A stretch of DNA of 64,000 nucleotides from Pedobacter sp. (GTDB lineage Bacteria; Desulfobacterota; Desulfuromonadia; Desulfuromonadales; Syntrophotaleaceae), in NCBI GenBank assembly GCA_050253415.1, contig JBFWJC010000001.1:288001-352000 (forward strand), in the 5' to 3' direction. Position 1 is the first letter of the stretch; every line of letters starts with the position of its first letter. The position numbers were made by a program, and so were the translations under genes. Of this stretch, positions 1 through 64,000 are shown piece after piece. The notes under the pieces were generated by a model, which was not told where the DNA came from, did no database searches, and saw only the letters and a program-made list of their open reading frames with translations.

Positions 1-1010
1 GCCCGGGTTCCGTGGGAAATGCGGAAATAGGCGCACAACGGGGTCAGCAGCAGATTGGCCAGCCGCAGGATATCGCTGATCGTGGCGTCATCCGCAGAGA
101 GCAGGGCATGACGAAAGCGTGCCAGAAACAGGGCGGCCAGCACCAGATGCTCTTCGACCGGCGTTCCGTTACGGGTGCGTTTGTCGATACCTTCGAGCAA
201 CGCAAAGGTTTCCTCATCGGCCTCGTAGCCGGCCAGCAGATGGGATAACAGACCCATGGCCTGGGCTTCGCGGAACACCGGTCCGGCAACCGCGTGACGA
301 AAAAGCTCCATGACCTCTTCACGAATGCGTGCCGGGGCCGCCTCCGCTATCAGTGGCCCACGCAGATAAATCGCTTCGCGAATCCCTTCATCGAGGGAAA
401 ATCCCAACCGCGCGCCAAACTCGAGAGCCCGCAGCATGCGTACCGGGTCTTCGGTGAAACGCACCAGGGGATCGCCGATCACCCGCAGGCGCCGGGCCTC
501 GAGGTCTTCAAGTCCCCCTATATGGTCGATAATGGAAAAATCGTCGATATTATAGAACAGGCCGTTGATGGTAAAATCGCGCCGGAAGGCATCTTCGCGG
601 GGTGAACCGAACACATTCTCGGTAAAAAAGAAATGCTCCGCCGGATCGTCGGGCAATTCTTCCGGACGGGGTTGCCGTCGGAACGTCGCGACTTCAACGA
701 TGTAGTTGTCGGCAAACCGGACATGCGCCAGGCGAAAGCGTCGACCGACCAGGAAGCAGTTGCGGAACAGTTTCCTTACCTCATCCGGGGTGGCATCGGT
801 CGCCACGTCAAAATCCTTGGGCCGCCGGTCGAGGAGCAGGTCGCGCACCCCGCCGCCGACCAGGAAGGCCTTGAAACCGTTATTGCGCAAGCGGTACAAG
901 ACCTTGAGGGTGTGTTCGTTAATGTGCTTGCGGGAGATGGTATGTTGCGATCGGGGCAGAATGACGGGGCACCCTTCGCCAGCATCCGTTTCCTTGTCTG
1001 AATCAGTCAT
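1..1010 (-). CDS. pcnB: Poly(A) polymerase I, partial (3' end runs off the window start)
   Basis: Manual minus-strand translation from ATG at 1010 (or 1016) gives LVGGGVRDLLL..PKDFDVAT (nucleotidyltransferase motif) and the PAP I signature LVGRRFRLAHVRF. Confidence 0.9.
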   Translation of the reverse strand, partial: MTDSDKETDAGEGCPVILPRSQHTISRKHINEHTLKVLYRLRNNGFKAFLVGGGVRDLLLDRRPKDFDVATDATPDEVRKLFRNCFLVGRRFRLAHVRFADNYIVEVATFRRQPRPEELPDDPAEHFFFTENVFGSPREDAFRRDFTINGLFYNIDDFSIIDHIGGLEDLEARRLRVIGDPLVRFTEDPVRMLRALEFGARLGFSLDEGIREAIYLRGPLIAEAAPARIREEVMELFRHAVAGPVFREAQAMGLLSHLLAGYEADEETFALLEGIDKRTRNGTPVEEHLVLAALFLARFRHALLSADDATISDILRLANLLLTPLCAYFRISHGTR

Positions 1011-1188
1011 AGGCATCGGCTCAACTGCTTGAATTTTAATGGAATCATGTTTATTCAAAATGCCGTCCAATTTAACAGAGATTATCCCCAAAGGAAAGCG
1101 CCGATGTGTCCACAGCGTTGCAAAGGTATGTTAAATCACCTATCATGCGTTGAAATCTTTTTGTTCCCCCGATTTAAGGTCGATTACC

Positions 1189-2088
1189 ATGACATGCAAC
1201 CTGCTGGTTATCCTCGGCCCGACCGCTTCCGGCAAAACCCGCTTGGGTGTGGAGGCGGCCCGCGCTCTGGGCGGTGAAATCATTTCTGCCGATTCACGCC
1301 AGGTTTTTACCGGCATGGATATCGGCACCGGTAAGGATCTGTCCGAATACGGCGATATCCCCTATCATCTTATCGATATCTGCGCCGCAGGCAGCGAATT
1401 TTCCGTGTTTGATTTCCAACAACACTTTTGCGAAGCCTATGCCGCCATTCGTCGTCGCAATCGGTTACCGGTACTGGTCGGCGGTACCGGGCTGTATCTC
1501 GATTGTGTGCTGCGCAATTATCGCTTGATCAAGGTACCTGAAAACCCCACGCTGCGAGCAGCGCTGGCGGTGTTGAGCATGGAACAACTGGCGCTGCGGC
1601 TGCAGGCTCTCAAACCGGAGCAGCATAACACCACCGATCTGACCAACCGTGAACGGCTGCTGCGTGCCATCGAAATCGCCGAGGGGGAACTGGCCGCGTC
1701 CGACACAGGTCCCGTTCTGCCAGATTTACGCCCGCTGGTATTCGGGGTGCGCTGGGAGCGGAGCCTGTTGCGGCGCCGTATCACCGAACGGCTCAAACAG
1801 CGCCTTGCCGAAGGGCTTATCGACGAAGTCCAGAACCTGCTGAATGCCGGGGTTCCCCACCGGATGATGGAGCATTACGGTCTGGAATACCGGCTGGTCT
1901 CGCAGCATCTGCAGGGCGAACTGAACCGCAACGACATGTTTCAGAAGCTTAACAGCGCTATCCATCAGTTTGCCAAACGTCAGGAAACCTGGTTTCGCCG
2001 TATGGAACGCCAGGGTGTCGCTATCCATTGGTTGGATGGCGACCGGGAGCCCCTTCAGGTTTTGTTGCAGATATTCAAAAACGCCTGA
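1189..2088 (+). CDS. miaA: tRNA dimethylallyltransferase
   Basis: GPTASGKT P-loop, ISADSRQV, VGGTGLY and FAKRQETW motifs. Confidence 0.95.
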   Translation: MTCNLLVILGPTASGKTRLGVEAARALGGEIISADSRQVFTGMDIGTGKDLSEYGDIPYHLIDICAAGSEFSVFDFQQHFCEAYAAIRRRNRLPVLVGGTGLYLDCVLRNYRLIKVPENPTLRAALAVLSMEQLALRLQALKPEQHNTTDLTNRERLLRAIEIAEGELAASDTGPVLPDLRPLVFGVRWERSLLRRRITERLKQRLAEGLIDEVQNLLNAGVPHRMMEHYGLEYRLVSQHLQGELNRNDMFQKLNSAIHQFAKRQETWFRRMERQGVAIHWLDGDREPLQVLLQIFKNA

Positions 2089-2162
2089 AACCGGCACCGC
2101 CTGTTCGCAACCGTCTGCAATGAGACCGTCACCCCCTAACGACTTTATACAAGATTATCACA

Positions 2163-3497
2163 ATGTCCCTGCCTGTCTCAGTGCAACGCTATCTGGAAAA
2201 AAGAGGTCCCGGAGGTCCGTGGCGCATGGAGGGCGATCCGCGCTGCAACTATCAGGGTGCGGTGATTATCCCGGCGCTGGCTGAAAGCGACAGCCTGTTC
2301 GCCACCCTCGACAGCCTGCAAACCAATCCGGCAGCGTTGCTTGAGCAGTTTTTGCTGCTGGTGGTGGTCAATCACCGGCCGGACGCTGCTGCCGGCGATA
2401 AGCAGGATAACTGTCGGACGTTGAGGAAACTGGCGCAAGCAGCTGCCGGTTTGCCGAATCTGGCCTGGATCGACGCGGCCAGTGAGGGGTTGGAGTTGCC
2501 GCTCAAAACCGGCGGTGTCGGCCTGGCCCGCAAGCTCGGGTTCGACCTGGCGCTGGGACGTCTCGATTGGGCAGGAGCCCAGATCCTGGCGACCCTTGAT
2601 GCCGACACTCTGGTTCGGGACGATTACCTGTCGGCTTTGTGCGAGCATTTCGCGATCAGCGTCAACGGTGGGGCAGTGGTGCCGTTTTGCCATCCGCTTA
2701 CCGGTGATATGGCCGAGCAGCAGGCCATCATCGCCTACGAGTTGTATCTGCGGAGCCATGTTCTCGGCCTGCAACTGGCCGGTTCGCCCTATGCCTTTCA
2801 TACCGTTGGCAGTACCATGGCCTGCCGTGCGCGGGACTATGTGCGTGCCGGTGGCATGAACCGTCGCCAGGCCGGCGAGGATTTCTATTTTTTGCAGCAG
2901 GTGGCCAAGACTTCGGGAATTAGCGAAGTTGCCGGCACCGTTGTGTATCCCTCGGCAAGAATCTCCCACCGCACCCCGTTCGGCACCGGACGCAGCGTCG
3001 CGCAACTGGCCGCGGATACCGATCCCGCAAAGCTATATTACGACCCTCGCTGCTATGATGTCTTGGGTAAATGGCTGCAGATGGTAACAGAATGCTGGCG
3101 CAGCGACGCTCGGGAGTTGCTGATGCGGTCTGCAGCCATCAACGCTGCATTGGAGGATTTTTTAGTCAAAGAAAAGTTTCAGGATGTGTGGCCGGGTCTG
3201 TGCCGCAATCACGGTGACGCCAAAACGCGCCTTGCAGCTTTGCACGGCTGGTTCGATGGATTGAAGACCACCCGTTTGATTCACCACCTGATCCATGCCG
3301 GCTGGCATCGGTTGGCAGCTGCGCAGGCGTTGCCGGACCTTTTTCTGAAAGCCGGGTTGCCCTCGACCAGCGATCCCGAACAACAGCTGATTGTGTTGCG
3401 CAGGCAGCAGATTGGTACGGCTTGTGCTTTTTGCAGGTTGTCTGAGAAATCCAGGTATTGTAGGGTGGGCATATTCCCCTGTTTACCAGAGCGCTGA
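2163..3497 (+). CDS. Glycosyltransferase family 2-like protein
   Basis: AVIIPA, LDADT (DxD) and GEDFYF motifs. Confidence 0.6.
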   Translation: MSLPVSVQRYLEKRGPGGPWRMEGDPRCNYQGAVIIPALAESDSLFATLDSLQTNPAALLEQFLLLVVVNHRPDAAAGDKQDNCRTLRKLAQAAAGLPNLAWIDAASEGLELPLKTGGVGLARKLGFDLALGRLDWAGAQILATLDADTLVRDDYLSALCEHFAISVNGGAVVPFCHPLTGDMAEQQAIIAYELYLRSHVLGLQLAGSPYAFHTVGSTMACRARDYVRAGGMNRRQAGEDFYFLQQVAKTSGISEVAGTVVYPSARISHRTPFGTGRSVAQLAADTDPAKLYYDPRCYDVLGKWLQMVTECWRSDARELLMRSAAINAALEDFLVKEKFQDVWPGLCRNHGDAKTRLAALHGWFDGLKTTRLIHHLIHAGWHRLAAAQALPDLFLKAGLPSTSDPEQQLIVLRRQQIGTACAFCRLSEKSRYCRVGIFPCLPER

Positions 3498-3519
3498 CCT
3501 TTTTGCAAAGAGAGCTGTC

Positions 3520-3879
3520 ATGTCAACGGAAACCCTCTCCCGAACTTCAACACGTCGCAGATACCTGACGTGTCCCTTGTTGGTGGTGCGTCAGAGCGGC
3601 CCCTCCGATTGCAAGATTTTTTTCGGTTACGCCCGCAACATAAGTCGCGGCGGGTTGTATATCAGCACGGTCAATCCCCGGGAGCCGGGTAGCCGTTTCG
3701 AGCTTGAAATCCCTATCCCGCCGCTGGGTCGCTGTGTGACCTGTGTTTGCGAAGTGATCTGGAAGCGCGACTTTACCCACACCTCGCCTTACGATCCCGG
3801 CATGGGCATGCGATTTGTGGATCTGGATGAGAATGTCGCACAGGCCATCGATGCCTGGGTTCTGCAGCAGGAAGGGTAG
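3520..3879 (+). CDS. PilZ-domain protein
   Basis: RxxxR, NISRGG and C-terminal GMGMRF motifs. Confidence 0.8.
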   Translation: MSTETLSRTSTRRRYLTCPLLVVRQSGPSDCKIFFGYARNISRGGLYISTVNPREPGSRFELEIPIPPLGRCVTCVCEVIWKRDFTHTSPYDPGMGMRFVDLDENVAQAIDAWVLQQEG

Positions 3880-3915
3880 CCCGTAACGGACTATGTAGCG
3901 AGCTTGGTTCTCAAA

Positions 3916-4287
3916 TTAGTCCCTGTATTTTAAAGCCATTTTTGCCGCCAGATAGATCTGGGTGAGGCATTTGTACACCCGGCAATCGTGACTTTCCCGC
4001 GCGGATAATGCTTTGACGCAACCGTTATAAATCCCCACCCCTTGCTGGATCAGCGGCTCCTGGCCGTCTTCGATAAATGCGGCAAAAGCCTCCTCATCCA
4101 AGGCGAGGCCGCCATTTGCTTCCTTGATGCACGTCTGCTGAAATTGGGCATCGAAATTTCGCCACAGCTTTTGTGACGCTTCATCGGGCAGTTCTTCCTG
4201 CTGCAGGATCTCCAGCAGATTTGCACCTTCGGGGCTGAGTTGCAATACCGCTTCAATCCGTTGTTGCTCGGTTTGCTGGTCGTTCAT
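3916..4287 (-). CDS. Hypothetical protein
   Basis: ORF with ATG after an AAGGGG RBS, directly downstream of the TetR gene. Confidence 0.6.
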   Translation of the reverse strand: MNDQQTEQQRIEAVLQLSPEGANLLEILQQEELPDEASQKLWRNFDAQFQQTCIKEANGGLALDEEAFAAFIEDGQEPLIQQGVGIYNGCVKALSARESHDCRVYKCLTQIYLAAKMALKYRD

Positions 4288-4300
4288 GAATGTTCCCCTT

Positions 4301-4927
4301 TCAGAACTTTTCCTTGGATAAACGCAACCTTTGCAGATAATCATCCACCAGGGCGCTGCCCTGGTCGGCCAATGAAAAGAGGCTTTCATCTATTAACCAG
4401 GAATGGATGATGCCGAGGATCAGGCAGCGAAAGCCGAGAGCAGCCTGCTTGCAATCGAGGTCTGCCGATAGTTTGTCTTCTTGCTGCAGACGGACAAGAT
4501 CTTCCTTGTCCTTTTGTTGCATGCGACAACACTTTTCCTTGAACTGCTCCATAACCGGCTGCAGTTCTTCGGTAAATTCGATCCGAAAAAAGACCAATTC
4601 GAAATAGCGGCGGAATCGCTCGTCCCTTTCCAGATTCAAAAACAATCGCAACAGATTGTCGCGCATATCCGACAGATTGGTGACGGAGAGCAGCAGCAGG
4701 TCTTCAAGGCGGGTCTCGGTGGAGCGCTCGACCTCCTCCTTGATTCCCATGAACAAATCGATCTTATCCTTGAAATGCCAGTAGATGGCACCACGTGTGA
4801 CTCCGGCGCTGAGGGCGATATCCTCTAATGTGGTGCGGGAATAGCCTTTGGCATGGAACAGTTCCAGCGCGGCGTCCAGGATGTCCTGGCGGGTCTGTTC
4901 GGCGTCGGCCTTGGTTTTACGGGCCAT
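4301..4927 (-). CDS. TetR/AcrR family transcriptional regulator
   Basis: MARKTKADAEQTRQDILDAA..GVTRGAIYWHF helix-turn-helix. Confidence 0.92.
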   Translation of the reverse strand: MARKTKADAEQTRQDILDAALELFHAKGYSRTTLEDIALSAGVTRGAIYWHFKDKIDLFMGIKEEVERSTETRLEDLLLLSVTNLSDMRDNLLRLFLNLERDERFRRYFELVFFRIEFTEELQPVMEQFKEKCCRMQQKDKEDLVRLQQEDKLSADLDCKQAALGFRCLILGIIHSWLIDESLFSLADQGSALVDDYLQRLRLSKEKF

Positions 4928-4992
4928 TAAATCGTCTCCTGGAATAAACTCGGCGGCGATGCTGCAGCCGCCGGATCGGATCAAGGTTACCG

Positions 4993-7900
4993 TCATTTTT
5001 GATCTCTGTCCAACCATTTTGCCCGCAATCGTTCGCTGGCTCGTTGGATCACCACGTAAAATACCGGCACGAACAGTAGTAGCAGGAAGGTTGCTGAAAG
5101 CATGCCTCCGAAAACCGCTGTACCCAGAGCCTGACGACTGGCGGCCCCCGCCCCGGTCGCGATGACTAAAGGTGCGACTCCGAGAATAAAGGTCAGTGCC
5201 GTCATCAGGATGGGCCTGAAACGCAGGCGCGCTGCCTCCATGGCCGCATCGACGATCTCTTCGCCTGCATCCCGCTTGGCCTTGGCAAATTCGACGATGA
5301 GGATAGAGGTCTTGGATGACAAGGCAATGAGCAGCACGATACCGATCTGGGTATAGACGTTGACTTCCATGCCGCGCAGCATGACCGCCGAGGCGGTGCC
5401 GAGCAGTGCCAGTGGCACCGACAAGATAATGGCCAACGGGCTTGACCAGCTTTCGTACTGGGCGCACAGCACCAGGTAGACAAACACCACGGCCAGGGCA
5501 AATATAAGCAGACCCTGATTGGCGGTGGTGCGTTCCTGGTAGGACATGCCGGTCCATTCATACCCCATGGTAGATGGTAGCTTGGCTGTGGCCAGATGCT
5601 CCATAAGCGCCAGTGCTTCGCCCGAGCTGTGTCCGGCGGCAGCGCGGCCGTTGATGGTAGCCGACGGGTACATGTTGTAGCGTTTGATTAATTGAGGGCC
5701 AACCGTTTCGTTGACCGAAACCAGGGTGCCCAGCGGGATCATACGCCCATCGGTGTCGCGAACTTCCAGTCGGCGGATATCTTCCGCATCGCTGCGGAAG
5801 GCACCGTCGGCCTGTACCTTGACCTGGTACGTACGACCGAATTTATTGAAATCGTTAACATAGACCGAGCCCAAAAAGGCTTGCAGGGTATTGAAAACGT
5901 TGGACAGTGGCACATTCAGGGTCTTGGCCTGGGTGCGGTCGACATCCGCAAACAACTGCGGTACGTTGGCGCGAAATGTTGTATAGACGCCTTGCAGTTT
6001 GGACTGGCTGTTGGCGTCCTGGATCATGTCCTGCGCAACGTTCTGTAAGGTGGTCAATCCGACGCCGCTGCGATCCTGCAACTCCATGAGAAACCCGCCG
6101 GCAAACCCCAGTCCGCGGATGGATGGCGGGACAAAAGCGAAAATACTGGCTTCCTGGATGGAGCCAAACTCCTGAAACATGCGCCCCACCAATGCATCCT
6201 GGCTGAGGTTAGGGGTTGTGCGTTGTTCCCAGGGGGTGAATACCGCCCAGATGGTGGCCATATTGGAACTGGCGGCACCATCGATAAGGGAAAATCCTAC
6301 GATGGATACCCAGCTGTCGATCCCATCCATCTTTCCTAATCTCTGATTGACCTGCTCCACCACCGCCAGCGTGCGTTCCATGGATGCGGCATCGGGCAAC
6401 TGGATGCTGACAAAACAATAGCCCTGATCTTCGCTCGGTACAAATCCGGTGGGTAGCTGTACAAAGCCCCAGAAGGCCGCCCCGGCCAGCACCGCGAACA
6501 GCACCAGAGTCAGGGTCGCACGTCGTACCAGGCCGCCCAGCAGCCGGGCGTAGATATTCTGGGTGCGCTCAAACGTCCAGTTAAACAGACGGAAAAAGCC
6601 GCGATGACTGACCTTGGTCGGTCGTAACAGGATGGCACACAAGGCCGGACTCAGGGTCAGGGCATTGATGGAGCTGAATACCGTGGCCACGGCGACGGTC
6701 AATGCGAACTGGCGGTAGAGCTGACCGGTGATGCCGCCGAGAAAAGCGGTTGGGATGAAGACCGCAAGCAAGACCAGGGTGGTGGCAATGATCGGTCCGG
6801 TCACCTCCTGCATGGCGCGAAGGGTCGCTTCTCGGGGAGAGAGGCCGAGATCGTCAATATTTCGCGCGGTATTTTCCACCACCACGATGGCATCGTCGAC
6901 CACCACGCCGATGGCCAGTACGATGCCGAACAGCGACAGCATGTTGATACTGACCCCCATGCCGGCCATGACGGCAAAGGTCCCGATCAGTGATACCGGA
7001 ATGGTCAATGCCGGTATCACCGTAGCCCGCCAGTCCTGCAGAAACACATAGATGGTCAGGAAGACCAGCAGTACCGCGATGAGCAGGGTCATGACCACCT
7101 CGTCGATGGCGGTATCGACAAACATCGTAGTGTTAAACGGAATGCGATATTCCAGCCCCTCAGGAAAGGCGTCGGCCAACTGCGCCATTTTGGCTTCAAC
7201 CCGCTCGGCAACCTCCAGCGCATTGGCGCCCGGCAACTGGTAAATACCGATGGCCACACTCGGTTTGCCGTTGAGCTGACAGTAATCGGCATAATTTTTC
7301 GCCCCGAGTTCGACGCGGGCAATGTCTCGGATGCGGATCAGACGCCCTTCGTCAGCGGCTTTGACGATGATATTTCCAAATTGTCCGGCATCCTTGAGAC
7401 GACCCAGGGTGTTGACGGTAAGCTGAAAACTCTGGCCGGTCGGAGCCGGACTTTGACCGATCTGTCCCGCCGCAACCTGCACATTTTGCTCTTCCAGAGC
7501 GTTGATGACATCGCTGGTGGTCAAGCGGCGCGCACGCAGTTTGTCCGGGTCGAGCCAGATGCGCATGCTGTAGTCGCGTGCGCCGAAGATCTGCACATCG
7601 CCGACCCCGTCGACCCGTGCCAGTTCGTCCTTGATGCGCAAGGTGGCGTAATTGCTCAAGTAGAGGGTGTTAAAACGACTGTCTGGAGAAAACAGAGTGG
7701 AAATGAGCAGGATGTTGGTCGACTGCTTTTTGGTCGCCACACCGTTGCGTTTGACCTCTTCAGGCAGCGACGGTTCGGCGATGGCTACCCGGTTCTGCAC
7801 CAATACCGCCGCCATATCGAGGTCGGTACCAACCTCGAACGTCACGGTCAGCGAATATTCGCCGTTGTTGGTGCAGGTGCTCGACATGTAGAGCATTCCC

Positions 7901-8121
7901 TCCACCCCGTTGATCTGCTCTTCAATCGGCTGAGCCACCGTTTCGGCCACCACGCTGGCATTGGCCCCCGGATAGGTTGTTGTTACACGCACCGTGGGCG
8001 GCGCAATTTCCGGGTATTGGGAAATGGGCAGGGTGCGCGCTGCCACCAGGCCGGCAATGACGATGACAATGGAGATAACCGCGGCAAAGATCGGCCGATG
8101 AATGAAAAAACGACTGAACAT
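4993..8121 (-). CDS. RND efflux pump permease (AcrB/MexF family)
   Basis: 1042 aa; MFSRFFIHRPIFA start, GVVVDDAIVVVEN and RFRPILMT motifs. Confidence 0.95.
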   Translation of the reverse strand: MFSRFFIHRPIFAAVISIVIVIAGLVAARTLPISQYPEIAPPTVRVTTTYPGANASVVAETVAQPIEEQINGVEGMLYMSSTCTNNGEYSLTVTFEVGTDLDMAAVLVQNRVAIAEPSLPEEVKRNGVATKKQSTNILLISTLFSPDSRFNTLYLSNYATLRIKDELARVDGVGDVQIFGARDYSMRIWLDPDKLRARRLTTSDVINALEEQNVQVAAGQIGQSPAPTGQSFQLTVNTLGRLKDAGQFGNIIVKAADEGRLIRIRDIARVELGAKNYADYCQLNGKPSVAIGIYQLPGANALEVAERVEAKMAQLADAFPEGLEYRIPFNTTMFVDTAIDEVVMTLLIAVLLVFLTIYVFLQDWRATVIPALTIPVSLIGTFAVMAGMGVSINMLSLFGIVLAIGVVVDDAIVVVENTARNIDDLGLSPREATLRAMQEVTGPIIATTLVLLAVFIPTAFLGGITGQLYRQFALTVAVATVFSSINALTLSPALCAILLRPTKVSHRGFFRLFNWTFERTQNIYARLLGGLVRRATLTLVLFAVLAGAAFWGFVQLPTGFVPSEDQGYCFVSIQLPDAASMERTLAVVEQVNQRLGKMDGIDSWVSIVGFSLIDGAASSNMATIWAVFTPWEQRTTPNLSQDALVGRMFQEFGSIQEASIFAFVPPSIRGLGFAGGFLMELQDRSGVGLTTLQNVAQDMIQDANSQSKLQGVYTTFRANVPQLFADVDRTQAKTLNVPLSNVFNTLQAFLGSVYVNDFNKFGRTYQVKVQADGAFRSDAEDIRRLEVRDTDGRMIPLGTLVSVNETVGPQLIKRYNMYPSATINGRAAAGHSSGEALALMEHLATAKLPSTMGYEWTGMSYQERTTANQGLLIFALAVVFVYLVLCAQYESWSSPLAIILSVPLALLGTASAVMLRGMEVNVYTQIGIVLLIALSSKTSILIVEFAKAKRDAGEEIVDAAMEAARLRFRPILMTALTFILGVAPLVIATGAGAASRQALGTAVFGGMLSATFLLLLFVPVFYVVIQRASERLRAKWLDRDQK

Positions 8122-9308
8122 CAGACTCCTCCCTCTTTCCCCTTTTTGCCGGCGGCGACCGGGGTGTTCTGCGGAGGTTCGGTGACGGCCTGGACGACGA
8201 TGCCGGGACGGGCCTTTTGCAGGCCCTTGATGATAACCCTGTCATTGGCCTCTAAACCGGTTTCCACCACCCGTCGGCCTTCGACCTTGGGTCCAAGAGT
8301 TACTGCGTGATATACAACTTCGTCCTTGTCATCCACACACAACAAGTAATGCCCTTGCAGATCGAGTCCCAGGGCCTCTTCCGGCACCATCAGTGCCTGT
8401 TTAACCTTGCGAATCGGGGCCTGCACGCGAGCAAACAGTCCGGGTAGCAGGCTGCCATCGGCGTTATCGAACACCCCGCGCACCTGAATGGTACCGGTGT
8501 CGGCATCGACCCGGTTATCGACGTAATCGATTTTTCCCGGATGGGGATACCCGGTTTCATTGGACAGTCCCAGGTAAATCGGTGTACGGCCGTTGCCGCT
8601 GGTCGGCGTCTGCTGTTTGGAATTATGGCTTTGAAAATCGAGCAGATCGCGTTCGTTGACGTTGAAATAGACGTACATCGGATCGGTGCTGACGATAGTC
8701 GCCAGCAGGGTTTTCTCCTCTGCTCCCACCAGGTTGCCGACATCGACCAGGCGCCGTCCGATGCGGCCACTCAAGGGGGCGTGGATCCGGGTGTAGGAAA
8801 GCTCCAGGCGCGCTGTCTCGATAGCAGCCTGCGCGGCTGCAACGGCCGCCACCGCCTGGTCGCGCTGGGCGCGTGCTTCAATAACGTCGACTTCGCTTAC
8901 CGCCTGTTCCTCGAAGGCACTCTCTTTACGCTTGAGGGTTGACTCGGTGAGACGCACCTCGGCCTGGCGCATGGCCAGGGTTGCTTCAGCTTCGTCCAGA
9001 CGGGCTTGGTAGGGTTTGGGATCGATGACGAATAGCAGGTCACCCTTTTTCACCAAGGCACTGTCCGTGAAATGGATGCTCTGAAGGTAGCCCTCCACCC
9101 GGGCCCGGATTTCCACCGATGCCACCGCTTCTGTGAGGCCGGAATATTGGGCAAAATGGGTAAAATCCTGGAGTTGCGGCAAAGCTACGGTAACGGCAGG
9201 TGGTGGCGGAGCGACATATTGATTCCGGTCTCGACAGCCAGAGGTTAACAACAGGGCTGCCAGCAGTAGCCCCAGGCCTATTTTAGGTGTTCTGAACAGG
9301 TTGCCCAT
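8121..9308 (-). CDS. RND efflux periplasmic adaptor (membrane fusion protein)
   Basis: Lipobox (TSGC), VEIRARVEGYL and TRIHAPLSGRIG motifs. Confidence 0.93.
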   Translation of the reverse strand: MGNLFRTPKIGLGLLLAALLLTSGCRDRNQYVAPPPPAVTVALPQLQDFTHFAQYSGLTEAVASVEIRARVEGYLQSIHFTDSALVKKGDLLFVIDPKPYQARLDEAEATLAMRQAEVRLTESTLKRKESAFEEQAVSEVDVIEARAQRDQAVAAVAAAQAAIETARLELSYTRIHAPLSGRIGRRLVDVGNLVGAEEKTLLATIVSTDPMYVYFNVNERDLLDFQSHNSKQQTPTSGNGRTPIYLGLSNETGYPHPGKIDYVDNRVDADTGTIQVRGVFDNADGSLLPGLFARVQAPIRKVKQALMVPEEALGLDLQGHYLLCVDDKDEVVYHAVTLGPKVEGRRVVETGLEANDRVIIKGLQKARPGIVVQAVTEPPQNTPVAAGKKGKEGGV

Positions 9309-10831
9309 TATTTGTTCTCCTCAAAGGGTTCTTTTGTCGTGTTGCCGGTTGCCGTATCAGTTGCAGTGTTCCAGCCGCCGCCCAGAGCTTTGTAGACTTG
9401 CACCAGGTAGATGGAGGTGTTCCCACGCGCGGCCGCCTGTTGATTCTCGTTATCGAACAGGGCTCGCTGGGCATCGAGAACATTCTGGAAATCAACCAGC
9501 CCGTCACGGTAGAGGCGAGTTGCCAGTTTCAGGGAGCGTTGCCCCGACTGCACCGAACGATCAAGGGCCTCGAGTCGGGTGCGTTGGTTGAGATATTGAC
9601 TCAGAGCGTTTTCCACCTCGTTCAAGGCATTTAACACCGTCTGCTCGTAGGTCAGCAGCGCCTGCTCCGCTCTGGCATCTTCGACGGCGATTTGGGCACG
9701 CACCCTGCCGCCGTCGAACAGCAGCCAACGAAGGGTCGGTCCGAATCCGAACGCCTTGCTGCTTCCCTGCAGCAGGTCTCCGACATCGAGGGCTTCAAAG
9801 GCGAAGGTGCCGCTTAGCGAAAGTCGCGGATAAAGATCGGCCTTCGCCACGCCTATGCGGGCGGTTTGGGCTGCCAGTTGCCGCTCTGCGCGCCGGATAT
9901 CAGGCCGCTGGCGCAACAGGTCGGCCGGCACTCCGACAGCCAGCTGAGAGGGGGGTACGGGGATCGGAGCCGGGTTTTCCAGCTCTTCGGATAGACTGCC
10001 GGGGGCCTGGCCCAACAATACCGCCAGCGTGTTGAAAGCTTGGTTCAAGCCGACTTTAAGGGGTGGGACTGCAGCTTGGGAGGAGGCAAGCACCTGCTCG
10101 GCCTGGGCTACGTCGAGGCCGGTCGCCAATCCATTGCGGAAGCGGGAGCGGGTCAGCCTCAAGACCTGCTTTTGCGAGTTTATATTGCCTTCGGCCGCTG
10201 CCAGTCGTGCCTGGTAGGTTCGAATATCGAAATACGTGCGGGCCACCTCGGCATACATGCTGATCAGCACATCACCACGATCCTCTTCACTAGCTTGGTA
10301 GTCGGCCTTGGCCGCCTCTACCGAACGGCTGATGCGTCCGAACAGGTCGAGTTCCCAACTGGCGTCGAGGCCCGCGCTATACAGGGTGTCGGTATTACCA
10401 CCATTGGAGTACCGTCCGTTCTTACTGCTGCGCTGGCGGATGGCGCTGCCCTCGGCATTTGCCTCCGGCCACCAGGATCCCCGCGCGACACCGAGGTAAG
10501 CGCGTGCTTCGCGAACCCGGGCTATCGATTGCCGGACGTCCAGGTTGGCGGTTTCGGCCTGAGTAATGAGCCGATCAAGCAGAGGATCACCAAACGACGA
10601 CCACCAACGGTGGATTACCGCCTTGGCCGGTATCAGTGCGGGATCCTGCGCCAGTTGCCACGAGTCAGAAGCTTTGATATCCGGCGGACTATAGTCCGGA
10701 CCGACCGTCATACATCCTGCTAGCAGCAATAATCCAACAAATCCCCCTAACAGGGCTGGTAATCGAAGCCTGCCTGCCTGGCCGCTTCCGTTTTGTGCTT
10801 CGACTTTTTTAATCATCATAATGGGCCTCAT
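9308..10831 (-). CDS. RND efflux outer-membrane lipoprotein (OprM/NodT family); start uncertain
   Basis: LAGCMTVGPDY lipobox, WELDLFGR, LLRQRPDIRRAE and YKALGGGW motifs. Confidence 0.92.
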   Translation of the reverse strand: MRPIMMIKKVEAQNGSGQAGRLRLPALLGGFVGLLLLAGCMTVGPDYSPPDIKASDSWQLAQDPALIPAKAVIHRWWSSFGDPLLDRLITQAETANLDVRQSIARVREARAYLGVARGSWWPEANAEGSAIRQRSSKNGRYSNGGNTDTLYSAGLDASWELDLFGRISRSVEAAKADYQASEEDRGDVLISMYAEVARTYFDIRTYQARLAAAEGNINSQKQVLRLTRSRFRNGLATGLDVAQAEQVLASSQAAVPPLKVGLNQAFNTLAVLLGQAPGSLSEELENPAPIPVPPSQLAVGVPADLLRQRPDIRRAERQLAAQTARIGVAKADLYPRLSLSGTFAFEALDVGDLLQGSSKAFGFGPTLRWLLFDGGRVRAQIAVEDARAEQALLTYEQTVLNALNEVENALSQYLNQRTRLEALDRSVQSGQRSLKLATRLYRDGLVDFQNVLDAQRALFDNENQQAAARGNTSIYLVQVYKALGGGWNTATDTATGNTTKEPFEENK

Positions 10832-10936
10832 GGTTCGCTGAACAGGAAAAGAAGAACAAACATACACGAATGTATTTAACGCGGCAAATAAAAAATAGCT
10901 CGTCAACGTCTACCTTTGTTCGGTAAATGGCCCCAT

Positions 10937-10965
10937 AAAAAAAGGGCCCGACAGTTGTCGGGCCC
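10937..10965 (-). terminator. Intrinsic terminator of cydAB
   Basis: GGGCCCGACA/TGTCGGGCCC stem followed by a T run on the minus strand. Confidence 0.85.
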
Positions 10966-11003
10966 CTTGGGTGAAATAGCCTGCCCTGCAGGCCGTATGA
11001 AAG

Positions 11004-12032
11004 TCAGTAATTGCCGCCGATCCCTTCCTCGGCGGCATCACTCACCGGGCCACGGAAGATGCGGTAGATCCAGACTTTGTAGGCGATAATGATCGGGATA
11101 AATATGGCGACCACTACAGTCATGATGCCCAGGGTGTAAGGACTGGACGAGGAGTTGAACAGACTCAGGCTGTAGGCCGGATCGAGGCTGGACGGGATGA
11201 GGTTCGGGAACAGGCCGATGATGCCGGTCGCCACCACCAGCACGATAGCGGCGCAGGATGCGGCGAAAGCTTGCAGCCATTTATCTTGCGCCACCAGCAG
11301 GCGCACCGCGACCAGTTCCAGGGCCGCCATCAGCGGCACCACCCACAATGTCGGCGTGGCCTGAAAGTTACCGTAAAGGGCGGTTGCCGGAGCGGTAAAC
11401 ACCAGAAAGGCCACCGCTATTGCGAGCATGAAGGGCCAAAGTGTGCGGGCTGTGCTCCGCGCTTTTTCCCGTAAATCACCACTGGTTTTGATGGCCAGGT
11501 ACAACGCACCGTGCTGCAGAAACAAGGCTATGAACAGCACGCCGGTCAAGAGACCGTAAGGGTTAAGCAAGGCAAGCAGGGAACCGTGATAACCGGTCGC
11601 ATCCATGGGTAAGCCCTGAAAGATATTGCCGAATGCCACTCCGAACAACAGGGTAATGACCAGGCTGGAGAGCACGATGGCCCAATCCCAGCAGCGTTTC
11701 CAGGAGGATGTTTCGTTCAGACCGCGGAATTCAAAGGACACCCCGCGTATGATGAGCCCGAACAACAAGAGCAGCAGCGGGGCATACAGGTAACTGAACA
11801 TCAGCGCATAAGTAGTTGGAAAAGCAGCAAAGGTGGCGCCGCCCGCGGTAATCAGCCACACTTCGTTACCGTCCCACACCGGACCGTAGGTGCGGATCAT
11901 CTGCTGGCGCTGCAGATCGTCACGGGCGATGAATTTGTGCAGCATGCCGGCGCCGAGGGTAAAGCCATCGAGCATGAAATACAGGGCCCATAAAAGCCCC
12001 CACAGGGCAAACCAGAGCACTTGAAGGGTCAT
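11004..12032 (-). CDS. cydB: Cytochrome bd ubiquinol oxidase subunit II
   Basis: LDGFTLGAG and PVWDGNEVWL motifs. Confidence 0.95.
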   Translation of the reverse strand: MTLQVLWFALWGLLWALYFMLDGFTLGAGMLHKFIARDDLQRQQMIRTYGPVWDGNEVWLITAGGATFAAFPTTYALMFSYLYAPLLLLLFGLIIRGVSFEFRGLNETSSWKRCWDWAIVLSSLVITLLFGVAFGNIFQGLPMDATGYHGSLLALLNPYGLLTGVLFIALFLQHGALYLAIKTSGDLREKARSTARTLWPFMLAIAVAFLVFTAPATALYGNFQATPTLWVVPLMAALELVAVRLLVAQDKWLQAFAASCAAIVLVVATGIIGLFPNLIPSSLDPAYSLSLFNSSSSPYTLGIMTVVVAIFIPIIIAYKVWIYRIFRGPVSDAAEEGIGGNY

Positions 12033-12034
12033 CG

Positions 12035-13369
12035 TTAGGCCTCCTGTTTGATGGTAACGGCGTCTGCAGGACCTTTGGCCGCGATTTTGGTCAATAGATA
12101 AAAATCAAGCACGCCCAGGCCACCGTACAGCAGGGTAAATCCGAGCAGCGAGCCGATCACATGTGCCGGTGTAAGGTTCGAGGAGACTCCGGCACTGGTT
12201 TTCATCAGGCCGTAAACAATCCAGGGCTGCCGACCGACCTCCGCCGCAATCCAGCCGAGCTGATTGGCCAGATACGGCAGCGGGATGGCGTAGAACATCA
12301 GGCGCAAAAACCAGCGATGTCCAACCAGTGTACCCCGCCGTGACAACAGCAGCGCGGCGATGCTTGACAGCACAAAAAATACCCCCAGGCCGACCATGGC
12401 GCGGAAGCTCAGGAAGACGGGTAAAACCGGCGGGCGTTCCTCGACGGGGAATTCCTTGAGTCCTTTGACTTCGGAATTAAGATTCTTATGCGCCAGATAG
12501 CTCAGCATCTTGGGGACGGGCAAGGCCTGCACCAGATTCCGTTCGTTGGCCTCATCGGGCCAGACGATCAGATTCAGAGGCGCGCCACTGCTGGTTTCCC
12601 AGGTCGATTCCAGGGCGGCAAACTTGGTCGGCTGGAAATGCGCCACCACGCTGGCCTGCATGTCGCCGCTGAACATGACCAGACAGGCGGCGACCAGGGC
12701 AAAGGGCGCGGCCATGCGGAAAGAGCGCCGGAAGAATTCGGGGTGGGAGTTGCGCAGCAGGTGCCAGGCCGATACTCCCATGACAAAAAATGCGGACAAC
12801 AGGTGCGCGGAGATAACCGTGTGGAAAAATTTGATCAGGCCGTAAGGATTGGTCAGCAGTGCGCCGAAATCGACCATCTCGGCGCGGTTGTTGCGCAGGA
12901 CGTAACCGACCGGATTCTGCATCCAGCCATTGGCCAACAGGATCCACAAAGCCGACATGTTGGAGCCCAACACCACCATCCAGATGGCAAAACAGTGCAC
13001 TTTTTTGGATACCTTGTCCCACCCGAAGATCCACAAACCGATGAAGACCGACTCCAGGAAAAACGCCGCGGTTGCTTCGATGGCCAGCGGGGCTCCGAAG
13101 ATGTCGCCGACATAGCGGGAGTATTCCGCCCAGTTCATGCCGAACTGAAATTCAAGGGTGATGCCGGTGACGATACCCAGGGCAAAGTTGACCAGAAACA
13201 GCTTGCCCCAGAAGCGGGTCATGCGCAGGTACATTTCATCGCCGGTGCGCACATATCGGGTCTCCATCCATGCGACCAGGATGGAAAGCCCCAACGTCAA
13301 AGGTACAAACATGAAGTGAAACAAGGTGGTGATGGCAAATTGAAGCCGACTTAAGGTAACCACATCCAT
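12035..13369 (-). CDS. cydA: Cytochrome bd ubiquinol oxidase subunit I
   Basis: LSRLQFAITTLFHFMFVP, EFQFGMNW and EVGRQPW motifs. Confidence 0.96.
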   Translation of the reverse strand: MDVVTLSRLQFAITTLFHFMFVPLTLGLSILVAWMETRYVRTGDEMYLRMTRFWGKLFLVNFALGIVTGITLEFQFGMNWAEYSRYVGDIFGAPLAIEATAAFFLESVFIGLWIFGWDKVSKKVHCFAIWMVVLGSNMSALWILLANGWMQNPVGYVLRNNRAEMVDFGALLTNPYGLIKFFHTVISAHLLSAFFVMGVSAWHLLRNSHPEFFRRSFRMAAPFALVAACLVMFSGDMQASVVAHFQPTKFAALESTWETSSGAPLNLIVWPDEANERNLVQALPVPKMLSYLAHKNLNSEVKGLKEFPVEERPPVLPVFLSFRAMVGLGVFFVLSSIAALLLSRRGTLVGHRWFLRLMFYAIPLPYLANQLGWIAAEVGRQPWIVYGLMKTSAGVSSNLTPAHVIGSLLGFTLLYGGLGVLDFYLLTKIAAKGPADAVTIKQEA

Positions 13370-13672
13370 CGATCAACCCCTCCTTTCTGAGAGCCCTCTT
13401 TGCTGCTGGAGGGCGGTGCGCCGGGGAGGTTGTCGACAACCCCCTGAAAGCGAAAATGACGGCAATGTTGGACCGTGATTGCATGCGTATCGAAATCGGA
13501 TTGTTCAACGCCAAACATCATGGCATTATATCTGGAAAGCGAGCCCGATTGGTTGACCCACAATACATATAACAAACGTAACTGACTTTTTCAGTAATAA
13601 TTTACTGGAGACACGGTATTCGACTGCCGTTTGCTGACTGGCTCGCGGTCGAGCAATGAGAGAGTAAAGGTA

Positions 13673-14731
13673 TCAGTCGGTTTTTTCTTCCCCGACATTG
13701 GTTGGCCCCGGAATCGTTGCCGGTCCCAGCAGAACCGATACCCAGCGGGTGTCTTCGCGGCTGTCGAGGGCGATCTTGGCCGTCATGGTCAGGGGCACCG
13801 ACAGCAACATGCCGACCGGCCCCAGCAACCATCCCCAGAATAGCAGAGACAGGAAAACCACCAACGGTGAAAGCCCCAGTCCCCGCCCCATAAAGCGTGG
13901 TTCGATGGCACTGCCCATGATTAGATTGATGATCAGGAACCCGATCCCCACCAGCAGTGCCCGCCATAATCCAAGCTGGACGGCCGCCAGCAGCACTGCA
14001 GGTCCTGCGGCAATGATCGATCCGATGTTGGGGACGTAATTCAGCAAAAAGGCCAGCACTCCCCATAGCAAAGGATAGTCGACGCCAAGGATAATCAGCC
14101 ACAGGGTAACCAGCACACCGGTGATAAGGCTGATGATGGTTTTAATCGCCATGTAGTGCTGGACATTGTGTACGAAGTGATCGAAGCCGGACAGACTGTC
14201 CGAGTCGCCTAAAATGGCGCGCAATTTACCCGGCATGCCCGAGGCCTCAAGAAGCATGAAAATGACTGTCATAAGGACCAAAAAACCGTTGGCCAGTACG
14301 TTGGTGAGGGCATTGAACAGCGCTGCCACCAGTTTCATGGCGGCACCCGGATCGAAAATGTCGGTCAGGGCCTGCCCGGAAATGCTGACGTGTTTCTGGG
14401 CCAGCCATGCGATGAGTGTGTCGGCCTGTTGTCGGAATCTGGCTTCGTAAAGAGGCAGGTTTTCGGAGAAGTCACTGACGGAAGTGCCGACCAGACCGGC
14501 AAGAAGTAATCCGGCTACAAATACCGTGAGGATAACCAGCAATAACGCCAACCAGGTGGGCAGTCCCCGGCGTTGTAGCCAAAACATGGGGGAAGCGCAT
14601 AAAATGGCAATAAACCCCGCCAGGAGAAAAGGTACCAGGATAACCTTTCCTGCACTGAGTCCTGCGGCGACGATGACCAGTGAGGCCAGAACGATCAGCA
14701 CCTGGGCGACGCTCATGTTGCGGTTGGACAT
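13673..14731 (-). CDS. AI-2E family transporter
   Basis: Hydrophobic protein; LNYVPNIGS and WGWLLGPVGMLLSVPLT motifs. Confidence 0.88.
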   Translation of the reverse strand: MSNRNMSVAQVLIVLASLVIVAAGLSAGKVILVPFLLAGFIAILCASPMFWLQRRGLPTWLALLLVILTVFVAGLLLAGLVGTSVSDFSENLPLYEARFRQQADTLIAWLAQKHVSISGQALTDIFDPGAAMKLVAALFNALTNVLANGFLVLMTVIFMLLEASGMPGKLRAILGDSDSLSGFDHFVHNVQHYMAIKTIISLITGVLVTLWLIILGVDYPLLWGVLAFLLNYVPNIGSIIAAGPAVLLAAVQLGLWRALLVGIGFLIINLIMGSAIEPRFMGRGLGLSPLVVFLSLLFWGWLLGPVGMLLSVPLTMTAKIALDSREDTRWVSVLLGPATIPGPTNVGEEKTD

Positions 14732-15021
14732 GGTTACCCCCAATAATGGAAAGAATCTGTGGACAACTTGTGGAAAAAGTGTTGAATATGCACAGAGGGA
14801 TCTAAAAGCCGATTATATGATTGGAAAATTTATAGAATAATAGTCTTTTCGAGAAAAAATCGCAACGGCGCAAGGTCCAGTGGGGGATGTGGTTTATCGT
14901 GATCTGACAACCTGGATAATGGAGGTCGCATCATCACCGGATGCGAAACTCGAACATCCCGCGACAGAAAAGATGAACTCTGCCGCCGGGATGAGCTATC
15001 CGGGAAGTGGAGGTGGCAGAC

Positions 15022-15624
15022 TCAGCGCGTGGTACGCTTGCTGCGAGTACGTTTCAAGCGAATCAGCGCCGCTTCTACACGGGTAAAATCGGGATGCTTG
15101 CGATCCATGCCAGCGAGGTCAAGTTTGTACTTTTTAGCCATTTCCACGACGACAGGCAAAGGTTCGGGGTCGGCTTTGGCCCAAATCGGACGTAATTCAC
15201 GCAAAAAGATATTGACGGTAACCGGATCTATTCCGCGCAGGGAGGTCAACCGGAATTCAAGGTCTTTCGCATCCTTTGCAGATTCATGCAGTTGGCTCAG
15301 GCTTCCCTCGTAATACTCCTGCAATGTATTGCAAATTTCCAGGACATTGCTTGCTGCCACACCATCGTGACGGAGATAGCCACCTTCCCTCATAATGGGA
15401 TGAACCAGATGGCTCCAGCCAGCCTGCGAAATGCTCATTGGGTCAAGAAGTTGATATTTTTGAAATGTACGATAGGTCTTGCGGGCAACATCCTGTGACA
15501 CCGGTCCGCCAAATAACACGGTTGCCAGCAGCCATTTGAAGAGTTCGCCATCGGAGCAACGCGGCAGATCGATGCCAAGCTCTTCGGAAAATAAGGGAAA
15601 TGACAGCAAATCCTGAATATTCAT
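15022..15624 (-). CDS. HhH-GPD-like DNA repair domain protein
   Basis: FKWLLATVLFG and LRGIDPVTVNIFLRELR resemble a helix-hairpin-helix family. Confidence 0.55.
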   Translation of the reverse strand: MNIQDLLSFPLFSEELGIDLPRCSDGELFKWLLATVLFGGPVSQDVARKTYRTFQKYQLLDPMSISQAGWSHLVHPIMREGGYLRHDGVAASNVLEICNTLQEYYEGSLSQLHESAKDAKDLEFRLTSLRGIDPVTVNIFLRELRPIWAKADPEPLPVVVEMAKKYKLDLAGMDRKHPDFTRVEAALIRLKRTRSKRTTR

Positions 15625-16114
15625 GACAGCTTCCTTCCAGCGATATAATTATTGCATTCTAAATATGCATGGAATATGCCGTTTTCGGAAACGATTTTGG
15701 GTGGCCTCTTGCGGGGCAGGGATGCTGTTGCGATTCACCAGGATCAAAGACTGTATCCAGGTCAGCATCATGGTGGTGACGGGTTGTCAGGCGGATCTTG
15801 AATAGCATGAATAACCAGGCGGGATCGCGAAACGGAGGCCATAAGCGGCTTGGCTTAGGATGGTGAGGGACGGCTAGCAGCCTCGATAGGTATGGAGGGG
15901 GGGTGATGGTAAAGCTTGCGCATCATCAATGCGATACAGATGTGCCCGCAACGATGAAGGCCATTTTTGCCGAAGAAGCGGTTATTTAACCGACTTGTCT
16001 TTTTATGGGGATTAAATGGTGGTAAAGCAGACATCCCGGAGTTCTCTGCCGGCAACCCTGGATTCTCAGTCGGGTTGCACCATAAAACCGGTCTGTGGCA
16101 ACGTGACGGAATGT

Positions 16115-16507
16115 CTAGCCACACTGGATGCTGGAAGTCAGGTTATATATCGCGATGTCCACTCCGCAATCCTGGCAGATTATCGCATTTTCCTGCGGGG
16201 TCAGGCAGCAAGGGCAGAGCTGGGTCGATATAGGTGAGTCGCACAATAACGAAACCGAGTTTCCCGTAGGGATCGGTTCCATGGCTTCGACAGTGCATAA
16301 AGCTCCAGCCCGCCGAAAAAGTTCCCAACAACGCCATGCGGCCTTGCGGTCGATTCCGGAACGCATGGCGGTCTTTCCGGAAAAAATACGATCCAGCGTC
16401 TGGGGACTGAATTGACAGAGTCTTTCCAGATTGGATCGTACCTGCTTGCGGGTCATCCCCGGAGTCAGGTGACCCGTAAACACCACCTTGAAAAGGGCCT
16501 TTTCCAT
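16115..16507 (-). CDS. Hypothetical protein with C-terminal zinc ribbon
   Basis: CPCC..CQDCG motif; GGAAGG RBS. Confidence 0.6.
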   Translation of the reverse strand: MEKALFKVVFTGHLTPGMTRKQVRSNLERLCQFSPQTLDRIFSGKTAMRSGIDRKAAWRCWELFRRAGALCTVEAMEPIPTGNSVSLLCDSPISTQLCPCCLTPQENAIICQDCGVDIAIYNLTSSIQCG

Positions 16508-16682
16508 GCCTTCCCCCTTGAAATAGCGCCGTTTTTTACAGAGTTGGCTTTTTCGCTGCCCTCAAGAGTTGTACCCCTTAAGTCAATGCCTGCAGATAGT
16601 GAAACAACAACCGGATCTACCAATAGCACACATTAATGTTGTTTTGCTAAATGTTTTTTGGTACCCGGGGAAGCCAGGGAGG

Positions 16683-18836
16683 TTAGTTGTCGGTCAGGCT
16701 GGCGGCCAGCAGTTGGACGGAATGGACAACCCGGATCGGAGCAGTGTTCTTCTCCAGCAGGCCGCGTAACATGATCAGACATCCCGGACAATCTGCCGCC
16801 ACAACTTCGGCACCGGTGGCCAGGATGTCAGCAAGTTTATCCTTGGCGATGGCGCGGGCAATGGACGGTTGACCCAGTACCGAATAGGAACCGCCGAATC
16901 CGCAGCAGCGATCGGAGTGGGCCATCTCCGTCAGTTGCCAGCCGGCGCCAGCCAATAGCTGGCGCGGCTGCACGTGAACATTGGAGCCGCGGCGCAAATG
17001 GCAGGAATCGTGGTAGGTGACAGTTCCGGCGCTGCCCGGTGGGACAGCCGGCGAAGCGTCTGCAAGTTGTTCGACGAGCAGTACGGCCGCATCCCGGGTG
17101 ATGGCTGCCAGCCCTGCGGCGCAGTCGGCGAGAGCGGGGTCATCGGCCAGCAGCTCGGGGAAATGTTTGGTCAGTGCGGTGGTGCAAGTGGGGCAGACCG
17201 TGACCACCGCATCGGCCTGGGTCTGGGCCAGCGCCACAACATTCTGGCGAGCAAGTTCGGTGGCGGTTGCGGCATCCCCTGCATAAAGGGCCGGGATGCC
17301 GCAGCAGCTTTGTCCTTCGGGGTATACCAGTTCAATACTGAAATGCCGAAACAGACGGGCCAGCGCCAGTCCGATGTCCGGCAGGACAAATTCTGCGGCA
17401 CATCCTCCGAACAGGGCTACCCGCAGCCTCGGTGAGGCAACCCCAGGCTGTTCGGCCAACAGATCGCGCAACGGTCGCTCGGCGATGGCCGGCAGGGTGC
17501 GCCATTCGGTCAGGGAGGAAAAAAACAGCGGCAGGTGCCGAATGCTGGAGGCATTACCAGTGATCGGCTTCTGCAAGCGTGCGGCGGTTCGTAGCAGTCC
17601 GTGGAACAGCCGTCGGTTGCGCAGAACCCGTTTGAAGACCAGGTCCTTGATGGCGCCGACCCCTTCGCTCTCGGTCAGGCGGCGTCGCAAACCAAGGATG
17701 ATATGCTCAAGATCGATGTGCGCCGGGCAGACATTGACACAGGCGCGGCAGCCGATGCAGGCATGGATCAGTTCGGCGGCATCGTTCAGTCCGTGCAGGA
17801 AGGCCGTAAGCACGATACCGATGGCGCCGACATAGACATGCCCGAAAACGTGCCCGCCGATAGTCTGGTAGACCGGGCAGACATTGGCGCAGGCGCCGCA
17901 TCGAAGGCAGCGCCAGGCATCGCACGCTTCCTTCGACAAGGCCAGCTTGCTGCGACCGTTGTCGAGCAGTACGATATGCAATTCCCGCGGCTTCTCGCGG
18001 CCGGGCGACGGGCCCCGCAGCCAGGTCACATAGGAACTGGCCGCCTGGGCGGTGGCGTTGCGCGGCAGGACCTGCAGCACTCTGACGGCGTCTTCGAGAC
18101 TAGGAACCAGTTTGTCGATGCCGACCAGCACCACGTGCACCGGCGGTATGGTCGCTACCAGGCGGGCATTGCCTTCGTTGGTGACAAGAGCCAGGCTGCC
18201 ATCCTCAACCACTGCCAGATTGGCACCGCTGATGCCCATATCGGCGTTAAGAAATTCTTTGCGCAGGGTGCGCCGGGCGACCTCGACCAGGTGCGCGATA
18301 TCTTCCGACTCATGTTCCCCCGTCAACGTGCCGAATAGCTCCGCCACCTGATCCCGGAACATATGGATGGCCGGCATGACCATGTGGCTGGGACGCTGTC
18401 CGGCGAGTTGCACGATCCATTCGCCAAGATCGGTTTCGACCACCCGCATACCTATGTCTTCCAGGGCATGATTGAGGGCGATCTCCTCGCCGGCCATGCT
18501 TTTACTCTTGACGGCCAGGTGCGCTTCGTGACGTTGTGCCAGTTCGGTTATATAGGTATTGGCTGCCTGTGCATCCTGGGCCAGGAAAACCTTGGCTCCG
18601 GTTGCTTCGGCCTGTTGCATGAACAGTTTCAGCTGATGCGGCCAGTCATCGCGTACCGTATCCTTCATGGCGGCGATAGCATGGCGCAGGCCCTCAAAGT
18701 CGAGGTCGGCAAAGGCTTCGGCCCGGGCTGCCAGATAAGCGTCCCCAAAACGATGCAAGGCATCCTGGCGGCGAACATCGGACAGGGCTTGATCGATAAG
18801 GTGGCGATAATGGCGGGCACGACGGCTCATGTCCAA
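16683..18836 (-). CDS. L-lactate utilisation Fe-S protein, LutB-LutA (LldF-LldE) fusion
   Basis: LUD domain (VETDLGEW, VTNEGN), two CxxCxxCxxxCP motifs and two CCG domains (CCGIP, YHDSCH..CCGFGG). Confidence 0.85.
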   Translation of the reverse strand: MDMSRRARHYRHLIDQALSDVRRQDALHRFGDAYLAARAEAFADLDFEGLRHAIAAMKDTVRDDWPHQLKLFMQQAEATGAKVFLAQDAQAANTYITELAQRHEAHLAVKSKSMAGEEIALNHALEDIGMRVVETDLGEWIVQLAGQRPSHMVMPAIHMFRDQVAELFGTLTGEHESEDIAHLVEVARRTLRKEFLNADMGISGANLAVVEDGSLALVTNEGNARLVATIPPVHVVLVGIDKLVPSLEDAVRVLQVLPRNATAQAASSYVTWLRGPSPGREKPRELHIVLLDNGRSKLALSKEACDAWRCLRCGACANVCPVYQTIGGHVFGHVYVGAIGIVLTAFLHGLNDAAELIHACIGCRACVNVCPAHIDLEHIILGLRRRLTESEGVGAIKDLVFKRVLRNRRLFHGLLRTAARLQKPITGNASSIRHLPLFFSSLTEWRTLPAIAERPLRDLLAEQPGVASPRLRVALFGGCAAEFVLPDIGLALARLFRHFSIELVYPEGQSCCGIPALYAGDAATATELARQNVVALAQTQADAVVTVCPTCTTALTKHFPELLADDPALADCAAGLAAITRDAAVLLVEQLADASPAVPPGSAGTVTYHDSCHLRRGSNVHVQPRQLLAGAGWQLTEMAHSDRCCGFGGSYSVLGQPSIARAIAKDKLADILATGAEVVAADCPGCLIMLRGLLEKNTAPIRVVHSVQLLAASLTDN

Positions 18837-18841
18837 TTCCT

Positions 18842-19408
18842 TCAGCTTTCGAGAAAATCGTCGGACAACCCATCGAGCAGCAGGATATGCAACTCCCGGG
18901 GTCCATGGGCACCGATAGTCAAGACTCGTTCGATGTCGGCTGTGCGGCTCGGGCCGGTAATAAACGCGATAAAGTCAGGGCTTTGTCGGCTGTGCAGACG
19001 CCTGAGAAGAGGCACCGCCGCCATGTGGTCGGGCAGGATTTTATGCGGATTGAGCAAGACGAAGTGGCGCTCGGGCAAGGTGCTGGCAAGGCGAATGGCC
19101 TGCGCGGTGGACTCAATGACCACCGTGCCGGTGTCGGCCAGGCCGAAGTTGGCGCCGGTAATGCCGGCCGCGGCGGTGGCTGCCGCATGAAACAGGTCGC
19201 CGCAGATGACCTCGGCACCCTGTTCCCGCAGTAATTTTGCCAGGTTAAGTTGGCGGGCTGCCGGAAAGTCCGGCAAAACAATGTTGCCGCCGGCATGCCG
19301 GACGATATAGTCGACAGCAGCCTGGGTCGATAGACAGTGCACCGTACGTGCGCCAACCCGGCTGGCTGCCTGGCAGAATTGCTCGAAAAGCATTTCAGGT
19401 GTTTTCAT
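18842..19408 (-). CDS. Lactate utilisation protein LutC/LldG (LUD domain)
   Basis: FITGPSRTADIERVLTIGAHGP motif. Confidence 0.85.
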   Translation of the reverse strand: MKTPEMLFEQFCQAASRVGARTVHCLSTQAAVDYIVRHAGGNIVLPDFPAARQLNLAKLLREQGAEVICGDLFHAAATAAAGITGANFGLADTGTVVIESTAQAIRLASTLPERHFVLLNPHKILPDHMAAVPLLRRLHSRQSPDFIAFITGPSRTADIERVLTIGAHGPRELHILLLDGLSDDFLES

Positions 19409-19433
19409 GAAAGGTCGCGACCCCGATCGTCGC

Positions 19434-20183
19434 TCAGGCACCGCGTCCGGATTTGAAACGCTTGAGCCAGAGCTGGAATTCCTTTTCTTCGTGTTCCAGT
19501 TCGAAGGCGTTGATCAAGCCGCGGCGCAAGGCCACGGCGACGGAACGGTTGCGCAGGTTGAAAGCATCCCCGACTTTTTCGCCATGGAATTGTTCCTGAT
19601 CGACGCCAAGTTTGTTGTACAGGGAATTGAGGCGGCTCTGTACCCCCCGTCGCGAAAGATAACGTCGCTGGGCAATCAGGTTGTCGGTCAACCCCAGGGA
19701 AATATCGAGCAGCGCTTCGAATTCGATATCGGACAAAGCTGTCTGGCTATGCCCGGTGCGTCCTTGTACCTTACGCACTTCAGGGTCGATCCAGCATTGT
19801 TCCTCCAGCAGCACGGTGCGGATGGCGGATACGATGCGGTCGCGCGGATTGGACTTGAGAATGTAACCGTAAACGGTCTCAGGCGGGACGATGCGTGACA
19901 GCGTGCGCACATACATTTCGTCCTTGAACTGGCTCCAGAATACGATGCGGGCCTGGGGTTTGCGTTTCCAGAGGTTGCGCGCCAGCTCGATACCGTTCAT
20001 TTCCGGCATCTGGATATCGCTGATCAACAGCGGCTGCTCCAGTTGCAGGGCCAGTTCCAGGGCCGCCATGCCGTTGGGAGCCCGGTCGATCTGACAGGTT
20101 TCCTCCCACCCCTTGATCAGCAGTTCCAGAAATTCAAAATCACGTGGATTGTCTTCCGCGATTACAATGCGCACATCGGTCAT
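19434..20183 (-). CDS. Response regulator (REC plus LuxR-like HTH)
   Basis: IAED, SDIQMPEMNG; C-terminal HTH-like segment. Confidence 0.85.
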   Translation of the reverse strand: MTDVRIVIAEDNPRDFEFLELLIKGWEETCQIDRAPNGMAALELALQLEQPLLISDIQMPEMNGIELARNLWKRKPQARIVFWSQFKDEMYVRTLSRIVPPETVYGYILKSNPRDRIVSAIRTVLLEEQCWIDPEVRKVQGRTGHSQTALSDIEFEALLDISLGLTDNLIAQRRYLSRRGVQSRLNSLYNKLGVDQEQFHGEKVGDAFNLRNRSVAVALRRGLINAFELEHEEKEFQLWLKRFKSGRGA

Positions 20184-20188
20184 CCGTG

Positions 20189-21595
20189 TCAGTCCTCCTG
20201 GCTGCTGCCGGTCGGTACCGGCAGGGTCAGTTCAAAGCGGGTACCGCTGGAAAAACGCGAGCTGCTCCATCGCACCTGGGCACCGATGGTCCGTGCGCGT
20301 TCACGGATATTGTTCAATCCCCGACCGGCGCGCATGGCAACCTGTTCAAGATCGAAGCCTATGCCATTGTCTTCAATGGAAAGCATCACCTGGTCGCCGC
20401 AAACATTCAGATTCACTTCATAGCGCGAAGACCGCGCATGCTTGATGACATTGTGGACGGCCTCGACCGCAATGCGGTAAAGGGTCAGTTTCTGCAGGCG
20501 CGTCAAGCCGGTGTTGTCGATCTCCGGCGAAATGTAGAGATGATACTCCGGCATGTCCCCTTTGCCGAGGTGGCGCTCCAGGTGGGATTCCAGTGCCGCA
20601 CCCAGTCCCAGAATGTCGAGGGTCTGGGGGTGCAGGTTGTCCATCAACTGGCGCAGGTTGGCAATCGCCCGTAATAGATCCTCTTCCAGGGTGCAGACTT
20701 CGTTGCGCAGTTCCCCTTCCGCGGACAGGCTTTGCAAGCCGCGCAGGATGCCCGACAGATCGCACAGTGTCTGATCATGGATATCCATGGCAATGCGGCG
20801 GCGTTCTTCCTCAGCCCCTTCCAGCAGTTTTTCGGTTCCGACCACCCGGATAAGCTGATCGGTCATGTGGTTGATCGACAGAGCCAGATCATCCAGTTCG
20901 TCGCGCACCGGGTTGGGTGCGGGGGGCGGCGCCAGATCTCCCCGCACGATGCGGCCGGCACTGTCGCTGAGAGTCTGCACCCGCCGCAGAATGCCGCGGG
21001 CGAAAAACAGTGACAGCAGGATGCCGACGGGAATGGCTGCACCGAGGACAAATACGGATACCACTGCCGCCCTGTCCGTAAGATTGTCGAGATCTTTGCT
21101 GTTGGGCGGGGGCGAATCCTTGCGCATCTGCTTGGTCTGCTCGTTGAGTTTCAACAGGTTGGGGCGCAGCTGCTCCAGTCCTTCCGTAAAAACCCAGATG
21201 TTGAACTCATCCTGTTTGGGATAAACCGCCTCGACCGCACGGGCCAGCTCCTGCGCCTGTTCTTCGGGTAGAACCATGTATTTCTGCAGACGTTCAAGGC
21301 CGCTGGCCAGGTGGGCATAGGCCTGATCGAGATCGCGGAGCAGGGCATCCAGATTTTCGTAGCTGGCCTGCCCGCTTTTCACCAGTACCTGGTACTGGTG
21401 GACAGAGTCGTCCATCACCCGGGCCGCGATATTTGCTTCGGTAATCCCCATGAGGATCGCTCCGACCCCTTCGGCCTGTTCGCGCTTTCGGGACAGATCC
21501 ATATAGGTGTATTGCAAAAAAATCAGCAGCAGGGTCATCAATAGCAACACTGCCGCCGGTGCAATCAATATCTGATGTTTGAGAGTCAGTCGCAT
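20189..21595 (-). CDS. Sensor histidine kinase (HAMP, HisKA_3/NarX type)
   Basis: ERRRIAMDIHD, EAVHNVIKHA and EDNGIGF motifs. Confidence 0.9.
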   Translation of the reverse strand: MRLTLKHQILIAPAAVLLLMTLLLIFLQYTYMDLSRKREQAEGVGAILMGITEANIAARVMDDSVHQYQVLVKSGQASYENLDALLRDLDQAYAHLASGLERLQKYMVLPEEQAQELARAVEAVYPKQDEFNIWVFTEGLEQLRPNLLKLNEQTKQMRKDSPPPNSKDLDNLTDRAAVVSVFVLGAAIPVGILLSLFFARGILRRVQTLSDSAGRIVRGDLAPPPAPNPVRDELDDLALSINHMTDQLIRVVGTEKLLEGAEEERRRIAMDIHDQTLCDLSGILRGLQSLSAEGELRNEVCTLEEDLLRAIANLRQLMDNLHPQTLDILGLGAALESHLERHLGKGDMPEYHLYISPEIDNTGLTRLQKLTLYRIAVEAVHNVIKHARSSRYEVNLNVCGDQVMLSIEDNGIGFDLEQVAMRAGRGLNNIRERARTIGAQVRWSSSRFSSGTRFELTLPVPTGSSQED

Positions 21596-21661
21596 GACGG
21601 GCAAGATAACATAAAATTTATGTTGATGCACTGTGCTTCAGCACAGCCCCAAACCGTTGTT

Positions 21662-22675
21662 TCAAGCGCAGGGAGGGACATCCTCTCCGGCGAAAGCGGC
21701 CCGGGCTTCCCGCTCCAGATTTTCCGGGCTGCGCTGGTAGCGCGGCGAATGGTGAAAGACCTGCAGGCGGGCCACTCGAGCCAGGTATGCCAGACGTCCC
21801 GCCTGCCAGGCCGTCAAGTGGTTTCGCTGTCGTGCCCGCTCAAGGTCGCGGTGCGCAAACATCGCTTCGATATTCAATATATGTGCGTTTCGGGCCAGCT
21901 CCAGGATGCGTCGGAAATTGCCGAACACCGGTGAACAGTCGGTGACATAAACGACTTTCATCCCTTCCTCCGTCGACGCGATCGCTTCGCGCAGCACGCC
22001 AAGGGGAACCGAACACGTGCCACCCGTCGACAGAGGTACCATGACGTCCGTATCGGGGGCGGAATTTCGCAGAATCAGGTCCTTGAAGTGGACCAGCCAG
22101 GGGCCGGGCATATAGTCATGGCGCTCCAGCGCATCTTTGTGAATGGCAATATGCAGCGGTTCTTCCAGGGAGAAGGCCAGGGACACGATATCCCCATGCG
22201 TCAGACGTGAGGCCCGTATCCGGTACCAGGGGGTCTCATGCAGAATGTCGTTGTGGCAAGGCAACAGGCGCTCTGAATGGGGCCGGAATGCCTGGCTGGC
22301 CGGGAAGGTCACCTCCCGAATCCCTTCGGGCCGCCATTCGCGTACCGTCAATACGAACGGATAGCCATCGACCAGATTCCAGGTATAACCCTGCAGGCGT
22401 GCGGCTATCTGCTTTGCCAGGCCGGCCGGTCCGTACATCAGCAAGGTCAGATCTCTGGCCAGAAAGGTGCGCAGCAGCAGGTCGAACCCGACCAGATGAT
22501 CGATATGAGCGTGGGAAAGAAACAGCAGGCGGGTTTTGAGCAGCTCCCCGGGCGCAAGGGCATGCAGGTCGCCACAGTCGAACAGTAGCGCCTCGCCCCG
22601 GTAGGCGAGGCGCACATACAGCGCCGGATCACCGAAGGGGCCGTTGACAAGCCGGGGGAAAAAAACCGATCGCAT
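21662..22675 (-). CDS. Ribonuclease Z-like metallo-beta-lactamase
   Basis: SHAHIDH, YVTDC and FHHSPRY motifs. Confidence 0.75.
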   Translation of the reverse strand: MRSVFFPRLVNGPFGDPALYVRLAYRGEALLFDCGDLHALAPGELLKTRLLFLSHAHIDHLVGFDLLLRTFLARDLTLLMYGPAGLAKQIAARLQGYTWNLVDGYPFVLTVREWRPEGIREVTFPASQAFRPHSERLLPCHNDILHETPWYRIRASRLTHGDIVSLAFSLEEPLHIAIHKDALERHDYMPGPWLVHFKDLILRNSAPDTDVMVPLSTGGTCSVPLGVLREAIASTEEGMKVVYVTDCSPVFGNFRRILELARNAHILNIEAMFAHRDLERARQRNHLTAWQAGRLAYLARVARLQVFHHSPRYQRSPENLEREARAAFAGEDVPPCA

Positions 22676-22753
22676 CGGTTATGCCTTCCTGGTGCGGGGC
22701 CGCCATGGTGCCGGTCGTTGTCATGTTGGACAACGACCGGCGAGACCGGCAAT

Positions 22754-24127
22754 TCATTTGGTTTTTACAGTAGTGTAAATGGTCTGATCGCGGCGTTGAA
22801 CCAGCAGTCGCACTACCTTGTCGCTGCCTATTTTGCTCAGCAACTGCCGCAACGCGGAGGTTGAGGTAACGGAAGTACCGTTGACTTCCAGGATAACGTC
22901 GCCGGCGAGCACTTTCTCCGAGGCGGGACCGTTCGGTTCGACAGCTGTAACCAGCACGCCCTTTTCAACGCTCAGGCGATAGCGGCTGGCCACTTCGGGA
23001 GTGATATCGGTCAACGACAGACCGAGCGCCATCTCGGCTTTTTTCTCTTTGGTTTCTGCCGGTTGTTTTTCCTGGGAACCGATGGTCACATTGATGTGTT
23101 TCTGGCGTCCGTCACGGAACAGGGTCAGCCGCGCTTTCCCGCCAACCGGCAGGTCTGCCACCTTCTTGGGGAGATCGGCGAGGGTTTTGAGCGTTTCGCC
23201 GTTAACCTCAAGGATGATATCGCCTCTTTGCAAACCGGCCTTCTGGGCGGGGGATCCCTCCTGGACATCGGTAATCAGGGCGCCGCCGGCTTTTTTCAAG
23301 CCGAAAGAATCCGCCAGGTCCTGGGTGACTTCTTGTACCGATACGCCGATCCAGCCGCGAACCACATGGCCGGTATCCCGCAGTTGCGGGAGAATGCTTT
23401 TTGCCGCATTAACCGGTATGGCAAAGCCGATACCCTGTCCGCCGGCCACGATGGCAGTATTGATCCCAATTACCTGGCCGGCCTCGTTAAACAGTGGGCC
23501 GCCAGAATTGCCGGGATTGATGGAGGCGTCCGTCTGGATAAAGTCGTCGTAAGGCCCGGCGCCGATCACCCGTCCCTTGGCAGAGACGATGCCGACGGTT
23601 ACGGTCTGTTCCAATCCAAAAGGGTTGCCAATGGCCATGACCCATTCACCGACCTTGAGCTTGTCACTGTCACCCAGTTCGGCGACCGGCAACTGTTCCT
23701 GTCCCACATCGATCTTGACCAGCGCCAGGTCAAGTTTAGGATCGAGACCCTGAACGGCACCACTGAATTCGCGGCCGTCAGAAAGGCGCACTTTGATGAC
23801 ATCGGCTTCATCCACCACGTGATCATTGGTCAGGATGTAGCCATCGGCTGAAATGATGAAACCGGATCCCAGGGAGCGCTCCTTGCGGGGCGTCTGCTGT
23901 CCCTGAAAGAAGCGATCAAAGAATTCCTCCAAAAAATCGTTGTAGGGAGATGGCTGTCCGGGGAAAACCGGTCTTTGGGAGCGAACGGTTTTTGACGTAC
24001 TTATGTTGACGACCGAGGGCTTGAGGTTTCCCGCCAGTTCGGCAAAGTCGGGAACCGCAAACGCCTGGGCGGCCAGCAGCAGCAACGCCACGCAACCAAA
24101 TAGAATTCGACACGACTTGACCTTCAT
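22754..24127 (-). CDS. degP: DegP/HtrA serine protease with two PDZ domains
   Basis: TNDHVV and IQTDASINPGNSGGP motifs; signal peptide. Confidence 0.9.
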   Translation of the reverse strand: MKVKSCRILFGCVALLLLAAQAFAVPDFAELAGNLKPSVVNISTSKTVRSQRPVFPGQPSPYNDFLEEFFDRFFQGQQTPRKERSLGSGFIISADGYILTNDHVVDEADVIKVRLSDGREFSGAVQGLDPKLDLALVKIDVGQEQLPVAELGDSDKLKVGEWVMAIGNPFGLEQTVTVGIVSAKGRVIGAGPYDDFIQTDASINPGNSGGPLFNEAGQVIGINTAIVAGGQGIGFAIPVNAAKSILPQLRDTGHVVRGWIGVSVQEVTQDLADSFGLKKAGGALITDVQEGSPAQKAGLQRGDIILEVNGETLKTLADLPKKVADLPVGGKARLTLFRDGRQKHINVTIGSQEKQPAETKEKKAEMALGLSLTDITPEVASRYRLSVEKGVLVTAVEPNGPASEKVLAGDVILEVNGTSVTSTSALRQLLSKIGSDKVVRLLVQRRDQTIYTTVKTK

Positions 24128-24307
24128 GGATATCCTCCGCATAAGTGATGATAGCTGGTTGGAATCCCCCGTTGCAAAACGTGGTTAGCTGAAAATGTAA
24201 TCATTCGGAACGGATGTGTCAACTCGGAGGGGATGCTACCAGGGCTGCCGCAGGTCCGGCAGTGGAGGGAGAAGCCAAACGCGGAGCGGCCTAAGTCGCC
24301 TCACCCG

Positions 24308-25747
24308 CTAGGATGGGGAGTGGTCGTTGTCGGAGGAATTTTGTGGTCCCCGGCTAGGCAGATAAACGGTAAAGGCGCTGCCCGCCCCGTTGACCGAGGC
24401 AACCTCGACGCGTCCGCCATGGGCCTTGACAAACGATTCAACGATAGCCAGTCCGAGGCCGGTGCCACCATCCTCACGATTGCGCGCTTTATCAACACGG
24501 TAAAAACGATCGAAAATATACGGCAGATGTTCGGGCGGGATACCGATTCCGGTATCGGAGACTTTGACAACCGCCTCTTCGTCCGCCACGGACAGGGAAA
24601 TTTCGACGCGGCCGTTTTCCGGTGTATAGTTGACGGCGTTGGCGATCAGATTGAGAAAAACCTGGCGTAAACGCATCTCGTCACCCAGAATGCGGATTTC
24701 CTCGGTCACATTGGGGTTGAGTACCAACTCGATAGATTTTGGCTGAGCCAACGAGCGGCCCTGCATGTAGAGTTCCTGCAGCAGGTCACTGAGGCTCATT
24801 TCCTTGATGGTCAGGGGTTTCTGGCCTGCTTCACTCTTGGCCAGTAGCAGCAGATCCTCGATGATCCGGTTCATCCGGTCGATCTCTTCCATGTTCGAGG
24901 CGAGGATCTTGCGAAACTCCTCCGGTTTCTTAGCCCAGCGCAGGGCCACTTCGGTTTCCCCTTTAAGGATTGTCAGGGGGGTGCGCAACTCGTGGGAGGC
25001 ATCGCCGGAAAACTGTTTGATTTTGCGGAAAGATTCTTCCAGACGCCCCAGCATGGCATTGAAGGTTTCTGCAAGATGGGAGAGTTCGTCGCCGGAGGAA
25101 CGAACCGGCAAGCGGTGCGAGAGGCTGTCCACATTGATGCGACGCATGGCTCGGGTGAGGTTTTCAACCGGTGCCAGGGCCCTTCCGGCCAGAAACCAGC
25201 CCAGAATGGCCACCAACAGCAAGGCCATGGGACTGAATACCAGCAGCAGCGTGCGGAGTTCCTGCAGAGGTTCCTGAACCAGGCCCAGACCGGTGCCAAC
25301 CTGCAGGAACAACACCTCATTCGTGCTGGTCGTCAGCGCCAGGGTCAGAAGGCGCATCGGATAGGGACCGGCTTTATCCCTGGCGGTTTCCAGCACCATC
25401 CCTTGCACAGCCGCCGTCTTTAGCGTCTTGAGGTCTACGGACGGCGCATTGCCGATACTGCTGCACCCATCGCACAGCGATTGACCGGCGCCATCCACCA
25501 GCCGAAAAAAATGCCCCTGCCGATGGCGCCGGACGAATTCGCAGAAAACCCGGCATCGATCCTGCCCGGAAAAGCCCTGCGCCAAGGCAGGGCTTTCATC
25601 GGTCAATTTGATCAGTCGCTGGTCTGTCTGTCGCAGCAGACTGCTTGACAGTTGCTGGTACCAGACACAGCCGCTCACCACCAGCACCACGACGATTGTC
25701 AGGGTGTACCAGGCGGTAAGCCGAAATCGCAGGGAGTGGAAGAACAA
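24308..25747 (-). CDS. Sensor histidine kinase (HAMP-HisKA-HATPase, CusS/BaeS-like)
   Basis: DASHELRTP, NLIANAVNY and GGTGLGL motifs. Confidence 0.92.
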   Translation of the reverse strand: MFFHSLRFRLTAWYTLTIVVVLVVSGCVWYQQLSSSLLRQTDQRLIKLTDESPALAQGFSGQDRCRVFCEFVRRHRQGHFFRLVDGAGQSLCDGCSSIGNAPSVDLKTLKTAAVQGMVLETARDKAGPYPMRLLTLALTTSTNEVLFLQVGTGLGLVQEPLQELRTLLLVFSPMALLLVAILGWFLAGRALAPVENLTRAMRRINVDSLSHRLPVRSSGDELSHLAETFNAMLGRLEESFRKIKQFSGDASHELRTPLTILKGETEVALRWAKKPEEFRKILASNMEEIDRMNRIIEDLLLLAKSEAGQKPLTIKEMSLSDLLQELYMQGRSLAQPKSIELVLNPNVTEEIRILGDEMRLRQVFLNLIANAVNYTPENGRVEISLSVADEEAVVKVSDTGIGIPPEHLPYIFDRFYRVDKARNREDGGTGLGLAIVESFVKAHGGRVEVASVNGAGSAFTVYLPSRGPQNSSDNDHSPS

Positions 25748-26419
25748 TCAGCCCTCCTTGAGGACGTACCCCACGCCGCGCACGGTGTGAATCAGTTTTT
25801 TGTCGAAATCCCGATCGACTTTCTTGCGCAGGTAGTTGACATACACGTCGATAATATTGGTAAACGAGTCGAAGGTGTAGTCCCACACATGTTCGGCGAT
25901 CATGGCCCGGGTAAGGACCTGGTTGGGATTGCGGATGAAGTATTCGAGCAGGGCGTATTCCTTTGCCGTCAGATCGATTTCCTGGTCAGAGCGCCAGACT
26001 TTGTGCGTAACAGGATCCAGGCGCAGATCGGCAAAGTTAATTTCGGCACCGCGATCTTTGGCACTACGGCGCAACAAGGCCTTAACGCGAGCCAGCAATT
26101 CACTGAAGGCGAAAGGCTTGGTCAGGTAGTCGTCGCTGCCTGAATCCAGCCCGGAAACGATATCCTCAACCGAGTCCTTGGCGGTCAGGCAAAGTACCGG
26201 CGTTGCTACATCTTTGGCGCGCAGTTCCTTAATGACTTCCAAGCCATCCTTTTTGGGCAGCATGAGGTCCATCAGGATGATGTCATAAGGGTTGTTTTCG
26301 GCCAGATAGAGACCTTCTTCGCCGTCAAAAGCCACATCCACGGTGAATGCTTCCTCTTCGAGGCCCCGCTTAATGAAGCTTGCTACTTTTTTTTCATCTT
26401 CTACGACGAGTACGCGCAT
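25748..26419 (-). CDS. OmpR-family response regulator (CusR-like)
   Basis: MRVLVVEDE, DDYLTKPF and IHTVRGVGY motifs. Confidence 0.93.
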   Translation of the reverse strand: MRVLVVEDEKKVASFIKRGLEEEAFTVDVAFDGEEGLYLAENNPYDIILMDLMLPKKDGLEVIKELRAKDVATPVLCLTAKDSVEDIVSGLDSGSDDYLTKPFAFSELLARVKALLRRSAKDRGAEINFADLRLDPVTHKVWRSDQEIDLTAKEYALLEYFIRNPNQVLTRAMIAEHVWDYTFDSFTNIIDVYVNYLRKKVDRDFDKKLIHTVRGVGYVLKEG

Positions 26420-26810
26420 AGTCGCTTCCTTTCTTTCAATGATGGAAACGGTCAGATTTTGGGTTTGCACTGTTTCCGGTTAAAAGTTGAAATTCTCGGT
26501 AAAACTTTAACGGCTTCATTTTGTCGAAGACCATTTGCCGGTTTCCGTCCCGGGTCCATCGGCCCGGCACGGTTTGTTGCTGAAGGCACCGCGAAAATGG
26601 TGTAATAGTTGTTTGACAAACGCTATTGTCAAGCGGCACGTGATCTTTTTTTAAAAACCAAGCGCGTTGCTAAAAAAATCTGACAGCACTTATTTCATGA
26701 ATTTTACATTAAAAGATTAGCAATAAAAAACAATCCCGCAAGCGTTCTGCGATAAAATACGTAAGTCTTTGAATCATGCACCGTAGCGCGCACGGATGAG
26801 GGAAACCCTG

Positions 26811-26839
26811 TTGAATTTCCCCTCCCCCGCAGGTATAAT
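26811..26839 (+). promoter_or_regulatory. Putative sigma70 promoter for prmA
   Basis: TTGAAT-N17-TATAAT upstream of prmA. Confidence 0.55.
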
Positions 26840-26963
26840 CGGGCACATATTTACCAGCCAAGGTATGTCCCTCATTAAAGTGCGCTTGCGATTACACTCG
26901 ATCTACAAGGTTTTTGTCAAGTATTTTATTGCCTTCATCCGAGTCCTTTGATAAACAGTGCGA

Positions 26964-27887
26964 ATGAATGAAATCTGGCTACAAATTAATATCAGCGTAC
27001 CCGCCGCCGGCATCGATCTGGTCTGTCATGAATTGACCGAACTTGGATCGGAGGGCATTACCGTGGAAGAACGGTCCCTGGATACATTTGTCATCCCCGA
27101 TCCGGATGCCGATATCCCGGAAACATTAACCATCAAAGCCTATTTTCCCCCGGATGTCTCGGAAACCGGACTTGCCCAGCAGGTCTTCGAGCGGCTGACC
27201 TGGCTGGCTCCCTTGATCCCCGGTCTGGAACCTTGCCTGCCGGAGATCTGTCAGGTCCGCGACGAAGACTGGGCGGAAAACTGGAAGCAGCATTTCGGAA
27301 TATTGCGCATCGGCTCACGACTGGTGATCCGCCCCACCTGGGAAGATTTTACCCCCGGCCCGATGGATGCGGTTCTCACCCTGGATCCCGGTATGGCTTT
27401 TGGCACGGGGAGCCACGCCACGACCCGCCTGTGTCTGGAAGCTCTGGCGGAACTTTATGAAAACCCACCCGGTCCGCAGCGTGTCCTCGATGTCGGCACC
27501 GGCTCCGGGATCCTTGCGGTGGCGGCCGCAGTGTTGGGGGCCCGGAACGTTTTGGGCTGCGACATCGATGAGACGGCCTGTCAGGTAGCCGTTGACAACG
27601 CCCGGCAAAATGGCGTTGAGGAGTGGATAGCGGTCACCCTTGATCCACTGGAATCCCTGGATGGTTCTTTTGAAGTGGTGCTGGCCAATATCCTGGCGGA
27701 GGAAAATGCGCGCCTGGCCCCTGAATTGATTCAGCGACTTGCGCCCGGAGGGGTGTTGATCCTTTCCGGCATTTTGCAGGAAAAAGAACAACTGGTCATC
27801 GATGCCTTCGCCGATCGCGGCCTTGAAGGCCCCGATATCAGGCGCCAGGATGAATGGTCCTGTCTGTGTTATCGCAAGGAAATATGA
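26964..27887 (+). CDS. prmA: Ribosomal protein L11 methyltransferase
   Basis: LDPGMAFGTGSHATT, VLDVGTGSGIL and LANILA motifs. Confidence 0.95.
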   Translation: MNEIWLQINISVPAAGIDLVCHELTELGSEGITVEERSLDTFVIPDPDADIPETLTIKAYFPPDVSETGLAQQVFERLTWLAPLIPGLEPCLPEICQVRDEDWAENWKQHFGILRIGSRLVIRPTWEDFTPGPMDAVLTLDPGMAFGTGSHATTRLCLEALAELYENPPGPQRVLDVGTGSGILAVAAAVLGARNVLGCDIDETACQVAVDNARQNGVEEWIAVTLDPLESLDGSFEVVLANILAEENARLAPELIQRLAPGGVLILSGILQEKEQLVIDAFADRGLEGPDIRRQDEWSCLCYRKEI

Positions 27888-28625
27888 ATGCATCGTTTTT
27901 TTGTCGCGGCGGAGGCTTTGCAGGCTGATAATATCGACCTGCCGGAGGAGATACTGCGGCATATAGCGGTGCTTCGCCTTGCCAGGGGGGAAGAAATCCT
28001 CCTTTTGGATGGCCATGGCAACCTGTGTCATTGCCGTATCGATCAGCTGGATCGCAAACGCGGTGCAGTCGTGGTTCTGAGCCGGCACTCGGAGTGCGAG
28101 AAGGTATTTCCCATCGAGCTTATGCAGGCCCTGCCCAAGGCCGATAAAATGGATCTGGTTCTGCAGAAGGGGACCGAACTCGGCATCAACCGTTTCACTC
28201 CTTTGCAAACCAGCCGTAGCGTTCCGCGTTTGGCGAATCAGCGCGAGGAACAGCGCCGTCAGCGCTGGTTGCGCATCATTCGCGAAGCGGCACGTCAATG
28301 TCGCCGGCCGCTGTTGCCGGAACTCGGCGAGATCTGCACGCTGGACGAGGCGCTGGCAAACTGTCATAGTGAACTGCGTCTTATGTTGTGGGAAGAGGGC
28401 AGCCAGCCACTGGAAACCACTCTGCCTGAGAAGGCCCCTTCGGGAGCAACGGTGCTTATTGGCCCGGAAGGCGGATTCTCGGAACAAGAGGCGGAGATTG
28501 CCCGGCGCCATGGGTTCATCCCGGTGTTATTCGGCCCGCGTATTTTGCGTAGTGAAACAGCAGGATTTGCTGCTGCGACCATTTTGCAATACCGTTATGG
28601 CGATCTGGGAGCGTGTCGGAGTTAG
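27888..28625 (+). CDS. rsmE: 16S rRNA m3U1498 methyltransferase
   Basis: QKGTELG, IGPEGGFS and RILRSETA motifs. Confidence 0.95.
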   Translation: MHRFFVAAEALQADNIDLPEEILRHIAVLRLARGEEILLLDGHGNLCHCRIDQLDRKRGAVVVLSRHSECEKVFPIELMQALPKADKMDLVLQKGTELGINRFTPLQTSRSVPRLANQREEQRRQRWLRIIREAARQCRRPLLPELGEICTLDEALANCHSELRLMLWEEGSQPLETTLPEKAPSGATVLIGPEGGFSEQEAEIARRHGFIPVLFGPRILRSETAGFAAATILQYRYGDLGACRS

Positions 28626-28710
28626 GGACGTATTTTTTCTCAAGTTCATCGCACTCCCGGGTGTGAAACAGATTTGAAATTAGAGCAAGTAGCTTTGCGG
28701 AGGAATTGTC

Positions 28711-29958
28711 ATGAAATGCCCCAAGTGCGGTTTTCAGAGTTTTAATTACCTGCCCAACTGTAAAAAATGTGGCCGGGATCTTTCTGAAATGCGCGACAAA
28801 TACCGCCTTGGTGATCCTGTTCTGCCGCAGTATCAGGCCCAAAAGACCGCGGGGCCTGCGCAACCCATGGTTGATGATCCTTTCGAGACGACCTTGCCCG
28901 ATGAAAAGGATATCTCTTGTACCGCCAACCTGGCTTCCCTGCCGGATGATGAGGTCGATGCGGAGCTGGCAGATTACTTCGACGAAATAAACGCAATCGA
29001 TCCCGAACTTGCGGCAACCCTCGATCCGGACGCAGACTGGGCCGAAAACGCGTTGACTATGGACACCTTTGGTCTCGAAGCGGGTGAGCCTGTCGAGCCC
29101 GTTCTGCCAGAAGACGAACCGGTTCATGGCGTCACGCCGGCAACAGATGATTTTTTCATGGATGATGATCCGCTGTCCGCAGAAATTCCGGTTTCCGCAG
29201 CGGGCGGATTGGGTGACGAAGTCGAAGAAGCCCCGGACGGTTCGGACGCCACGCAAATTCTGTCAGATGATGACTTTCCGTCGGCAGATGATGAGGATCT
29301 CGATGATTGGTTGCTTGATGGAGCTGAGCCTTCCTGGCGCCGTACCGCGGCAGCCATCCCTGCGGTAGAGACAAAGGCTTTTTCAAGTGTCGATGATGAT
29401 TTCAGGCTCAGTGATGATAACGCCTCGGGCCTTGCTGACGATCAGCCGCAGGTTTTCGTCCAGGAACAGGCGGAACTGCCCTTTGAAAATACCCCGGAGA
29501 CGACCAAACAACGGGCTTCCTTGCCTGCTCGCCTGTTGGCTATCCTCCTCGATACAGGGATGCTGGCTGCCATTCTGGCGCTGTTTGTGTTGGCGGGAGA
29601 GTATCTCCGTCGGGGACAAGGCGTTCTGGTCTGGCCGCATCCTCAGGATTTAACCGCGCAAGCCGGCCCTTATTTCCTGGTGTTTTTCGGCTTGGCCTTT
29701 GGTTACTTCACCGTGTTTCATTATCTGGGCGGGCAGACACCGGGTAAAATGGCGAGCAAGCTCCTGGTTGTCGACATCAACGGGGAACCCTTGCAATTGT
29801 CGCAAGCCTTCTTACGCAGCGTGGGCGGGCTGATATGCCTGTTGCCGGTGGGGCTTGGCTTTTTTTCGGCGCTTTTTAATCGCGAAGGGCGGGGATGGAA
29901 TGATCGTTTGGCCGGTAGCGTGGTGATCTCTGCCAATGAGGGGGAGAGCGAAAGCTGA
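28711..29958 (+). CDS. Protein with N-terminal zinc ribbon, acidic linker and C-terminal RDD domain
   Basis: CPKC..CKKC; D/E-rich middle; RLLAILLD, GQTPGK and WNDRLAGS motifs. Confidence 0.8.
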   Translation: MKCPKCGFQSFNYLPNCKKCGRDLSEMRDKYRLGDPVLPQYQAQKTAGPAQPMVDDPFETTLPDEKDISCTANLASLPDDEVDAELADYFDEINAIDPELAATLDPDADWAENALTMDTFGLEAGEPVEPVLPEDEPVHGVTPATDDFFMDDDPLSAEIPVSAAGGLGDEVEEAPDGSDATQILSDDDFPSADDEDLDDWLLDGAEPSWRRTAAAIPAVETKAFSSVDDDFRLSDDNASGLADDQPQVFVQEQAELPFENTPETTKQRASLPARLLAILLDTGMLAAILALFVLAGEYLRRGQGVLVWPHPQDLTAQAGPYFLVFFGLAFGYFTVFHYLGGQTPGKMASKLLVVDINGEPLQLSQAFLRSVGGLICLLPVGLGFFSALFNREGRGWNDRLAGSVVISANEGESES

Positions 29959-30032
29959 GCCCGGAGTATGCACTGCCTGGAAGGCCTGCCATACAAGGAT
30001 GGAATGAAGCATACGGAATCGTGATCAAAAAA

Positions 30033-31085
30033 TTACTGTTGGGCAAGTTTGTTTCGCAGGATCAGGATTTCCAGCGCGCAGGCTGCCTTGCCTAAAAGTT
30101 TTTGCAGGTCGATCATGCGTTCGCTGAGGGCTTGCCGACTGTCCTCCACATACAGCACTCCCACCGTTCTCCCCGCCAGAATCAGCGGCAACAGGGCAAT
30201 TCTTTCGGACGCCGCTCCCAGCGATTGGCTCAGGTGCTGAATGAGGGGCGGTTCGGGGATGCGGCCCAGAAACGGACTTTTGCCGTACAACACCGATTTT
30301 AGCACCGCGCTGCCTGCAACCGGTATTTTTACCTCGGTAAAGCCGGGCACTGATTGATCGCCGATCAAACCCCTCCAGCCGCATAGCATCTCATCCCGTA
30401 ACAAAAACAGTCCCATGCGCTCGAATTCACCGGCCAGTTGCGCAGCCAGCGCATCCGCTACGTCCTCGCGGTTGCGGGCCGCAGACAGGTCGGCATTCCG
30501 TGCGGTGGCCGGCAATGCCGGAGTTGGCGCCGGCTCGTCCTCAACGATCTCTGCCTCTTCCAGCAGTGATTCGTCTATCTCGGCGTCTAACGGCGGAACC
30601 GCGATGTCTGCTTCCGGGCGTATCTGCTCGATCAGTAACCGTTCTCGCTCCGGCAGGTCTTTGCGGTAGCAGCGGGAAATCGCCAACAACAAGCGGCATT
30701 CGGGCGCTACCTGGGGTGCCAGCGGATACCCCACCAGCTCACTCAGAGTGTTCAACCTCTCCTGATCACTAGGGTCAGCCATGGCGATCACCAGGCCTTG
30801 TTGACTCAGGCGCAGCGGCAGAGCCCGATGCTTGAGGGCCTGCTCCATGGACAGAAATTCCCGCATCACCGGAGACAGCTCCTGCACATGCTCCGGCTCA
30901 AAATAAGGTCGTTTGAGCTGGCGGCTCAGCAGATGCGCCAGACGATCCTGGCCGATGCCGGTCAGAATAAGCGTGCTGGTGCTGACAGCCATGTCGCCAT
31001 TGCCGGCGTGCCGCAGTATTTCATCGCTCAGTTGTTGGGACAGCATGCCGGTACGAACCAGCAGCTCCAGCAAAGTGCTCGCCAT
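30033..31085 (-). CDS. GspE/PilB N-terminal (MshEN-like) domain protein with GAF-like C-terminus
   Basis: LLELLVRTGML, ALPL..LVIAMADP; no Walker A motif seen. Confidence 0.65.
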   Translation of the reverse strand: MASTLLELLVRTGMLSQQLSDEILRHAGNGDMAVSTSTLILTGIGQDRLAHLLSRQLKRPYFEPEHVQELSPVMREFLSMEQALKHRALPLRLSQQGLVIAMADPSDQERLNTLSELVGYPLAPQVAPECRLLLAISRCYRKDLPERERLLIEQIRPEADIAVPPLDAEIDESLLEEAEIVEDEPAPTPALPATARNADLSAARNREDVADALAAQLAGEFERMGLFLLRDEMLCGWRGLIGDQSVPGFTEVKIPVAGSAVLKSVLYGKSPFLGRIPEPPLIQHLSQSLGAASERIALLPLILAGRTVGVLYVEDSRQALSERMIDLQKLLGKAACALEILILRNKLAQQ

Positions 31086-31298
31086 GACGACACCATGGCA
31101 GACGTAAACGCTCCGGTCTGCCTTATTCCCTCAATAATTCCCCTGATGGGATAAATAATCCAAATACAAATCGCTATCGAACTTGAAGCGCCGTGTCGCT
31201 TGGACGCAAAAATGTCCGTTGGTTTAACCCGACTCGATCCCGCTGCAATCAAATGTTAGAAGACTCGGTACGGGATCGGCACGGGCGTTCCGAAGCCA

Positions 31299-31922
31299 TC
31301 AACCCATGCGCAGAGTCAAAAAACTCTCCAGGTCAGGGCAGCGCAGATAGGGATTGTGCTGCCGCTCAAACTCAATGGTGGAATACGGCCGGGGGCCGTA
31401 ATCATGACCGGGAAACACCAGCGTTTCGCCGGGGAAAGCGGCCAGTCGCCGTAAACTGGCATACATGGCCGCCGGATCGCTGCCGGGCATATCCGCGCGG
31501 CCGACTTTGGTGACAAACAGCGTATCTCCGGTTATCAGCGCGCCCGGCGGATTCAAGGCAATATCGGCCGGGGTATGGCCGGGTGTGTGCAAGATCTTTA
31601 CCGGATTCGCGCCAATCATCAGCACATCGCCATCTTCCAGCGCCTTGTCGACGCGGACGCCTGCCAGCGGGTGGGCCGCGAGCTTTGCCCCCGTAGCCTC
31701 CAATATCAAAGCGTTGCCGGATATGTGATCACGGTGGCCGTGGGTATTGACCAGCCAGCCAAGCTTGACGTGATGCTGATGAATAGCATCCAGCAGGTGC
31801 TGCGGTTCCAGCGATGGGTCGACAGCTATCCCCTGGCGCGTTTCGGGGCAAAACAGCAGATAGGCGAAATTGGCCATTTCTCCAGCCGGGATCTGTATAA
31901 TCTCAAGCGCGCCAACCGTCAT
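31299..31922 (-). CDS. MBL-fold hydrolase (glyoxalase II-like)
   Basis: THGHRDH, HTPGHT, TGDTLF and PGHDY motifs. Confidence 0.88.
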   Translation of the reverse strand: MTVGALEIIQIPAGEMANFAYLLFCPETRQGIAVDPSLEPQHLLDAIHQHHVKLGWLVNTHGHRDHISGNALILEATGAKLAAHPLAGVRVDKALEDGDVLMIGANPVKILHTPGHTPADIALNPPGALITGDTLFVTKVGRADMPGSDPAAMYASLRRLAAFPGETLVFPGHDYGPRPYSTIEFERQHNPYLRCPDLESFLTLRMG

Positions 31923-32137
31923 TGCCAGTCCTCCACCACAGGTGTCCCCGGTGTTCGTTGAATTTCTCCATCGATGATGCAAAAAGAATCTCCGGTGGCA
32001 CGCGCCACCCAGCGGTCCCCTTCTTCCGGTGGTAGCGGAAACTCGCGACCGCCCAGGAAGACATCTTCACCGTCTATCCTCCCCCACCATTCCAGGGAAC
32101 CGGTCTGCCAGATCTTGGTTTTCAGATTATATGCCAT
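31919..32137 (-). CDS. Small hypothetical protein
   Basis: 72-aa ORF after a GGAG RBS, overlapping the next start (ATGA). Confidence 0.65.
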   Translation of the reverse strand: MAYNLKTKIWQTGSLEWWGRIDGEDVFLGGREFPLPPEEGDRWVARATGDSFCIIDGEIQRTPGTPVVEDWQ

Positions 32138-32293
32138 AAAAACGGAGCTCCTGTGCAAAAAAAGTCACTTTATCATACGTCAGGTGCTCCTATCGGTCAA
32201 TTCAGAGGATCTGTACCCTTGTGATAAATGCAGGATTTTTCTATAATCACCGTTTACGTTCAAACGACCATCCCAGACAGAAAGGCCCTTTCC

Positions 32294-33133
32294 ATGAAAT
32301 TTGCCAAAATGCACGGAGCCGGCAACGACTACGTCTATGTTAATTGCTTCGAGGAAAAGATTGACGAGCCTGCCGAAATGGCTCGCAAGGTCAGCAACCG
32401 CAACTTCGGCATCGGTTCGGACGGCCTGATCCTGATCCTTCCCTCCGAAGTGGCCGATGTGCGCATGCGCATGTTCAATTCAGACGGCAGCGAATCGGAG
32501 ATGTGCGGCAACGGCATCCGCTGCGTGGCCAAATATGCCTACGACCACCAGCTGGTAAGTAAAAAGGAAATCACCGCGGAAACCGGTGCCGGCATTCTTA
32601 CCCTGCAACTGTTTACCAACGACCGAGACAAAGTCGAACGGGTTCGCGTCAACATGGGCAAACCGCGCCTGACACGCGGTGAAATCCCCATGACAGGCAG
32701 TCCCGAAGAGCAGGTTGTCAACCAGGAACTGAAGGTCCTGGACCGTACCTTTCATATTACCTGCGCTTCCATGGGTAACCCGCATTGCATCATTTTCGTG
32801 GACAATGTCGATGAATTTCCGGTTGCCAAATACGGTCCGCTCATCGAGACCAATCCCATGTTTCCCAATCGTACCAATGTCGAGTTTATCGAAATCATCT
32901 CCCCCACCGAGATCAAACAGCGCACCTGGGAGCGCGGGGCCGGAGAAACCCTGGCCTGCGGAACCGGTTCCTCGGCAGTCACCGTCGCCTGCGTACTTAA
33001 CAACCGTACCGAGCGCCGGCTTCTCAATCACCTGCTGGGCGGCGACCTGGAGATGGAATGGGCCGAAGACGGCAGCGTTTACATGACCGGCCCGGCGGTT
33101 CAGGTATTCGAGGGAGTATTCGATCCCCAATGA
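32294..33133 (+). CDS. dapF: Diaminopimelate epimerase
   Basis: [17 protein letters not shown] and [13 protein letters not shown] motifs. Confidence 0.97.
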
Positions 33134-33549
33134 ACTGTCCCATGTGCACACGCTGGCAGGATCAGCCGCAGCTAAGAATTGCCGAGTTCGAGCATTGCTA
33201 CGCCATGTTGAACGGCGACCAGTTCTTCGCCGGCTATACCCTGCTGTTCACCAAGGCCCATGTTACCGAACTCTTTCATCTGCAGCCGGTAGTTCGCCAG
33301 GCGGTCATGGAGGAGGTCAACCGGATGGCGGCCGCCCTGGCGGCCGTCTATCAACCGGCCAAGATGAATTACGAACTGCTTGGTAACATGGTGCCCCACA
33401 TGCACTGGCATCTGGTGCCGAGGCAGACTACCGATGCGCTGTGGCCGCGTCCCATCTGGAGCGAACCCCACGCCGAGAGCCTGCTGTCCGACGACGGTTA
33501 TGGTCAGGCGATTCGCAGCATCCGTAGTGCCCTCGGGCTGATGGACTAA
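33130..33549 (+). CDS. HIT family protein
   Basis: [11 protein letters not shown] histidine triad. Confidence 0.9.
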
Positions 33550-33652
33550 CTGGTTTTCATCCGGGAAAGGGCCGTTTCCCCAATGAAAACTGCGCTGTGC
33601 CCAGCCGGAGTTTCCGGTTGGAAGCTAACTACAAGGGATAAAAATCACGCAT

Positions 33653-34327
33653 ATGGAATGCATCCTGTTCGACCTCGATAACACCCTCTATCCGCCACGC
33701 TGCGACCTGTTCGGGCTTATCGATAAACGCATCAACAGCTACATGCACGACGTGGTGGGAATTCCGCTGGAGGATGTTGATACCCTGCGCCGGCGATACT
33801 GGCAAACCTACGGTGTCACCATGCAGGGACTCATGCGGCATCACCAGGTCGACCCCGAGGACTACCTGTATTATGTGCATGACGTAGATGTGGCCAGCCG
33901 ACTGCAGGTCGAACCTGAATTGAGACAGGCGCTGATTTCGCTGCCCCAGGCCAAGGTTATTTTTACCAACAGCTGTCGCTCCCACACCGACCGCGTGCTG
34001 GAGGCGCTGGGAGTCGCCGATCTGTTCGACCAGGTGTTCGATATCCGGGTGGCCGACTATATGCCAAAACCCTATCTCCAGCCGTATCACCGGGTGCTTG
34101 AACATCTCGGGCTGACAGGCAGTCAGTGCATCATGGTCGAAGACAGCGTTGCCAATCTCAAACCGGCCAAGGATCTCGGTATGACGACCATTCTGGTCGG
34201 CAACGCCACCCCCGGGCCTTTCGTCGACCGGCAACTGGACGAAGTCGTGCAATTGCCGGCCGCCCTGGCCGACGGCATGACAGCTTGCAGCAGCACGGGC
34301 AGCCAGCCTGTGGTTGCGGGGGAATGA
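33653..34327 (+). CDS. Pyrimidine 5'-nucleotidase, HAD family
   Basis: FDLDNTLY, KP and VED motifs. Confidence 0.85.
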   Translation: MECILFDLDNTLYPPRCDLFGLIDKRINSYMHDVVGIPLEDVDTLRRRYWQTYGVTMQGLMRHHQVDPEDYLYYVHDVDVASRLQVEPELRQALISLPQAKVIFTNSCRSHTDRVLEALGVADLFDQVFDIRVADYMPKPYLQPYHRVLEHLGLTGSQCIMVEDSVANLKPAKDLGMTTILVGNATPGPFVDRQLDEVVQLPAALADGMTACSSTGSQPVVAGE

Positions 34328-35175
34328 GCATGTTGCTGGGAGCCCACGTGTCGATTGCCGGCGGGGTCAGCCGCGCTTTTCAGCGCGCGTCGGATATTGG
34401 TGCTACCGCTATGCAGGTTTTCACCAAAAACGCCAACCGCTGGCAGGCCAGCCCCCTGCCCGCCAAAGAGATCAAAGCTTTTGCGGCGGCCTGGCAAACC
34501 AGTGACGTGGCATCGGTCATCGCCCACGACAGCTACCTCATCAATCTGGCGGCACCCGAGGGGGAGAACCGTACCCGCTCGATGGCAGCCTTTATCGATG
34601 AAATGGAACGCTGCGCCCAGCTCGGCATCGGCGGATTGGTTATGCATCCGGGAGCCCATCTCGACGCCGGCGAAGAGATCGGTCTGCAGCGCATCGCCGA
34701 AGCTCTGCGCAGCATCTTCGCCGCCGCACCGCCGCAGGTGACGATCCTGTTAGAAAACACCGCCGGTCAGGGCAGCTATCTCGGTTATCGTTTCGAACAC
34801 CTGGCGGCTATCATGGAACAGGTGCCGCAGGGACGCTTCGGCGTCTGTCTCGACACCTGCCATGCCTTCGCCGCCGGCTATGATTTAAGTTCGGCCGAAG
34901 GCTATCAAACGGTAATGGAGGAATGTCAGCGCCTCATCGGCATCGAACGCATCGCCGCTTTTCATCTCAACGATTCGCAGAAAGCCCAGGGATCGCGGGT
35001 CGACCGGCATGCCCACATCGGCCAGGGCTGTATCGCCCTGGATGCGTTTGCCGCGCTGATGCAGGATGCGCGGTTCGCCGCCGTGCCCAAGATCCTTGAA
35101 ACCGCTCCGGGCGAGAACAACTGCCACCACCTGGAAGAATTGGCCCTTTTGCGCCAATTGGCGCAGCAGTCATGA
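34324..35175 (+). CDS. nfo: Endonuclease IV
   Basis: [25 protein letters not shown] and DRHAHIG motifs. Confidence 0.95.
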
Positions 35176-35621
35176 GAGCGGTGCTGCAACGGGTAACGCA
35201 GGCCCACGTCAGTGTCGATGGCGAGATCGTCGGCGCCATCGATCAGGGGCTGATGGTTTTGCTCGGCGTGGAGCAGGGGGATGGGCAACAGGACGTTGCA
35301 CAACTGGCCAAAAAGACCGCCGAACTGCGCCTGTTTGAGGATGCCGACGGTAAAATGAATCTTTCGGTGGAGGATATTGGCGGGCAGCTGTTGGTGGTCT
35401 CCCAATTCACCCTGGCAGCCGATTGCCGCAAGGGGCGCCGCCCCGGTTTTTCACGTGCCGCGCCCCCCGAAATCGCCGAAACCCTGTATCTTGATTATAT
35501 CGAACAACTGCGTCAGCGCGGCCTGAGCGTGGCCACTGGCCGGTTCCAGGCCATGATGCAGGTACACCTGGTCAACGATGGCCCGGTTACTTTTCTTCTC
35601 GACAGCCATAAGGTATTTTGA
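35172..35621 (+). CDS. dtd: D-aminoacyl-tRNA deacylase
   Basis: [13 protein letters not shown] and NDGPVT motifs. Confidence 0.96.
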
Positions 35622-36127
35622 TGGACGATTTTGAACAAGAAAGACCACCGAGCCGCAGCGCCCTGAAACGTGCCGCCAAAGCCGTGGAAGAGATGGCTGC
35701 CCGCCTGGCCGATTTGGGCGATGGCGATTTCAAGCGATTGCCCCTGACCGGCGAGATCCGTGAAGGGATCGAAGAAACACGGCGCTTCAAGTCGCATAAC
35801 AGTGCCCGCAAGCGCCAACTCAAGCATCTGGCCGGATTGCTGCGAAGCGATGCAGACGCCGTACAGGTGGCAGAGGAGTTCCTCGCGGAGATTCAGACTG
35901 GCCGGCACAAAGAGGCTGCCGATTTCCATCACATCGAAGCCTTGCGTGAGCGGCTCTGCGATGCGGAGCAGTTCGATGCTGCCCTGGAAGAGGTGCGCCA
36001 GAACATGCCCGGGGTGAATCTCGCCAAGATCCAGCGATTGGCCGAAAGCGCCCGTGTCCACAGCGACCGGCGTGCCTTCCGTGAGCTGTTCCGGATTCTG
36101 AAAGCCGCCGACTCCGGAGATAACTGA
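35621..36127 (+). CDS. yjgA: Ribosome-associated protein YjgA/DarP
   Basis: PSRSALKR, ARKRQLK and RELFR motifs. Confidence 0.8.
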   Translation: MDDFEQERPPSRSALKRAAKAVEEMAARLADLGDGDFKRLPLTGEIREGIEETRRFKSHNSARKRQLKHLAGLLRSDADAVQVAEEFLAEIQTGRHKEAADFHHIEALRERLCDAEQFDAALEEVRQNMPGVNLAKIQRLAESARVHSDRRAFRELFRILKAADSGDN

Positions 36128-36150
36128 AGATTCTGCGTGGGAGATGAAAA

Positions 36151-36392
36151 ATTCATTCACCACGAAGAGAACGAAGGCCACGAAGAGAAACAAATTCAAA
36201 AAAACCGGCGGTTTGGCGTCCATATAGGCCGACAGGCTTCCAGTAAGTCTCTTTAAATTGTTTTTACTGCGATATACAGGATGCACAGGATTAAAAGCAT
36301 AGGCCTTGGGTTTGTACTTTTATCCTGAATATCCTGACCATCCCTGTTCGTTGGGATTTGTCGTTATTTGGTGTCCTTCGTGGTAAATGAAT
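36151..36392. repeat. Nested palindromic intergenic element
   Basis: Outer IR ATTCATTCACCACGAAG / CTTCGTGGTAAATGAAT (16/17 match); inner CAGGAT..ATCCTG IRs; iterated ACGAAG. Confidence 0.7.
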
Positions 36393-36451
36393 AGACGTGT
36401 CGTTGCCTATGACCTGCTCCAGGGCTGGGTGACGTGGAACCGCTGTATAAC

Positions 36452-36482
36452 AAAAAAGGACCGATGTTCGCACATCGGTCCT
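36452..36482 (-). terminator. Intrinsic terminator of trxA
   Basis: AGGACCGATGT/ACATCGGTCCT stem plus T run on the minus strand. Confidence 0.85.
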
Positions 36483-36511
36483 CGTTTACGCATTTTGTGG
36501 CCAGGTTATGC

Positions 36512-36841
36512 TTAGAGGGCCTTTTTGATCAGGGTTTCGAGCTGCCCCTTGGGAACGGCACCGACTACCTGATCGACGATTACGCCGTCTTTGAACAGGA
36601 TCAGCGTCGGAATGCCGCGCACGCCGTAGTTGCTGGGAGTGGCGGGGTTTTCATCGACATTGATCTTGGCGATTTTGACCTGTCCGGCAAACTGGGTGGC
36701 CAATTCCTCGAGGGCCGGTGCAATGGCTTTGCAGGGACCGCACCAGGAAGCCCAGAAGTCTACCAATACGGGTTCGCCGGATTTCAGAACATCGGCTTCG
36801 AAATTGCTATCAGAAAGATGTACAATGTTGTCGCTTGCCAT
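36512..36841 (-). CDS. trxA: Thioredoxin
   Basis: WCGPC active site. Confidence 0.97.
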
Positions 36842-37030
36842 CGATATCTTCTCCTTGTAAATAAAAAGTTAACGTGTCACCCTTTAAATATTCGATAAGT
36901 ATGTTCCATCATAAAAGAGCCTAAGAAAAAAGCAAGATCTTATTCCACTCTGGCCGTTTACAGCTTGCCCTTGACACGCCGGATGGCCCAACCTATCATT
37001 CTTCGAAATTTGCAGGCAAGGGCGCATTCT

Positions 37031-37609
37031 ATGATGCTACAGGATAAAATCAGTAAATCGCTGCGGGATCACACCGCCGTTCTGGAAGAAACTTTTCTCA
37101 TGCAGGCCAACGAGCTGGTGACCTTTGCCAGCCAGGTCGCGGAGATTTTCAACCGTGGCGGCCGTCTGATGGTCGTTGGCAGCGGTCCGCTTTGTTCCAT
37201 CGCCAATCTGGTCGCTAACCTGTTCCGTTACCGGCTCAACATCGAGCGCCCGGCGCTGCCGGCGTTGTCCCTGTGTCAGGATATGCCACTGGCCGCTTCC
37301 CTGGCCAAGGACGGACGTAGCGGCGCGTTTTTCGCCCAGCAGCTTCAGCTTATCGCCAACGAAGGCGATGCGGTTCTGGCGCTCGGGGACGTTTCGCATA
37401 ACGAGGCGATTCTGGATGGTCTGGCCGAAGCCCGTGAGCGCGGTTGCATTACCGCCGCGCTGCTGCCGGAAAAAGAAGAAATCAATGGCGATGGTCCGCA
37501 CTTCCTGTTTCGGCTGTCCACCGATTCCGTTGGTCGTGCGGCGGAAACGGGGCTGTTTTTCGGCCACCTGCTGTGCGAGCTTGTCGAAGGGGAACTGTTC
37601 GGCATCTGA
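37031..37609 (+). CDS. SIS-domain protein (GmhA/DiaA-like)
   Basis: ERPALPALSL, F..QL..GD and GHLLCELVE resemble GmhA, but the GNGGS motif is degenerate. Confidence 0.7.
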   Translation: MMLQDKISKSLRDHTAVLEETFLMQANELVTFASQVAEIFNRGGRLMVVGSGPLCSIANLVANLFRYRLNIERPALPALSLCQDMPLAASLAKDGRSGAFFAQQLQLIANEGDAVLALGDVSHNEAILDGLAEARERGCITAALLPEKEEINGDGPHFLFRLSTDSVGRAAETGLFFGHLLCELVEGELFGI

Positions 37610-37632
37610 TGTCCGCAGCAAGGAGTGAGCTC

Positions 37633-38298
37633 ATGCCTGAATATCCCATTGTGCTGCAACTGGCCGGAAAAGATTGTGTGGTAGTGGGGAGCGGGCCCGT
37701 TGGCATGCGCAAGGTCCGTGGCCTGCTATCCGCCGGTGCGCGGGTGCGACTGGTCAGCCCGACCGGATTGCAACAACCCGGTCAGGAAAACGTTGAAATC
37801 ATTCCCCGCGCCTTTTGTCCCGGCGACCTTGACGGTGCCTGTCTGGTGTTTGCTGCTACCGGCGATAACGACAGTGACCGGGCGGTGGCTACGGAAGCCC
37901 GGAGCCTGGGAATTCCCGTGTGTCTGGCCGGCTTGCCGGAGGAAGGTGATTTCAGCCTGCCGGCGGTACTGCATCGGGGAGATCTGACCGTGGCGGTGAC
38001 CACCGCGGGGCGTAGCCCGGCATTGGCAACCCTGGTGCGGGATCAATTGGAAGCGCTTTTGCCGGATACCTGGGCGATCCTCCTGGATATCGCCGCCGCA
38101 GTGCGTCAGCGCGCGCTTTCCGACCCGGACATCATCGATTACAACACGGAAAAACTGCGTCACCTGCTGAGCGGATCGTTGCTCGAACTGCTGGCAGTCC
38201 ACGATGTGGTAGCGGTTGATCGATGGCTGCAACATGTCTTCGGCCCATCCTGGAGTCTGGCGTCTCTTGGGATCAAACTGCCGGAAAGGAATCCATGA
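37633..38298 (+). CDS. Precorrin-2 dehydrogenase/sirohydrochlorin ferrochelatase (SirC, CysG N-terminal type)
   Basis: VVGSGPVG..K, GDFSLPAV and VTTAGRSP motifs. Confidence 0.88.
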   Translation: MPEYPIVLQLAGKDCVVVGSGPVGMRKVRGLLSAGARVRLVSPTGLQQPGQENVEIIPRAFCPGDLDGACLVFAATGDNDSDRAVATEARSLGIPVCLAGLPEEGDFSLPAVLHRGDLTVAVTTAGRSPALATLVRDQLEALLPDTWAILLDIAAAVRQRALSDPDIIDYNTEKLRHLLSGSLLELLAVHDVVAVDRWLQHVFGPSWSLASLGIKLPERNP

Positions 38299-39131
38299 CC
38301 ATCGATCTGCTGCTGTTTCGAACAACTTTGGCCATTTACGCCGTGGCGACGGGGCTGGCTCTGACCGACATCATGTGGCGCCGCCCCGCCATCGGCCGTC
38401 ACAGTCGCGTTCTGCTGTGGAGCGGTTTCGGCCTGCATTGCCTGACCCTGGTCAACCGCTACCTGGCGACGGGTTTTCTACCCCTGTCGAGCCTGCATGA
38501 ATCGCTGTCGTTTTTCGCCTGGGCCATTGTCGGGACCTATCTGCTGTTCCACATGCGTTATCGCCTGGCGGTGCTCGGTGCCTTCGTCACGCCGCTGGCG
38601 CTGGTTTTGATGATTTTCGGCAGTACCGTGCCGATGGCCAGCGCACCTTTGAATCCCTCTCTGCAGAGCGTGTGGTTGCCGGTGCATGTGGGACTGGCGT
38701 TTCTCGGCGATGCGGTATTCGCACTGGCGGCGGTGGCCGGCGGGTTGTATCTGCTGCAGGAGCGCATGCTCAAGAAAAAAAAGGTGTCGTCCCTGTTTTA
38801 TCGACTCCCGTCCCTGCAGACCCTGGACAATCTCAACCACCGTTGTCTGAGCATCGGTTTTCCCCTCATGACCCTCGGCATCATTACCGGGGCGATCTGG
38901 GCCGACCAGGTCTGGGGTGCCTATTGGAGTTGGGATCCCAAGGAAACCTGGGCACTGATCACCTGGTTTTTGTACGCCGCGCTGCTGCATGGCCGTCTGG
39001 CTATCGGCTGGCGGGGGCGCAAGGCCTCGATCCTCGCCATCCTCGGTTTTGCTTGCCTGCTGTTTACGTTTTTCGGGGTTAACCTGCTGCTCTCCGGCCT
39101 GCACAGTTACGCCACTTTCGGAACACCCTGA
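38295..39131 (+). CDS. ccsA: Cytochrome c assembly protein CcsA/ResC (HemX-like)
   Basis: WWD-domain motif GAIWADQVWGAYWSWDPKETW and C-terminal GLHSY. Confidence 0.85.
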   Translation: MTIDLLLFRTTLAIYAVATGLALTDIMWRRPAIGRHSRVLLWSGFGLHCLTLVNRYLATGFLPLSSLHESLSFFAWAIVGTYLLFHMRYRLAVLGAFVTPLALVLMIFGSTVPMASAPLNPSLQSVWLPVHVGLAFLGDAVFALAAVAGGLYLLQERMLKKKKVSSLFYRLPSLQTLDNLNHRCLSIGFPLMTLGIITGAIWADQVWGAYWSWDPKETWALITWFLYAALLHGRLAIGWRGRKASILAILGFACLLFTFFGVNLLLSGLHSYATFGTP

Positions 39132-39158
39132 CATGCTTACAAGGAACCCTGCCGTTTC

Positions 39159-40502
39159 ATGAATTTTCTGGTCATAGGCCTCAGCTACAAAACCGCTCCG
39201 GTGGAATTGCGGGAACGCCTGAGTTTCACCTCTGGCGACCCGGGCACCGTGTTACGCGCCATTACAGCTTTGTCCGGCATTACCGAGGGGATGATTCTGT
39301 CGACCTGCAACCGGGTCGAGGTGTATGCCGCCGCCCAGGACCCGGCGCTTGGCTGTGCCCGTCTGCAGCGCTTTCTGGCCGAGCATCACCAGCTCGATGA
39401 GGCCCAGCTCAAACCGCATCTGTATATCCATAGTGGCCGGGATGCCATCCGACACCTGTTCCGGGTGGCTTCCAGTCTCGATTCCATGATCCTTGGCGAG
39501 CCCCAGGTTCTCGGTCAGCTCAAGGAGGCCTACACCCAGGCCGGGTCCAGCTGTACCGCCGGACCGGTGCTCAATCGTCTGTTGCCGCGCGCCTTCGCAG
39601 CCGCCAAGCGGGTCCGCAACGAAACTTCCATCGCCCAGCATGCGGTTTCGGTGTCCTTTGCCGCGGTGGAACTGGCGCGCAAGATCTTTGGTGATCTGGC
39701 CGGTAAAACCGTGATGATCGTCGGGGCCGGTAAAATGTGCGAATTGGCGGCGCGGCATCTGACGGGCCAGAAAATCGGCGAGGTGCTGGTGACCAATCGC
39801 ACCCTTTCGCGCGCCCAGGCGTTGGCCGAACAATTCGGCGGACGTCCGGTGCCGTTTGCCGAATTCCCCCTGTTTCTGCACCAGGCCGATATCGTGCTGA
39901 CCTCCACGGCGGCCGGCGGCGTGCTGTTGACCCGTGCCCAGCTGGAGCAGATCATTCGCCAGCGCAAAAATCGACCCATGTTCCTCATCGATATCGCCGT
40001 GCCGCGCAATATCGATCCGGAAGCCAACCATATCGACAACGTCTACCTGTATGACATCGACGATCTCAACGGCGTTATCGAGACCAATCTGCGCGAACGA
40101 CGCAAGGCCGCCAAAAAAGCCGAAGACATCATCGAACAGGAAATCATCCGCTTTTACAGCTGGCTGCGCAGCCTGGAAGCCACCCCCATGATCGTTGCGC
40201 TGCGCCAGCAGGCGGAAGACATCCGCCAGCAGGAAACAGCCAAAACCCTCGGCAGTCTTCAACATCTCGAAGCGGCCGATCGTCGTGCCGTCGAGGCGTT
40301 GACCCGCTCCATCGTCAACAAGATGCTGCATCCGCCCGTTACCGCTCTCAAGCGTATCGGCGACGACATTACCGGGGAAATCTACCTGGAAGCCGTCCGG
40401 CGGCTGTTCGATCTGCCTGCCGACCAGCCTGCCGACCCGCAACCGACCCAGCCCGCTCCCCTCGAGGAGGTGGGCGATACGAAACAGGATACTTCTTCAT
40501 GA
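39159..40502 (+). CDS. hemA: Glutamyl-tRNA reductase
   Basis: STCNRVE, GEPQVLGQ and DIAVPRNI motifs. Confidence 0.97.
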   Translation: MNFLVIGLSYKTAPVELRERLSFTSGDPGTVLRAITALSGITEGMILSTCNRVEVYAAAQDPALGCARLQRFLAEHHQLDEAQLKPHLYIHSGRDAIRHLFRVASSLDSMILGEPQVLGQLKEAYTQAGSSCTAGPVLNRLLPRAFAAAKRVRNETSIAQHAVSVSFAAVELARKIFGDLAGKTVMIVGAGKMCELAARHLTGQKIGEVLVTNRTLSRAQALAEQFGGRPVPFAEFPLFLHQADIVLTSTAAGGVLLTRAQLEQIIRQRKNRPMFLIDIAVPRNIDPEANHIDNVYLYDIDDLNGVIETNLRERRKAAKKAEDIIEQEIIRFYSWLRSLEATPMIVALRQQAEDIRQQETAKTLGSLQHLEAADRRAVEALTRSIVNKMLHPPVTALKRIGDDITGEIYLEAVRRLFDLPADQPADPQPTQPAPLEEVGDTKQDTSS

Positions 40503-41452
40503 CCGCACATACTTTGCGCATCGGCACCCGCGCCAGTCGCCTGGCCCTCTGGCAGGCCGAGTGGGTGCAACAACAACTGCAACAGCTGCATCCGGGATTG
40601 ACCGTTTCCCTGGTGCCGATTACCACCAAAGGGGATAAGATCCTCGATGTCCCGTTGGCCAAGGTCGGCGGCAAGGGCCTGTTCGTCAAGGAACTTGAAG
40701 AAGCGTTGTACGACGGCAGCGTCGATCTGGCGGTGCATTCCATGAAAGATGTCCCCTCGGTGCTGCCGCCGGGACTGATACTGCCTTGCATACCTCCCCG
40801 TGAGGATCCCCGCGATGCCCTGGTTACACCGGACGGCCGCGGCTTTGCGCAGTTGCCCCAGGGGGCGCGTATCGGTACCTCGGCTTTGCGTCGCCAGGCC
40901 CAATTGCTGGCCCAGCGCCCCGATCTGACTATCGTATCGTTGCGGGGTAATGTCGAAACCCGGCTGCGCAAGATGGATGAGGAGCAGCTCGACGGCATCG
41001 TGCTGGCCGCCGCCGGCCTCAAACGCCTGGAACTGGCGGATCGCATCAGCGAGTATCTGCCGACCGATCTGAGTCTGCCGGCCATCGGGCAAGGCGCCCT
41101 GGGACTGGAATGCCGTCAGGGCGATGACCGCACACTGGCCCTGATCGCGCCGTTGCACCATGCCGATACGGCGGTGGCGGTGACCGCCGAGCGCGCCTTT
41201 CTGCGTCGCCTCAATGGTGGTTGCCAGGTGCCGCTGGCGGCCCACGCCACAGTGGTGGGCGACCGGGTGAACATGGTCGGCCTGGTGGCCGAGGTCGATG
41301 GCAGCCGCCTGCTCAAGGACACCCTTGTTGCGCCGGTACCTGAGGCCGAAGCCGCCGGTCGGCAACTGGCCGAATCGTTGCTGGCGCAGGGGGCGGATAG
41401 GATCCTCGCGGCGCTCGACATCACTCCGGACCCATCGGCATTCTGTTCATGA
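40499..41452 (+). CDS. hemC: Hydroxymethylbilane synthase
   Basis: IGTRASRLA, GKGLFVKE, AVHSMKD and GGCQVP motifs. Confidence 0.97.
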   Translation: MTAHTLRIGTRASRLALWQAEWVQQQLQQLHPGLTVSLVPITTKGDKILDVPLAKVGGKGLFVKELEEALYDGSVDLAVHSMKDVPSVLPPGLILPCIPPREDPRDALVTPDGRGFAQLPQGARIGTSALRRQAQLLAQRPDLTIVSLRGNVETRLRKMDEEQLDGIVLAAAGLKRLELADRISEYLPTDLSLPAIGQGALGLECRQGDDRTLALIAPLHHADTAVAVTAERAFLRRLNGGCQVPLAAHATVVGDRVNMVGLVAEVDGSRLLKDTLVAPVPEAEAAGRQLAESLLAQGADRILAALDITPDPSAFCS

Positions 41453-42990
41453 CATTTCCAGCCAACAGCCCCAAGGGTATTGTCTACCTGGTCGGCGCCG
41501 GCCCCGGCGATCCCGGCCTGTTGACCGTGCGCGGGCTGCAGTGCCTGCGCCGCGCCGAAGTGGTGGTCTACGACTATCTGGCCAATCCGCAACTGCTCGC
41601 CGAAGCGCCGAGCGCGGCCGAGCGCATCTATGTCGGCAAAACCGCCGGTCACCATCACCTGCCCCAGGAGCAGATCAACGCCCTGCTGGTTGAAAAAGCC
41701 CGGCAAGGCAAGGTGGTGGTGCGGCTCAAGGGCGGAGATCCCTGCCTTTTCGGGCGTGGCGGCGAGGAAGCCTGCGAACTGGCCGAAGCGGGCATGCCCT
41801 TCGAGATCGTGCCGGGCGTGACGGCCGGTTTCGGGGCCGCTATTTACGCCGGCATTCCCCTCACCCACCGCGACTACACCACCAGCCTGGGGCTGATCAC
41901 CGGCCATGAGGATCCGACCAAAAAGGTATCCAGCCTCGATTGGTCGAAGCTGGCCACCGGCGTCGGCACTCTGCTGTTTTACATGGGGATGGGTAACCTG
42001 GCCACCATCACCCGCCAGTTGATGGCCCACGGTCGTTCCCCCGAGACCCCGGTGGCTGTCATCCGCTGGGGAACGACACCTCGCCAGCAGACCGTTATCG
42101 GCAGCCTGGCCGACATCGCCGACAAGGTGCAACAGGCCCGCCTGGGGCCGCCGGCCATCATCGTGGTGGGCGAAGTAGTGGAACTGCGCAAGCAACTGCG
42201 CTGGTTCGACAACCGCCCGCTGTTCGGTCGGCGCATCCTGGTGACGCGCGCCGCCGGTCAAGCCGGCGTGCTGACCGACGGACTGCAGGCCGCCGGGGCC
42301 GAAGCCATCTGCTGCCCGACCCTGGAGATCGTGCCACCGCCCGACTGGCAGGAACTGGACGAGGCCCTGCGACAGCTGCCGGCCACCAATTGCCTGGTGT
42401 TGACCTCGGTCAACGCAGCAGATCATTTCTTTGACCGGCTGTTTGCCCTGGGATACGACAGCCGCGACCTGCACGATATCTGCATCGTCGCGGTGGGCCC
42501 CAAAACCGCCGCTGCCCTCAAGCAACGTGGCCTGCGTGCCGACCTGCTGCCCGATCGGCAATGCGCCGAAGGAGTATTGGAGGAACTGCTTGCCCGGGGC
42601 GTGGCCGGTAAGCGCATCCTTTATCCGCGCAGCCAGCTGGCCCGCGATCTTCTGGTCACCGAACTGTCCGCTGCCGGCGCCGAGGTTTGCGCCCCGGTGG
42701 CCTACCAGACCCGCGTGGCCGCCGGAGCCGAAACTTTGCTGCGCGAGCAGTTGAGTCTTGGTGTCGATGCCGTGACTTTCGCATCCTCCTCGGCAGTGGA
42801 ACATTGCCTGGAAATGCTCGGGGATGATGCAGCGCAACTCCTGTCCGGCGTGACGATCGCCAGCCTCGGACCTCTTACCAGCGCCACCGTCCGGCGGCAC
42901 GGTCTGGAAGTAGCTGTCGAAGCTGCGGTGCCGACGGTGGAGGCGCTGATTGAGGCTTTGCAGGGGTATTTTGGTAAGCTGAAAGTATAG
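41449..42990 (+). CDS. cobA: Fused uroporphyrinogen-III C-methyltransferase/synthase (CobA-HemD)
   Basis: [12 protein letters not shown] and RLKGGDP; C-terminal HemD domain ([12 protein letters not shown]). Confidence 0.93.
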
Positions 42991-43009
42991 GTTTTGCTGT
43001 TAATCCCCT

Positions 43010-44335
43010 GTGACCCCGCGGTCTTGAAGTTGGATTGGTTTCTTGAAACCGTAACTTCAAGTTCGCCGGTCCCGGCCGGCAGCCGGGTTACTTTCTTTAC
43101 TCGTCTAAAGAAAGTAACCAAAGAAATGACGTAAAATCTGGCTTCGCCGTTATGTCTGGCGCGAGCGAGTTTGCTCAGGGTAGCGTGTCTGCAAATGATA
43201 AGCGGAGCGTCTTCGTAAAGCGCATTTTTCAGCAGAGGTGATACGCATAGCTCGCAGCACAGCTGTTGCCGGAACCGGCGCTGCTTGATTTAATAAACGC
43301 TGTTGCGTTTGTTTTGAGACTTTGCCCTCGATTTCCCCTGTGACGCCGCCGGAGTGGAGCAAACGGCGGGCGAAACAGGCGGAGGACTGAGCGCAGCGAA
43401 TTTTCTCCGCCCGCCCGATGGTTGCGTAGCGCAGGGAACCCGCCGTAGGCGGGCCAGGAGAGGGGCGCACTTTTCTGCTTACTCTTTTGAGGCGTATTAA
43501 AAGAGTAAGGCGCCGGGCGGGGGCGTGACCCCGCGGTCTTGAAGTTGGATTGGTTTCTTGAAACCGTAACTTCAAGTTCGCCGGTCCCGGCCGGCAGCCG
43601 GGTTACTTTCTTTACTCGTCTAAAGAAAGTAACCAAAGAAATGACGTAAAATCTGGCTTCGCCGTTATGTCTGGCGCGAGCGAGTTTGCTCAGGGTAGCG
43701 TGTCTGCAAATGATAAGCGGAGCGTCTTCGTAAAGCGCATTTTTCAGCAGAGGTGATACGCATAGCTCGCAGCACAGCTGTTGCCGGAACCGGCGCTGCT
43801 TGATTTAATAAACGCTGTTGCGTTTGTTTTGAGACTTTGCCCTCGATTTCCCCTGTGACGCCGCCGGAGTGGAGCAAACGGCGGGCGAAACAGGCGGAGG
43901 ACTGAGCGCAGCGAATTTTCTCCGCCCGCCCGATGGTTGCGTAGCGCAGGGAACCCGCCGTAGGCGGGCCAGGAGAGGGGCGCACTTTTCTGCTTACTCT
44001 TTTGAGGCGTATTAAAAGAGTAAGGCGCCGGGCGGGGGCGTGACCCCGCGGTCTTGAAGTTGGATTGGTTTCTTGAAACCTTAACTTCAACTTCGCCGGA
44101 CCCGGCCGGCAGCCGGGTTACTTTCTTTACGCGTCTAAAGAAAGTAACCAAAGAAATGACGCAAAATCTGGCTTCGCCGTTATGTCTGGTGCGCGAGTGG
44201 TTGCCTCAAGGCACCGTACCTGCAAATGATAAACGCAGCGTCTTCGTAGGGCGCATTTTTCAGCAGAGGTGATACGCATAGCTTGCAGCACAGCTGTTGC
44301 AGGAACCGGTGCTGCTGGATTTGGTAAACGCTTTT
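43010..44335. repeat. Tandem repeat with a 515-bp unit (43010-43524, 43525-44039, diverged partial copy 44040-~44335), rich in hairpins
   Basis: GTGACCCCGCGGTCTTGAAG recurs at 43010, 43525 and 44040; the ORF track shows identical 141-aa ORFs offset by 515 bp. Confidence 0.97.
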
Positions 44336-44445
44336 GCCATCGAACGCATTCCTTTTGTGATCCCTCCGGAGACGAGGCTATTGCAAGCAGACGCTGCAAC
44401 GTTTTACATAAACCGTTCAAGGTTCAAAGCATAAAGGAGTATCCC

Positions 44446-45417
44446 ATGAAATTTCCCGAGTACCGGGCACGTCGCACGCGCCGCACCCCGACCCTGCGGA
44501 ACATGGTTCGCGAGACCCAGTTGGCTGTGGACGATCTTATCTATCCGCTGTTCTGTGTCGAGGGCACCGACGTGTGCAATCCCATCAGCTCCATGCCCGG
44601 GGTGTGTCAGCTGTCCATCGACCGGCTGGCGGCAGAGGCCCGCGAGGTCTGGCAACTCGGTATTCCGGCGGTGATCCTGTTCGGCATTCCGGATAGCAAG
44701 GACGCCGAGGGCAGTGAGGGTACCAACGAAAACGGCATCATCCCGCGCGCCATCCGTGTCATCAAGCAGGCGGTGCCGGAGCTGATCGTGGTTACCGATG
44801 TGTGCATGTGCGAGTATACCGATCACGGCCATTGCGGCGTGATTCGCGGCGAGGAGGTCCTCAACGACCCCACCCTCCAGCTGCTATCCATGCAGGCCGT
44901 AGCCCACGCGCGTGCCGGCGCCGATATCATCGCGCCCAGCGACATGATGGACGGTCGGGTGGCGGCCATTCGCCGTGCGCTCGATACCGAGGGATTCGAC
45001 CAGTTGCCGATCATGAGTTATGCTGTCAAATATGCCAGCGCGTTTTACGGGCCGTTTCGCGAGGCGGCGGAATCGGCGCCCCAGTTCGGCGACCGCCGTT
45101 CCTATCAGATGGATCCGGCCAACCGCCGCGAGGCTCTGCGCGAGGCGCAGCTCGATGTGAACGAAAACGCCGATTTTCTTATCGTCAAGCCGGCCATGGC
45201 GTATCTGGATATCCTGCGGGATCTGCGCGAGCGGTTCGATCTGCCGCTGGTGGCCTACAACGTCTCGGGGGAATTCGCCATGCTCAAGGCGGCTGCCCAG
45301 CAGGGCTGGATCGACCATGACAAGGTGATGCTGGAGTTGTTGACCAGCATGAAACGCGCCGGTGCCGATCTGATCATCACCTATCACGCCAAGGAGGCGG
45401 CACGCCTGCTGGCATAA
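44446..45417 (+). CDS. hemB: Porphobilinogen synthase
   Basis: [28 protein letters not shown] and YNVSGE motifs. Confidence 0.97.
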
Positions 45418-45445
45418 ACCTGAACCTTGCAGGATTGTATGGACT

Positions 45446-46120
45446 ATGCCCGATACGCCCCGTGACGACAAAACGCTGACTCGCGTCGAAACCATTACCG
45501 CCGTAATCCATTACTATCGGGCGGAATCGGCGCGCGCGCTGGCCTGGCGCGAGCGTCTCGATCGCACCACCAACTGGGCGGTGGCAGCCACGGCGGCGTT
45601 TCTGGGGTTTGCCTTCAGCCACCCCGAGATCACCCATGCTGCCTTTATGTTCGGGCTGGCCATGGTCTACATCCTGCTCATCGTCGAGGCGCGGCGCTTC
45701 CGTTTCTACGATGCTTATGAATTTCGGGTGCGATTGCTGCACCAGGAGTTCGTTGCCAATCTGCTCAAGGGGCGGCTCGATCTGTCCGCCGAGGCGCCCT
45801 GGCGCACTGATCTTGCCGATGATCTGTTGCACCCCCGCTACAAAATGGACCTTCTGCATGCGGTCGGGCAGCGTATCCACGCCAATTACATCTACCTGTT
45901 CGGCGTGCTGCTGGGCGGCTGGTTGTTGAAGATCAAACTGCATCCCCTCATCGCACGGTCCTGGAGCCAGTACCTCGATCAGGCGGCGGTCGGCGGCCTG
46001 CCCGGCGTCTGGACTCTGTTGTTCATGGCGGTGTTTGCCGCCCATCTTGTTTATCTGCGTTACGTCGGGCAGCAGGCCAAAGGCGGTCGCGACCTGATCT
46101 ATCCCAGGCAGGGCAGCTGA
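45446..46120 (+). CDS. DUF2270-like membrane protein
   Basis: HYYRAE..WRERLDRTTNWAV and EARRFRFYD motifs. Confidence 0.75.
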   Translation: MPDTPRDDKTLTRVETITAVIHYYRAESARALAWRERLDRTTNWAVAATAAFLGFAFSHPEITHAAFMFGLAMVYILLIVEARRFRFYDAYEFRVRLLHQEFVANLLKGRLDLSAEAPWRTDLADDLLHPRYKMDLLHAVGQRIHANYIYLFGVLLGGWLLKIKLHPLIARSWSQYLDQAAVGGLPGVWTLLFMAVFAAHLVYLRYVGQQAKGGRDLIYPRQGS

Positions 46121-46169
46121 ACATGCTGTTTGCCATACCTGACACCATCTTCCATCGGAAACATACTGC

Positions 46170-47471
46170 ATGACTGAATATTTCAAGGATACCCTGGCCA
46201 ACGGACTGCGACTGGTCACGGTGGAAATGCCGCATCTGCACAGCGTCGAGATGGTCTGCCACGTCGGCGTCGGCGGACGCCACGAGCAGCACGACAAGGC
46301 CGGTATTTCACACTTTCTGGAACACATGCTGTTTCGCGGCACCCATGACTATCCCACGGGGCTGGCGCTGGAATCGGCTTTCGAGGCTCTTGGCGGCACC
46401 GCCAACGCCGCCACCGACGGCGAGACCACCTGCTACCATTCACGCCTGCATCCCGAGCACGTGGCCGAGGGCACCGCGATATTCGCCTCCCTGTTGCGCC
46501 GCACGCTGCTCAGCGATATAGACATCGAACGCCGCATCATCCTCGAGGAGGCCCTTGAAGACCTCAACGAAGCCGGCGAAGAGATCAATCCGGACAATTT
46601 GACCTGCAGCCTGCTGTGGCCGGATCACCCCTTGAGCCTGCCGACCGTCGGCACCCACGAATCGGTGCAGAACCTGACCCGCGAGGACCTACAGCAGCAT
46701 CTCGACACCTGGTACACCCCCGGCAATATCGTCATCGCCATCGCCGGCCGCGTCACCCGCGAGCAGGCCCTGGCCGCCGTCGAAGCCGCCTTCGGCGACT
46801 GGCAGGATCGCCCCGTGCCCACCGCACTGCCCGCTCCGACGCCGCTCGATAACGGTCCGTTGACCGTCTGGACGCGCGACGCCTCTTCGCAGATCCAGCT
46901 GCAACTGGCGTTTAATGTACCCGGCCGTAACGATCCGCGCACCCCGGCGCTGCGCCTGATCCGGCGCATCCTGTCCGGCAGCAGCGCGCGCCTGATGGTG
47001 CGCCTGCGGGAGCAGCTCGGACTTACCTACCATGCCGAAGCCAACCTCGGGCTGTACGACGATTGCGGCGTGTTTTCCATCGACCTCGCGGTGGCCCCGA
47101 CCAGCTTGATGCAGGCCTTGCAGGAAGTGCTGCTGATGCTGGACGATCTGCGCAACAACCCCGCCGGAGAAGAAGAACTGCAGCGGGTGGTGCGCACCTT
47201 CGTGTACGAACAGGAATTCAGCCTCGATCAGGCCGACACCCGCGCCGGTCGCTTCGGCTGGGGCGAACTGGTCGGCTATCCCCTGACCCTGGCCGAAGAA
47301 TGCCGCCAGGTGCAGGCCCTGACCGCCGCCCAGGTACGCGATGTCGCCGCCCAACTGCTCGATCCCAAGGCTCTGGCCGTGGCGTTTGTCGGGCCGTTTA
47401 ATGCGCGTCAGCGTAAAGAGGTGGAGAAGCTGCTGGCAGGGTATGTGGATAAGAAGAGCAAAGCTATTTAA
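46170..47471 (+). CDS. M16 family zinc peptidase
   Basis: HFLEH (HXXEH) motif. Confidence 0.92.
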   Translation: MTEYFKDTLANGLRLVTVEMPHLHSVEMVCHVGVGGRHEQHDKAGISHFLEHMLFRGTHDYPTGLALESAFEALGGTANAATDGETTCYHSRLHPEHVAEGTAIFASLLRRTLLSDIDIERRIILEEALEDLNEAGEEINPDNLTCSLLWPDHPLSLPTVGTHESVQNLTREDLQQHLDTWYTPGNIVIAIAGRVTREQALAAVEAAFGDWQDRPVPTALPAPTPLDNGPLTVWTRDASSQIQLQLAFNVPGRNDPRTPALRLIRRILSGSSARLMVRLREQLGLTYHAEANLGLYDDCGVFSIDLAVAPTSLMQALQEVLLMLDDLRNNPAGEEELQRVVRTFVYEQEFSLDQADTRAGRFGWGELVGYPLTLAEECRQVQALTAAQVRDVAAQLLDPKALAVAFVGPFNARQRKEVEKLLAGYVDKKSKAI

Positions 47472-47699
47472 CCGCTGAGTACGCCGAGTTCGCGGAGATA
47501 AGCATGTGATTTAAGGATGTGCCCTCCGCGGTCTTTGCGATCTCATCGGAGAGATGCTTGTCTTTTGGGATGGTTAGCACAGGCTTCAAACATTAGAATA
47601 TTTGACAGGTCAAGTTCTTTGCCGGTATTTATGAATGCGTTTTTAATTCGATGCCGGAGGGGACATGCAGTTGGTGCGTCAGCCCAGAGTCAATAAATC

Positions 47700-47741
47700 A
47701 GAGCCGCTTGGCCGGATATAATCCGGTGGGCGGCTCTTTTT
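47700..47741 (+). terminator. Intrinsic terminator upstream of the cassette array
   Basis: AGAGCCGC..GCGGCTCT stem followed by a T run. Confidence 0.7.
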
Positions 47742-47783
47742 GTTGCGATATTCGGGGACTATCAGTAGGTAGAAAAATGGAGA

Positions 47784-47889
47784 GGATATTTTCCACTTTT
47801 ACTCCTTTAATAATTCAATAAGTGGAAAATAGTCCATGCTATAGGGGTGATATGATGGAAAATTTTCCACTTAACAACAATGTTGAAAT
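47784..47889 (+). other. Candidate integron attI site (crossover at G47882|TT)
   Basis: ACTTAAC-N6-GTTGAAATC. GTTGAAATC is the exact reverse complement of GATTTCAAC at the end of cassette 1. Repeated TTTTCCACT/AGTGGAAAA motifs lie upstream. Confidence 0.65.
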
Positions 47890-47903
47890 CTCCAGGGAGA
47901 AAT

Positions 47904-48215
47904 ATGAAAAATTATATTTTGGCTTTCTTTTGTTTTGCCATACCAGCATACCTTCTCTCAGGTTTGTTCGGGCTTGCTCCTTACCTAAAAATGCTAGGCC
48001 CTGCTCAACTTGCTATAAAGCTCATGCTTCTTGGTGGTTTTGTTTTTGTTCTAGTGTCGTTTTGGAAACTGGAGAGCCTCACCACGGATGATAAGCTTTT
48101 TTGGACAATAGGCACTCTGTTCGTAGTGCCTATAGGTCTTCCTTTGCTTTATTTCAAACTTAGCAAAGAGATGCAGCAGACCGATTTCAACCAAGCGGTG
48201 CACTCGGACGGGTGA
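47904..48215 (+). CDS. Cassette 1: small membrane protein
   Basis: AGGGAG RBS; three hydrophobic segments; stop codon lies inside attC1. Confidence 0.75.
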   Translation: MKNYILAFFCFAIPAYLLSGLFGLAPYLKMLGPAQLAIKLMLLGGFVFVLVSFWKLESLTTDDKLFWTIGTLFVVPIGLPLLYFKLSKEMQQTDFNQAVHSDG

Positions 48216-48289
48216 AACAGGGGCGATTCTCGTTTAGGTGTCTACCTGGCCTTACCGTCTCGTCGCCGCCGGTGACCTCAACGTTAGGC
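48185..48289 (+). other. attC1 (105 bp)
   Basis: TTTCAAC-N5-GGT[G]CAC[T]CGG[A]CGG ... CCGCCGGTGACC-N5-GTTAGGC. Confidence 0.9.
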
Positions 48290-48293
48290 GTCT

Positions 48294-48770
48294 ATGAGAC
48301 TACATATCCTTGTCCTTGCATTAGCTGTTTTCGTAGCAGTAAGCTGCTCAGCAGCGAAGCACGCCGACATTTTTGCTCAGTCAAAATGTAAGAAAGGCTA
48401 TGAGTATTACTTTCTTAACCGGGCCGCTTCAGGCGGTGACCTATTCGGGGTCCAATTGCTTCTTGAAGGCGGTGCCAACGTTGATGGACTTGGCTATGAA
48501 AACTACATCGAATTTGGTGGCGGCATGGAATACAGCTCACCGTTAATGGTCGCGGTCTTCGTTTACGCTCACGAAGCTATGGAGGGAGATCCTAAGAGAG
48601 TTGATCGTGCGTCTGTGCTCAAGGAATCGGAAGAAATGGTTGAGTTACTTCTCAAGCACGGGGCCAATCCAAATATCAAGGAAGGAGAAGGAGGCACACC
48701 GCTTGATATAGCAAAGCAGCTCAAGCACGAACACTCCATTCGGTTGCTTGAAAAGTATGGAGCGAAATAA
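48294..48770 (+). CDS. Cassette 2: exported ankyrin-repeat protein (probable lipoprotein)
   Basis: Signal peptide with AVSC; LLLEGGANV and LLLKHGANPN..TPLDIA. Confidence 0.85.
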   Translation: MRLHILVLALAVFVAVSCSAAKHADIFAQSKCKKGYEYYFLNRAASGGDLFGVQLLLEGGANVDGLGYENYIEFGGGMEYSSPLMVAVFVYAHEAMEGDPKRVDRASVLKESEEMVELLLKHGANPNIKEGEGGTPLDIAKQLKHEHSIRLLEKYGAK

Positions 48771-48771
48771 T

Positions 48772-48888
48772 GCCTAACAAGTTTATCAAGCGGATGGAAA
48801 ATAGCAGGGTGCTTCCCGAGAAACAAAATCAAATTGCGGTAGTAGGCCGAACCGTCGCGTCGCCACCGCTTATCGCCAAACGTTAGGA
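48772..48888 (+). other. attC2 (117 bp)
   Basis: GCCTAAC..ATCAAGCGGATGG ... CCACCGCTTAT..GTTAGGA. Confidence 0.9.
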
Positions 48889-48894
48889 TTTTAA

Positions 48895-49467
48895 GTGAAA
48901 AAAATCATTCTCGTCTTATTGCTACTTCTTATTTCTGTTCCTGTGGCTGCCGAAATTGAGAAAAATGCTATCCCTAGTGAGAATGGTTTTGATTTGTATT
49001 GGTGGCCAGTTTTGCCCAAAGTTGATGGATGGCATCAAGATGAGGGTAGTAGTTATCGGTATAGCGCGAACACACAAGCTCCCGACGGGGCAGCTTTTTC
49101 AAATGCTGAATCAGTAATATATGCAAAGGCGCTTTATAAACCCAGGATGCCAGACACAAAGTCATTAGAGCAATTCATCGCCGAAGACATAGAAGAGTTC
49201 AAGAAATCTCAGAGTGCTTTGGCAATTGAAAAGTCTGGATTGATCAAAACGAAAGACAATAAAACCCTAGAAACATATAGATTTTCCCCAAAGGGTGAGG
49301 GCAATTGGGAAAAGGTTGCGTATGGCGAAGAGGGTGACTTTTATTTGGTCTTCACCCTGTCGTCAAGGACCGAACAGGGCTACACAGCCACTCTGCCCAC
49401 GTTTAAAGAGTTTATTCAAAACTACGAAGAGCATCCTAACCACCAGATCAAGGCGGACGAAAAATAG
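48895..49467 (+). CDS. Cassette 3: exported hypothetical protein
   Basis: GTG start; signal peptide MKKIILVLLLLLISVPVAA; stop codon lies inside attC3. Confidence 0.8.
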   Translation: MKKIILVLLLLLISVPVAAEIEKNAIPSENGFDLYWWPVLPKVDGWHQDEGSSYRYSANTQAPDGAAFSNAESVIYAKALYKPRMPDTKSLEQFIAEDIEEFKKSQSALAIEKSGLIKTKDNKTLETYRFSPKGEGNWEKVAYGEEGDFYLVFTLSSRTEQGYTATLPTFKEFIQNYEEHPNHQIKADEK

Positions 49468-49544
49468 CTGGGTGCGTCCCGAAAGGCAAAATTTCGGTGG
49501 TGCCCGTACAGGCGCGTCGTCGCCGCTTATCTCAAACGTTAGGC
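49434..49544 (+). other. attC3 (111 bp)
   Basis: TCCTAAC..AGATCAAGGCGGACGA ... TCGCCGCTTATCT..GTTAGGC. Confidence 0.9.
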
Positions 49545-49556
49545 TCTTTAATAATT

Positions 49557-49898
49557 ATGATTCCAGACCATATTCCAGTAATTGACATTAGTTATCACTA
49601 TGGCGCGAACAAAAATAAAGACTATAGAGAGAAGTGCTTACAAATAGGCACGGCAATAATTACGGTATTTTCAGAATTTGAATTTATTGAAAATAATCAA
49701 GTAGCAATATCTAGACAAAAAGAATCACCTGAATCATTCAAGCTTACTTTTGGGGAACTTTCCGACACAGGGCATCAGTTCTGTATCGAACATTTAGACA
49801 AATGGCTTTCATCTCTCGACAGGCTTAAGGATCGTTCCGAAAGCAATTATATTAAGACTCTGCGAAATAGAGCCCTAAAATTTAAAAAATCAGCCTAA
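49557..49898 (+). CDS. Cassette 4: hypothetical protein
   Basis: ORF fills the cassette; stop is the TAA of GCCTAAC. Confidence 0.8.
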   Translation: MIPDHIPVIDISYHYGANKNKDYREKCLQIGTAIITVFSEFEFIENNQVAISRQKESPESFKLTFGELSDTGHQFCIEHLDKWLSSLDRLKDRSESNYIKTLRNRALKFKKSA

Positions 49899-49999
49899 CC
49901 AGCGCATCAAGGCGGACGAAAAATAGCTTGGAGGTTCTCGAATGCATTCTACTCAATTGATCCGGCGCGTCGTCGCCGCTTATGCGTAACCCGTTAGCC
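49893..49999 (+). other. attC4 (107 bp)
   Basis: GCCTAAC..CGCATCAAGGCGGACGA ... TCGCCGCTTATGCG..GTTAGCC. Confidence 0.9.
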
Positions 50000-50008
50000 G
50001 TCTATATA

Positions 50009-50635
50009 ATGCCTATGATTGAAATTTACCCATTTGAAGATCGTGCAAAGTTAATAATAAACGGTGAAGAATGCCGAGAATTTGAACTTGATGAAATTTA
50101 CGGATTGCCTTGCTATCGCCTTGAAGGTGAGACTTCAGTTGAAGACTTGTTTAATATCCCTCTTGACAAGTTTCCGAATGATACGACATTTGAGGTCAAT
50201 TCAAGAAAGGAGATCCTTCAATACTTCAAGTTTTTCGAGTTAACAAGAAAAGGTGACATCTTTTACACATCCTTTGTTTGCTCCTTGTACCCACTCGAAT
50301 GGAGCTTTCCCTGGAACATAAATTCTTTCTTCAAAGCAATTGAAGAGGCAACATATGCCATCGCAGGCAATGGAGCCGACTTCATAAATGAGCTTGACGA
50401 GGACTTTAGTTATTATCACTTTTGTATAAATTTAAAAACCGAGGCAAACAAGGTTTGTCTTGGCGAAATCATAAAGAAGCATGTAAACACTATTAAAAAA
50501 ATACATGATTCAACCTGCTCTAAATTGGAGCGCGATAGCAAGAATGAGGACATAATAGAAATCAAACCAAACTTTTTTGGGCTTGGCATCAATGTAAATG
50601 CTCTTTTTCGATGGTTGTTCAAAAGAAATGGCTAA
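50009..50635 (+). CDS. Cassette 5: hypothetical protein
   Basis: ORF fills the cassette; stop lies within GGCTAAC. Confidence 0.8.
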   Translation: MPMIEIYPFEDRAKLIINGEECREFELDEIYGLPCYRLEGETSVEDLFNIPLDKFPNDTTFEVNSRKEILQYFKFFELTRKGDIFYTSFVCSLYPLEWSFPWNINSFFKAIEEATYAIAGNGADFINELDEDFSYYHFCINLKTEANKVCLGEIIKKHVNTIKKIHDSTCSKLERDSKNEDIIEIKPNFFGLGINVNALFRWLFKRNG

Positions 50636-50734
50636 CCATTTGATCGAGCGGGACGAAAGAAAGCTGGCTGCTTCCCGAAAAATGAGGTGCTGGCCGCCCA
50701 GGTATACCGTCGCCCCTCATCAGTGACGTTAGGC
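50630..50734 (+). other. attC5 (105 bp)
   Basis: GGCTAAC..TGATCGAGCGGGACGA ... TCGCCCCTCATCA..GTTAGGC. Confidence 0.9.
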
Positions 50735-50746
50735 GTTAAAAATTAA

Positions 50747-51166
50747 ATGAGAATCACAAAGAAAGGAAAATTTGGTTCTGAATTAATGCGACTTGTCGCA
50801 AGCAAATTGCGTCTTGGCAGAAATCTCGTCAGCAACCACCGAGATTATTGTGGCTATGGTTTGTTCTACGAAAACAATCAATATAATATGGGCATTGCTC
50901 ATGACGGCACATTTGACCAAAAAGAAATCATTCATTCATGGAACAAAACAGAAGAGTTTATAGCCTACTTTGCACCACTTACAGACTTTAAGTGCAGTGG
51001 AAAAGCAAAGGAGGAATTGTTTTCAAACGGCCCAATAGAAAATCAAAGAATAACAAAATCAAGGTTAATCGAATTTTTAGGTGAGTACGGGTTATGCCCC
51101 ACTTGCAATGAAATATTATTCAGCACAAAAGCAATACAATGTCCACATTGCAAAGTAAAATGGTAA
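50747..51166 (+). CDS. Cassette 6: hypothetical protein with C-terminal zinc ribbon
   Basis: CPTC..CPHC motif. Confidence 0.8.
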   Translation: MRITKKGKFGSELMRLVASKLRLGRNLVSNHRDYCGYGLFYENNQYNMGIAHDGTFDQKEIIHSWNKTEEFIAYFAPLTDFKCSGKAKEELFSNGPIENQRITKSRLIEFLGEYGLCPTCNEILFSTKAIQCPHCKVKW

Positions 51167-51229
51167 AAAACGCCTAACACTTATCAGGCCCCCGGCCGTC
51201 AAGAGTAAAAAATTCCGTTAACGCAAAAG

Positions 51230-51700
51230 ATTGCTCCTTTGGTTCTTTGACAAGCGACTGATCAAACAGGCTTACCGGTCTCTGACTTGGGCTTACCCTC
51301 TGGCTGCAGACGAATTCTGCTCCAAACACTTATCGAGGCTCTTTATGCAGGAGCCGGTATTCGTTGCCCCGGTACTTCCTGCCGCCTGGAAACACTTGCG
51401 TAACCTTATGCCGTCCCATTCAATACATCGGGGTCCATCCACCTTCGATGGCCGCAGTTAGGTGCGGGATCGGGGAAGGGGCAGAATCCGGCGCTGGCCC
51501 GTTTCGAGCATCGCACGAAAGTATGTGGGAGCGAGACGGATCTCCAATCAAAACCAATTGGCTGACGCTGGTCGACTGATCATGCGGCCTTGGTTGCGGA
51601 GTCTTTGCTCCAGAAGTCTGCGCTTCATATCGGCCGTTCTTGCGATCTATCCGTGGTTTGTGTCGCCAGTTAGACTCTCAGGCTGACCCGTCCCCTCCCT
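51230..51700 (-). ncRNA. Putative bridge/seek RNA of the IS110 element; ends approximate
   Basis: Structured region 3' of the transposase with segments matching the attC target (GUCUAAC/GUUUUG, ACCUAAC/GUAUUG) and the IS circle junction (GAUAAGUG). Confidence 0.7.
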
Positions 51701-52750
51701 TCAGACGACCTTACGCAGGAATCGCTCCTGATCGAAGGGCGCTTGATTTTTAAGCATGAAATAGACCGCGCGGCCCAGGCGATGCGCGAGGATCGCCAGC
51801 GCTTTGCCCTTGCCGTAGCGACTGGCCAGTTTTTGCAACACGGCTTGCGCCGGTTTGTTGCCTTTGAGCATCATCACCACCGCCTCACCGAAGGCCCAGC
51901 GCAGGTGTGCATTGCCGATCTTCTTGCCGCTGTGTCCATAGGATTTACCGTTCGATTCCTTGGCCGGTTTGACCAACCGGCAGTAAGAGACAAAGTCCTG
52001 CACACGGGGGAACCGCGCGATATTTTCGATTTCATAGAGCATCACCAGCAAGAGGATGCGGCCGACACCGTGAATGCTTTTGAGTAGTGCCAGATTGATA
52101 GGGTCATGGCCGACTGCGATTTTCTCCAGATGCCGCTCCAGGATGCCAAGTAGATCCTCGTAGTGCTCGATGGTCGAAAGATCGACCTCGACCATGGCGC
52201 GGACAATCGGATCCTGGAACTTGGCAGGCAGATCTCCACGCTCACTCGGCTTGGCAATCCGGCCCAAAGGCTCTGGCAGATTGTACTGAGTGGCGGTATT
52301 TTGGATATGGGCATAGAGTTCGGCCCGCTTGCGCGCCAGATGATTGCGGCGTCGCAACAGGTCACGGGTGGCGCGCATCTTTTTCGGGTAGGTGTAGGCC
52401 ACCGGGAAAGATCCGCCGCGAAGCAATACGGCAATTTTGTGGGAGTCGATCTTGTCATTTTTGGCCTTGCCGCCATGGATGGCGCGCATGTAAAGCGCAT
52501 GCCCGAGGACGAAATCGATCTCCTCGTTGGCACAGAGATCGGCCAGCCAATACCAGGTGAACATGCACTCGCAACCGACAACAAGGTCTTCGCGGTAGGG
52601 TTTAATCAGGCGTAAAAAGGCCTTTGGCCGCGTCGGGATGTTCTTGTGCAGGACCACCTCGCCAACTGAATCGAGGACACATACGAACATGGCACTGGCG
52701 TGTAGATCGATGCCGCAATAGAATCGGTGCTGTTTGGTGTAAAATTTCAT
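51701..52750 (-). CDS. IS110-family DEDD transposase/recombinase
   Basis: GIDLH, GCEC and KNDKID (DEDD); SIHGVG, ESNGK and GNAHLRWAF motifs. Confidence 0.95.
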   Translation of the reverse strand: MKFYTKQHRFYCGIDLHASAMFVCVLDSVGEVVLHKNIPTRPKAFLRLIKPYREDLVVGCECMFTWYWLADLCANEEIDFVLGHALYMRAIHGGKAKNDKIDSHKIAVLLRGGSFPVAYTYPKKMRATRDLLRRRNHLARKRAELYAHIQNTATQYNLPEPLGRIAKPSERGDLPAKFQDPIVRAMVEVDLSTIEHYEDLLGILERHLEKIAVGHDPINLALLKSIHGVGRILLLVMLYEIENIARFPRVQDFVSYCRLVKPAKESNGKSYGHSGKKIGNAHLRWAFGEAVVMMLKGNKPAQAVLQKLASRYGKGKALAILAHRLGRAVYFMLKNQAPFDQERFLRKVV

Positions 52751-52950
52751 GGTGCAGGTTCCTTTCTTTGAGAGGGTTTCGGGTTCTCAAAGGATACCGG
52801 ATGGTCCGGTATCTGGAGGGGGCCTGCACTAGTATCAAAACTTTCAAGCGGACAGGCGACACAGTGGCACTTTCCGAATAATGTCTACCAGTTTGTTTTG
52901 CGGTGGACTGCCGCTTAAAGCAATTCGTTAAGTGGCAAGAAAGATAATTA

Positions 52951-53886
52951 ATGGCATACGAATTAAATAAACGCTTAGTTGTTGGACTCGCCTCAAGCGC
53001 CCTATTTAATCTTGAGGAGTCTGATGAAATATATCGGACAAAAGGTGCCACTGCTTACCGAGAGTTCCAGCGCGAACATCAAAACAAACCATTAGAGGAA
53101 GGCGTTGCCTTCCCATTCATCAGGCGGCTCCTTTCACTCAATGAGTTGTCCCCAAGTGACCACCCTGTTGAAGTAATTTTGCTTTCTAGGAATAGTCCCG
53201 ATACTGGCATGAGAGTGATGAACTCGCTTGAATATTATGGCTTAGGGATCACAAGATCAATCTTTCTCGAGGGAAAGCCACCGTATGTGTACATTCCTTG
53301 CCTAGATATAAATTTATTTCTGTCAGCAAATGAGGCAGATGTAAAGCAGGCTAACTTAGCTAGTTATCCAGCTGGGCAAGTCCTAACCTCAAAGCACTTC
53401 GATGATCCAAACGATCATGAATTAAGAATAGCTTTCGACTTTGATGGTGTTCTCGCTGACGATGAATCTGAGACTATTTACCAAACGACGGGCGATTTAG
53501 ATGCATTTAGGGAACATGAGAGAAAACTAGCAGAAACCCCGCACAATCCAGGGCCACTTAAGGATTTTCTTGAAAAGATCGCTTACATACAAAAGCTTGA
53601 GGAAACACGGGCAAGTGAAGATAGTTCCTATAAAACTAAGATAAGAATATCAATTGTAACAGCAAGAGACGCACCATCACACAAAAGAGTAATTAACACT
53701 ATGAGAGCATGGGGGATTAACGTAAATGAGGCGTTTTTTCTTGGTGGCATCGAAAAAAGAAAAGTTCTAGAGGTGCACAATCCCCACATATTCTTCGATG
53801 ATCAAAAGCTTCACCTAGAGTCAGCGTCAGAGGTATTACCATCCGTCCATATTCCTTTTGGAATAACAAACAACAAAGTCACTTAA
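52951..53886 (+). CDS. Cassette 7: 5'-nucleotidase family protein
   Basis: LVVGLASSALF, LSRNSPDTG, LRIAFDFDGVL and PHIFFDDQ motifs. Confidence 0.88.
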   Translation: MAYELNKRLVVGLASSALFNLEESDEIYRTKGATAYREFQREHQNKPLEEGVAFPFIRRLLSLNELSPSDHPVEVILLSRNSPDTGMRVMNSLEYYGLGITRSIFLEGKPPYVYIPCLDINLFLSANEADVKQANLASYPAGQVLTSKHFDDPNDHELRIAFDFDGVLADDESETIYQTTGDLDAFREHERKLAETPHNPGPLKDFLEKIAYIQKLEETRASEDSSYKTKIRISIVTARDAPSHKRVINTMRAWGINVNEAFFLGGIEKRKVLEVHNPHIFFDDQKLHLESASEVLPSVHIPFGITNNKVT

Positions 53887-53999
53887 CAATAAAATCAGCC
53901 GGACGGAAAATACGTCTGCGCTAAATTGAAAAGCAAAACCTAAAATTGCGGTGGTGGCCGAACCTTAGGGTCGCCGCCGGTTATCATGAACCGTTCGGC
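53881..53999 (+). other. attC7 (119 bp; variant core GTTCGGC)
   Basis: ACTTAAC..ATCAGCCGGACGG ... CCGCCGGTTAT..GTTCGGC. Confidence 0.85.
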
Positions 54000-54014
54000 T
54001 TAAAGGAATTCTAG

Positions 54015-54575
54015 ATGTCTTCCATCGTTGATAAATACAAGCATGTTTGGGGTGCCAAACCTCGGATCCTGCTAAGTGAATATACGTATCAACCTGAACT
54101 AACCCGCAAGCTTGACATGCTGCAACCAAGTGATCTCAATAGCGAGATCTTTTACGAGATCATCCTTTGGAAGCTAAACCGTTTTCCGAAGCTTGAATCG
54201 GATCTGATTGGCTCGCTGAAGGAAATAGCTGGCCTTAAGCCGAAAGAGCATAGGAAGGCAATGTCGCAGCTTCGAGCACTTCTCCGATGTCCGGGTATTG
54301 CGCTTCCGATGGCCTCTACTGTCTTGCGATTTCTGAATCCAGACGTATTCCAGATCATCGACGATCGTGTGTACCGCATCGTGCTTTCCGGAAAGGCCAA
54401 ATACCCGACCAAGCCTACGAGGGTTACCGAGAACTACTTGGCTACAAGCGCGATGATTTACTTCGATTACTTGGATGCTTTGCACGAACAATGCTGTGCG
54501 GAGCTTCCGTTCTCGGAAGCTGATCGAATCTTATACCAACTTGATAAAAAGCTGGGCAATAAGATTGGCGATTAA
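54015..54575 (+). CDS. Cassette 8: hypothetical protein with HhH glycosylase-like motif
   Basis: CPGIALPMASTVLRFLNP..IIDDRV; AAGGA RBS. Confidence 0.7.
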   Translation: MSSIVDKYKHVWGAKPRILLSEYTYQPELTRKLDMLQPSDLNSEIFYEIILWKLNRFPKLESDLIGSLKEIAGLKPKEHRKAMSQLRALLRCPGIALPMASTVLRFLNPDVFQIIDDRVYRIVLSGKAKYPTKPTRVTENYLATSAMIYFDYLDALHEQCCAELPFSEADRILYQLDKKLGNKIGD

Positions 54576-54653
54576 GCCTAACCATCCCATTGAGTGGGCG
54601 TCTTACAGCAAGCTTCGCTTGCTTCCAGTCGTCGCTCATGTCAGTCGTCAAAC
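54576..54653 (+). other. attC8 (78 bp; core mutated to GTCAAAC)
   Basis: GCCTAAC..CAT[T]GAGTGGGCG ... CGTCGCTCATG..GTCAAAC. Confidence 0.8.
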
Positions 54654-54667
54654 AATCCGGAGAAACA

Positions 54668-55765
54668 ATGGCATCAGGTGTGGTTGCTGACAATTGGTCG
54701 TTACAGGATATTGCTACCCTTTTTACTGAAGGGCTTGAGCGTGATATCGCTGGTGAAATTGTACTTAAAGATGATCAACATTTTTACAGCCCGATTTCAA
54801 GAGCCATCGTTCAGACAGAGGCACTATTTGATTTTATTACGGATCTCATACTACGCGATGAGATCCTGGTTGAGGATAAATTTACATATTCATGGGAAAG
54901 GGTTAACAGTCCAATACTTGAGGCAAAGCATGTTGGTGTTGTGCGAGCATATCCGTTCTTATCTGAACCTGAAAAAATTGCAGGGCCGCGTGACCGGATC
55001 GTAGATCATATTTGTTCAACGGAATCGTTGCGATTAGCTCATCAAAAAAATGTTGATGGTTGGAATGCTAGCAGACAAACGCCAGACCCTCTTTTATCTG
55101 CAACCTTGTGGGGAGGGGCAGGCATGTGTGCCAGAAGCTTTGTCTATGAAAAAAGCTATACCCCGCACCCTCTGAGAAAAAGACTATTTGTAAATTCAGG
55201 GTTTATGTTGCCTGCAGCTGATGCCCTTCATCAGTTGACTACTTTTTTGAATGACAAGAAAGTTAACGTTACCAAAAAAATATATGGTAATGATGCTCTG
55301 TTTTCGGCGTACGTTAATATTCCAGCGTTACCTGTAAGGGTAATTCAAGAATCGAGCTCAGCCAGCCAAATGATTTCAACCGCACTACAAATGAGAGATG
55401 ATTTTCAATCAATGCGTGATTGGTTGAAAATGTTCCAAAATGCGATGAGCGATGATGATACTACTAGTCTGTTGAAGTACAGGAAGCAGCTGGACTCTGT
55501 AAGTCAATACATAGACAAAAAAATTGGATATGGGGCTACATCCGGGCCTGTGACAATGGAAGCAGGAATGGGTATTTTTAAGATCGCCACACAAGGCAAT
55601 CCACTGGAAAATATAAAAAATCAATTTGGTATAAGAGCAACACTTAACAAATTGATTTTCGGAAGCGCTGGGCGCGCAGAAATAAAGAAATATATCCGCA
55701 TGTTTGGTGAGAAAGGGTCAGAAATTGGCTATGAAATTGAACACTCCTTTACACAAAATGCTTAA
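54668..55765 (+). CDS. Cassette 9: hypothetical protein, 365 aa
   Basis: GGAG RBS; stop lies within GCTTAAC. Confidence 0.8.
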   Translation: MASGVVADNWSLQDIATLFTEGLERDIAGEIVLKDDQHFYSPISRAIVQTEALFDFITDLILRDEILVEDKFTYSWERVNSPILEAKHVGVVRAYPFLSEPEKIAGPRDRIVDHICSTESLRLAHQKNVDGWNASRQTPDPLLSATLWGGAGMCARSFVYEKSYTPHPLRKRLFVNSGFMLPAADALHQLTTFLNDKKVNVTKKIYGNDALFSAYVNIPALPVRVIQESSSASQMISTALQMRDDFQSMRDWLKMFQNAMSDDDTTSLLKYRKQLDSVSQYIDKKIGYGATSGPVTMEAGMGIFKIATQGNPLENIKNQFGIRATLNKLIFGSAGRAEIKKYIRMFGEKGSEIGYEIEHSFTQNA

Positions 55766-55808
55766 CAATGCATTGCAGCGGACAAGCAGCTGAATGAGGA
55801 CGTTATGT
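55760..55808 (+). other. attC9 (49 bp, very short)
   Basis: GCTTAAC-N5-ATT[G]CAGC-N9-GCTGAAT-N6-GTTATGT. Confidence 0.75.
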
Positions 55809-55930
55809 AGAAAATAGGGACACTCCCCTATTTTAGAAGAGCTTCTGATCAATCTTGAAAGGAAAAAGGGTTCAAGTCTTAGAATAAAAGAGGGACACTC
55901 CCCTTATTTCTTAGGGGAGTTGATAAATAG

Positions 55931-56006
55931 GCATAACAAGGCAAATTAACTCTGTTCGCAAATTCCGCTGCGCTCCCTTCGCGCCCGGTTATTTGCAAAG
56001 TTAGAC
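55931..56006 (+). other. attC10 (76 bp), closing an ORF-less cassette
   Basis: GCATAAC..GCAAAT[T]AAC ... GTTATTTGC..GTTAGAC. Confidence 0.8.
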
Positions 56007-56028
56007 ATCCGAAATAAAGAGAGGTGCA

Positions 56029-56433
56029 ATGAGGCTTATTCGCGAATCGAGTGGAGCATTTACTGGAGGGGCGCTAGGTGCACTTCTTGATAGTTTCAAT
56101 ATCTGGTTTATGGGCGTAGTTGGCCTTTCTGATTTGATCGGCATAACCATGAAACCAGAGTTCACCGCACAGTGGGCCTACAAGCGCATGATTTGGGGTG
56201 GGATCTGGATGCTTTTGCTCCTTATCCCAATTTGGCGTAGTAGGACAATACTGAGAGGCATGGTGTTCAGTCTTGCGCCCTCAGCGATGATGCTCTTTGT
56301 TGTGCTCCCCTCTATGGGCAAGGGCATGTTGGGGCTGGGCTTTGGTACTCTCATGCCGGTAGTAGTAATCGGCCTCAATTTCATATATGGAATATTTGCG
56401 TCATTTTGGTTTATGAAAACCGCTGCAGATTAA
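56029..56433 (+). CDS. Cassette 11: membrane protein
   Basis: GAGG RBS; four hydrophobic segments; followed by an attC left arm (GCTTAAC at 56449 ..CAAGCGGACGG). Confidence 0.8.
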   Translation: MRLIRESSGAFTGGALGALLDSFNIWFMGVVGLSDLIGITMKPEFTAQWAYKRMIWGGIWMLLLLIPIWRSRTILRGMVFSLAPSAMMLFVVLPSMGKGMLGLGFGTLMPVVVIGLNFIYGIFASFWFMKTAAD

Positions 56434-56646
56434 TCAGGTATGAAAAATGCTTAACAAGCAAAACAAGCGGACGGAATGGGGCTGAAAGGAGAAAAGAGGG
56501 ACACTCCCCACATTTTGGAGAGCGTCTGAGGGATCATGGGCAAATGATGGGGGCAGGCTTCCACGTTTGCAATTTACACCGTCTTAAAGAGGCGCCTCCG
56601 ATAGCCCTAAATGAACCCAGAATATATTCTTTTAGAAGGAATTTGG

Positions 56647-56751
56647 ATGAAACAACTGACAGTATTAATATTTATTTTGATCACTACAATTTTTCTTTCA
56701 GGGTGTGGTATCCCAGATCTGCCTGGTCCTATCGGGATTCCAGGGCTTTAG
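56647..56751 (+). CDS. 34-aa small lipoprotein
   Basis: MKQLTVLIFILITTIFLSGC-GIPDLPGPIGIPGL; AAGGA RBS; LSGC lipobox. Confidence 0.7.
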   Translation: MKQLTVLIFILITTIFLSGCGIPDLPGPIGIPGL

Positions 56752-56811
56752 TAGGGAGAGCAAAGGGGGACACTTCCAGTCTTCATTGATTTTTACACTT
56801 TCTAAAACATC

Positions 56812-56846
56812 AAAAGGCCCGCCTGTAATCCCAGGTCGGGCCTTTT
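56812..56846. terminator. Bidirectional terminator
   Basis: AAAAGGCCC..GGGCCTTTT hairpin between convergent ORFs. Confidence 0.75.
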
Positions 56847-56875
56847 CTATTTCTGTCTCGTGTGGAGGACTTGAG

Positions 56876-57067
56876 TCAGGAAGTTAAATCCTGTTTTCGC
56901 CGCAAAACAGCTATTCGTTGCTCAGCTTCTGCGTGGCTCAAGACCACAGAATGGGGCTCAAGGGTGTGCCTGTCGTCAAGATACATCATAACTTCCACCA
57001 CATGGGTGCCGTGATTATAAAAAGACAAAATCTCGCCAGGGTCGACGAACTCAAAAATCTTTTCCAT
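56876..57067 (-). CDS. Small hypothetical protein, 63 aa
   Basis: MEKIFEFVDPGE.. after an AAGGA RBS; ends before the terminator. Confidence 0.6.
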   Translation of the reverse strand: MEKIFEFVDPGEILSFYNHGTHVVEVMMYLDDRHTLEPHSVVLSHAEAEQRIAVLRRKQDLTS

Positions 57068-57365
57068 AAGCTTTTCCTTTATGGGGTCGATCGCCTGCGG
57101 CGGATCTGTTAGCATCGATTTCTGCGGATAATAGCATATTTGTTGCCCGTCTTGTCCTTCTTTGTGGTCCCGGAACAGAGGGTTCCCTTTCACGTGTTGT
57201 TGGTCTGGCGAATCAGGTCTATACTCAGTAGTTGAATCGCAAGTTAAAAAAACGACCCAAAAGAAAACTGGAGCGTATCCCCGGTTTTTCCAATTGTGCA
57301 CACAGTGGATCGCCTGCGGTTACTGAGCTCAGGCGTTAGGCAGCAAATATGAATGGGAAGTAAAC

Positions 57366-57650
57366 ATGAAGAGACTTATAGTTTTATTGATAATTTTGTT
57401 GTTTGCCCAATATGCCATTGCAGCACTGCCACCACGATATCAAAACATCAAAGATTTGGATGTCATGGTGGAATATATCAAGGAACATCCCGAGATTGCA
57501 GCTACTTTGAAGGCTATTGATTTTTCGGAGCACACTATTTTTTATGGCAACGGCTGTAAGGCGGTTTTTGATAGGAAGTCAACGGTTAAACCTTCAGGAT
57601 GGGTGGGGCCCGCAGCTCCCTTGGAGTTCAAAAGGTCAACCTGTCCGTAA
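57366..57650 (+). CDS. Cassette-derived exported protein
   Basis: Signal peptide; preceded by an attC right arm ending GTTAGGC (57335-41) and followed by a left arm starting ACCTAAC (57683). Confidence 0.8.
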   Translation: MKRLIVLLIILLFAQYAIAALPPRYQNIKDLDVMVEYIKEHPEIAATLKAIDFSEHTIFYGNGCKAVFDRKSTVKPSGWVGPAAPLEFKRSTCP

Positions 57651-57780
57651 AATGAATGTCAAAAATCCCATTGTAATGTCATACCTAACAAGACCAATGC
57701 ACGCGGACCGGACCTTTCCTCCAAACGTCACCTCGTCAACGCTTATCGAGAACAATGTGTTTATTTCGAAAGGATAACTC

Positions 57781-58389
57781 ATGGAAACGATAGAAGCGAT
57801 CCGTTCACGTCGATCTGTAAAACATTTTGAGGCAAGCCACGTTATGACCGCCGAAGAAGCTAACGAGATTTTGTCATTAGCTATTCTTTCGCCTACCGCC
57901 TTCAATATTCAGAACTGGCGTTTTGTTGTTGTCGATGATGCTGACCTGAGGAGGAAGATAAGGGAGGTGTCCTGGGGGCAATCACAAGTGACGGAGACTT
58001 CTTTGTTTATCGTACTTTGCGCAGATCTGAAGGCCTGGGAAAAAGAACCCGGGCGATATTGGGTAAATGCGCCAAAGGAAGTTCAGGAGTTTGTGATTCC
58101 GGCTATCGATAATTATTATCGGGGCAAGGAGCGGGTGCAGAGAGACGAAGCTATGCGCTCCTGTGGCATTGTTGCGCAAACGATCATGCTTGCGGCGAAG
58201 TCATTGGGGTATGACTCCTGTCCTATGGATGGTTTTGATTTCGAGAAGGTTGCACAGCTTATTCGTCTTCCGGATGACCATGTCATTGCTATGTTTGTAG
58301 CCATCGGAAAGGGCACGAAAGAGGTCTGGCCACGGCCCGGGCAACTTAGCCTTAATGATGTGGTCGTCAAAAATGTGTTTGGGGAATGA
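57781..58389 (+). CDS. Nitroreductase family protein
   Basis: RRSVKHF, SPTAFNIQNWRF and GYDSCPMDGFD motifs. Confidence 0.92.
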   Translation: METIEAIRSRRSVKHFEASHVMTAEEANEILSLAILSPTAFNIQNWRFVVVDDADLRRKIREVSWGQSQVTETSLFIVLCADLKAWEKEPGRYWVNAPKEVQEFVIPAIDNYYRGKERVQRDEAMRSCGIVAQTIMLAAKSLGYDSCPMDGFDFEKVAQLIRLPDDHVIAMFVAIGKGTKEVWPRPGQLSLNDVVVKNVFGE

Positions 58390-58449
58390 CATATCAAATT
58401 AATTCACCGGACTGGTCCCCCCAAAAAAATAAAATCAAAAAGGAATAGA

Positions 58450-58860
58450 GTGTCCCAGCATCTTGTTGTCATTGCACAGTTTCGAGATCTTCCATCTGCC
58501 GGTCTTGCTCAAGCCACACTTGAGGCGTCTGGAATCAGGTGCTTTCTCGACAATCAATATACGATTGGGATCAATTGGCTTTATTCCAACGCTTTGGGTG
58601 GCGTCAAGTTGCGGGTGATGGAAGCCGATGCCGAAAAAGCAAGAGACATCCTGCAAAATCAAATGGATAGCAGTCATGTGGTTGATGATCCTGCAGACGA
58701 AAGACTTCCCGATTCTATCTGCCCAAAATGCGGCTCAACGGAAATAAAGGGCATTGATTACAAAAGACGGTTTTCGGCTTTGAGTTTACTTGTTGGTTTT
58801 CCATTGCTGATTTTTGGAAAGCGGTGCCGTTGCAAAATATGCGGCCACAGATGGAAATAG
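58450..58860 (+). CDS. DUF2007-like protein with zinc ribbon
   Basis: LEASGI..GGVKLRV..DAEKA; CPKC and CKICGH motifs. Confidence 0.75.
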   Translation: MSQHLVVIAQFRDLPSAGLAQATLEASGIRCFLDNQYTIGINWLYSNALGGVKLRVMEADAEKARDILQNQMDSSHVVDDPADERLPDSICPKCGSTEIKGIDYKRRFSALSLLVGFPLLIFGKRCRCKICGHRWK

Positions 58861-59140
58861 TTCACAGCTGTCAGATTCCCGCATAACTCCTGACCCCTAT
58901 TTTAAATGGGAATCGGGACGGCGATTGTGGGTTTGGGGTGGCGGGAGCGCAGGTCAACCCATCAGCTCCAGGGGCAGCTAAGATCATTTGGTCCAGGCGC
59001 GCGTAGTTGCGCGAAGCCGAATCAGGAGAAGATAAACGTCGTGGATCTAACCAGTGAATGGCCTTGAATTGCGTCTGCAGATAGGAAGGCTCTTTCGGGG
59101 AGCAAAGGAAGCCATAGAGGCTCAGGTTTCCAAAATTTGA

Positions 59141-59174
59141 AAAGGCCCTCCCCCGGATGGGAGGGTGGGCCTTT
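59141..59174. terminator. Intrinsic terminator-like hairpin
   Basis: AAAGGCCC..GGGCCTTTT hairpin downstream of the minus-strand ORF. Confidence 0.7.
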
Positions 59175-59221
59175 TCTGTATATGGTCGAAGTGTGTCGTC
59201 CGACGTTTTCCGAAAAAATTT

Positions 59222-59470
59222 TTACGACGTTTTTTCTCTCCAGTCGATATTTTTTCTGGATTTGAGGCATCGGCATTTGTTGCAGAAAAAGCCGGTGCCG
59301 CATTTGACGTGCACCTCGAGCTGTTCCCCGCACTCGGGACAGTGGGGTTCCATGTCGAGTTCGTCATACATGGGGTAGTCGTTGCAGATTTCACATAGAA
59401 ATTTGCGCCCCTCAGGGGTTAACTCCGGGATCGTTTCGCGACCGCATATCTTACATATTCTTCGAAGCAT
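59222..59470 (-). CDS. Small Cys-rich zinc-ribbon protein
   Basis: Repeated CxxC motifs (CKIC, CEIC, CPEC, CNKC); AGGAAAGG RBS. Confidence 0.65.
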   Translation of the reverse strand: MLRRICKICGRETIPELTPEGRKFLCEICNDYPMYDELDMEPHCPECGEQLEVHVKCGTGFFCNKCRCLKSRKNIDWREKTS

Positions 59471-59701
59471 ACACACCTTTCCTGTATGGTTTTCAATTCA
59501 ATTTCCCTGCCTCTAACGGCGAATTTTCGCGAGGCCGGGGCAAAAGACGGCCTTATTGTATAACAAAAGCGGCAAGATAAGGAAACGGTTTCCCCTTGGG
59601 CAAGTTCAAAAGGCCCTGCATTCATGAACCTCTCTCCTTTTTGAAATTAGGCTAGGCAAACAAATACTTGCACGTAGGTATAGAGGTGCCTAATATGAAG
59701 T

Positions 59702-59810
59702 ATGGCCAGAATCGTAAAGGGCGTAATCCCGGGTTACCGCATCACGTTACCCAAAGAGGATCCCGACGATCACGAACCTTCTTATCCGGTAGATGTTTCT
59801 GGCATACCGT
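59702..59810 (+). pseudogene. Frameshifted N-terminal remnant of a RAYT/IS200-like Y1 transposase
   Basis: MARIVKGVIPG, then after a frameshift PHHVTQRGSRRSRTF; resembles the RAYT N-terminus (MAR..PG.PHHVTQRGNRR..F). Confidence 0.7.
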
Positions 59811-59861
59811 CGATCCATTTCCTGATGTTTGATTCATCCACCATCTTCACCAGGAGGTCCT

Positions 59862-60137
59862 ATGCGACTTAATATCACCGCTCTTTCCATTACCGTTGCA
59901 CTGCTTTGGAGTGGCGCCATTTTTCTCGTTGGTCTGGCGAACCTGGCCTGGCCGCCCTACGGCCTGGTGTTTCTTGAGCTGACCGCTTCGATTTACCCCG
60001 GTTATCATGCCGACCCTCATTTCGGATCGGTAGTTGTCGGAACCCTTTACGGCTTGTTGGACGGATTCATCTGTGGCGCAGTGTTTGGTTGGCTTTACAA
60101 TTTCCTGGCGGGACGATTCTCAAAAACATCTGCCTGA
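59862..60137 (+). CDS. Small membrane protein
   Basis: AGGAGG RBS; hydrophobic; SIYPGY and GWLYN motifs. Confidence 0.75.
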   Translation: MRLNITALSITVALLWSGAIFLVGLANLAWPPYGLVFLELTASIYPGYHADPHFGSVVVGTLYGLLDGFICGAVFGWLYNFLAGRFSKTSA

Positions 60138-60267
60138 TAACGTGTTTGTGAGATATTCAAGGATCAGGTTGCAACTCTTTACCCGGGGCGGGTTTGCCTG
60201 TAGGGGTGGCATTCCCTTCGGATGTTTCGCGGTTCTGATGGGCGCCACCAAAAGGATGTGATCGTCG

Positions 60268-60678
60268 ATGACCGAACTACAAGAAAGAAATTGGTGGGAC
60301 AGGAACTGGAAGTGGCTGGTTCCCGTCGGAGGGCTTGCTGCCCTGGCCCTTTTTGCCGGGTTCATCGCCATGATCATGTGTCTGGTCTTCGGCATGATGA
60401 AGTCGTCTGACGTCTACAAGGAGTCTGTTGCCGTCGCACAAGCGCATGCGTCAGTGCAAGCAGTTATCGGTACTCCCCTGAAGGAAGGGTTATTCGTCAC
60501 CGGTAAAATAAACACCAGTGGATCCTCGGGAGACGCTGATCTGGCGATCCCGATTTCCGGTCCCGACGGCAAGGCGACAATATATGTCGTGGCGAGAAAA
60601 TCGGCCGGCCAATGGACCTTCTCGACTCTTATTGTGGAAGTTGAGGATTCCGGGCAGAGAATCGATCTGCTTGAATAG
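60268..60678 (+). CDS. Coa1-like membrane-anchored protein
   Basis: WWDRNWKW, one TM segment and ADLAIPISGPDGKATIY. Confidence 0.65.
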   Translation: MTELQERNWWDRNWKWLVPVGGLAALALFAGFIAMIMCLVFGMMKSSDVYKESVAVAQAHASVQAVIGTPLKEGLFVTGKINTSGSSGDADLAIPISGPDGKATIYVVARKSAGQWTFSTLIVEVEDSGQRIDLLE

Positions 60679-60778
60679 CAAGCAGGGTCTGCTTCCGTAT
60701 GAAGCGGCGACTCAGGCATCAGTGAGGGCTTGGGGGCGGATCATCCGCACGTTATGGCTCTTGAGTAAGGAAAACCGT

Positions 60779-61210
60779 ATGGATTATGCATGGCATTTTG
60801 ACCAGAAGAAAATAAATTGGGTGGAATTATCTGAACTATACAAAATTGCTCCTCTTGGCACAAAGTTGCCCGATGATTTAGAGCTTGTATTCTCCAATAG
60901 TAAGTTCAAGTGTTTCGTATATCGTGGAAAGTTGCTTATTGGTGCGGGCAGAGCCTTGGCCGATGGAAAAGACTGTTCCTATATCTGTGATATTGCGATT
61001 CATCCTGCGTATCAAGGTCGTGGCCTCGGCAAACAAATTGTCGAAAATCTTGTGCGACTCTCCCGGGGGCATAAAAAAATAATTCTCTATGCAAATCCCG
61101 GTAAAGAAGGGTTTTATGCCGCACTTGGTTTCAAGAGAATGAATACCGCAATGGCCATATTTCAAAATGAAACCGAGATGCTGGAAAACGGAACTATTTC
61201 CGAACCATAA
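60779..61210 (+). CDS. GNAT family acetyltransferase
   Basis: DIAIHPAYQGRGLG and FYAALGF motifs. Confidence 0.9.
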   Translation: MDYAWHFDQKKINWVELSELYKIAPLGTKLPDDLELVFSNSKFKCFVYRGKLLIGAGRALADGKDCSYICDIAIHPAYQGRGLGKQIVENLVRLSRGHKKIILYANPGKEGFYAALGFKRMNTAMAIFQNETEMLENGTISEP

Positions 61211-61349
61211 TCTTTGAAATCAAAAGCCATTTTCTGGTTGAACGAATAAATGCGTTAACGCGGAGTTCTTTTTCCGCGGGCGCTCCACACGCAAGCTGCT
61301 ACGCATGATGTATGGAATCAACTCTGTGACTCGCATTGCAAGGGAAACC

Positions 61350-61667
61350 ATGATGATTACCGCACTTGTCCAGTTCAAACTCCCGCAACCGATTTCCCGC
61401 GAAAATGCACGCATGATATTTTCCGATACGGCGCCAAAGTACAGGGAGATTCCGGGACTTATTCGAAAGTATTACATCCTGTCGCAGGATGGAGGGACGG
61501 CTGGCGGCGTGTATCTATGGAATTCGCAGGAGGATGCAGAGCGCCTCTATACGGACGCATGGAAGAAATTCATCCGGGACAAGTATGGCGCCGAACCCTC
61601 TGTGACCTACTTTGAGAGTCCTGTGGTTGTCGACAATGCTGTTGGCGAAATTATTGCCGACGCATGA
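61350..61667 (+). CDS. YdhR-like putative monooxygenase
   Basis: PGLIRKYY..AGGVYLW motif. Confidence 0.75.
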   Translation: MMITALVQFKLPQPISRENARMIFSDTAPKYREIPGLIRKYYILSQDGGTAGGVYLWNSQEDAERLYTDAWKKFIRDKYGAEPSVTYFESPVVVDNAVGEIIADA

Positions 61668-61743
61668 GAGGTGTGCCAGGTGCAGTGCTTCGCAGGTTAT
61701 ACCTCTTGATGGCCATGCCCCCTGTTCTGAAGGAGAAATAACA

Positions 61744-62505
61744 ATGTCCGACAAATATGCGCGAATTGCCACGGTAACCGGTGCCACATCCGGTATCGGT
61801 GAAGCAACGGTGAGAAAGTTTGTGGACGCTGGTTTTGGTGTTGTCGGTAATGGGCGTAATGCCGCAAAACTGGCGGCGCTTGAAAATGAATTGGGTGCCG
61901 CATTCTGTGGTGTTGCCGGCGATGCTTCGGATAATGCGGTGCTGGAGGCGCTTTTTTCTTCGGCTGTTGATCGCTTTGGGAAACCGGTGGACATCGTTGT
62001 TGCCAATGCCGGTCGAGGTCTGGGGGGATCCGTCAAGGAGGCCGATCTGTCGCAATTCGAGGATCTGCTGAAAATAAATGTGACGGGCACTTTGTCTCTT
62101 CTGCAAAAAGCGGCACAGAGAATGGTGGATGCTCAGCAAAACAGTTATCCCGGCTCGGCCGCCGATATTGTCATCGTCGGATCGGTTGTCGGGCGGCACG
62201 TATCGCCGTTCAGCGCAGTCTATGGGTCATCCAAGTTTGCCGTACATGCCCTGGCTGAAGGGCTGCGGCGCGAAATAGGGCCTAAAGGGGTTCGTGTCTC
62301 GCTGGTTGAGCCCGGGATCGTGCTGAGTGGCTTTCAGGCCGTGGCTGGCTACAAGGACGAACTGGTGCAGAGTTTTGAAGATAAATTCGGGCCACTGTTA
62401 ATCGGTGATGACGTGGCAAACGCCATCCATTACCTGGTATCTCAGCCGCCCCATGTCCACATCAGCGATATTATTGTGCGTCCTACACGCCAGGATTATC
62501 CATAA
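61744..62505 (+). CDS. Short-chain dehydrogenase/reductase
   Basis: TGATSGIG, ANAG and YGSSK motifs. Confidence 0.93.
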   Translation: MSDKYARIATVTGATSGIGEATVRKFVDAGFGVVGNGRNAAKLAALENELGAAFCGVAGDASDNAVLEALFSSAVDRFGKPVDIVVANAGRGLGGSVKEADLSQFEDLLKINVTGTLSLLQKAAQRMVDAQQNSYPGSAADIVIVGSVVGRHVSPFSAVYGSSKFAVHALAEGLRREIGPKGVRVSLVEPGIVLSGFQAVAGYKDELVQSFEDKFGPLLIGDDVANAIHYLVSQPPHVHISDIIVRPTRQDYP

Positions 62506-62601
62506 GTACGCCCGAGGCGGGGGCAGGCAAAGAATACAAATCCTTTTTTCGGACGAACGCCGCTGCCCCCTTGCTGTTCCGATAGACAAAGGTTGCCCCA
62601 C

Positions 62602-63030
62602 ATGCAGATAAACACACCATGGGTATTTTGGCCCGTCAAACGCCTCTGTTACCTGGTTCTCGGTGCGGTTTTGTTCACAGGCTGTGCACCTTCTCACGTC
62701 TTGCACCATGACGACGATGTGAGCCGGGATTACACCTACATCACCTTCTTAAGAAATCGATCCCCTTATCGCCTTGAATCCCAGGTTGGTGGCGAGCATA
62801 TCAGTTCTGTCACGGTGTTGGGTTTTGAAGGGGATATCTATCAGGTAGAGCTTGACTCCAGGGTAGGCGACGTCGATTGTTACATTTGCGGCGAAGGGAT
62901 CCATGTGGAGCGCGATCCGGCCACGATAAACAAACAGACGGTCACGGTGTTGGAGCGTGATTGCCTGTTTTCCGTTGAGTTGTCTGCCTATCCCTACGGT
63001 GAATATATGTTGCGCATCAGCAAGCAGTAA
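62602..63030 (+). CDS. Hypothetical lipoprotein
   Basis: FTGC lipobox after a hydrophobic stretch. Confidence 0.6.
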   Translation: MQINTPWVFWPVKRLCYLVLGAVLFTGCAPSHVLHHDDDVSRDYTYITFLRNRSPYRLESQVGGEHISSVTVLGFEGDIYQVELDSRVGDVDCYICGEGIHVERDPATINKQTVTVLERDCLFSVELSAYPYGEYMLRISKQ

Positions 63031-63369
63031 TGGCCTCGTAAAGTTCACAGCGCCTAAGCCTGGAGGCGCCTTCGGGTTCATAGGATGCGAACGTGCATGG
63101 ATGGTATTTTCGCTTTTTTGCTCACCATGTGTCCCTTTGTCCCCATGCTTGTCCCGCCACGCTCCTGACCCCGCACACTGTATGATGCATTAACAGGCAG
63201 CCCTTCGGACCAACGGAGAAGGCGGTTGTTACATCAAATTCTGACTTATTTTATCTGAATATCCTTCCTTTGCATGCCAGATAGAGGCATTCCGGGGTCT
63301 TGCAGCACCGGTTTTTATCGAAAATACGGTGCCTTCCCTAAATACATGCGCAAAGTCTGCGGTTGCATT

Positions 63370-63385
63370 TGGCACGCCGTTGGCA
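63370..63385 (+). promoter_or_regulatory. Putative sigma54 promoter
   Basis: TGGCACG-CCGT-TGGCA (GG-N10-GC spacing) about 200 bp upstream of the PAS gene. Confidence 0.5.
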
Positions 63386-63587
63386 ATAAAAGATTGCCGG
63401 AACTTTGCGGATAAGGCCCAATCCCGCCCAGAGATTTCAGGCAGGAACCAGGTCGCCTGATCCTATTCGATTTTCATCGTTATGTTGAATGAAGGAGGCA
63501 GTGTTCCTTTTGGCCGGTTTGTGATGCCGCCGATATGTGTTTTCCCGGCAATTATCTGCTTCAGGCGAAAGGAACGAACGCTATCCC

Positions 63588-64000
63588 ATGAGTCCTCTCA
63601 GTGTAAAAATATCTTTGCCCCCGGAAGGATCAGTCCCTGATAAAAACCAGGCAGGCACCGGGCAATATGATGGTTCGTCCCGCCGGGGTCATGTTGGCGG
63701 AACGGGTGTCTTCGAATGGGACATTGCAGAGGCCGGCGCGTTGTATCGGGCTTTTATGGAGTCTTCCATCGACGGCATCGTTATCATCGATGGCGAAACC
63801 GCCAGGGTTGTCGAGGCCAATGCGGCCTTCGCTGAGATGCTCGGCTACAACCTGGAAGAAGTTCGGCGGTTACACGTCTGGGATTGGGATGCCCAGTGGT
63901 CCCGGGAGGAACTCGAAGAGATTATCACAACCGCAGGTTTTTCGAACAGTCGGCTTGAAACCCGGCACCGTCGCAAAGACGGGCAGGTTGTGGACGTGGA
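63588..64000 (+). CDS. PAS-domain signalling protein, partial (runs off the window end)
   Basis: Manual translation gives YRAFMESSIDGIVIID..VEANAAFAEMLGY..HRRKDG. Confidence 0.85.
   Translation, partial: MSPLSVKISLPPEGSVPDKNQAGTGQYDGSSRRGHVGGTGVFEWDIAEAGALYRAFMESSIDGIVIIDGETARVVEANAAFAEMLGYNLEEVRRLHVWDWDAQWSREELEEIITTAGFSNSRLETRHRRKDGQVVDV

Follow-up and report, generated by a model that had tools for sequence, protein, structure and literature searches.

How does an insertion sequence come to lie at one exact position inside the attC site of an integron cassette, and is it one of the elements already described from such sites? Bacteria capture genes chiefly by means of integrons, whose cassettes all have attC, and no other sequence, in common. 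In the DNA analysed here, a stretch of 64,000 nucleotides from Pedobacter sp. (referred to as the window), the sixth attC of a cassette array lacking its own integrase gene is split by such an element. It is highly probable in our judgement that an intact ISGsu4/ISPca4-like element entered attC6 at a CA dinucleotide overlapping the last base of the R'' box, by what was probably an RNA-guided recombination. Targeting of attC by IS1111 elements is known; the present element belongs to a large, widespread clade remotely related to these, which has a different insertion point and appears to find its sites by a candidate guide RNA of its own.

The intact element comprises 1,656 bp and belongs to the IS110 superfamily (Table 1). 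Its transposase displays both domains by which this superfamily is defined, an N-terminal DEDD/RuvC-like domain (PF01548, residues 12-156, 1.9e-15) and a C-terminal Transposase_20 domain (PF02371, residues 221-301, 7.9e-17), while residues 11-337 match NCBIfam model NF033542, 'IS110 family RNA-guided transposase', with 178.6 bits against a cut-off of 140. The closest relative bearing a name given by its source is a protein called 'transposase of ISPca4' (80% identity). ISGsu4 (Geobacter sulfurreducens) and ISPca4 (Syntrophotalea carbinolica) are ISfinder-style names for members of the IS110 family. Downstream of the transposase gene 521 nt are non-coding, and upstream 85 nt. The 9-bp inverted repeats are perfect and, with the element ends set between both CA copies, lie 9 nt (ATACTAGTG) and 5 nt (ATAAG) inside the left and right end, respectively. 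Among 59 elements the two repeats covary, LE10:RE-6 being complementary in 0.90 and LE16:RE-12 in 0.95, and of 82 elements examined, 77 retain the left end, 67 the right end and 63 both ends. By analogy with junction promoters of the IS1111/IS492 type, the conserved TTGAC near the right end and GATACT in the left tip may serve as -35 and -10 boxes of a promoter which would be formed only on the excised circle. Overall, the clade of the element branches deeply within the IS110 superfamily and resembles IS1111 in layout: the left end is short, the inverted repeats are subterminal, and a long non-coding region lies 3' of the gene. For the IS1111 family, subterminal repeats are given as usually 11-13 bp (PMC11187229) or as 7-17 bp (PMC11208160), and the ends extend beyond them by 7 bp on the left and 3 bp on the right, in some cases by 6 and 3 (PMC11187229). 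Hence, subterminal repeats and the long downstream non-coding region are shared with that family, but its 7/3 extensions are not (9/5 here).

Table 1 Positions of the element, its candidate guide RNA and the surrounding cassettes in the window
Feature	Position	Strand	Remarks
Insertion sequence, complete	51180..52835	-	ISGsu4/ISPca4-like clade of the IS110 superfamily
Transposase gene	52750-51701	-	349 aa; DEDD/RuvC-like N-terminal domain and Transposase_20 domain
Left-end subterminal inverted repeat	52818..52826	-	CAGGCCCCC (element orientation), element positions 10-18
Right-end subterminal inverted repeat	51185..51193	-	GGGGGCCTG (element orientation); the 5-nt tip ATAAG comes next
Conserved TTGAC near right end	51198..51202	-	candidate -35 box; consensus line of the 59-element alignment
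attC6, 5' part	51172..51179	+	GCCTAACA: R'' box GCCTAAC plus A; its last two letters, CA, flank the element on both sides
attC6, 3' part	52836..52926	+	second CA (52836-52837), spacer, L'' (AAGCGGACAGG), variable centre, L' (CTGCCGCTT), R' (GTTAAGT)
Cassette 6 ORF	50747..51166	+	139 aa, no Pfam family; owner of the interrupted attC
Cassette 7 ORF	52951..53886	+	5'-nucleotidase (PF06189, E 9.1e-126)
attC7, intact	53881-53999		after the cassette 7 ORF
Guide-RNA domain 1 (candidate target-binding)	51526..51700	-	outer stem around a large loop; RNAalifold
Guide-RNA domain 2 (candidate donor-binding)	51312..51502	-	CTGC/GCAG stem closing a multiloop that holds blocks D and E
Block A, candidate right-target guide	51669..51677	-	GAGTCTAAC; complementary to the R'' side of attC, outward from the shared G
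Block B, candidate left-target guide	51546..51555	-	GGTTTTG (sense of left flank plus shared TG), then ATT
Block C, second conserved CCTAAC	51457..51462	-	inside domain 2
Block D, candidate right-donor guide	51385..51401	-	variable 6-mer, then TTC; many relatives show complementarity to left-end positions 3-8
Block E, candidate left-donor guide	51317..51338	-	GATAAG (the right tip), TG (shared dinucleotide), TT (start of right target flank)

Within the array, the element follows directly on the R'' box, and CA is present at either junction. A minus-strand scan picks out 52835-52933 at the 3' part of the split site. If the element is removed together with one CA, 9 nt separate AAC from the AAGCGG-type box, which is also the spacing in the neighbouring sites at 48772, 49434, 49893, 50630 and 53881, and the site reconstructed in this way passes an arm-pairing test (p = 0.025 versus 200 dinucleotide shuffles). 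The target displays the imperfect R''/R' and L''/L' inverted repeats of attC in a same-direction array between single-gene cassettes. Covariance model R1, built from seven intact attC sites of this genome, gives 36 attC matches over the genome at E<=0.01, and finds five intact attC in the window before the interrupted site and one after it; hence, the count as attC6 is correct. Previously, a sequence-only reading of this DNA had described an IS110 element precisely within attC6, antisense to the cassettes, with subterminal 9-bp repeats and no longer target duplication, and had noted that excision of the element plus one CA restores a site with the neighbours' spacing. Domain matches, junction sequence, the minus-strand transposase ORF and the second copy described below bear this description out, with the short core CA alone flanking both genomic copies. 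In its formula 'AAC-N5-L-box', the equal spacing holds, while the N5 itself hinges on the chosen start of the L-box.

The genome contains two IS110-family genes in all, one per copy of the element. The second copy, located on contig C16, is 79% identical in DNA and 84% in protein, and it occupies the same position in a different attC, so that each copy has ...GCCTAACA at one junction and CA, spacer and AAGCGGAC... at the other. Since the only other IS110-family gene sits at the identical position of another attC, this placement is not due to chance. The genome has at least 38 attC in total, two of which are occupied.

The same preference is found throughout the clade. A search for relatives matched 610 stretches, 583 of which were confirmed by tblastn in species-representative genomes (one per species), and the best 80 were kept. 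These best 80 of 583 show 57-93% identity, come from at least ten phyla and have hosts belonging mostly to anaerobic and environmental phyla. In element orientation, the core across relatives has G at -1 and +2 (1.00 each), T at -2 (0.93) and T at +1 (0.77), and 45 of 48 distinct right flanks start with NGTT; N+GTTRRRY is present at 19 of the 48, compared with a background of 111 per 135,453 positions. Left flanks (71 distinct) are conserved past the reach of any guide, with T at -12 (0.86), A at -9 (0.83) and TC at -17/-16 (0.70). Whole-site folding energy, which served as first attC test, selected over-long partners and gave no discrimination; an arm-duplex test was used instead, in which 26 of 51 evaluable reconstructed sites reach p<=0.05 and 10 of the 51 reach p<=0.01. 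Model R1, being tuned to the site type of this genome, recognises few foreign attC and yields 13 matches across the 80 loci, directly beside the left end in 8 of them. At metagenome contig ends, representing other contexts, the right end is still adjoined by (C)TAACA and the left end by CA with an L''-like box. No candidate partner box is present at loci L035, L045, L076 and L089, and six further loci (L027, L031, L036, L055, L061 and L083) look non-attC. Thus, homologous copies at unrelated non-attC sites, the finding which according to the sequence-only reading would speak against attC targeting, are not the rule: the other copy in the genome again sits in attC at the identical position, and the relatives' sites are mostly attC-like and entered at the same point. 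On plasmids, the best tblastn matches reach 62% (Candidatus Manganitrophus) and 53-55% (Alteromonas, Vibrio, Pseudoalteromonas), and an ISKpn4-type record was not recognised among the best 40 of 560 matches.

As to how this position is found, the 521-nt 3' non-coding region is predicted to fold into two covarying domains with loops that match target flanks and element ends. In domain 1, RNAalifold on 51 sequences gives 12 pairs, all 12 of which are kept through two-sided changes in at least one sequence, and in domain 2 (34 sequences) compensatory changes are found for 11 of 20 pairs. Rfam yields nothing at gathering thresholds in the whole window; two matches in 51000-53100 are at chance level (E 2.2 and 3.2). 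Among the public sequencing runs listed for this stretch, none is recorded as RNA.

Five sequence blocks of this region are relevant for such guidance. Block A matches its target at 6 of 9 positions in the window element and, over 47 elements, at 293 positions versus 258.1 +/- 6.2 after permutation. It tracks the variant R'' of L047 (8/9) and likewise fits other targets in lineages that have them, namely in L055 (9/9) as well as in L031 and L036 (7/9 each). For block B, 6 of 9 positions match in the window element, and 235 matches are found over 47 elements versus 195.1 +/- 7.1 permuted; the first two letters of its terminal ATT equal the first two letters of the element. A scan for covariation between ends and non-coding region returned the inverted-repeat pairs and a signal at block E, while block D emerged from a register-based test (229 matches in 59 elements versus 196.3 +/- 5.7). 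As only 3 of 6 positions match, the assignment of block D as right-donor guide in the window element itself is tentative. Block E matches at 6 of 6 positions here, and RE-2 covaries with it (identical letter in 0.92 of elements, MI 0.69). Additionally, TT in block E is changed to TA, and AAC in block C to TAC, in exactly L031, L036 and L055 (3/3), the lineages whose targets show TA and not TT past the shared G; block C reads CTTAC in these three. Block C may act as a guide of the handshake type or may pair with block E. All four guide blocks (A, B, D and E) score above every one of 5000 permutations, a '0 of 5000' which overstates independence, since the permutations keep the relatedness among elements and among the attC of one array. 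The 9-mer GGCGACACA of the non-coding region, matching the centre of attC6, was also considered as a guide and rejected; it is absent from the target of the second copy, and about 0.3 chance matches are expected.

From the covarying domains, the loops matching target flanks and element ends, and the loops that changed along with other targets, we infer that insertion is guided by RNA. In the mechanism that we regard as most likely, transcription of the 3' non-coding region would yield an RNA of two domains, comparable to those of bridge-RNA and seekRNA elements; the transposase would bind this RNA and be directed by it to the target. One loop of the target domain would pair with the R'' side, practically reproducing the R'' consensus RYCTAAC, and a second would match the spacer side (...TTG); the loops of the donor domain would match the right and left tips of the element itself. 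Strand exchange by the DEDD transposase would follow at the TG/CA shared by a circular copy of the element and its target, and in this way the element would have entered attC of cassette 6, as double-stranded DNA, at the CA described above.

Comparable guides are known from related systems. A seekRNA has been demonstrated for ISKpn4 and ISPst6, and the 3' non-coding region of their group encodes a guide RNA in which the top-strand match lies 5' of the bottom-strand match (PMC11187229); the blocks of the present element stand in the same order. With the bridge RNA of IS621 and other IS110-type elements (PMC11208160), the candidate RNA shares the logic of two guide loops, each reading both strands around a shared core dinucleotide, and the extra 'handshake' letters past the core, block B ending in the first two letters of the element and block E in those of the target. 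In contrast to these RNAs, it lies 3' and not 5' of the gene, the guide order within each domain is reversed, the donor guides are placed in a multiloop, the core is TG instead of CT, and the inverted repeats are long (9-10 bp). A multiloop position of the donor guides is, however, reported for IS1111-type bridge RNAs in that source (PMC11208160). Group IIC-attC introns (PMC3001079) are likewise mobile elements specialised on attC and inserted antisense to the cassettes, but as retroelements with ribozyme and reverse transcriptase they employ an unrelated mechanism.

Instead of being guided by RNA, the transposase could read attC directly, either as sequence or as folded hairpin in the manner of the integron integrase, with the 3' region acting as terminator, promoter or transposase-binding region. 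This is very unlikely in our view, although left-flank conservation at -9, -12 and -16/-17 extends beyond the candidate guides and the guide matches of the window element are partial. Such distal conservation would also result from the attC sites themselves, whereas direct recognition leaves aside that the stems around the loops covary, that block A changes with other targets and that blocks E and C do likewise where TA follows the shared G. Furthermore, NCBIfam names the family RNA-guided, and experiments with IS1111 and IS110 elements (PMC11187229) show RNA to be required. Hardly credible is the other alternative concerning targeting, namely that the element is an ordinary member and one more copy of the described IS1111-attC group (ISKpn4, ISPst6, ISPa21, ISPa25). 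This group is reportedly treated in papers by Tetu and Holmes in 2008 and by Post and Hall in 2009. Both kinds of elements target the R''-side end of attC in a single orientation, with the right end adjoining R'' and the transposase gene antisense to the cassettes, and both combine a DEDD transposase with subterminal inverted repeats and a long 3' non-coding region. Yet BLASTP against an ISKpn4-type transposase (locus L096) gives 20% identity over 260 aa with E 0.098, and profile-profile comparison by hhalign with IS1111-attC members gives 22% over 305 of 349 columns (probability 82.6). In a quick IQ-TREE analysis from which IS1111 itself was absent, the six reference rows, taken from loci gathered by a 25-nt motif, lie on one side of a branch which is supported at 100% by SH-aLRT and has a length of about 10 changes per site. 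A published identity matrix points in the same direction: members of the group are mutually 74-90% identical and about 46% identical to ISPa25, while ISGsu4, labelled 'IS110', shares 17.1-17.7% with ISPst6, ISKpn4 and ISPa21 and 15-23% with each of the 160 elements shown in its row. Terminal sequences differ as well (...GGGGAGAGTCCATAT versus ...GGGGGCCTGATAAG), the tips extend 9 and 5 nt outside the repeats as opposed to 7 and 3 in the group, and the non-coding regions, judged by eye, bear no resemblance. In 48 of 49 distinct reference flanks (by eye), 5-6 nt separate GTTAG/GTTAT from the right end, versus 1 nt in the present clade, whose insertion point is thus about 5 bp nearer to R'', at AA[CA]. 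Hosts of the group are Pseudomonas or clinical class 1 integrons, unlike the mostly anaerobic and environmental phyla here. Hence, insertion into attC in one orientation is shared with the group, but neither clade membership nor insertion point. These comparisons support a transposase lineage separate from the IS1111-attC clade and remotely related to it, as the sequence-only reading had suspected; nesting within that clade, which would have removed the novelty, is not what the tree displays. ISGsu4 as printed in the supplement of PMC11187229 is, judged by eye, clearly homologous to the present element along the part shown, and it is listed there as 'IS110, 20 copies, 5 unique insertion events'. 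Searches of openly available full texts returned unrelated papers for ISGsu4 and ISPca4, and no statement on attC targeting by these two or by their clade.

With RNA-guided insertion into attC6 as preferred reading, its effect on the cassettes has to be considered. With R'' cut off from its other boxes, attC6 should be inactive and, as a result of the split, cassettes 6 and 7 would move together with the element only as one unit unless the element excises. From this, the sequence-only reading had derived a possible reversible switch on cassette mobility. That the element is indeed a regulated switch locking cassettes 6 and 7 together, in the service of host or integron and beyond the role of a selfish attC parasite, is unlikely, even though R'' is cut off from L''-L'-R', which on anatomical grounds must disable attC6 as integrase substrate, and precise excision of IS110-family elements is described in PMC11187229 and PMC11208160. 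Immobilisation of cassettes has also been proposed for ISPa21 (PMC11616780) and is already in print for elements of the IS1111 group. On the other hand, contigs of four public runs (Logan contigs, in which rare forms are invisible) contain neither an empty attC6 nor a circle junction, the array lacks its own integrase gene, the only full intI being located 1.4 Mb away, the occupied attC are few, and nothing ties excision to any signal. A selfish safe haven, attC being intergenic and horizontally spread, suffices without any host function.

Regarding the wider meaning, we incline, by a modest margin, to the view that the ISGsu4/ISPca4-like elements, with their 583 confirmed relatives in one-genome-per-species contigs, constitute a second lineage of RNA-guided recombinases, very old and spread across phyla, which would have specialised on attC independently of the IS1111-attC group by means of a guide loop copying the R'' consensus, and which cuts 5 bp from the site of the known group. 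Among environmental and anaerobic bacteria, this lineage may be the principal parasite of integrons, and its natural off-shoots with other targets, L031/L036 and L055, suggest that the scaffold is reprogrammable. If guide RNAs directed at the same end of attC have arisen in each of two lineages of about 20% identity, attC would be a recurrent safe haven for RNA-guided elements. The survey category 'IS110/IS1111 in integrons' would then cover more than one thing, and environmental cassette arrays would have been shaped by a class of elements which current annotation lumps together. Moreover, the clade would offer a natural series of guide-target pairs, other targets included, for a bridge/seek-type recombinase that combines an IS1111-like architecture with a deep-branching enzyme, and such a series would be useful for studying guide evolution as well as the way in which guides handle degenerate, structure-defined targets.

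From about 48 kb onwards, the low-GC part of the window holds an array of short ORFs in the same direction. Imperfect palindromes, 105-119 nt long, stand between the ORFs, with RYYYAAC at the start and GTTRRRY at the end. Between the fifth and seventh of these attC sites sits a GC-richer block, whose only long ORF encodes a protein that contains both Pfam domains typical of an IS110-family transposase and scores above threshold against the NCBIfam entry 'IS110 family RNA-guided transposase'. In element orientation, the gene is preceded by 85 nt and followed by 521 nt, and a perfect 9-bp inverted repeat leaves 9 nt outside it at the left tip and 5 nt at the right. Since sequence, ORF, domain and repeat checks all agree, the sequence-only reading of an IS110 element splitting attC6 proved right in every checkable detail (junctions, ORF strand and 9-bp subterminal repeat). 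The genome contains exactly two IS110-family genes. The second copy (1,651 bp, contig C16; 79% DNA and 84% protein identity to the window element) is flanked by ...GCCTAACA on one side and by CA, a spacer and AAGCGGACGG on the other, and occupies the same phosphodiester in a different attC.

A covariance model of attC, R1, was trained on 7 sites of this genome and reported at least 36 sites genome-wide at E<=0.01, a lower bound because 150 of 570 candidates were scored. The sole full integron integrase gene lies 1.4 Mb from the window array, which has no full-length TIGR02249 gene of its own and is one of at least four integrase-less attC arrays. A short integrase-like fragment on contig C2 has an attC match about 1 kb off. 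The cassette ORFs of the window array are typical: in a Pfam scan, seven of nine had no family, one had ankyrin repeats and one was a 5'-nucleotidase (a tenth protein scanned, the M16 peptidase, is flanking and not a cassette). About 700 bp separate the peptidase gene from the first attC match. Further along, a 63-nt palindrome starting with AATTAAC and ending with GTTAGAC scores as attC-like on both strands in the arm scan; its length falls well below that of the array's other sites, and it was not reported by R1.

Coordinates of the element, the split attC6 and integron-related features (window positions unless a contig of the source genome is named)
Feature	Location	Strand	Remarks
5' part of attC6	51172-51179		reads GCCTAACA
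Element	51180-52835	minus	1,656 bp; followed by CA and the remaining attC6
Transposase ORF	52750-51701	minus	349 aa
3' part of attC6	after 52835		CA first; ends with GTTAAGT at 52926
Intact attC sites (R1)	starts 48185, 48772, 49434, 49893, 50630, 53881		n=6
M16 peptidase gene	46170-47471
Gap before first attC match	47472-48185		one 111-aa ORF without family
First attC match	48185-48289
Short palindrome	55944-56006
Complete integron	C1:1750302-1758457		intI with at least 10 adjoining attC matches; TIGR02249 447.6 bits and R1
Further attC arrays	C8:112349-117127, C2:109869-118946, C5:16464-18026, C16:375-4927
Integrase-like fragment	C2:470321-470557
attC match near fragment	C2:471387-471486

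Relatives were sought by scanning the clade alignment against one-genome-per-species contigs, which gave 610 matching stretches, 583 of them confirmed. The best 80 of these 583 (57-93% identity) come from Thermodesulfobacteriota, Nitrospirota, Pseudomonadota, Acidobacteriota, Planctomycetota, Gemmatimonadota, Actinomycetota, Binatota and other phyla. Adding both copies of the source genome gave 82 elements; the left end could be located in 77 of them, the right end in 67 and both ends in 63, and the right-end call of locus L023 was judged false and left out. The attC targeting read from the window insertion was borne out by the flanks of these copies, which are mostly attC-like: on the R'' side, NGTT opens 45 of the 48 distinct right flanks (element orientation), and N followed by GTTRRRY is present in 19 of the 48, compared with a per-position background of 0.0008. 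Among the 71 distinct left flanks, the end is TTG, and there is further conservation at -9 (A 0.83), -12 (T 0.86) and -16/-17, where attC sites have the L'' box. In an arm test on program-joined flanks, pairing of the R'' arm with a GTT-terminated arm at a distance of 44-150 nt was compared with 200 dinucleotide shuffles; p<=0.05 was reached in 26 of 51 evaluable sites (about 2.5 expected) and p<=0.01 in 10. Four sites had no candidate partner in this test, and many failures are attC-like by eye, a wrong partner having been picked. R1, specific to this genome, had matches immediately next to the left end in 8 loci, and contigs of four metagenome runs supplied further contexts in which (C)TAACA adjoins the right end, and CA with an L''-like box the left end. 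Loci L031, L036 and L055 are clearly sites other than attC, and L027, L061 and L083 probably are as well.

L061 and L063 are near-identical copies about 3.8 kb apart on Acidimicrobiia contig CAVVYL010000059.1 (20621-24655 and 16846-20880), of which L063 passes the arm test (p 0.02) and L061 fails (p 0.88). L012, a 53% identical relative on Vibrio campbellii ATCC BAA-1116 plasmid NC_022271.1 (18389-24423), shares its end motifs and its blocks A, B and E (conserved pieces of the 3' non-coding region) with the present element; its flanks read ...CAGATTG and TGTTATG..., and its neighbours are an IS4 transposase gene and another gene of the IS110 family.

The 120 closest proteins listed from a large database are 75-91% identical to the transposase, the named ones deriving from Desulfuromonadales, and one (80%) is named 'transposase of ISPca4'. 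The ISGsu4 transposase is plainly homologous, by eye, over the stretch printed in the supplement of PMC11187229, where ISGsu4 is labelled IS110 family, has 17.41, 17.09 and 17.72% identity to ISPst6, ISKpn4 and ISPa21, and exceeds about 23% with none of the 160 elements shown. For direct comparison, the reference group of IS1111-attC elements was taken from metagenome contigs via a 25-nt right-end motif. A transposase ORF longer than 250 aa was present in 11 reference loci, with a MKRIAVDLAKSVYQV-like translation start in 9 (internal in L148; L108 is N-terminally truncated). The present transposase shares 20% identity with one of them (two-sequence BLASTP, E 0.098), and profile against profile gave 22% over 305 columns at a probability of 82.6. 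In a quick maximum-likelihood tree, a branch of about 10 changes per site divides six reference rows from the present clade. Identities and tree together support the proposed separate lineage of the transposase. The tree comprised 63 rows, L029 and L055 being left out for stops in the translated range. Within the present clade, rows passing the attC test occur throughout the tree, and L031 plus L036 form the sole clade with a non-GTT target; the 'nonGTT' label of L025 and L080 arises because their contigs end at the element.

Among the distinct reference flanks, read by eye, 48 of 49 have 5-6 nt between the right end ...GGGGAGAGTCCATAT(A/G) and GTTAG/GTTAT; the rest of the attC is found beyond the left end. 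Hence, both lineages enter the R'' side of attC in the same orientation. The IS1111-attC group, however, sits between the spacer and L'', whereas the present clade inserts at AA[CA], 5 bp closer to R''.

The attC site is most likely found via a candidate guide RNA of the 3' non-coding region, in which blocks A and B would read the target and D and E the element ends. An alignment of this region from 59 distinct elements contains five conserved blocks. In domain 1 (RNAalifold on 51 of the 59 sequences, 8 near-duplicates left out), an outer stem of 12 pairs, every one kept through double changes somewhere, encloses a loop with blocks A and B. Block A on the 5' strand (...CTAAC) is complementary to the right flank, beginning at the shared G and running outward, and block B on the 3' strand (...TTG) has the same sense as the left flank and is followed by AT, the element's first two letters. 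Domain 2 (34 of 59 sequences, those without a long variable hairpin) has 20 pairs, 11 with double changes, and carries D and E in a multiloop. Block D, whose variable 6-mer precedes TTC, is complementary to left-end positions 3-8; in block E, ATAAG-TG-TT, the right tip (ATAAG) is joined by the shared dinucleotide (TG) and by TT, with which the right flank begins. Against the mean ± SD of 5000 permutations of partners, matches were 293 versus 258.1 ± 6.2 for A (candidate right-target guide) and 235 versus 195.1 ± 7.1 for B (left target) in 47 elements, and 229 versus 196.3 ± 5.7 for D (right donor) and 299 versus 277.8 ± 4.0 for E (left donor) in 59; no permutation attained the observed value for any block, figures that are inflated by relatedness among the elements.

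Natural variants are more telling than these figures. The right flanks of L031, L036 and L055 are non-attC (xGTAGGTGT and TGTATTTGAC), and their blocks A, C and E are changed to match, a pattern resembling natural re-targeting in this clade. Block A matches 9/9 in L055 (flank GTATTTGAC), 7/9 in L031 and L036 (target TAGGTGT) and 8/9 in L047, where R'' is a variant; TA in block E together with TAC in block C occurs in exactly the three lineages with TA after the shared G. The present element itself matches 6/9 in A, 6/9 in B, 3/6 in D and 6/6 in E, the assignment of D being tentative here because of its modest match. The proposed block-to-partner scheme follows the logic of bridge RNAs and seekRNAs: as in the IS1111-type seekRNAs described in PMC11187229, the top-strand match lies 5' of the bottom-strand match, and as in the IS1111-type bridge RNAs of PMC11208160, the donor guides lie in the multiloop. 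By analogy, TTGAC, conserved near the right end, and the GATACT of the left tip may make up a promoter on the excised circle only. The non-coding region also contains the 9-mer GGCGACACA (entered as window 51169-51177, element coordinates 1169-1177), complementary to the variable centre of this attC; it was rejected as a guide, as it is unshared by the second copy's site and chance alone would give about 0.3 such matches.

With R'' separated from L''-L'-R', attC6 should be unusable, and cassette 6, the element and cassette 7 would then form one unit between attC5 and attC7. Precise excision would restore attC6; no empty-site or circle contig was present among contigs of the four metagenome runs, which cannot show rare forms. 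The element might be imagined as a reversible switch of cassette mobility, and comparable proposals on cassette immobilisation have been made for ISPa21 in PMC11616780.

Within the IS110/IS1111 superfamily, elements that target attC are already known, as is RNA guidance in such elements. In searches of open full texts, no description was found of the ISGsu4/ISPca4-like clade as a second, remote attC-targeting lineage across many phyla, of its different cut position or of its own guide architecture.

Follow-up and report, generated by a model that had tools for sequence, protein, structure and literature searches.

A predicted three-module bridge RNA with a second target-like loop in an attC-targeting IS1111-type insertion sequence

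We analysed a window of 64,000 nucleotides (the whole stretch of DNA under study), in which an integron cassette array extends from ~47.9 to at least 57.8 kb. A simple attC finder missed the array; its eight attC sites were read by eye from the intergenic stretches, and the R′ boxes among them are preceded by CG. One attC is interrupted by a complete insertion sequence. The features of this locus, in window coordinates, are:

51172 to 51178, plus strand: R″ box GCCTAAC of the interrupted attC, from the sequence.
51179 to 52836, minus strand: complete IS1111-type insertion sequence of 1658 bp in the attC R″ box, from alignment with a second copy and 15 close relatives.
51179 to 51211, minus strand: right end of the element, with TTGACG (a −35-like hexamer), the subterminal repeat GGGGGCCTG and ATAAGTG, from the end alignment.
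51701 to 52750, minus strand: recombinase gene (349 aa) with a DEDD/RuvC-like N-terminal domain and a Transposase_20 domain, from Pfam and NCBIfam.
52818 to 52836, minus strand: left end of the element, ATACTAGTG and then the subterminal inverted repeat CAGGCCCCC, from the end alignment.
52837 to ~52935: remainder of the interrupted attC, ending in the R′ box GTTAAGT that precedes the next cassette, from the sequence.

The recombinase matched PF01548 (1.9e-15) and PF02371 (7.9e-17) in Pfam, and scored 178.6 bits against the NCBIfam model NF033542, ‘IS110 family RNA-guided transposase’ (cutoff, 140). Both expected domains are present and the protein is of the IS110/IS1111 RNA-guided DEDD type. 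The tnp stop codon lies at 51703-51701, and between it and the right end at 51179 there are 522 nt of non-coding sequence, as against the ~520 nt estimated in an earlier sequence-only reading of this DNA. On the other side of the gene, the left end upstream of tnp is 86 nt long. The subterminal inverted repeats CAGGCCCCC and GGGGGCCTG lie 9 nt and 7 nt from their respective tips. Because of its long 3′ non-coding region, short left end and subterminal inverted repeats, we assign the element to the IS1111 group, of which the subterminal-repeat layout is described as a defining feature (PMC11208160, PMC11187229). The element is an intact IS1111-type insertion sequence.

In the orientation of the element, the two junctions read ..GTTTTG|ATACTAGTG.. 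and ..GATAAGTG|TTAGGCG... The dinucleotide TG is common to both junctions, so that the empty site would be GTTTTG|TTAGGC, the same site that had been reconstructed in the sequence-only reading. Two findings back this reconstruction. The same genome has a paralogous attC without an insertion (L003), which reads ..ATTCTTGTTAGCT.., and a second copy of the element, 79% identical and located on another contig, occupies another attC at ATTTTG|TTAGGCT. There is no target duplication beyond the core dinucleotide TG, which is common to the target and the ends. The element thus sits at TTG|TTAG in the attC R″ box.

Other IS1111 elements are known to target attC. ISKpn4, ISPst6 and ISPa25 are listed as inserting at GAA*CG in ..CTTGAA*CGAATTGTTAG (table in the review PMC13604230). 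Like the present element, members of this IS1111-attC group insert in one orientation at the R″-proximal end of an integron attC. However, by comparison with that published site table, the TTG*TTAG point used here lies 7 bp to the right of GAA*CG. This shift suggests that the element belongs to an attC-targeting lineage of its own, or at the minimum that it uses another insertion point. In the former case, attC sites would be targeted by a second lineage, one that inserts within the R″ box.

We collected relatives of the element from three sources: the best 80 of 322 loci from a scan of species genomes (recombinases 54–93% identical), the best 80 of at least 569 relatives from a metagenome scan, and three plasmid copies from Vibrio campbellii and Alteromonas macleodii (50–55% identical). 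We built a profile from the non-coding regions of 14 close copies; of the 165 loci searched with it, 148 have a homologous region, mostly at full length. By MAG labels, the clade ranges over Desulfuromonadales, other Thermodesulfobacteriota, Gammaproteobacteria, Acidobacteriota, Nitrospirota and more, and it occurs on the Vibrio and Alteromonas plasmids as well. Searching the non-coding region by blastn against a plasmid collection gave no match. Separately, a Pseudomonas plasmid hit with 34% identity lay outside any integron.

The flanks of the relatives carry GTCCGCTTGA, in keeping with attC-type targets, and their flank GCTTGAA...TTGTTAG is of the same kind as the sites of the IS1111-attC group. 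For the flank tests described below, the ends of the elements were found by pattern rules and loci in which ends were not found were dropped, leaving left flanks for 120 loci and right flanks for 85. The permutation tests ignore the relatedness of copies, and related copies are not independent events; the register and foreign-loop controls address composition only.

A promoter-like site was not found in the linear element. At the right end, TTGAC followed by A, G, C or T is placed 18-19 nt from the tip in all 72 distinct right-end contexts, and the left end begins ATACT in 101 of 128 loci. With this placement, a junction formed by circularization would read TTGACG, an 18-nt spacer and GATACT, as judged by eye. 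Junction promoters are known for IS110/IS1111-type elements (PMC11187229, PMC12288879). The RNA is presumably made from such a junction promoter, by transcription through tnp, and it would then bind both the recombinase and DNA.

Three modules, which we call M1, M2 and M3, recur throughout the loci with a homologous non-coding region. Their positions and predicted roles are:

51510 to 51701, minus strand: M1, predicted target-binding loop, from stem covariation and from covariation of both strands with the flanks in register.
51405 to 51480, minus strand: M2, second target-like internal loop, from stem covariation and conserved loop anatomy.
51296 to 51404, minus strand: M3, predicted donor-binding loop in a multi-helix junction, from matches to the ends, covariation with the left end and stem covariation.

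The sequence-only reading had described these modules as loops 1, 2 and 3 of a candidate bridge RNA, and all of the strings on which it drew are present where it placed them: GUCUAAC (51675-69) and GUUUUG (51554-49) within the stem 51694-85/51542-33 for loop 1, ACCUAAC (51463-57) and GUAUUG (51426-21) for loop 2, and CGCAAGUGUU (51400-391) and GAUAAGUG (51334-27) for loop 3.

We scored the stems predicted by RNAalifold on MAFFT alignments of the relatives; only the closing stems were scored, the inner helices being poorly aligned. The M1 outer stem (51694-85 with 51542-33) was analysed in 48 sequences over 13 pairs. Its cells were paired in 96.1% of cases versus 88.4% in shuffles, with double changes in 9 of the 13 pairs, a result reached by 0 of 500 shuffles. 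For the M2 outer stem and the M3 stem together (57 sequences, 15 pairs), 97.4% of cells were paired versus 87.9% in shuffles, and double changes were found in 8 of the 15 pairs (again 0 of 500 shuffles). One covarying pair, for example, appears as CG in 18 sequences, UA in 18, GC in 11 and UG in 7. When the partners were slid by 1-3 columns, pairing of the stems fell to 23-53%. On this comparison, the closing stems of M1, M2 and M3 are covarying stems.

In M1, the 5′ strand ..GAGAGUCUAAC (51675-69, GUCUAAC) is complementary to the right flank on its top strand, and the 3′ strand, GGUUUUG (51554-49), runs in the same sense as the left flank, with the handshake bases AU immediately after it. We compared both strands with the flanks of the relatives. 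At positions −9 to −4, the six bases before UUG, the 3′ strand matched the left flank at 0.420 versus 0.261 in permuted pairs (n = 113 distinct pairs, 0/3000). This signal was found in register 0 only and its excess lay at −7 to −4 (0.45-0.63 versus 0.26-0.41). Where M1 differs from M2 in the same element and M2 mismatches the flank, M1 still matched the left flank at 160 of 327 positions (0.489 versus 0.337, 0/3000). The reverse complement of the 5′ strand matched the right flank at 0.650 versus 0.594 (n = 76, 0/3000). The handshake bases followed the left end of the element, which begins AT in 122 of 123 loci: AU occurs with AT in the 122 loci and AA with AA in the remaining one.

Several relatives lie at altered sites, and M1 was found to be altered along with the site:

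L079, site GTATTTGAC: M1 matches 9 of 9 positions.
L164, site GTTATGCGG: M1 matches 8 of 9.
L022, site GTTTCGAAG: M1 matches 7 of 9.
L115, site GTTCCGGCG: M1 matches 7 of 9.
L020, site GTAGGTGTT: M1 matches 7 of 9.

Agreement between M1 and the left flank is partial across the set (45-63% at −7 to −4), which suggests either that site choice is loose or that many copies lie in imperfect sites. Judged by its covariation with both flanks, M1 is the target-binding loop, as the sequence-only reading had proposed for loop 1.

M3 relates in a similar manner to the ends of the element itself. Its stem is AGGC/GCCU, and its 5′ strand ACGCAAGUGUUUCC (~51402-389) is complementary to the left end. On the 3′ side, AUAAGUG (51333-27) repeats the right end letter for letter, and UU comes next as the pair of handshake bases. 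Three helices, the M2 stem, the M3 stem and the hairpin that follows, meet at the junction that contains the donor strands. The 7-mer of the 3′ strand equalled the right-end 7-mer in 80 of 81 loci (ATAAGTG in 60, ATAGGTG in 18 and ATATGTG in 2), the single mismatch being ATACGTG versus ATATGTG. L066, a locus outside the filter that defined these 81, has ATAGATG in both M3 and the right end. The M3 handshake bases corresponded to the start of the right flank as UU/TT in 76 loci, UA/TA in 2 and UU/GT in 2. Finally, the 5′ strand matched the reverse complement of the left end at 0.443 versus 0.398 in permutations (0/2000), in one register only. By these matches M3 is the donor-binding loop, the role that had been given to loop 3.

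The matches could in principle be fortuitous, in which case the region would be only a structured 3′ UTR or a terminator. Two observations are in line with such an explanation: the RNA of the window, folded alone, was no more stable than its shuffles (z = +1.2), and Rfam returned no family at its gathering score within the window, the hits with E up to 10 around the element being noise only. The fold result means that support for the structure comes from comparison and not from folding energy. However, covariation with the flanks and with the ends is register-specific, the M3 7-mer follows three variants of the right end, and the closing stems covary. We therefore regard a chance origin of the guide-like matches as highly improbable. 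The earlier proposal that the region encodes a bridge or seek RNA of an attC-targeting element agrees well with this covariation.

M1 and M3, as read from the comparison, form a full set of target and donor guides whose handshake bases are reciprocal, as in IS621. For an IS1111-type element, the comparison provides a natural assignment of which bases guide to the target, which guide to the donor and which form the two handshake dinucleotides. To our knowledge, such assignments have so far been less clear for IS1111 than for IS621. A probable account of the element is that of an intact IS1111-type RNA-guided insertion sequence whose 3′ region would encode a three-module bridge (seek) RNA, with M1 reading the target, M3 reading the donor and M2 not setting site choice. 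In the mechanism we propose, the M1 5′ strand ..GUCUAAC would pair with the right half-site G|TTAGGC on its top strand, and the M1 3′ strand GGUUUUG, which has the sense of the left half-site, would pair with the bottom strand, while the handshake bases AU would match the first two bases of the left end. The M3 3′ strand AUAAGUG would repeat the right end, with its handshake bases UU matching the start of the right flank, and the M3 5′ strand would pair with the left end by its complementarity. Guided by M1 and M3 together, the excised circle (right end, TG, left end) would meet the attC R″ box, and recombination at TG would leave the element between TTG and TTAG.

M2 has the anatomy of a target loop. 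Its outer stem joins CCCUU..CCG.UCC with GGA.CGG..AAGGG, its inner hairpin is CCAUC/GAUGG, and the strands of the internal loop are G-CAC-CUAAC (51463-57) on the 5′ side and GAUGUAUUG.AA (51426-21) on the 3′ side. The plan is like that of M1: an outer stem, G-NNN-CUAAC, a short inner hairpin, N5-6-UUG-A and the outer stem again. The core-reading bases CUAAC and UUG-A are retained in nearly all relatives, and the M2 stems, with the preceding CUGCCCCU..CCCGA, are the most conserved part of the non-coding region. The 3′ strands of M1 and M2 from the same element are alike in register only (0.385 versus 0.275, 0/2000), other shifts being near permutation, and this likeness is located at guide positions −7 to −4. 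As a donor loop, M2 was rejected by eye against both ends, and it is M3 that matches those ends.

The sequence-only reading had taken loop 2 for a second target loop, which would serve sequence-variable attC sites or engage both boxes of the attC hairpin and so make the element a naturally multiplexed recombinase. The conserved anatomy and the covarying stem agree with the first part of this idea, namely that loop 2 is built as a target loop. We asked whether M2 follows the flanks. The M2 3′ strand did match the left flank (0.320 versus 0.260 permuted, 0/3000), yet within an element it is also similar to the 3′ strand of M1. At positions where M2 differs from M1 and M1 mismatches the flank, M2 matched 92 of 259 (0.355) versus 0.330 ± 0.023 for M2 loops taken from other elements (416/3000), and its match to the left flank fell below chance at −5 and −4. 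On the 5′ side, the three variable bases matched right-flank positions 5-8 at chance (0.230 versus 0.240), with a small excess at positions 1-4 (0.829 versus 0.814, 10/3000).

In three lineages (L011/12/22, L115 and L164), M1 reads GTTTCG, GTTCTGG or GTTATGC like the flank whereas M2 stays GTTAG (CUAAC), so that the retargeting of M1 is not followed by M2. Two groups of multi-copy elements have identical guides, and at the near-core positions where their two loops differ the flanks fit M1. M2 does not keep its second handshake base, which varies freely (AC 43, AA 43, AT 22, AG 14, UC 1). On the other hand, three lineages carry M2 5′-strand changes that do fit the right flank: CUUAC with TA in L020/L079, CCAAC with TTG in L042/L083, and AUAAC with TTAT in the Vibrio plasmid copy L085. 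L076 is a counter-example, in which the departure from CUAAC misfits the flank. When each insertion was scored by the better of its two loops, the score with its own M2 was slightly higher than with foreign M2 loops (166 versus 158.8, 76/3000, n = 59). Six of these 59 insertions were fitted better by M2 by at least two positions, against 14 fitted better by M1.

We also compared M2 with the distal box. Its match to the R′ box was 0.455 versus 0.415 (161/3000), an unpersuasive excess, in a crude set of 32 loci, 28 of them usable for M2, in which the box was mis-picked in some loci, the window's own among them. The right strand of M2 has UUG like that of M1, but the R′ boxes of the array are preceded by CG, which argues against M2 reading the other box. 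A mutual-information scan revealed no partner, in RNA or in DNA, for the variable bases of M2 above background. Scanning the genome with either guide was uninformative, as M1 and M2 yielded one and the same distribution of scores. We likewise considered whether L006, a partial copy, begins at the M2 right strand as a pseudo-site; its homology extends upstream of this strand, and the idea was rejected.

Homologue alignment with a loop-by-loop check of covariation, a step suggested in the sequence-only reading, thus gave a positive result for loops 1 and 3 and none for loop 2 independently of loop 1. Multiplexed attC reading is left unsupported because M2 has no independent flank signal and does not follow the retargeting of M1 in three lineages. 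We consider it distinctly unlikely that M2 is an independent target loop, whether for variant attC sites or for the second box. M2 does not seem to be a site chooser or a second address in these comparisons, although it may make a minor contribution.

In the reading we prefer, in which M1 and M3 act as the guides, M2 would be a paralogue of the target loop, most likely retained as a recombinase-binding or scaffold module, or else as a low-specificity helper target loop. Three explanations may account for its conservation and its in-register likeness to M1: a scaffold derived from a canonical target loop, a helper loop of low specificity, or gene conversion between the loops. If M2 is only a scaffold, it would mark a part of the RNA that is needed by the protein. 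If it acts at the DNA level, it bears on excision and transfer by the recombinase and on the design of multi-loop guides.

A helper loop would work in a step other than site choice, for example by holding the resident flank or the conserved TTG|TTAG core with M1 on the new target, a reaction that calls for two target loops, as in the ‘direct transfer’ pathway. Several features point in this direction. The M2 3′ strand is kept like that of M1 at exactly four core-proximal guide positions, the core-reading bases are conserved and partly compensated, and in the Alteromonas plasmid copy L086 the 3′ halves of M1 and M2 appear near-identical by eye over ~17 nt. Sun et al. 2025 (bioRxiv 10.1101/2025.10.25.684509) report for CazIS110-1 that the bridge RNA cooperates with a truncated target-loop RNA, and an 82-nt seekRNA alone is reported to have moved a mini-IS (Siddiquee et al., PMC11187229). 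However, M2 has no independent match to resident flanks. The L073/L081 lineage has an M2 without CUAAC and UUG, the core-reading bases, and yet is represented by two copies in the set. The L011/12/22 elements lie at GTTCC and GTTTC sites, with which M2 (GTTAG) cannot pair fully. Moreover, the direct-transfer pathway was described for an element of the IS110 group, not IS1111. Such a low-specificity helper is in our judgement unlikely. A related reading assigns the new site to M1, the ends of the element to M3, and the resident flank or the TTG|TTAG core to M2 as a working second target-type loop, in a reaction that would need two target loops in cis. We put this forward as a tentative possibility. 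No two-loop bridge RNA has been described as doing so.

CazIS110-1 is a published parallel to such a reaction, since it has two target-loop units in one transposition pathway; there, however, the second unit is reported as a shorter transcript of the same loop (Sun et al. 2025), whereas here it is a separate, diverged loop in cis, known from sequence. In IS621, of the IS110 group, the target loop and the donor loop are each described as reading both strands with the core included, and the dinucleotide handshake guides cross-match the other substrate (PMC13626964). M1 and M3 resemble these loops in their reading and handshake behaviour. In contrast to the IS621 RNA as described there, the present RNA has the reversed strand order, lies 3′ of the gene, places the donor loop in a junction and has the extra M2 between the loops.

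The element also resembles IS1111 elements of the ISEc11/ISPa11 type (PMC11187229, PMC11208160). In the published accounts, these share with it the DEDD recombinase, the subterminal repeats, a guide RNA downstream of tnp, the strand order, donor bases in a multi-helix junction and the absence of target duplication beyond the core dinucleotide. IS1111 seekRNAs are described as lying downstream of tnp with the match to the top strand 5′ of the match to the bottom strand (PMC11187229), and their donor bases are often found in a multi-loop (PMC11208160). The present element differs from those described in its 522-nt region and in having two target-type loops instead of one, as known from its sequence. 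Published descriptions give one target loop and one donor loop (PMC11208160, PMC13604230); the whole clade studied here, by comparison, has retained a third loop with the build of a target loop. We found no three-loop bridge RNA or second target-binding loop in the searched texts and legends of the published literature. The bridge or seek RNA of IS1111 elements is thus already known, and the three-loop form predicted here appears to be new. In size, the published IS1111 RNAs fall into short forms of 82-96 nt and long forms of 148-172 nt (table in PMC13604230), and the M2 module by itself, at ~80-100 nt, is of the size of the published seekRNAs (82-96 nt).

The element, an IS1111-type insertion sequence, lies inside an array of short cassettes, in the R'' box of one of its attC sites. 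The features of the array and its surroundings are as follows (window coordinates):

47880-57800, forward strand: array of short cassettes with attC sites between them
about 48772, 49892, 50631, 51172, 53882, 54577, 55760 and 57684, forward strand: R'' boxes of the array; the box at 51172 holds the insertion sequence
48294-48770: ankyrin-repeat protein cassette, in the array
52951-53886: 5'-nucleotidase cassette, in the array
57781-58389: nitroreductase cassette, in the array
46170-47471: M16 peptidase, near the array start

No integrase was recognised adjoining the array start in the window, and the stretch at 45377-46342, near this start, is without a Pfam match.

At the right edge of the element (51189-51172, minus strand), the IS end together with the attC R'' box makes up a hairpin of 7 bp (GCCTGATAAGTGTTAGGC), with GTTTTTT after it. 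This terminator-like site is a product of the insertion. The count of terminator-like sites in the region is not above that in shuffled sequences. At the left end, a leader of 86 nt (52751-52836, minus strand) separates the tip from the start codon and carries two hairpins, GATACCGG..CCGGTATC and TTTGAGA..TCTCAAA. A weak Rfam match to PsrR1 in the leader (E = 3.1, opposite strand) is noise.

A second copy of the element resides on another contig of the same genome (C16; L002:1049-2725). It is 79% identical to the window copy, keeps both leader hairpins and sits inside a different attC, with the flanks ATTTTG/TTAGGCT. All three of its loops carry guide bases different from those of the window copy.

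Relatives were also found on Vibrio campbellii and Alteromonas macleodii plasmids (L085-L087); their recombinases are 50-55% identical, and they have three modules as in the window element. By eye, M1 (the target-binding loop) and M2 (the second target-like loop) of L086 have right strands that look near-identical over about 17 nt. Beyond TTTG, the actual left flank of L086 (TTTTTTTG) matches neither right strand.

Partial, duplicated and deleted forms also occur. At L061, both copies (L061:512-821 and L061:3044-3196) have their IS tail duplicated in tandem over 149 bp. At the joint, the right end (..CCTGATAAGTG) is fused to the sequence after the internal donor-guide copy (GATAAGTG/TTTGGAGCAG). 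The DNA copy of the right strand of M3 (the donor-binding loop) acts here either as a pseudo right end or as a slippage repeat. L006:324-574 and L017:341-449 are solo 3' fragments, located upstream of full copies of the element and each terminated by a complete right end. One relative's contig from metagenome run X5 lacks 543 bp within the recombinase gene (corresponding to window 51922-52466) while retaining both ends and the entire non-coding region, and is likely a non-autonomous derivative. Other X5 contigs, of much higher depth, carry no more of the element than the terminal 35-60 nt of its right end, beside four different flanks.
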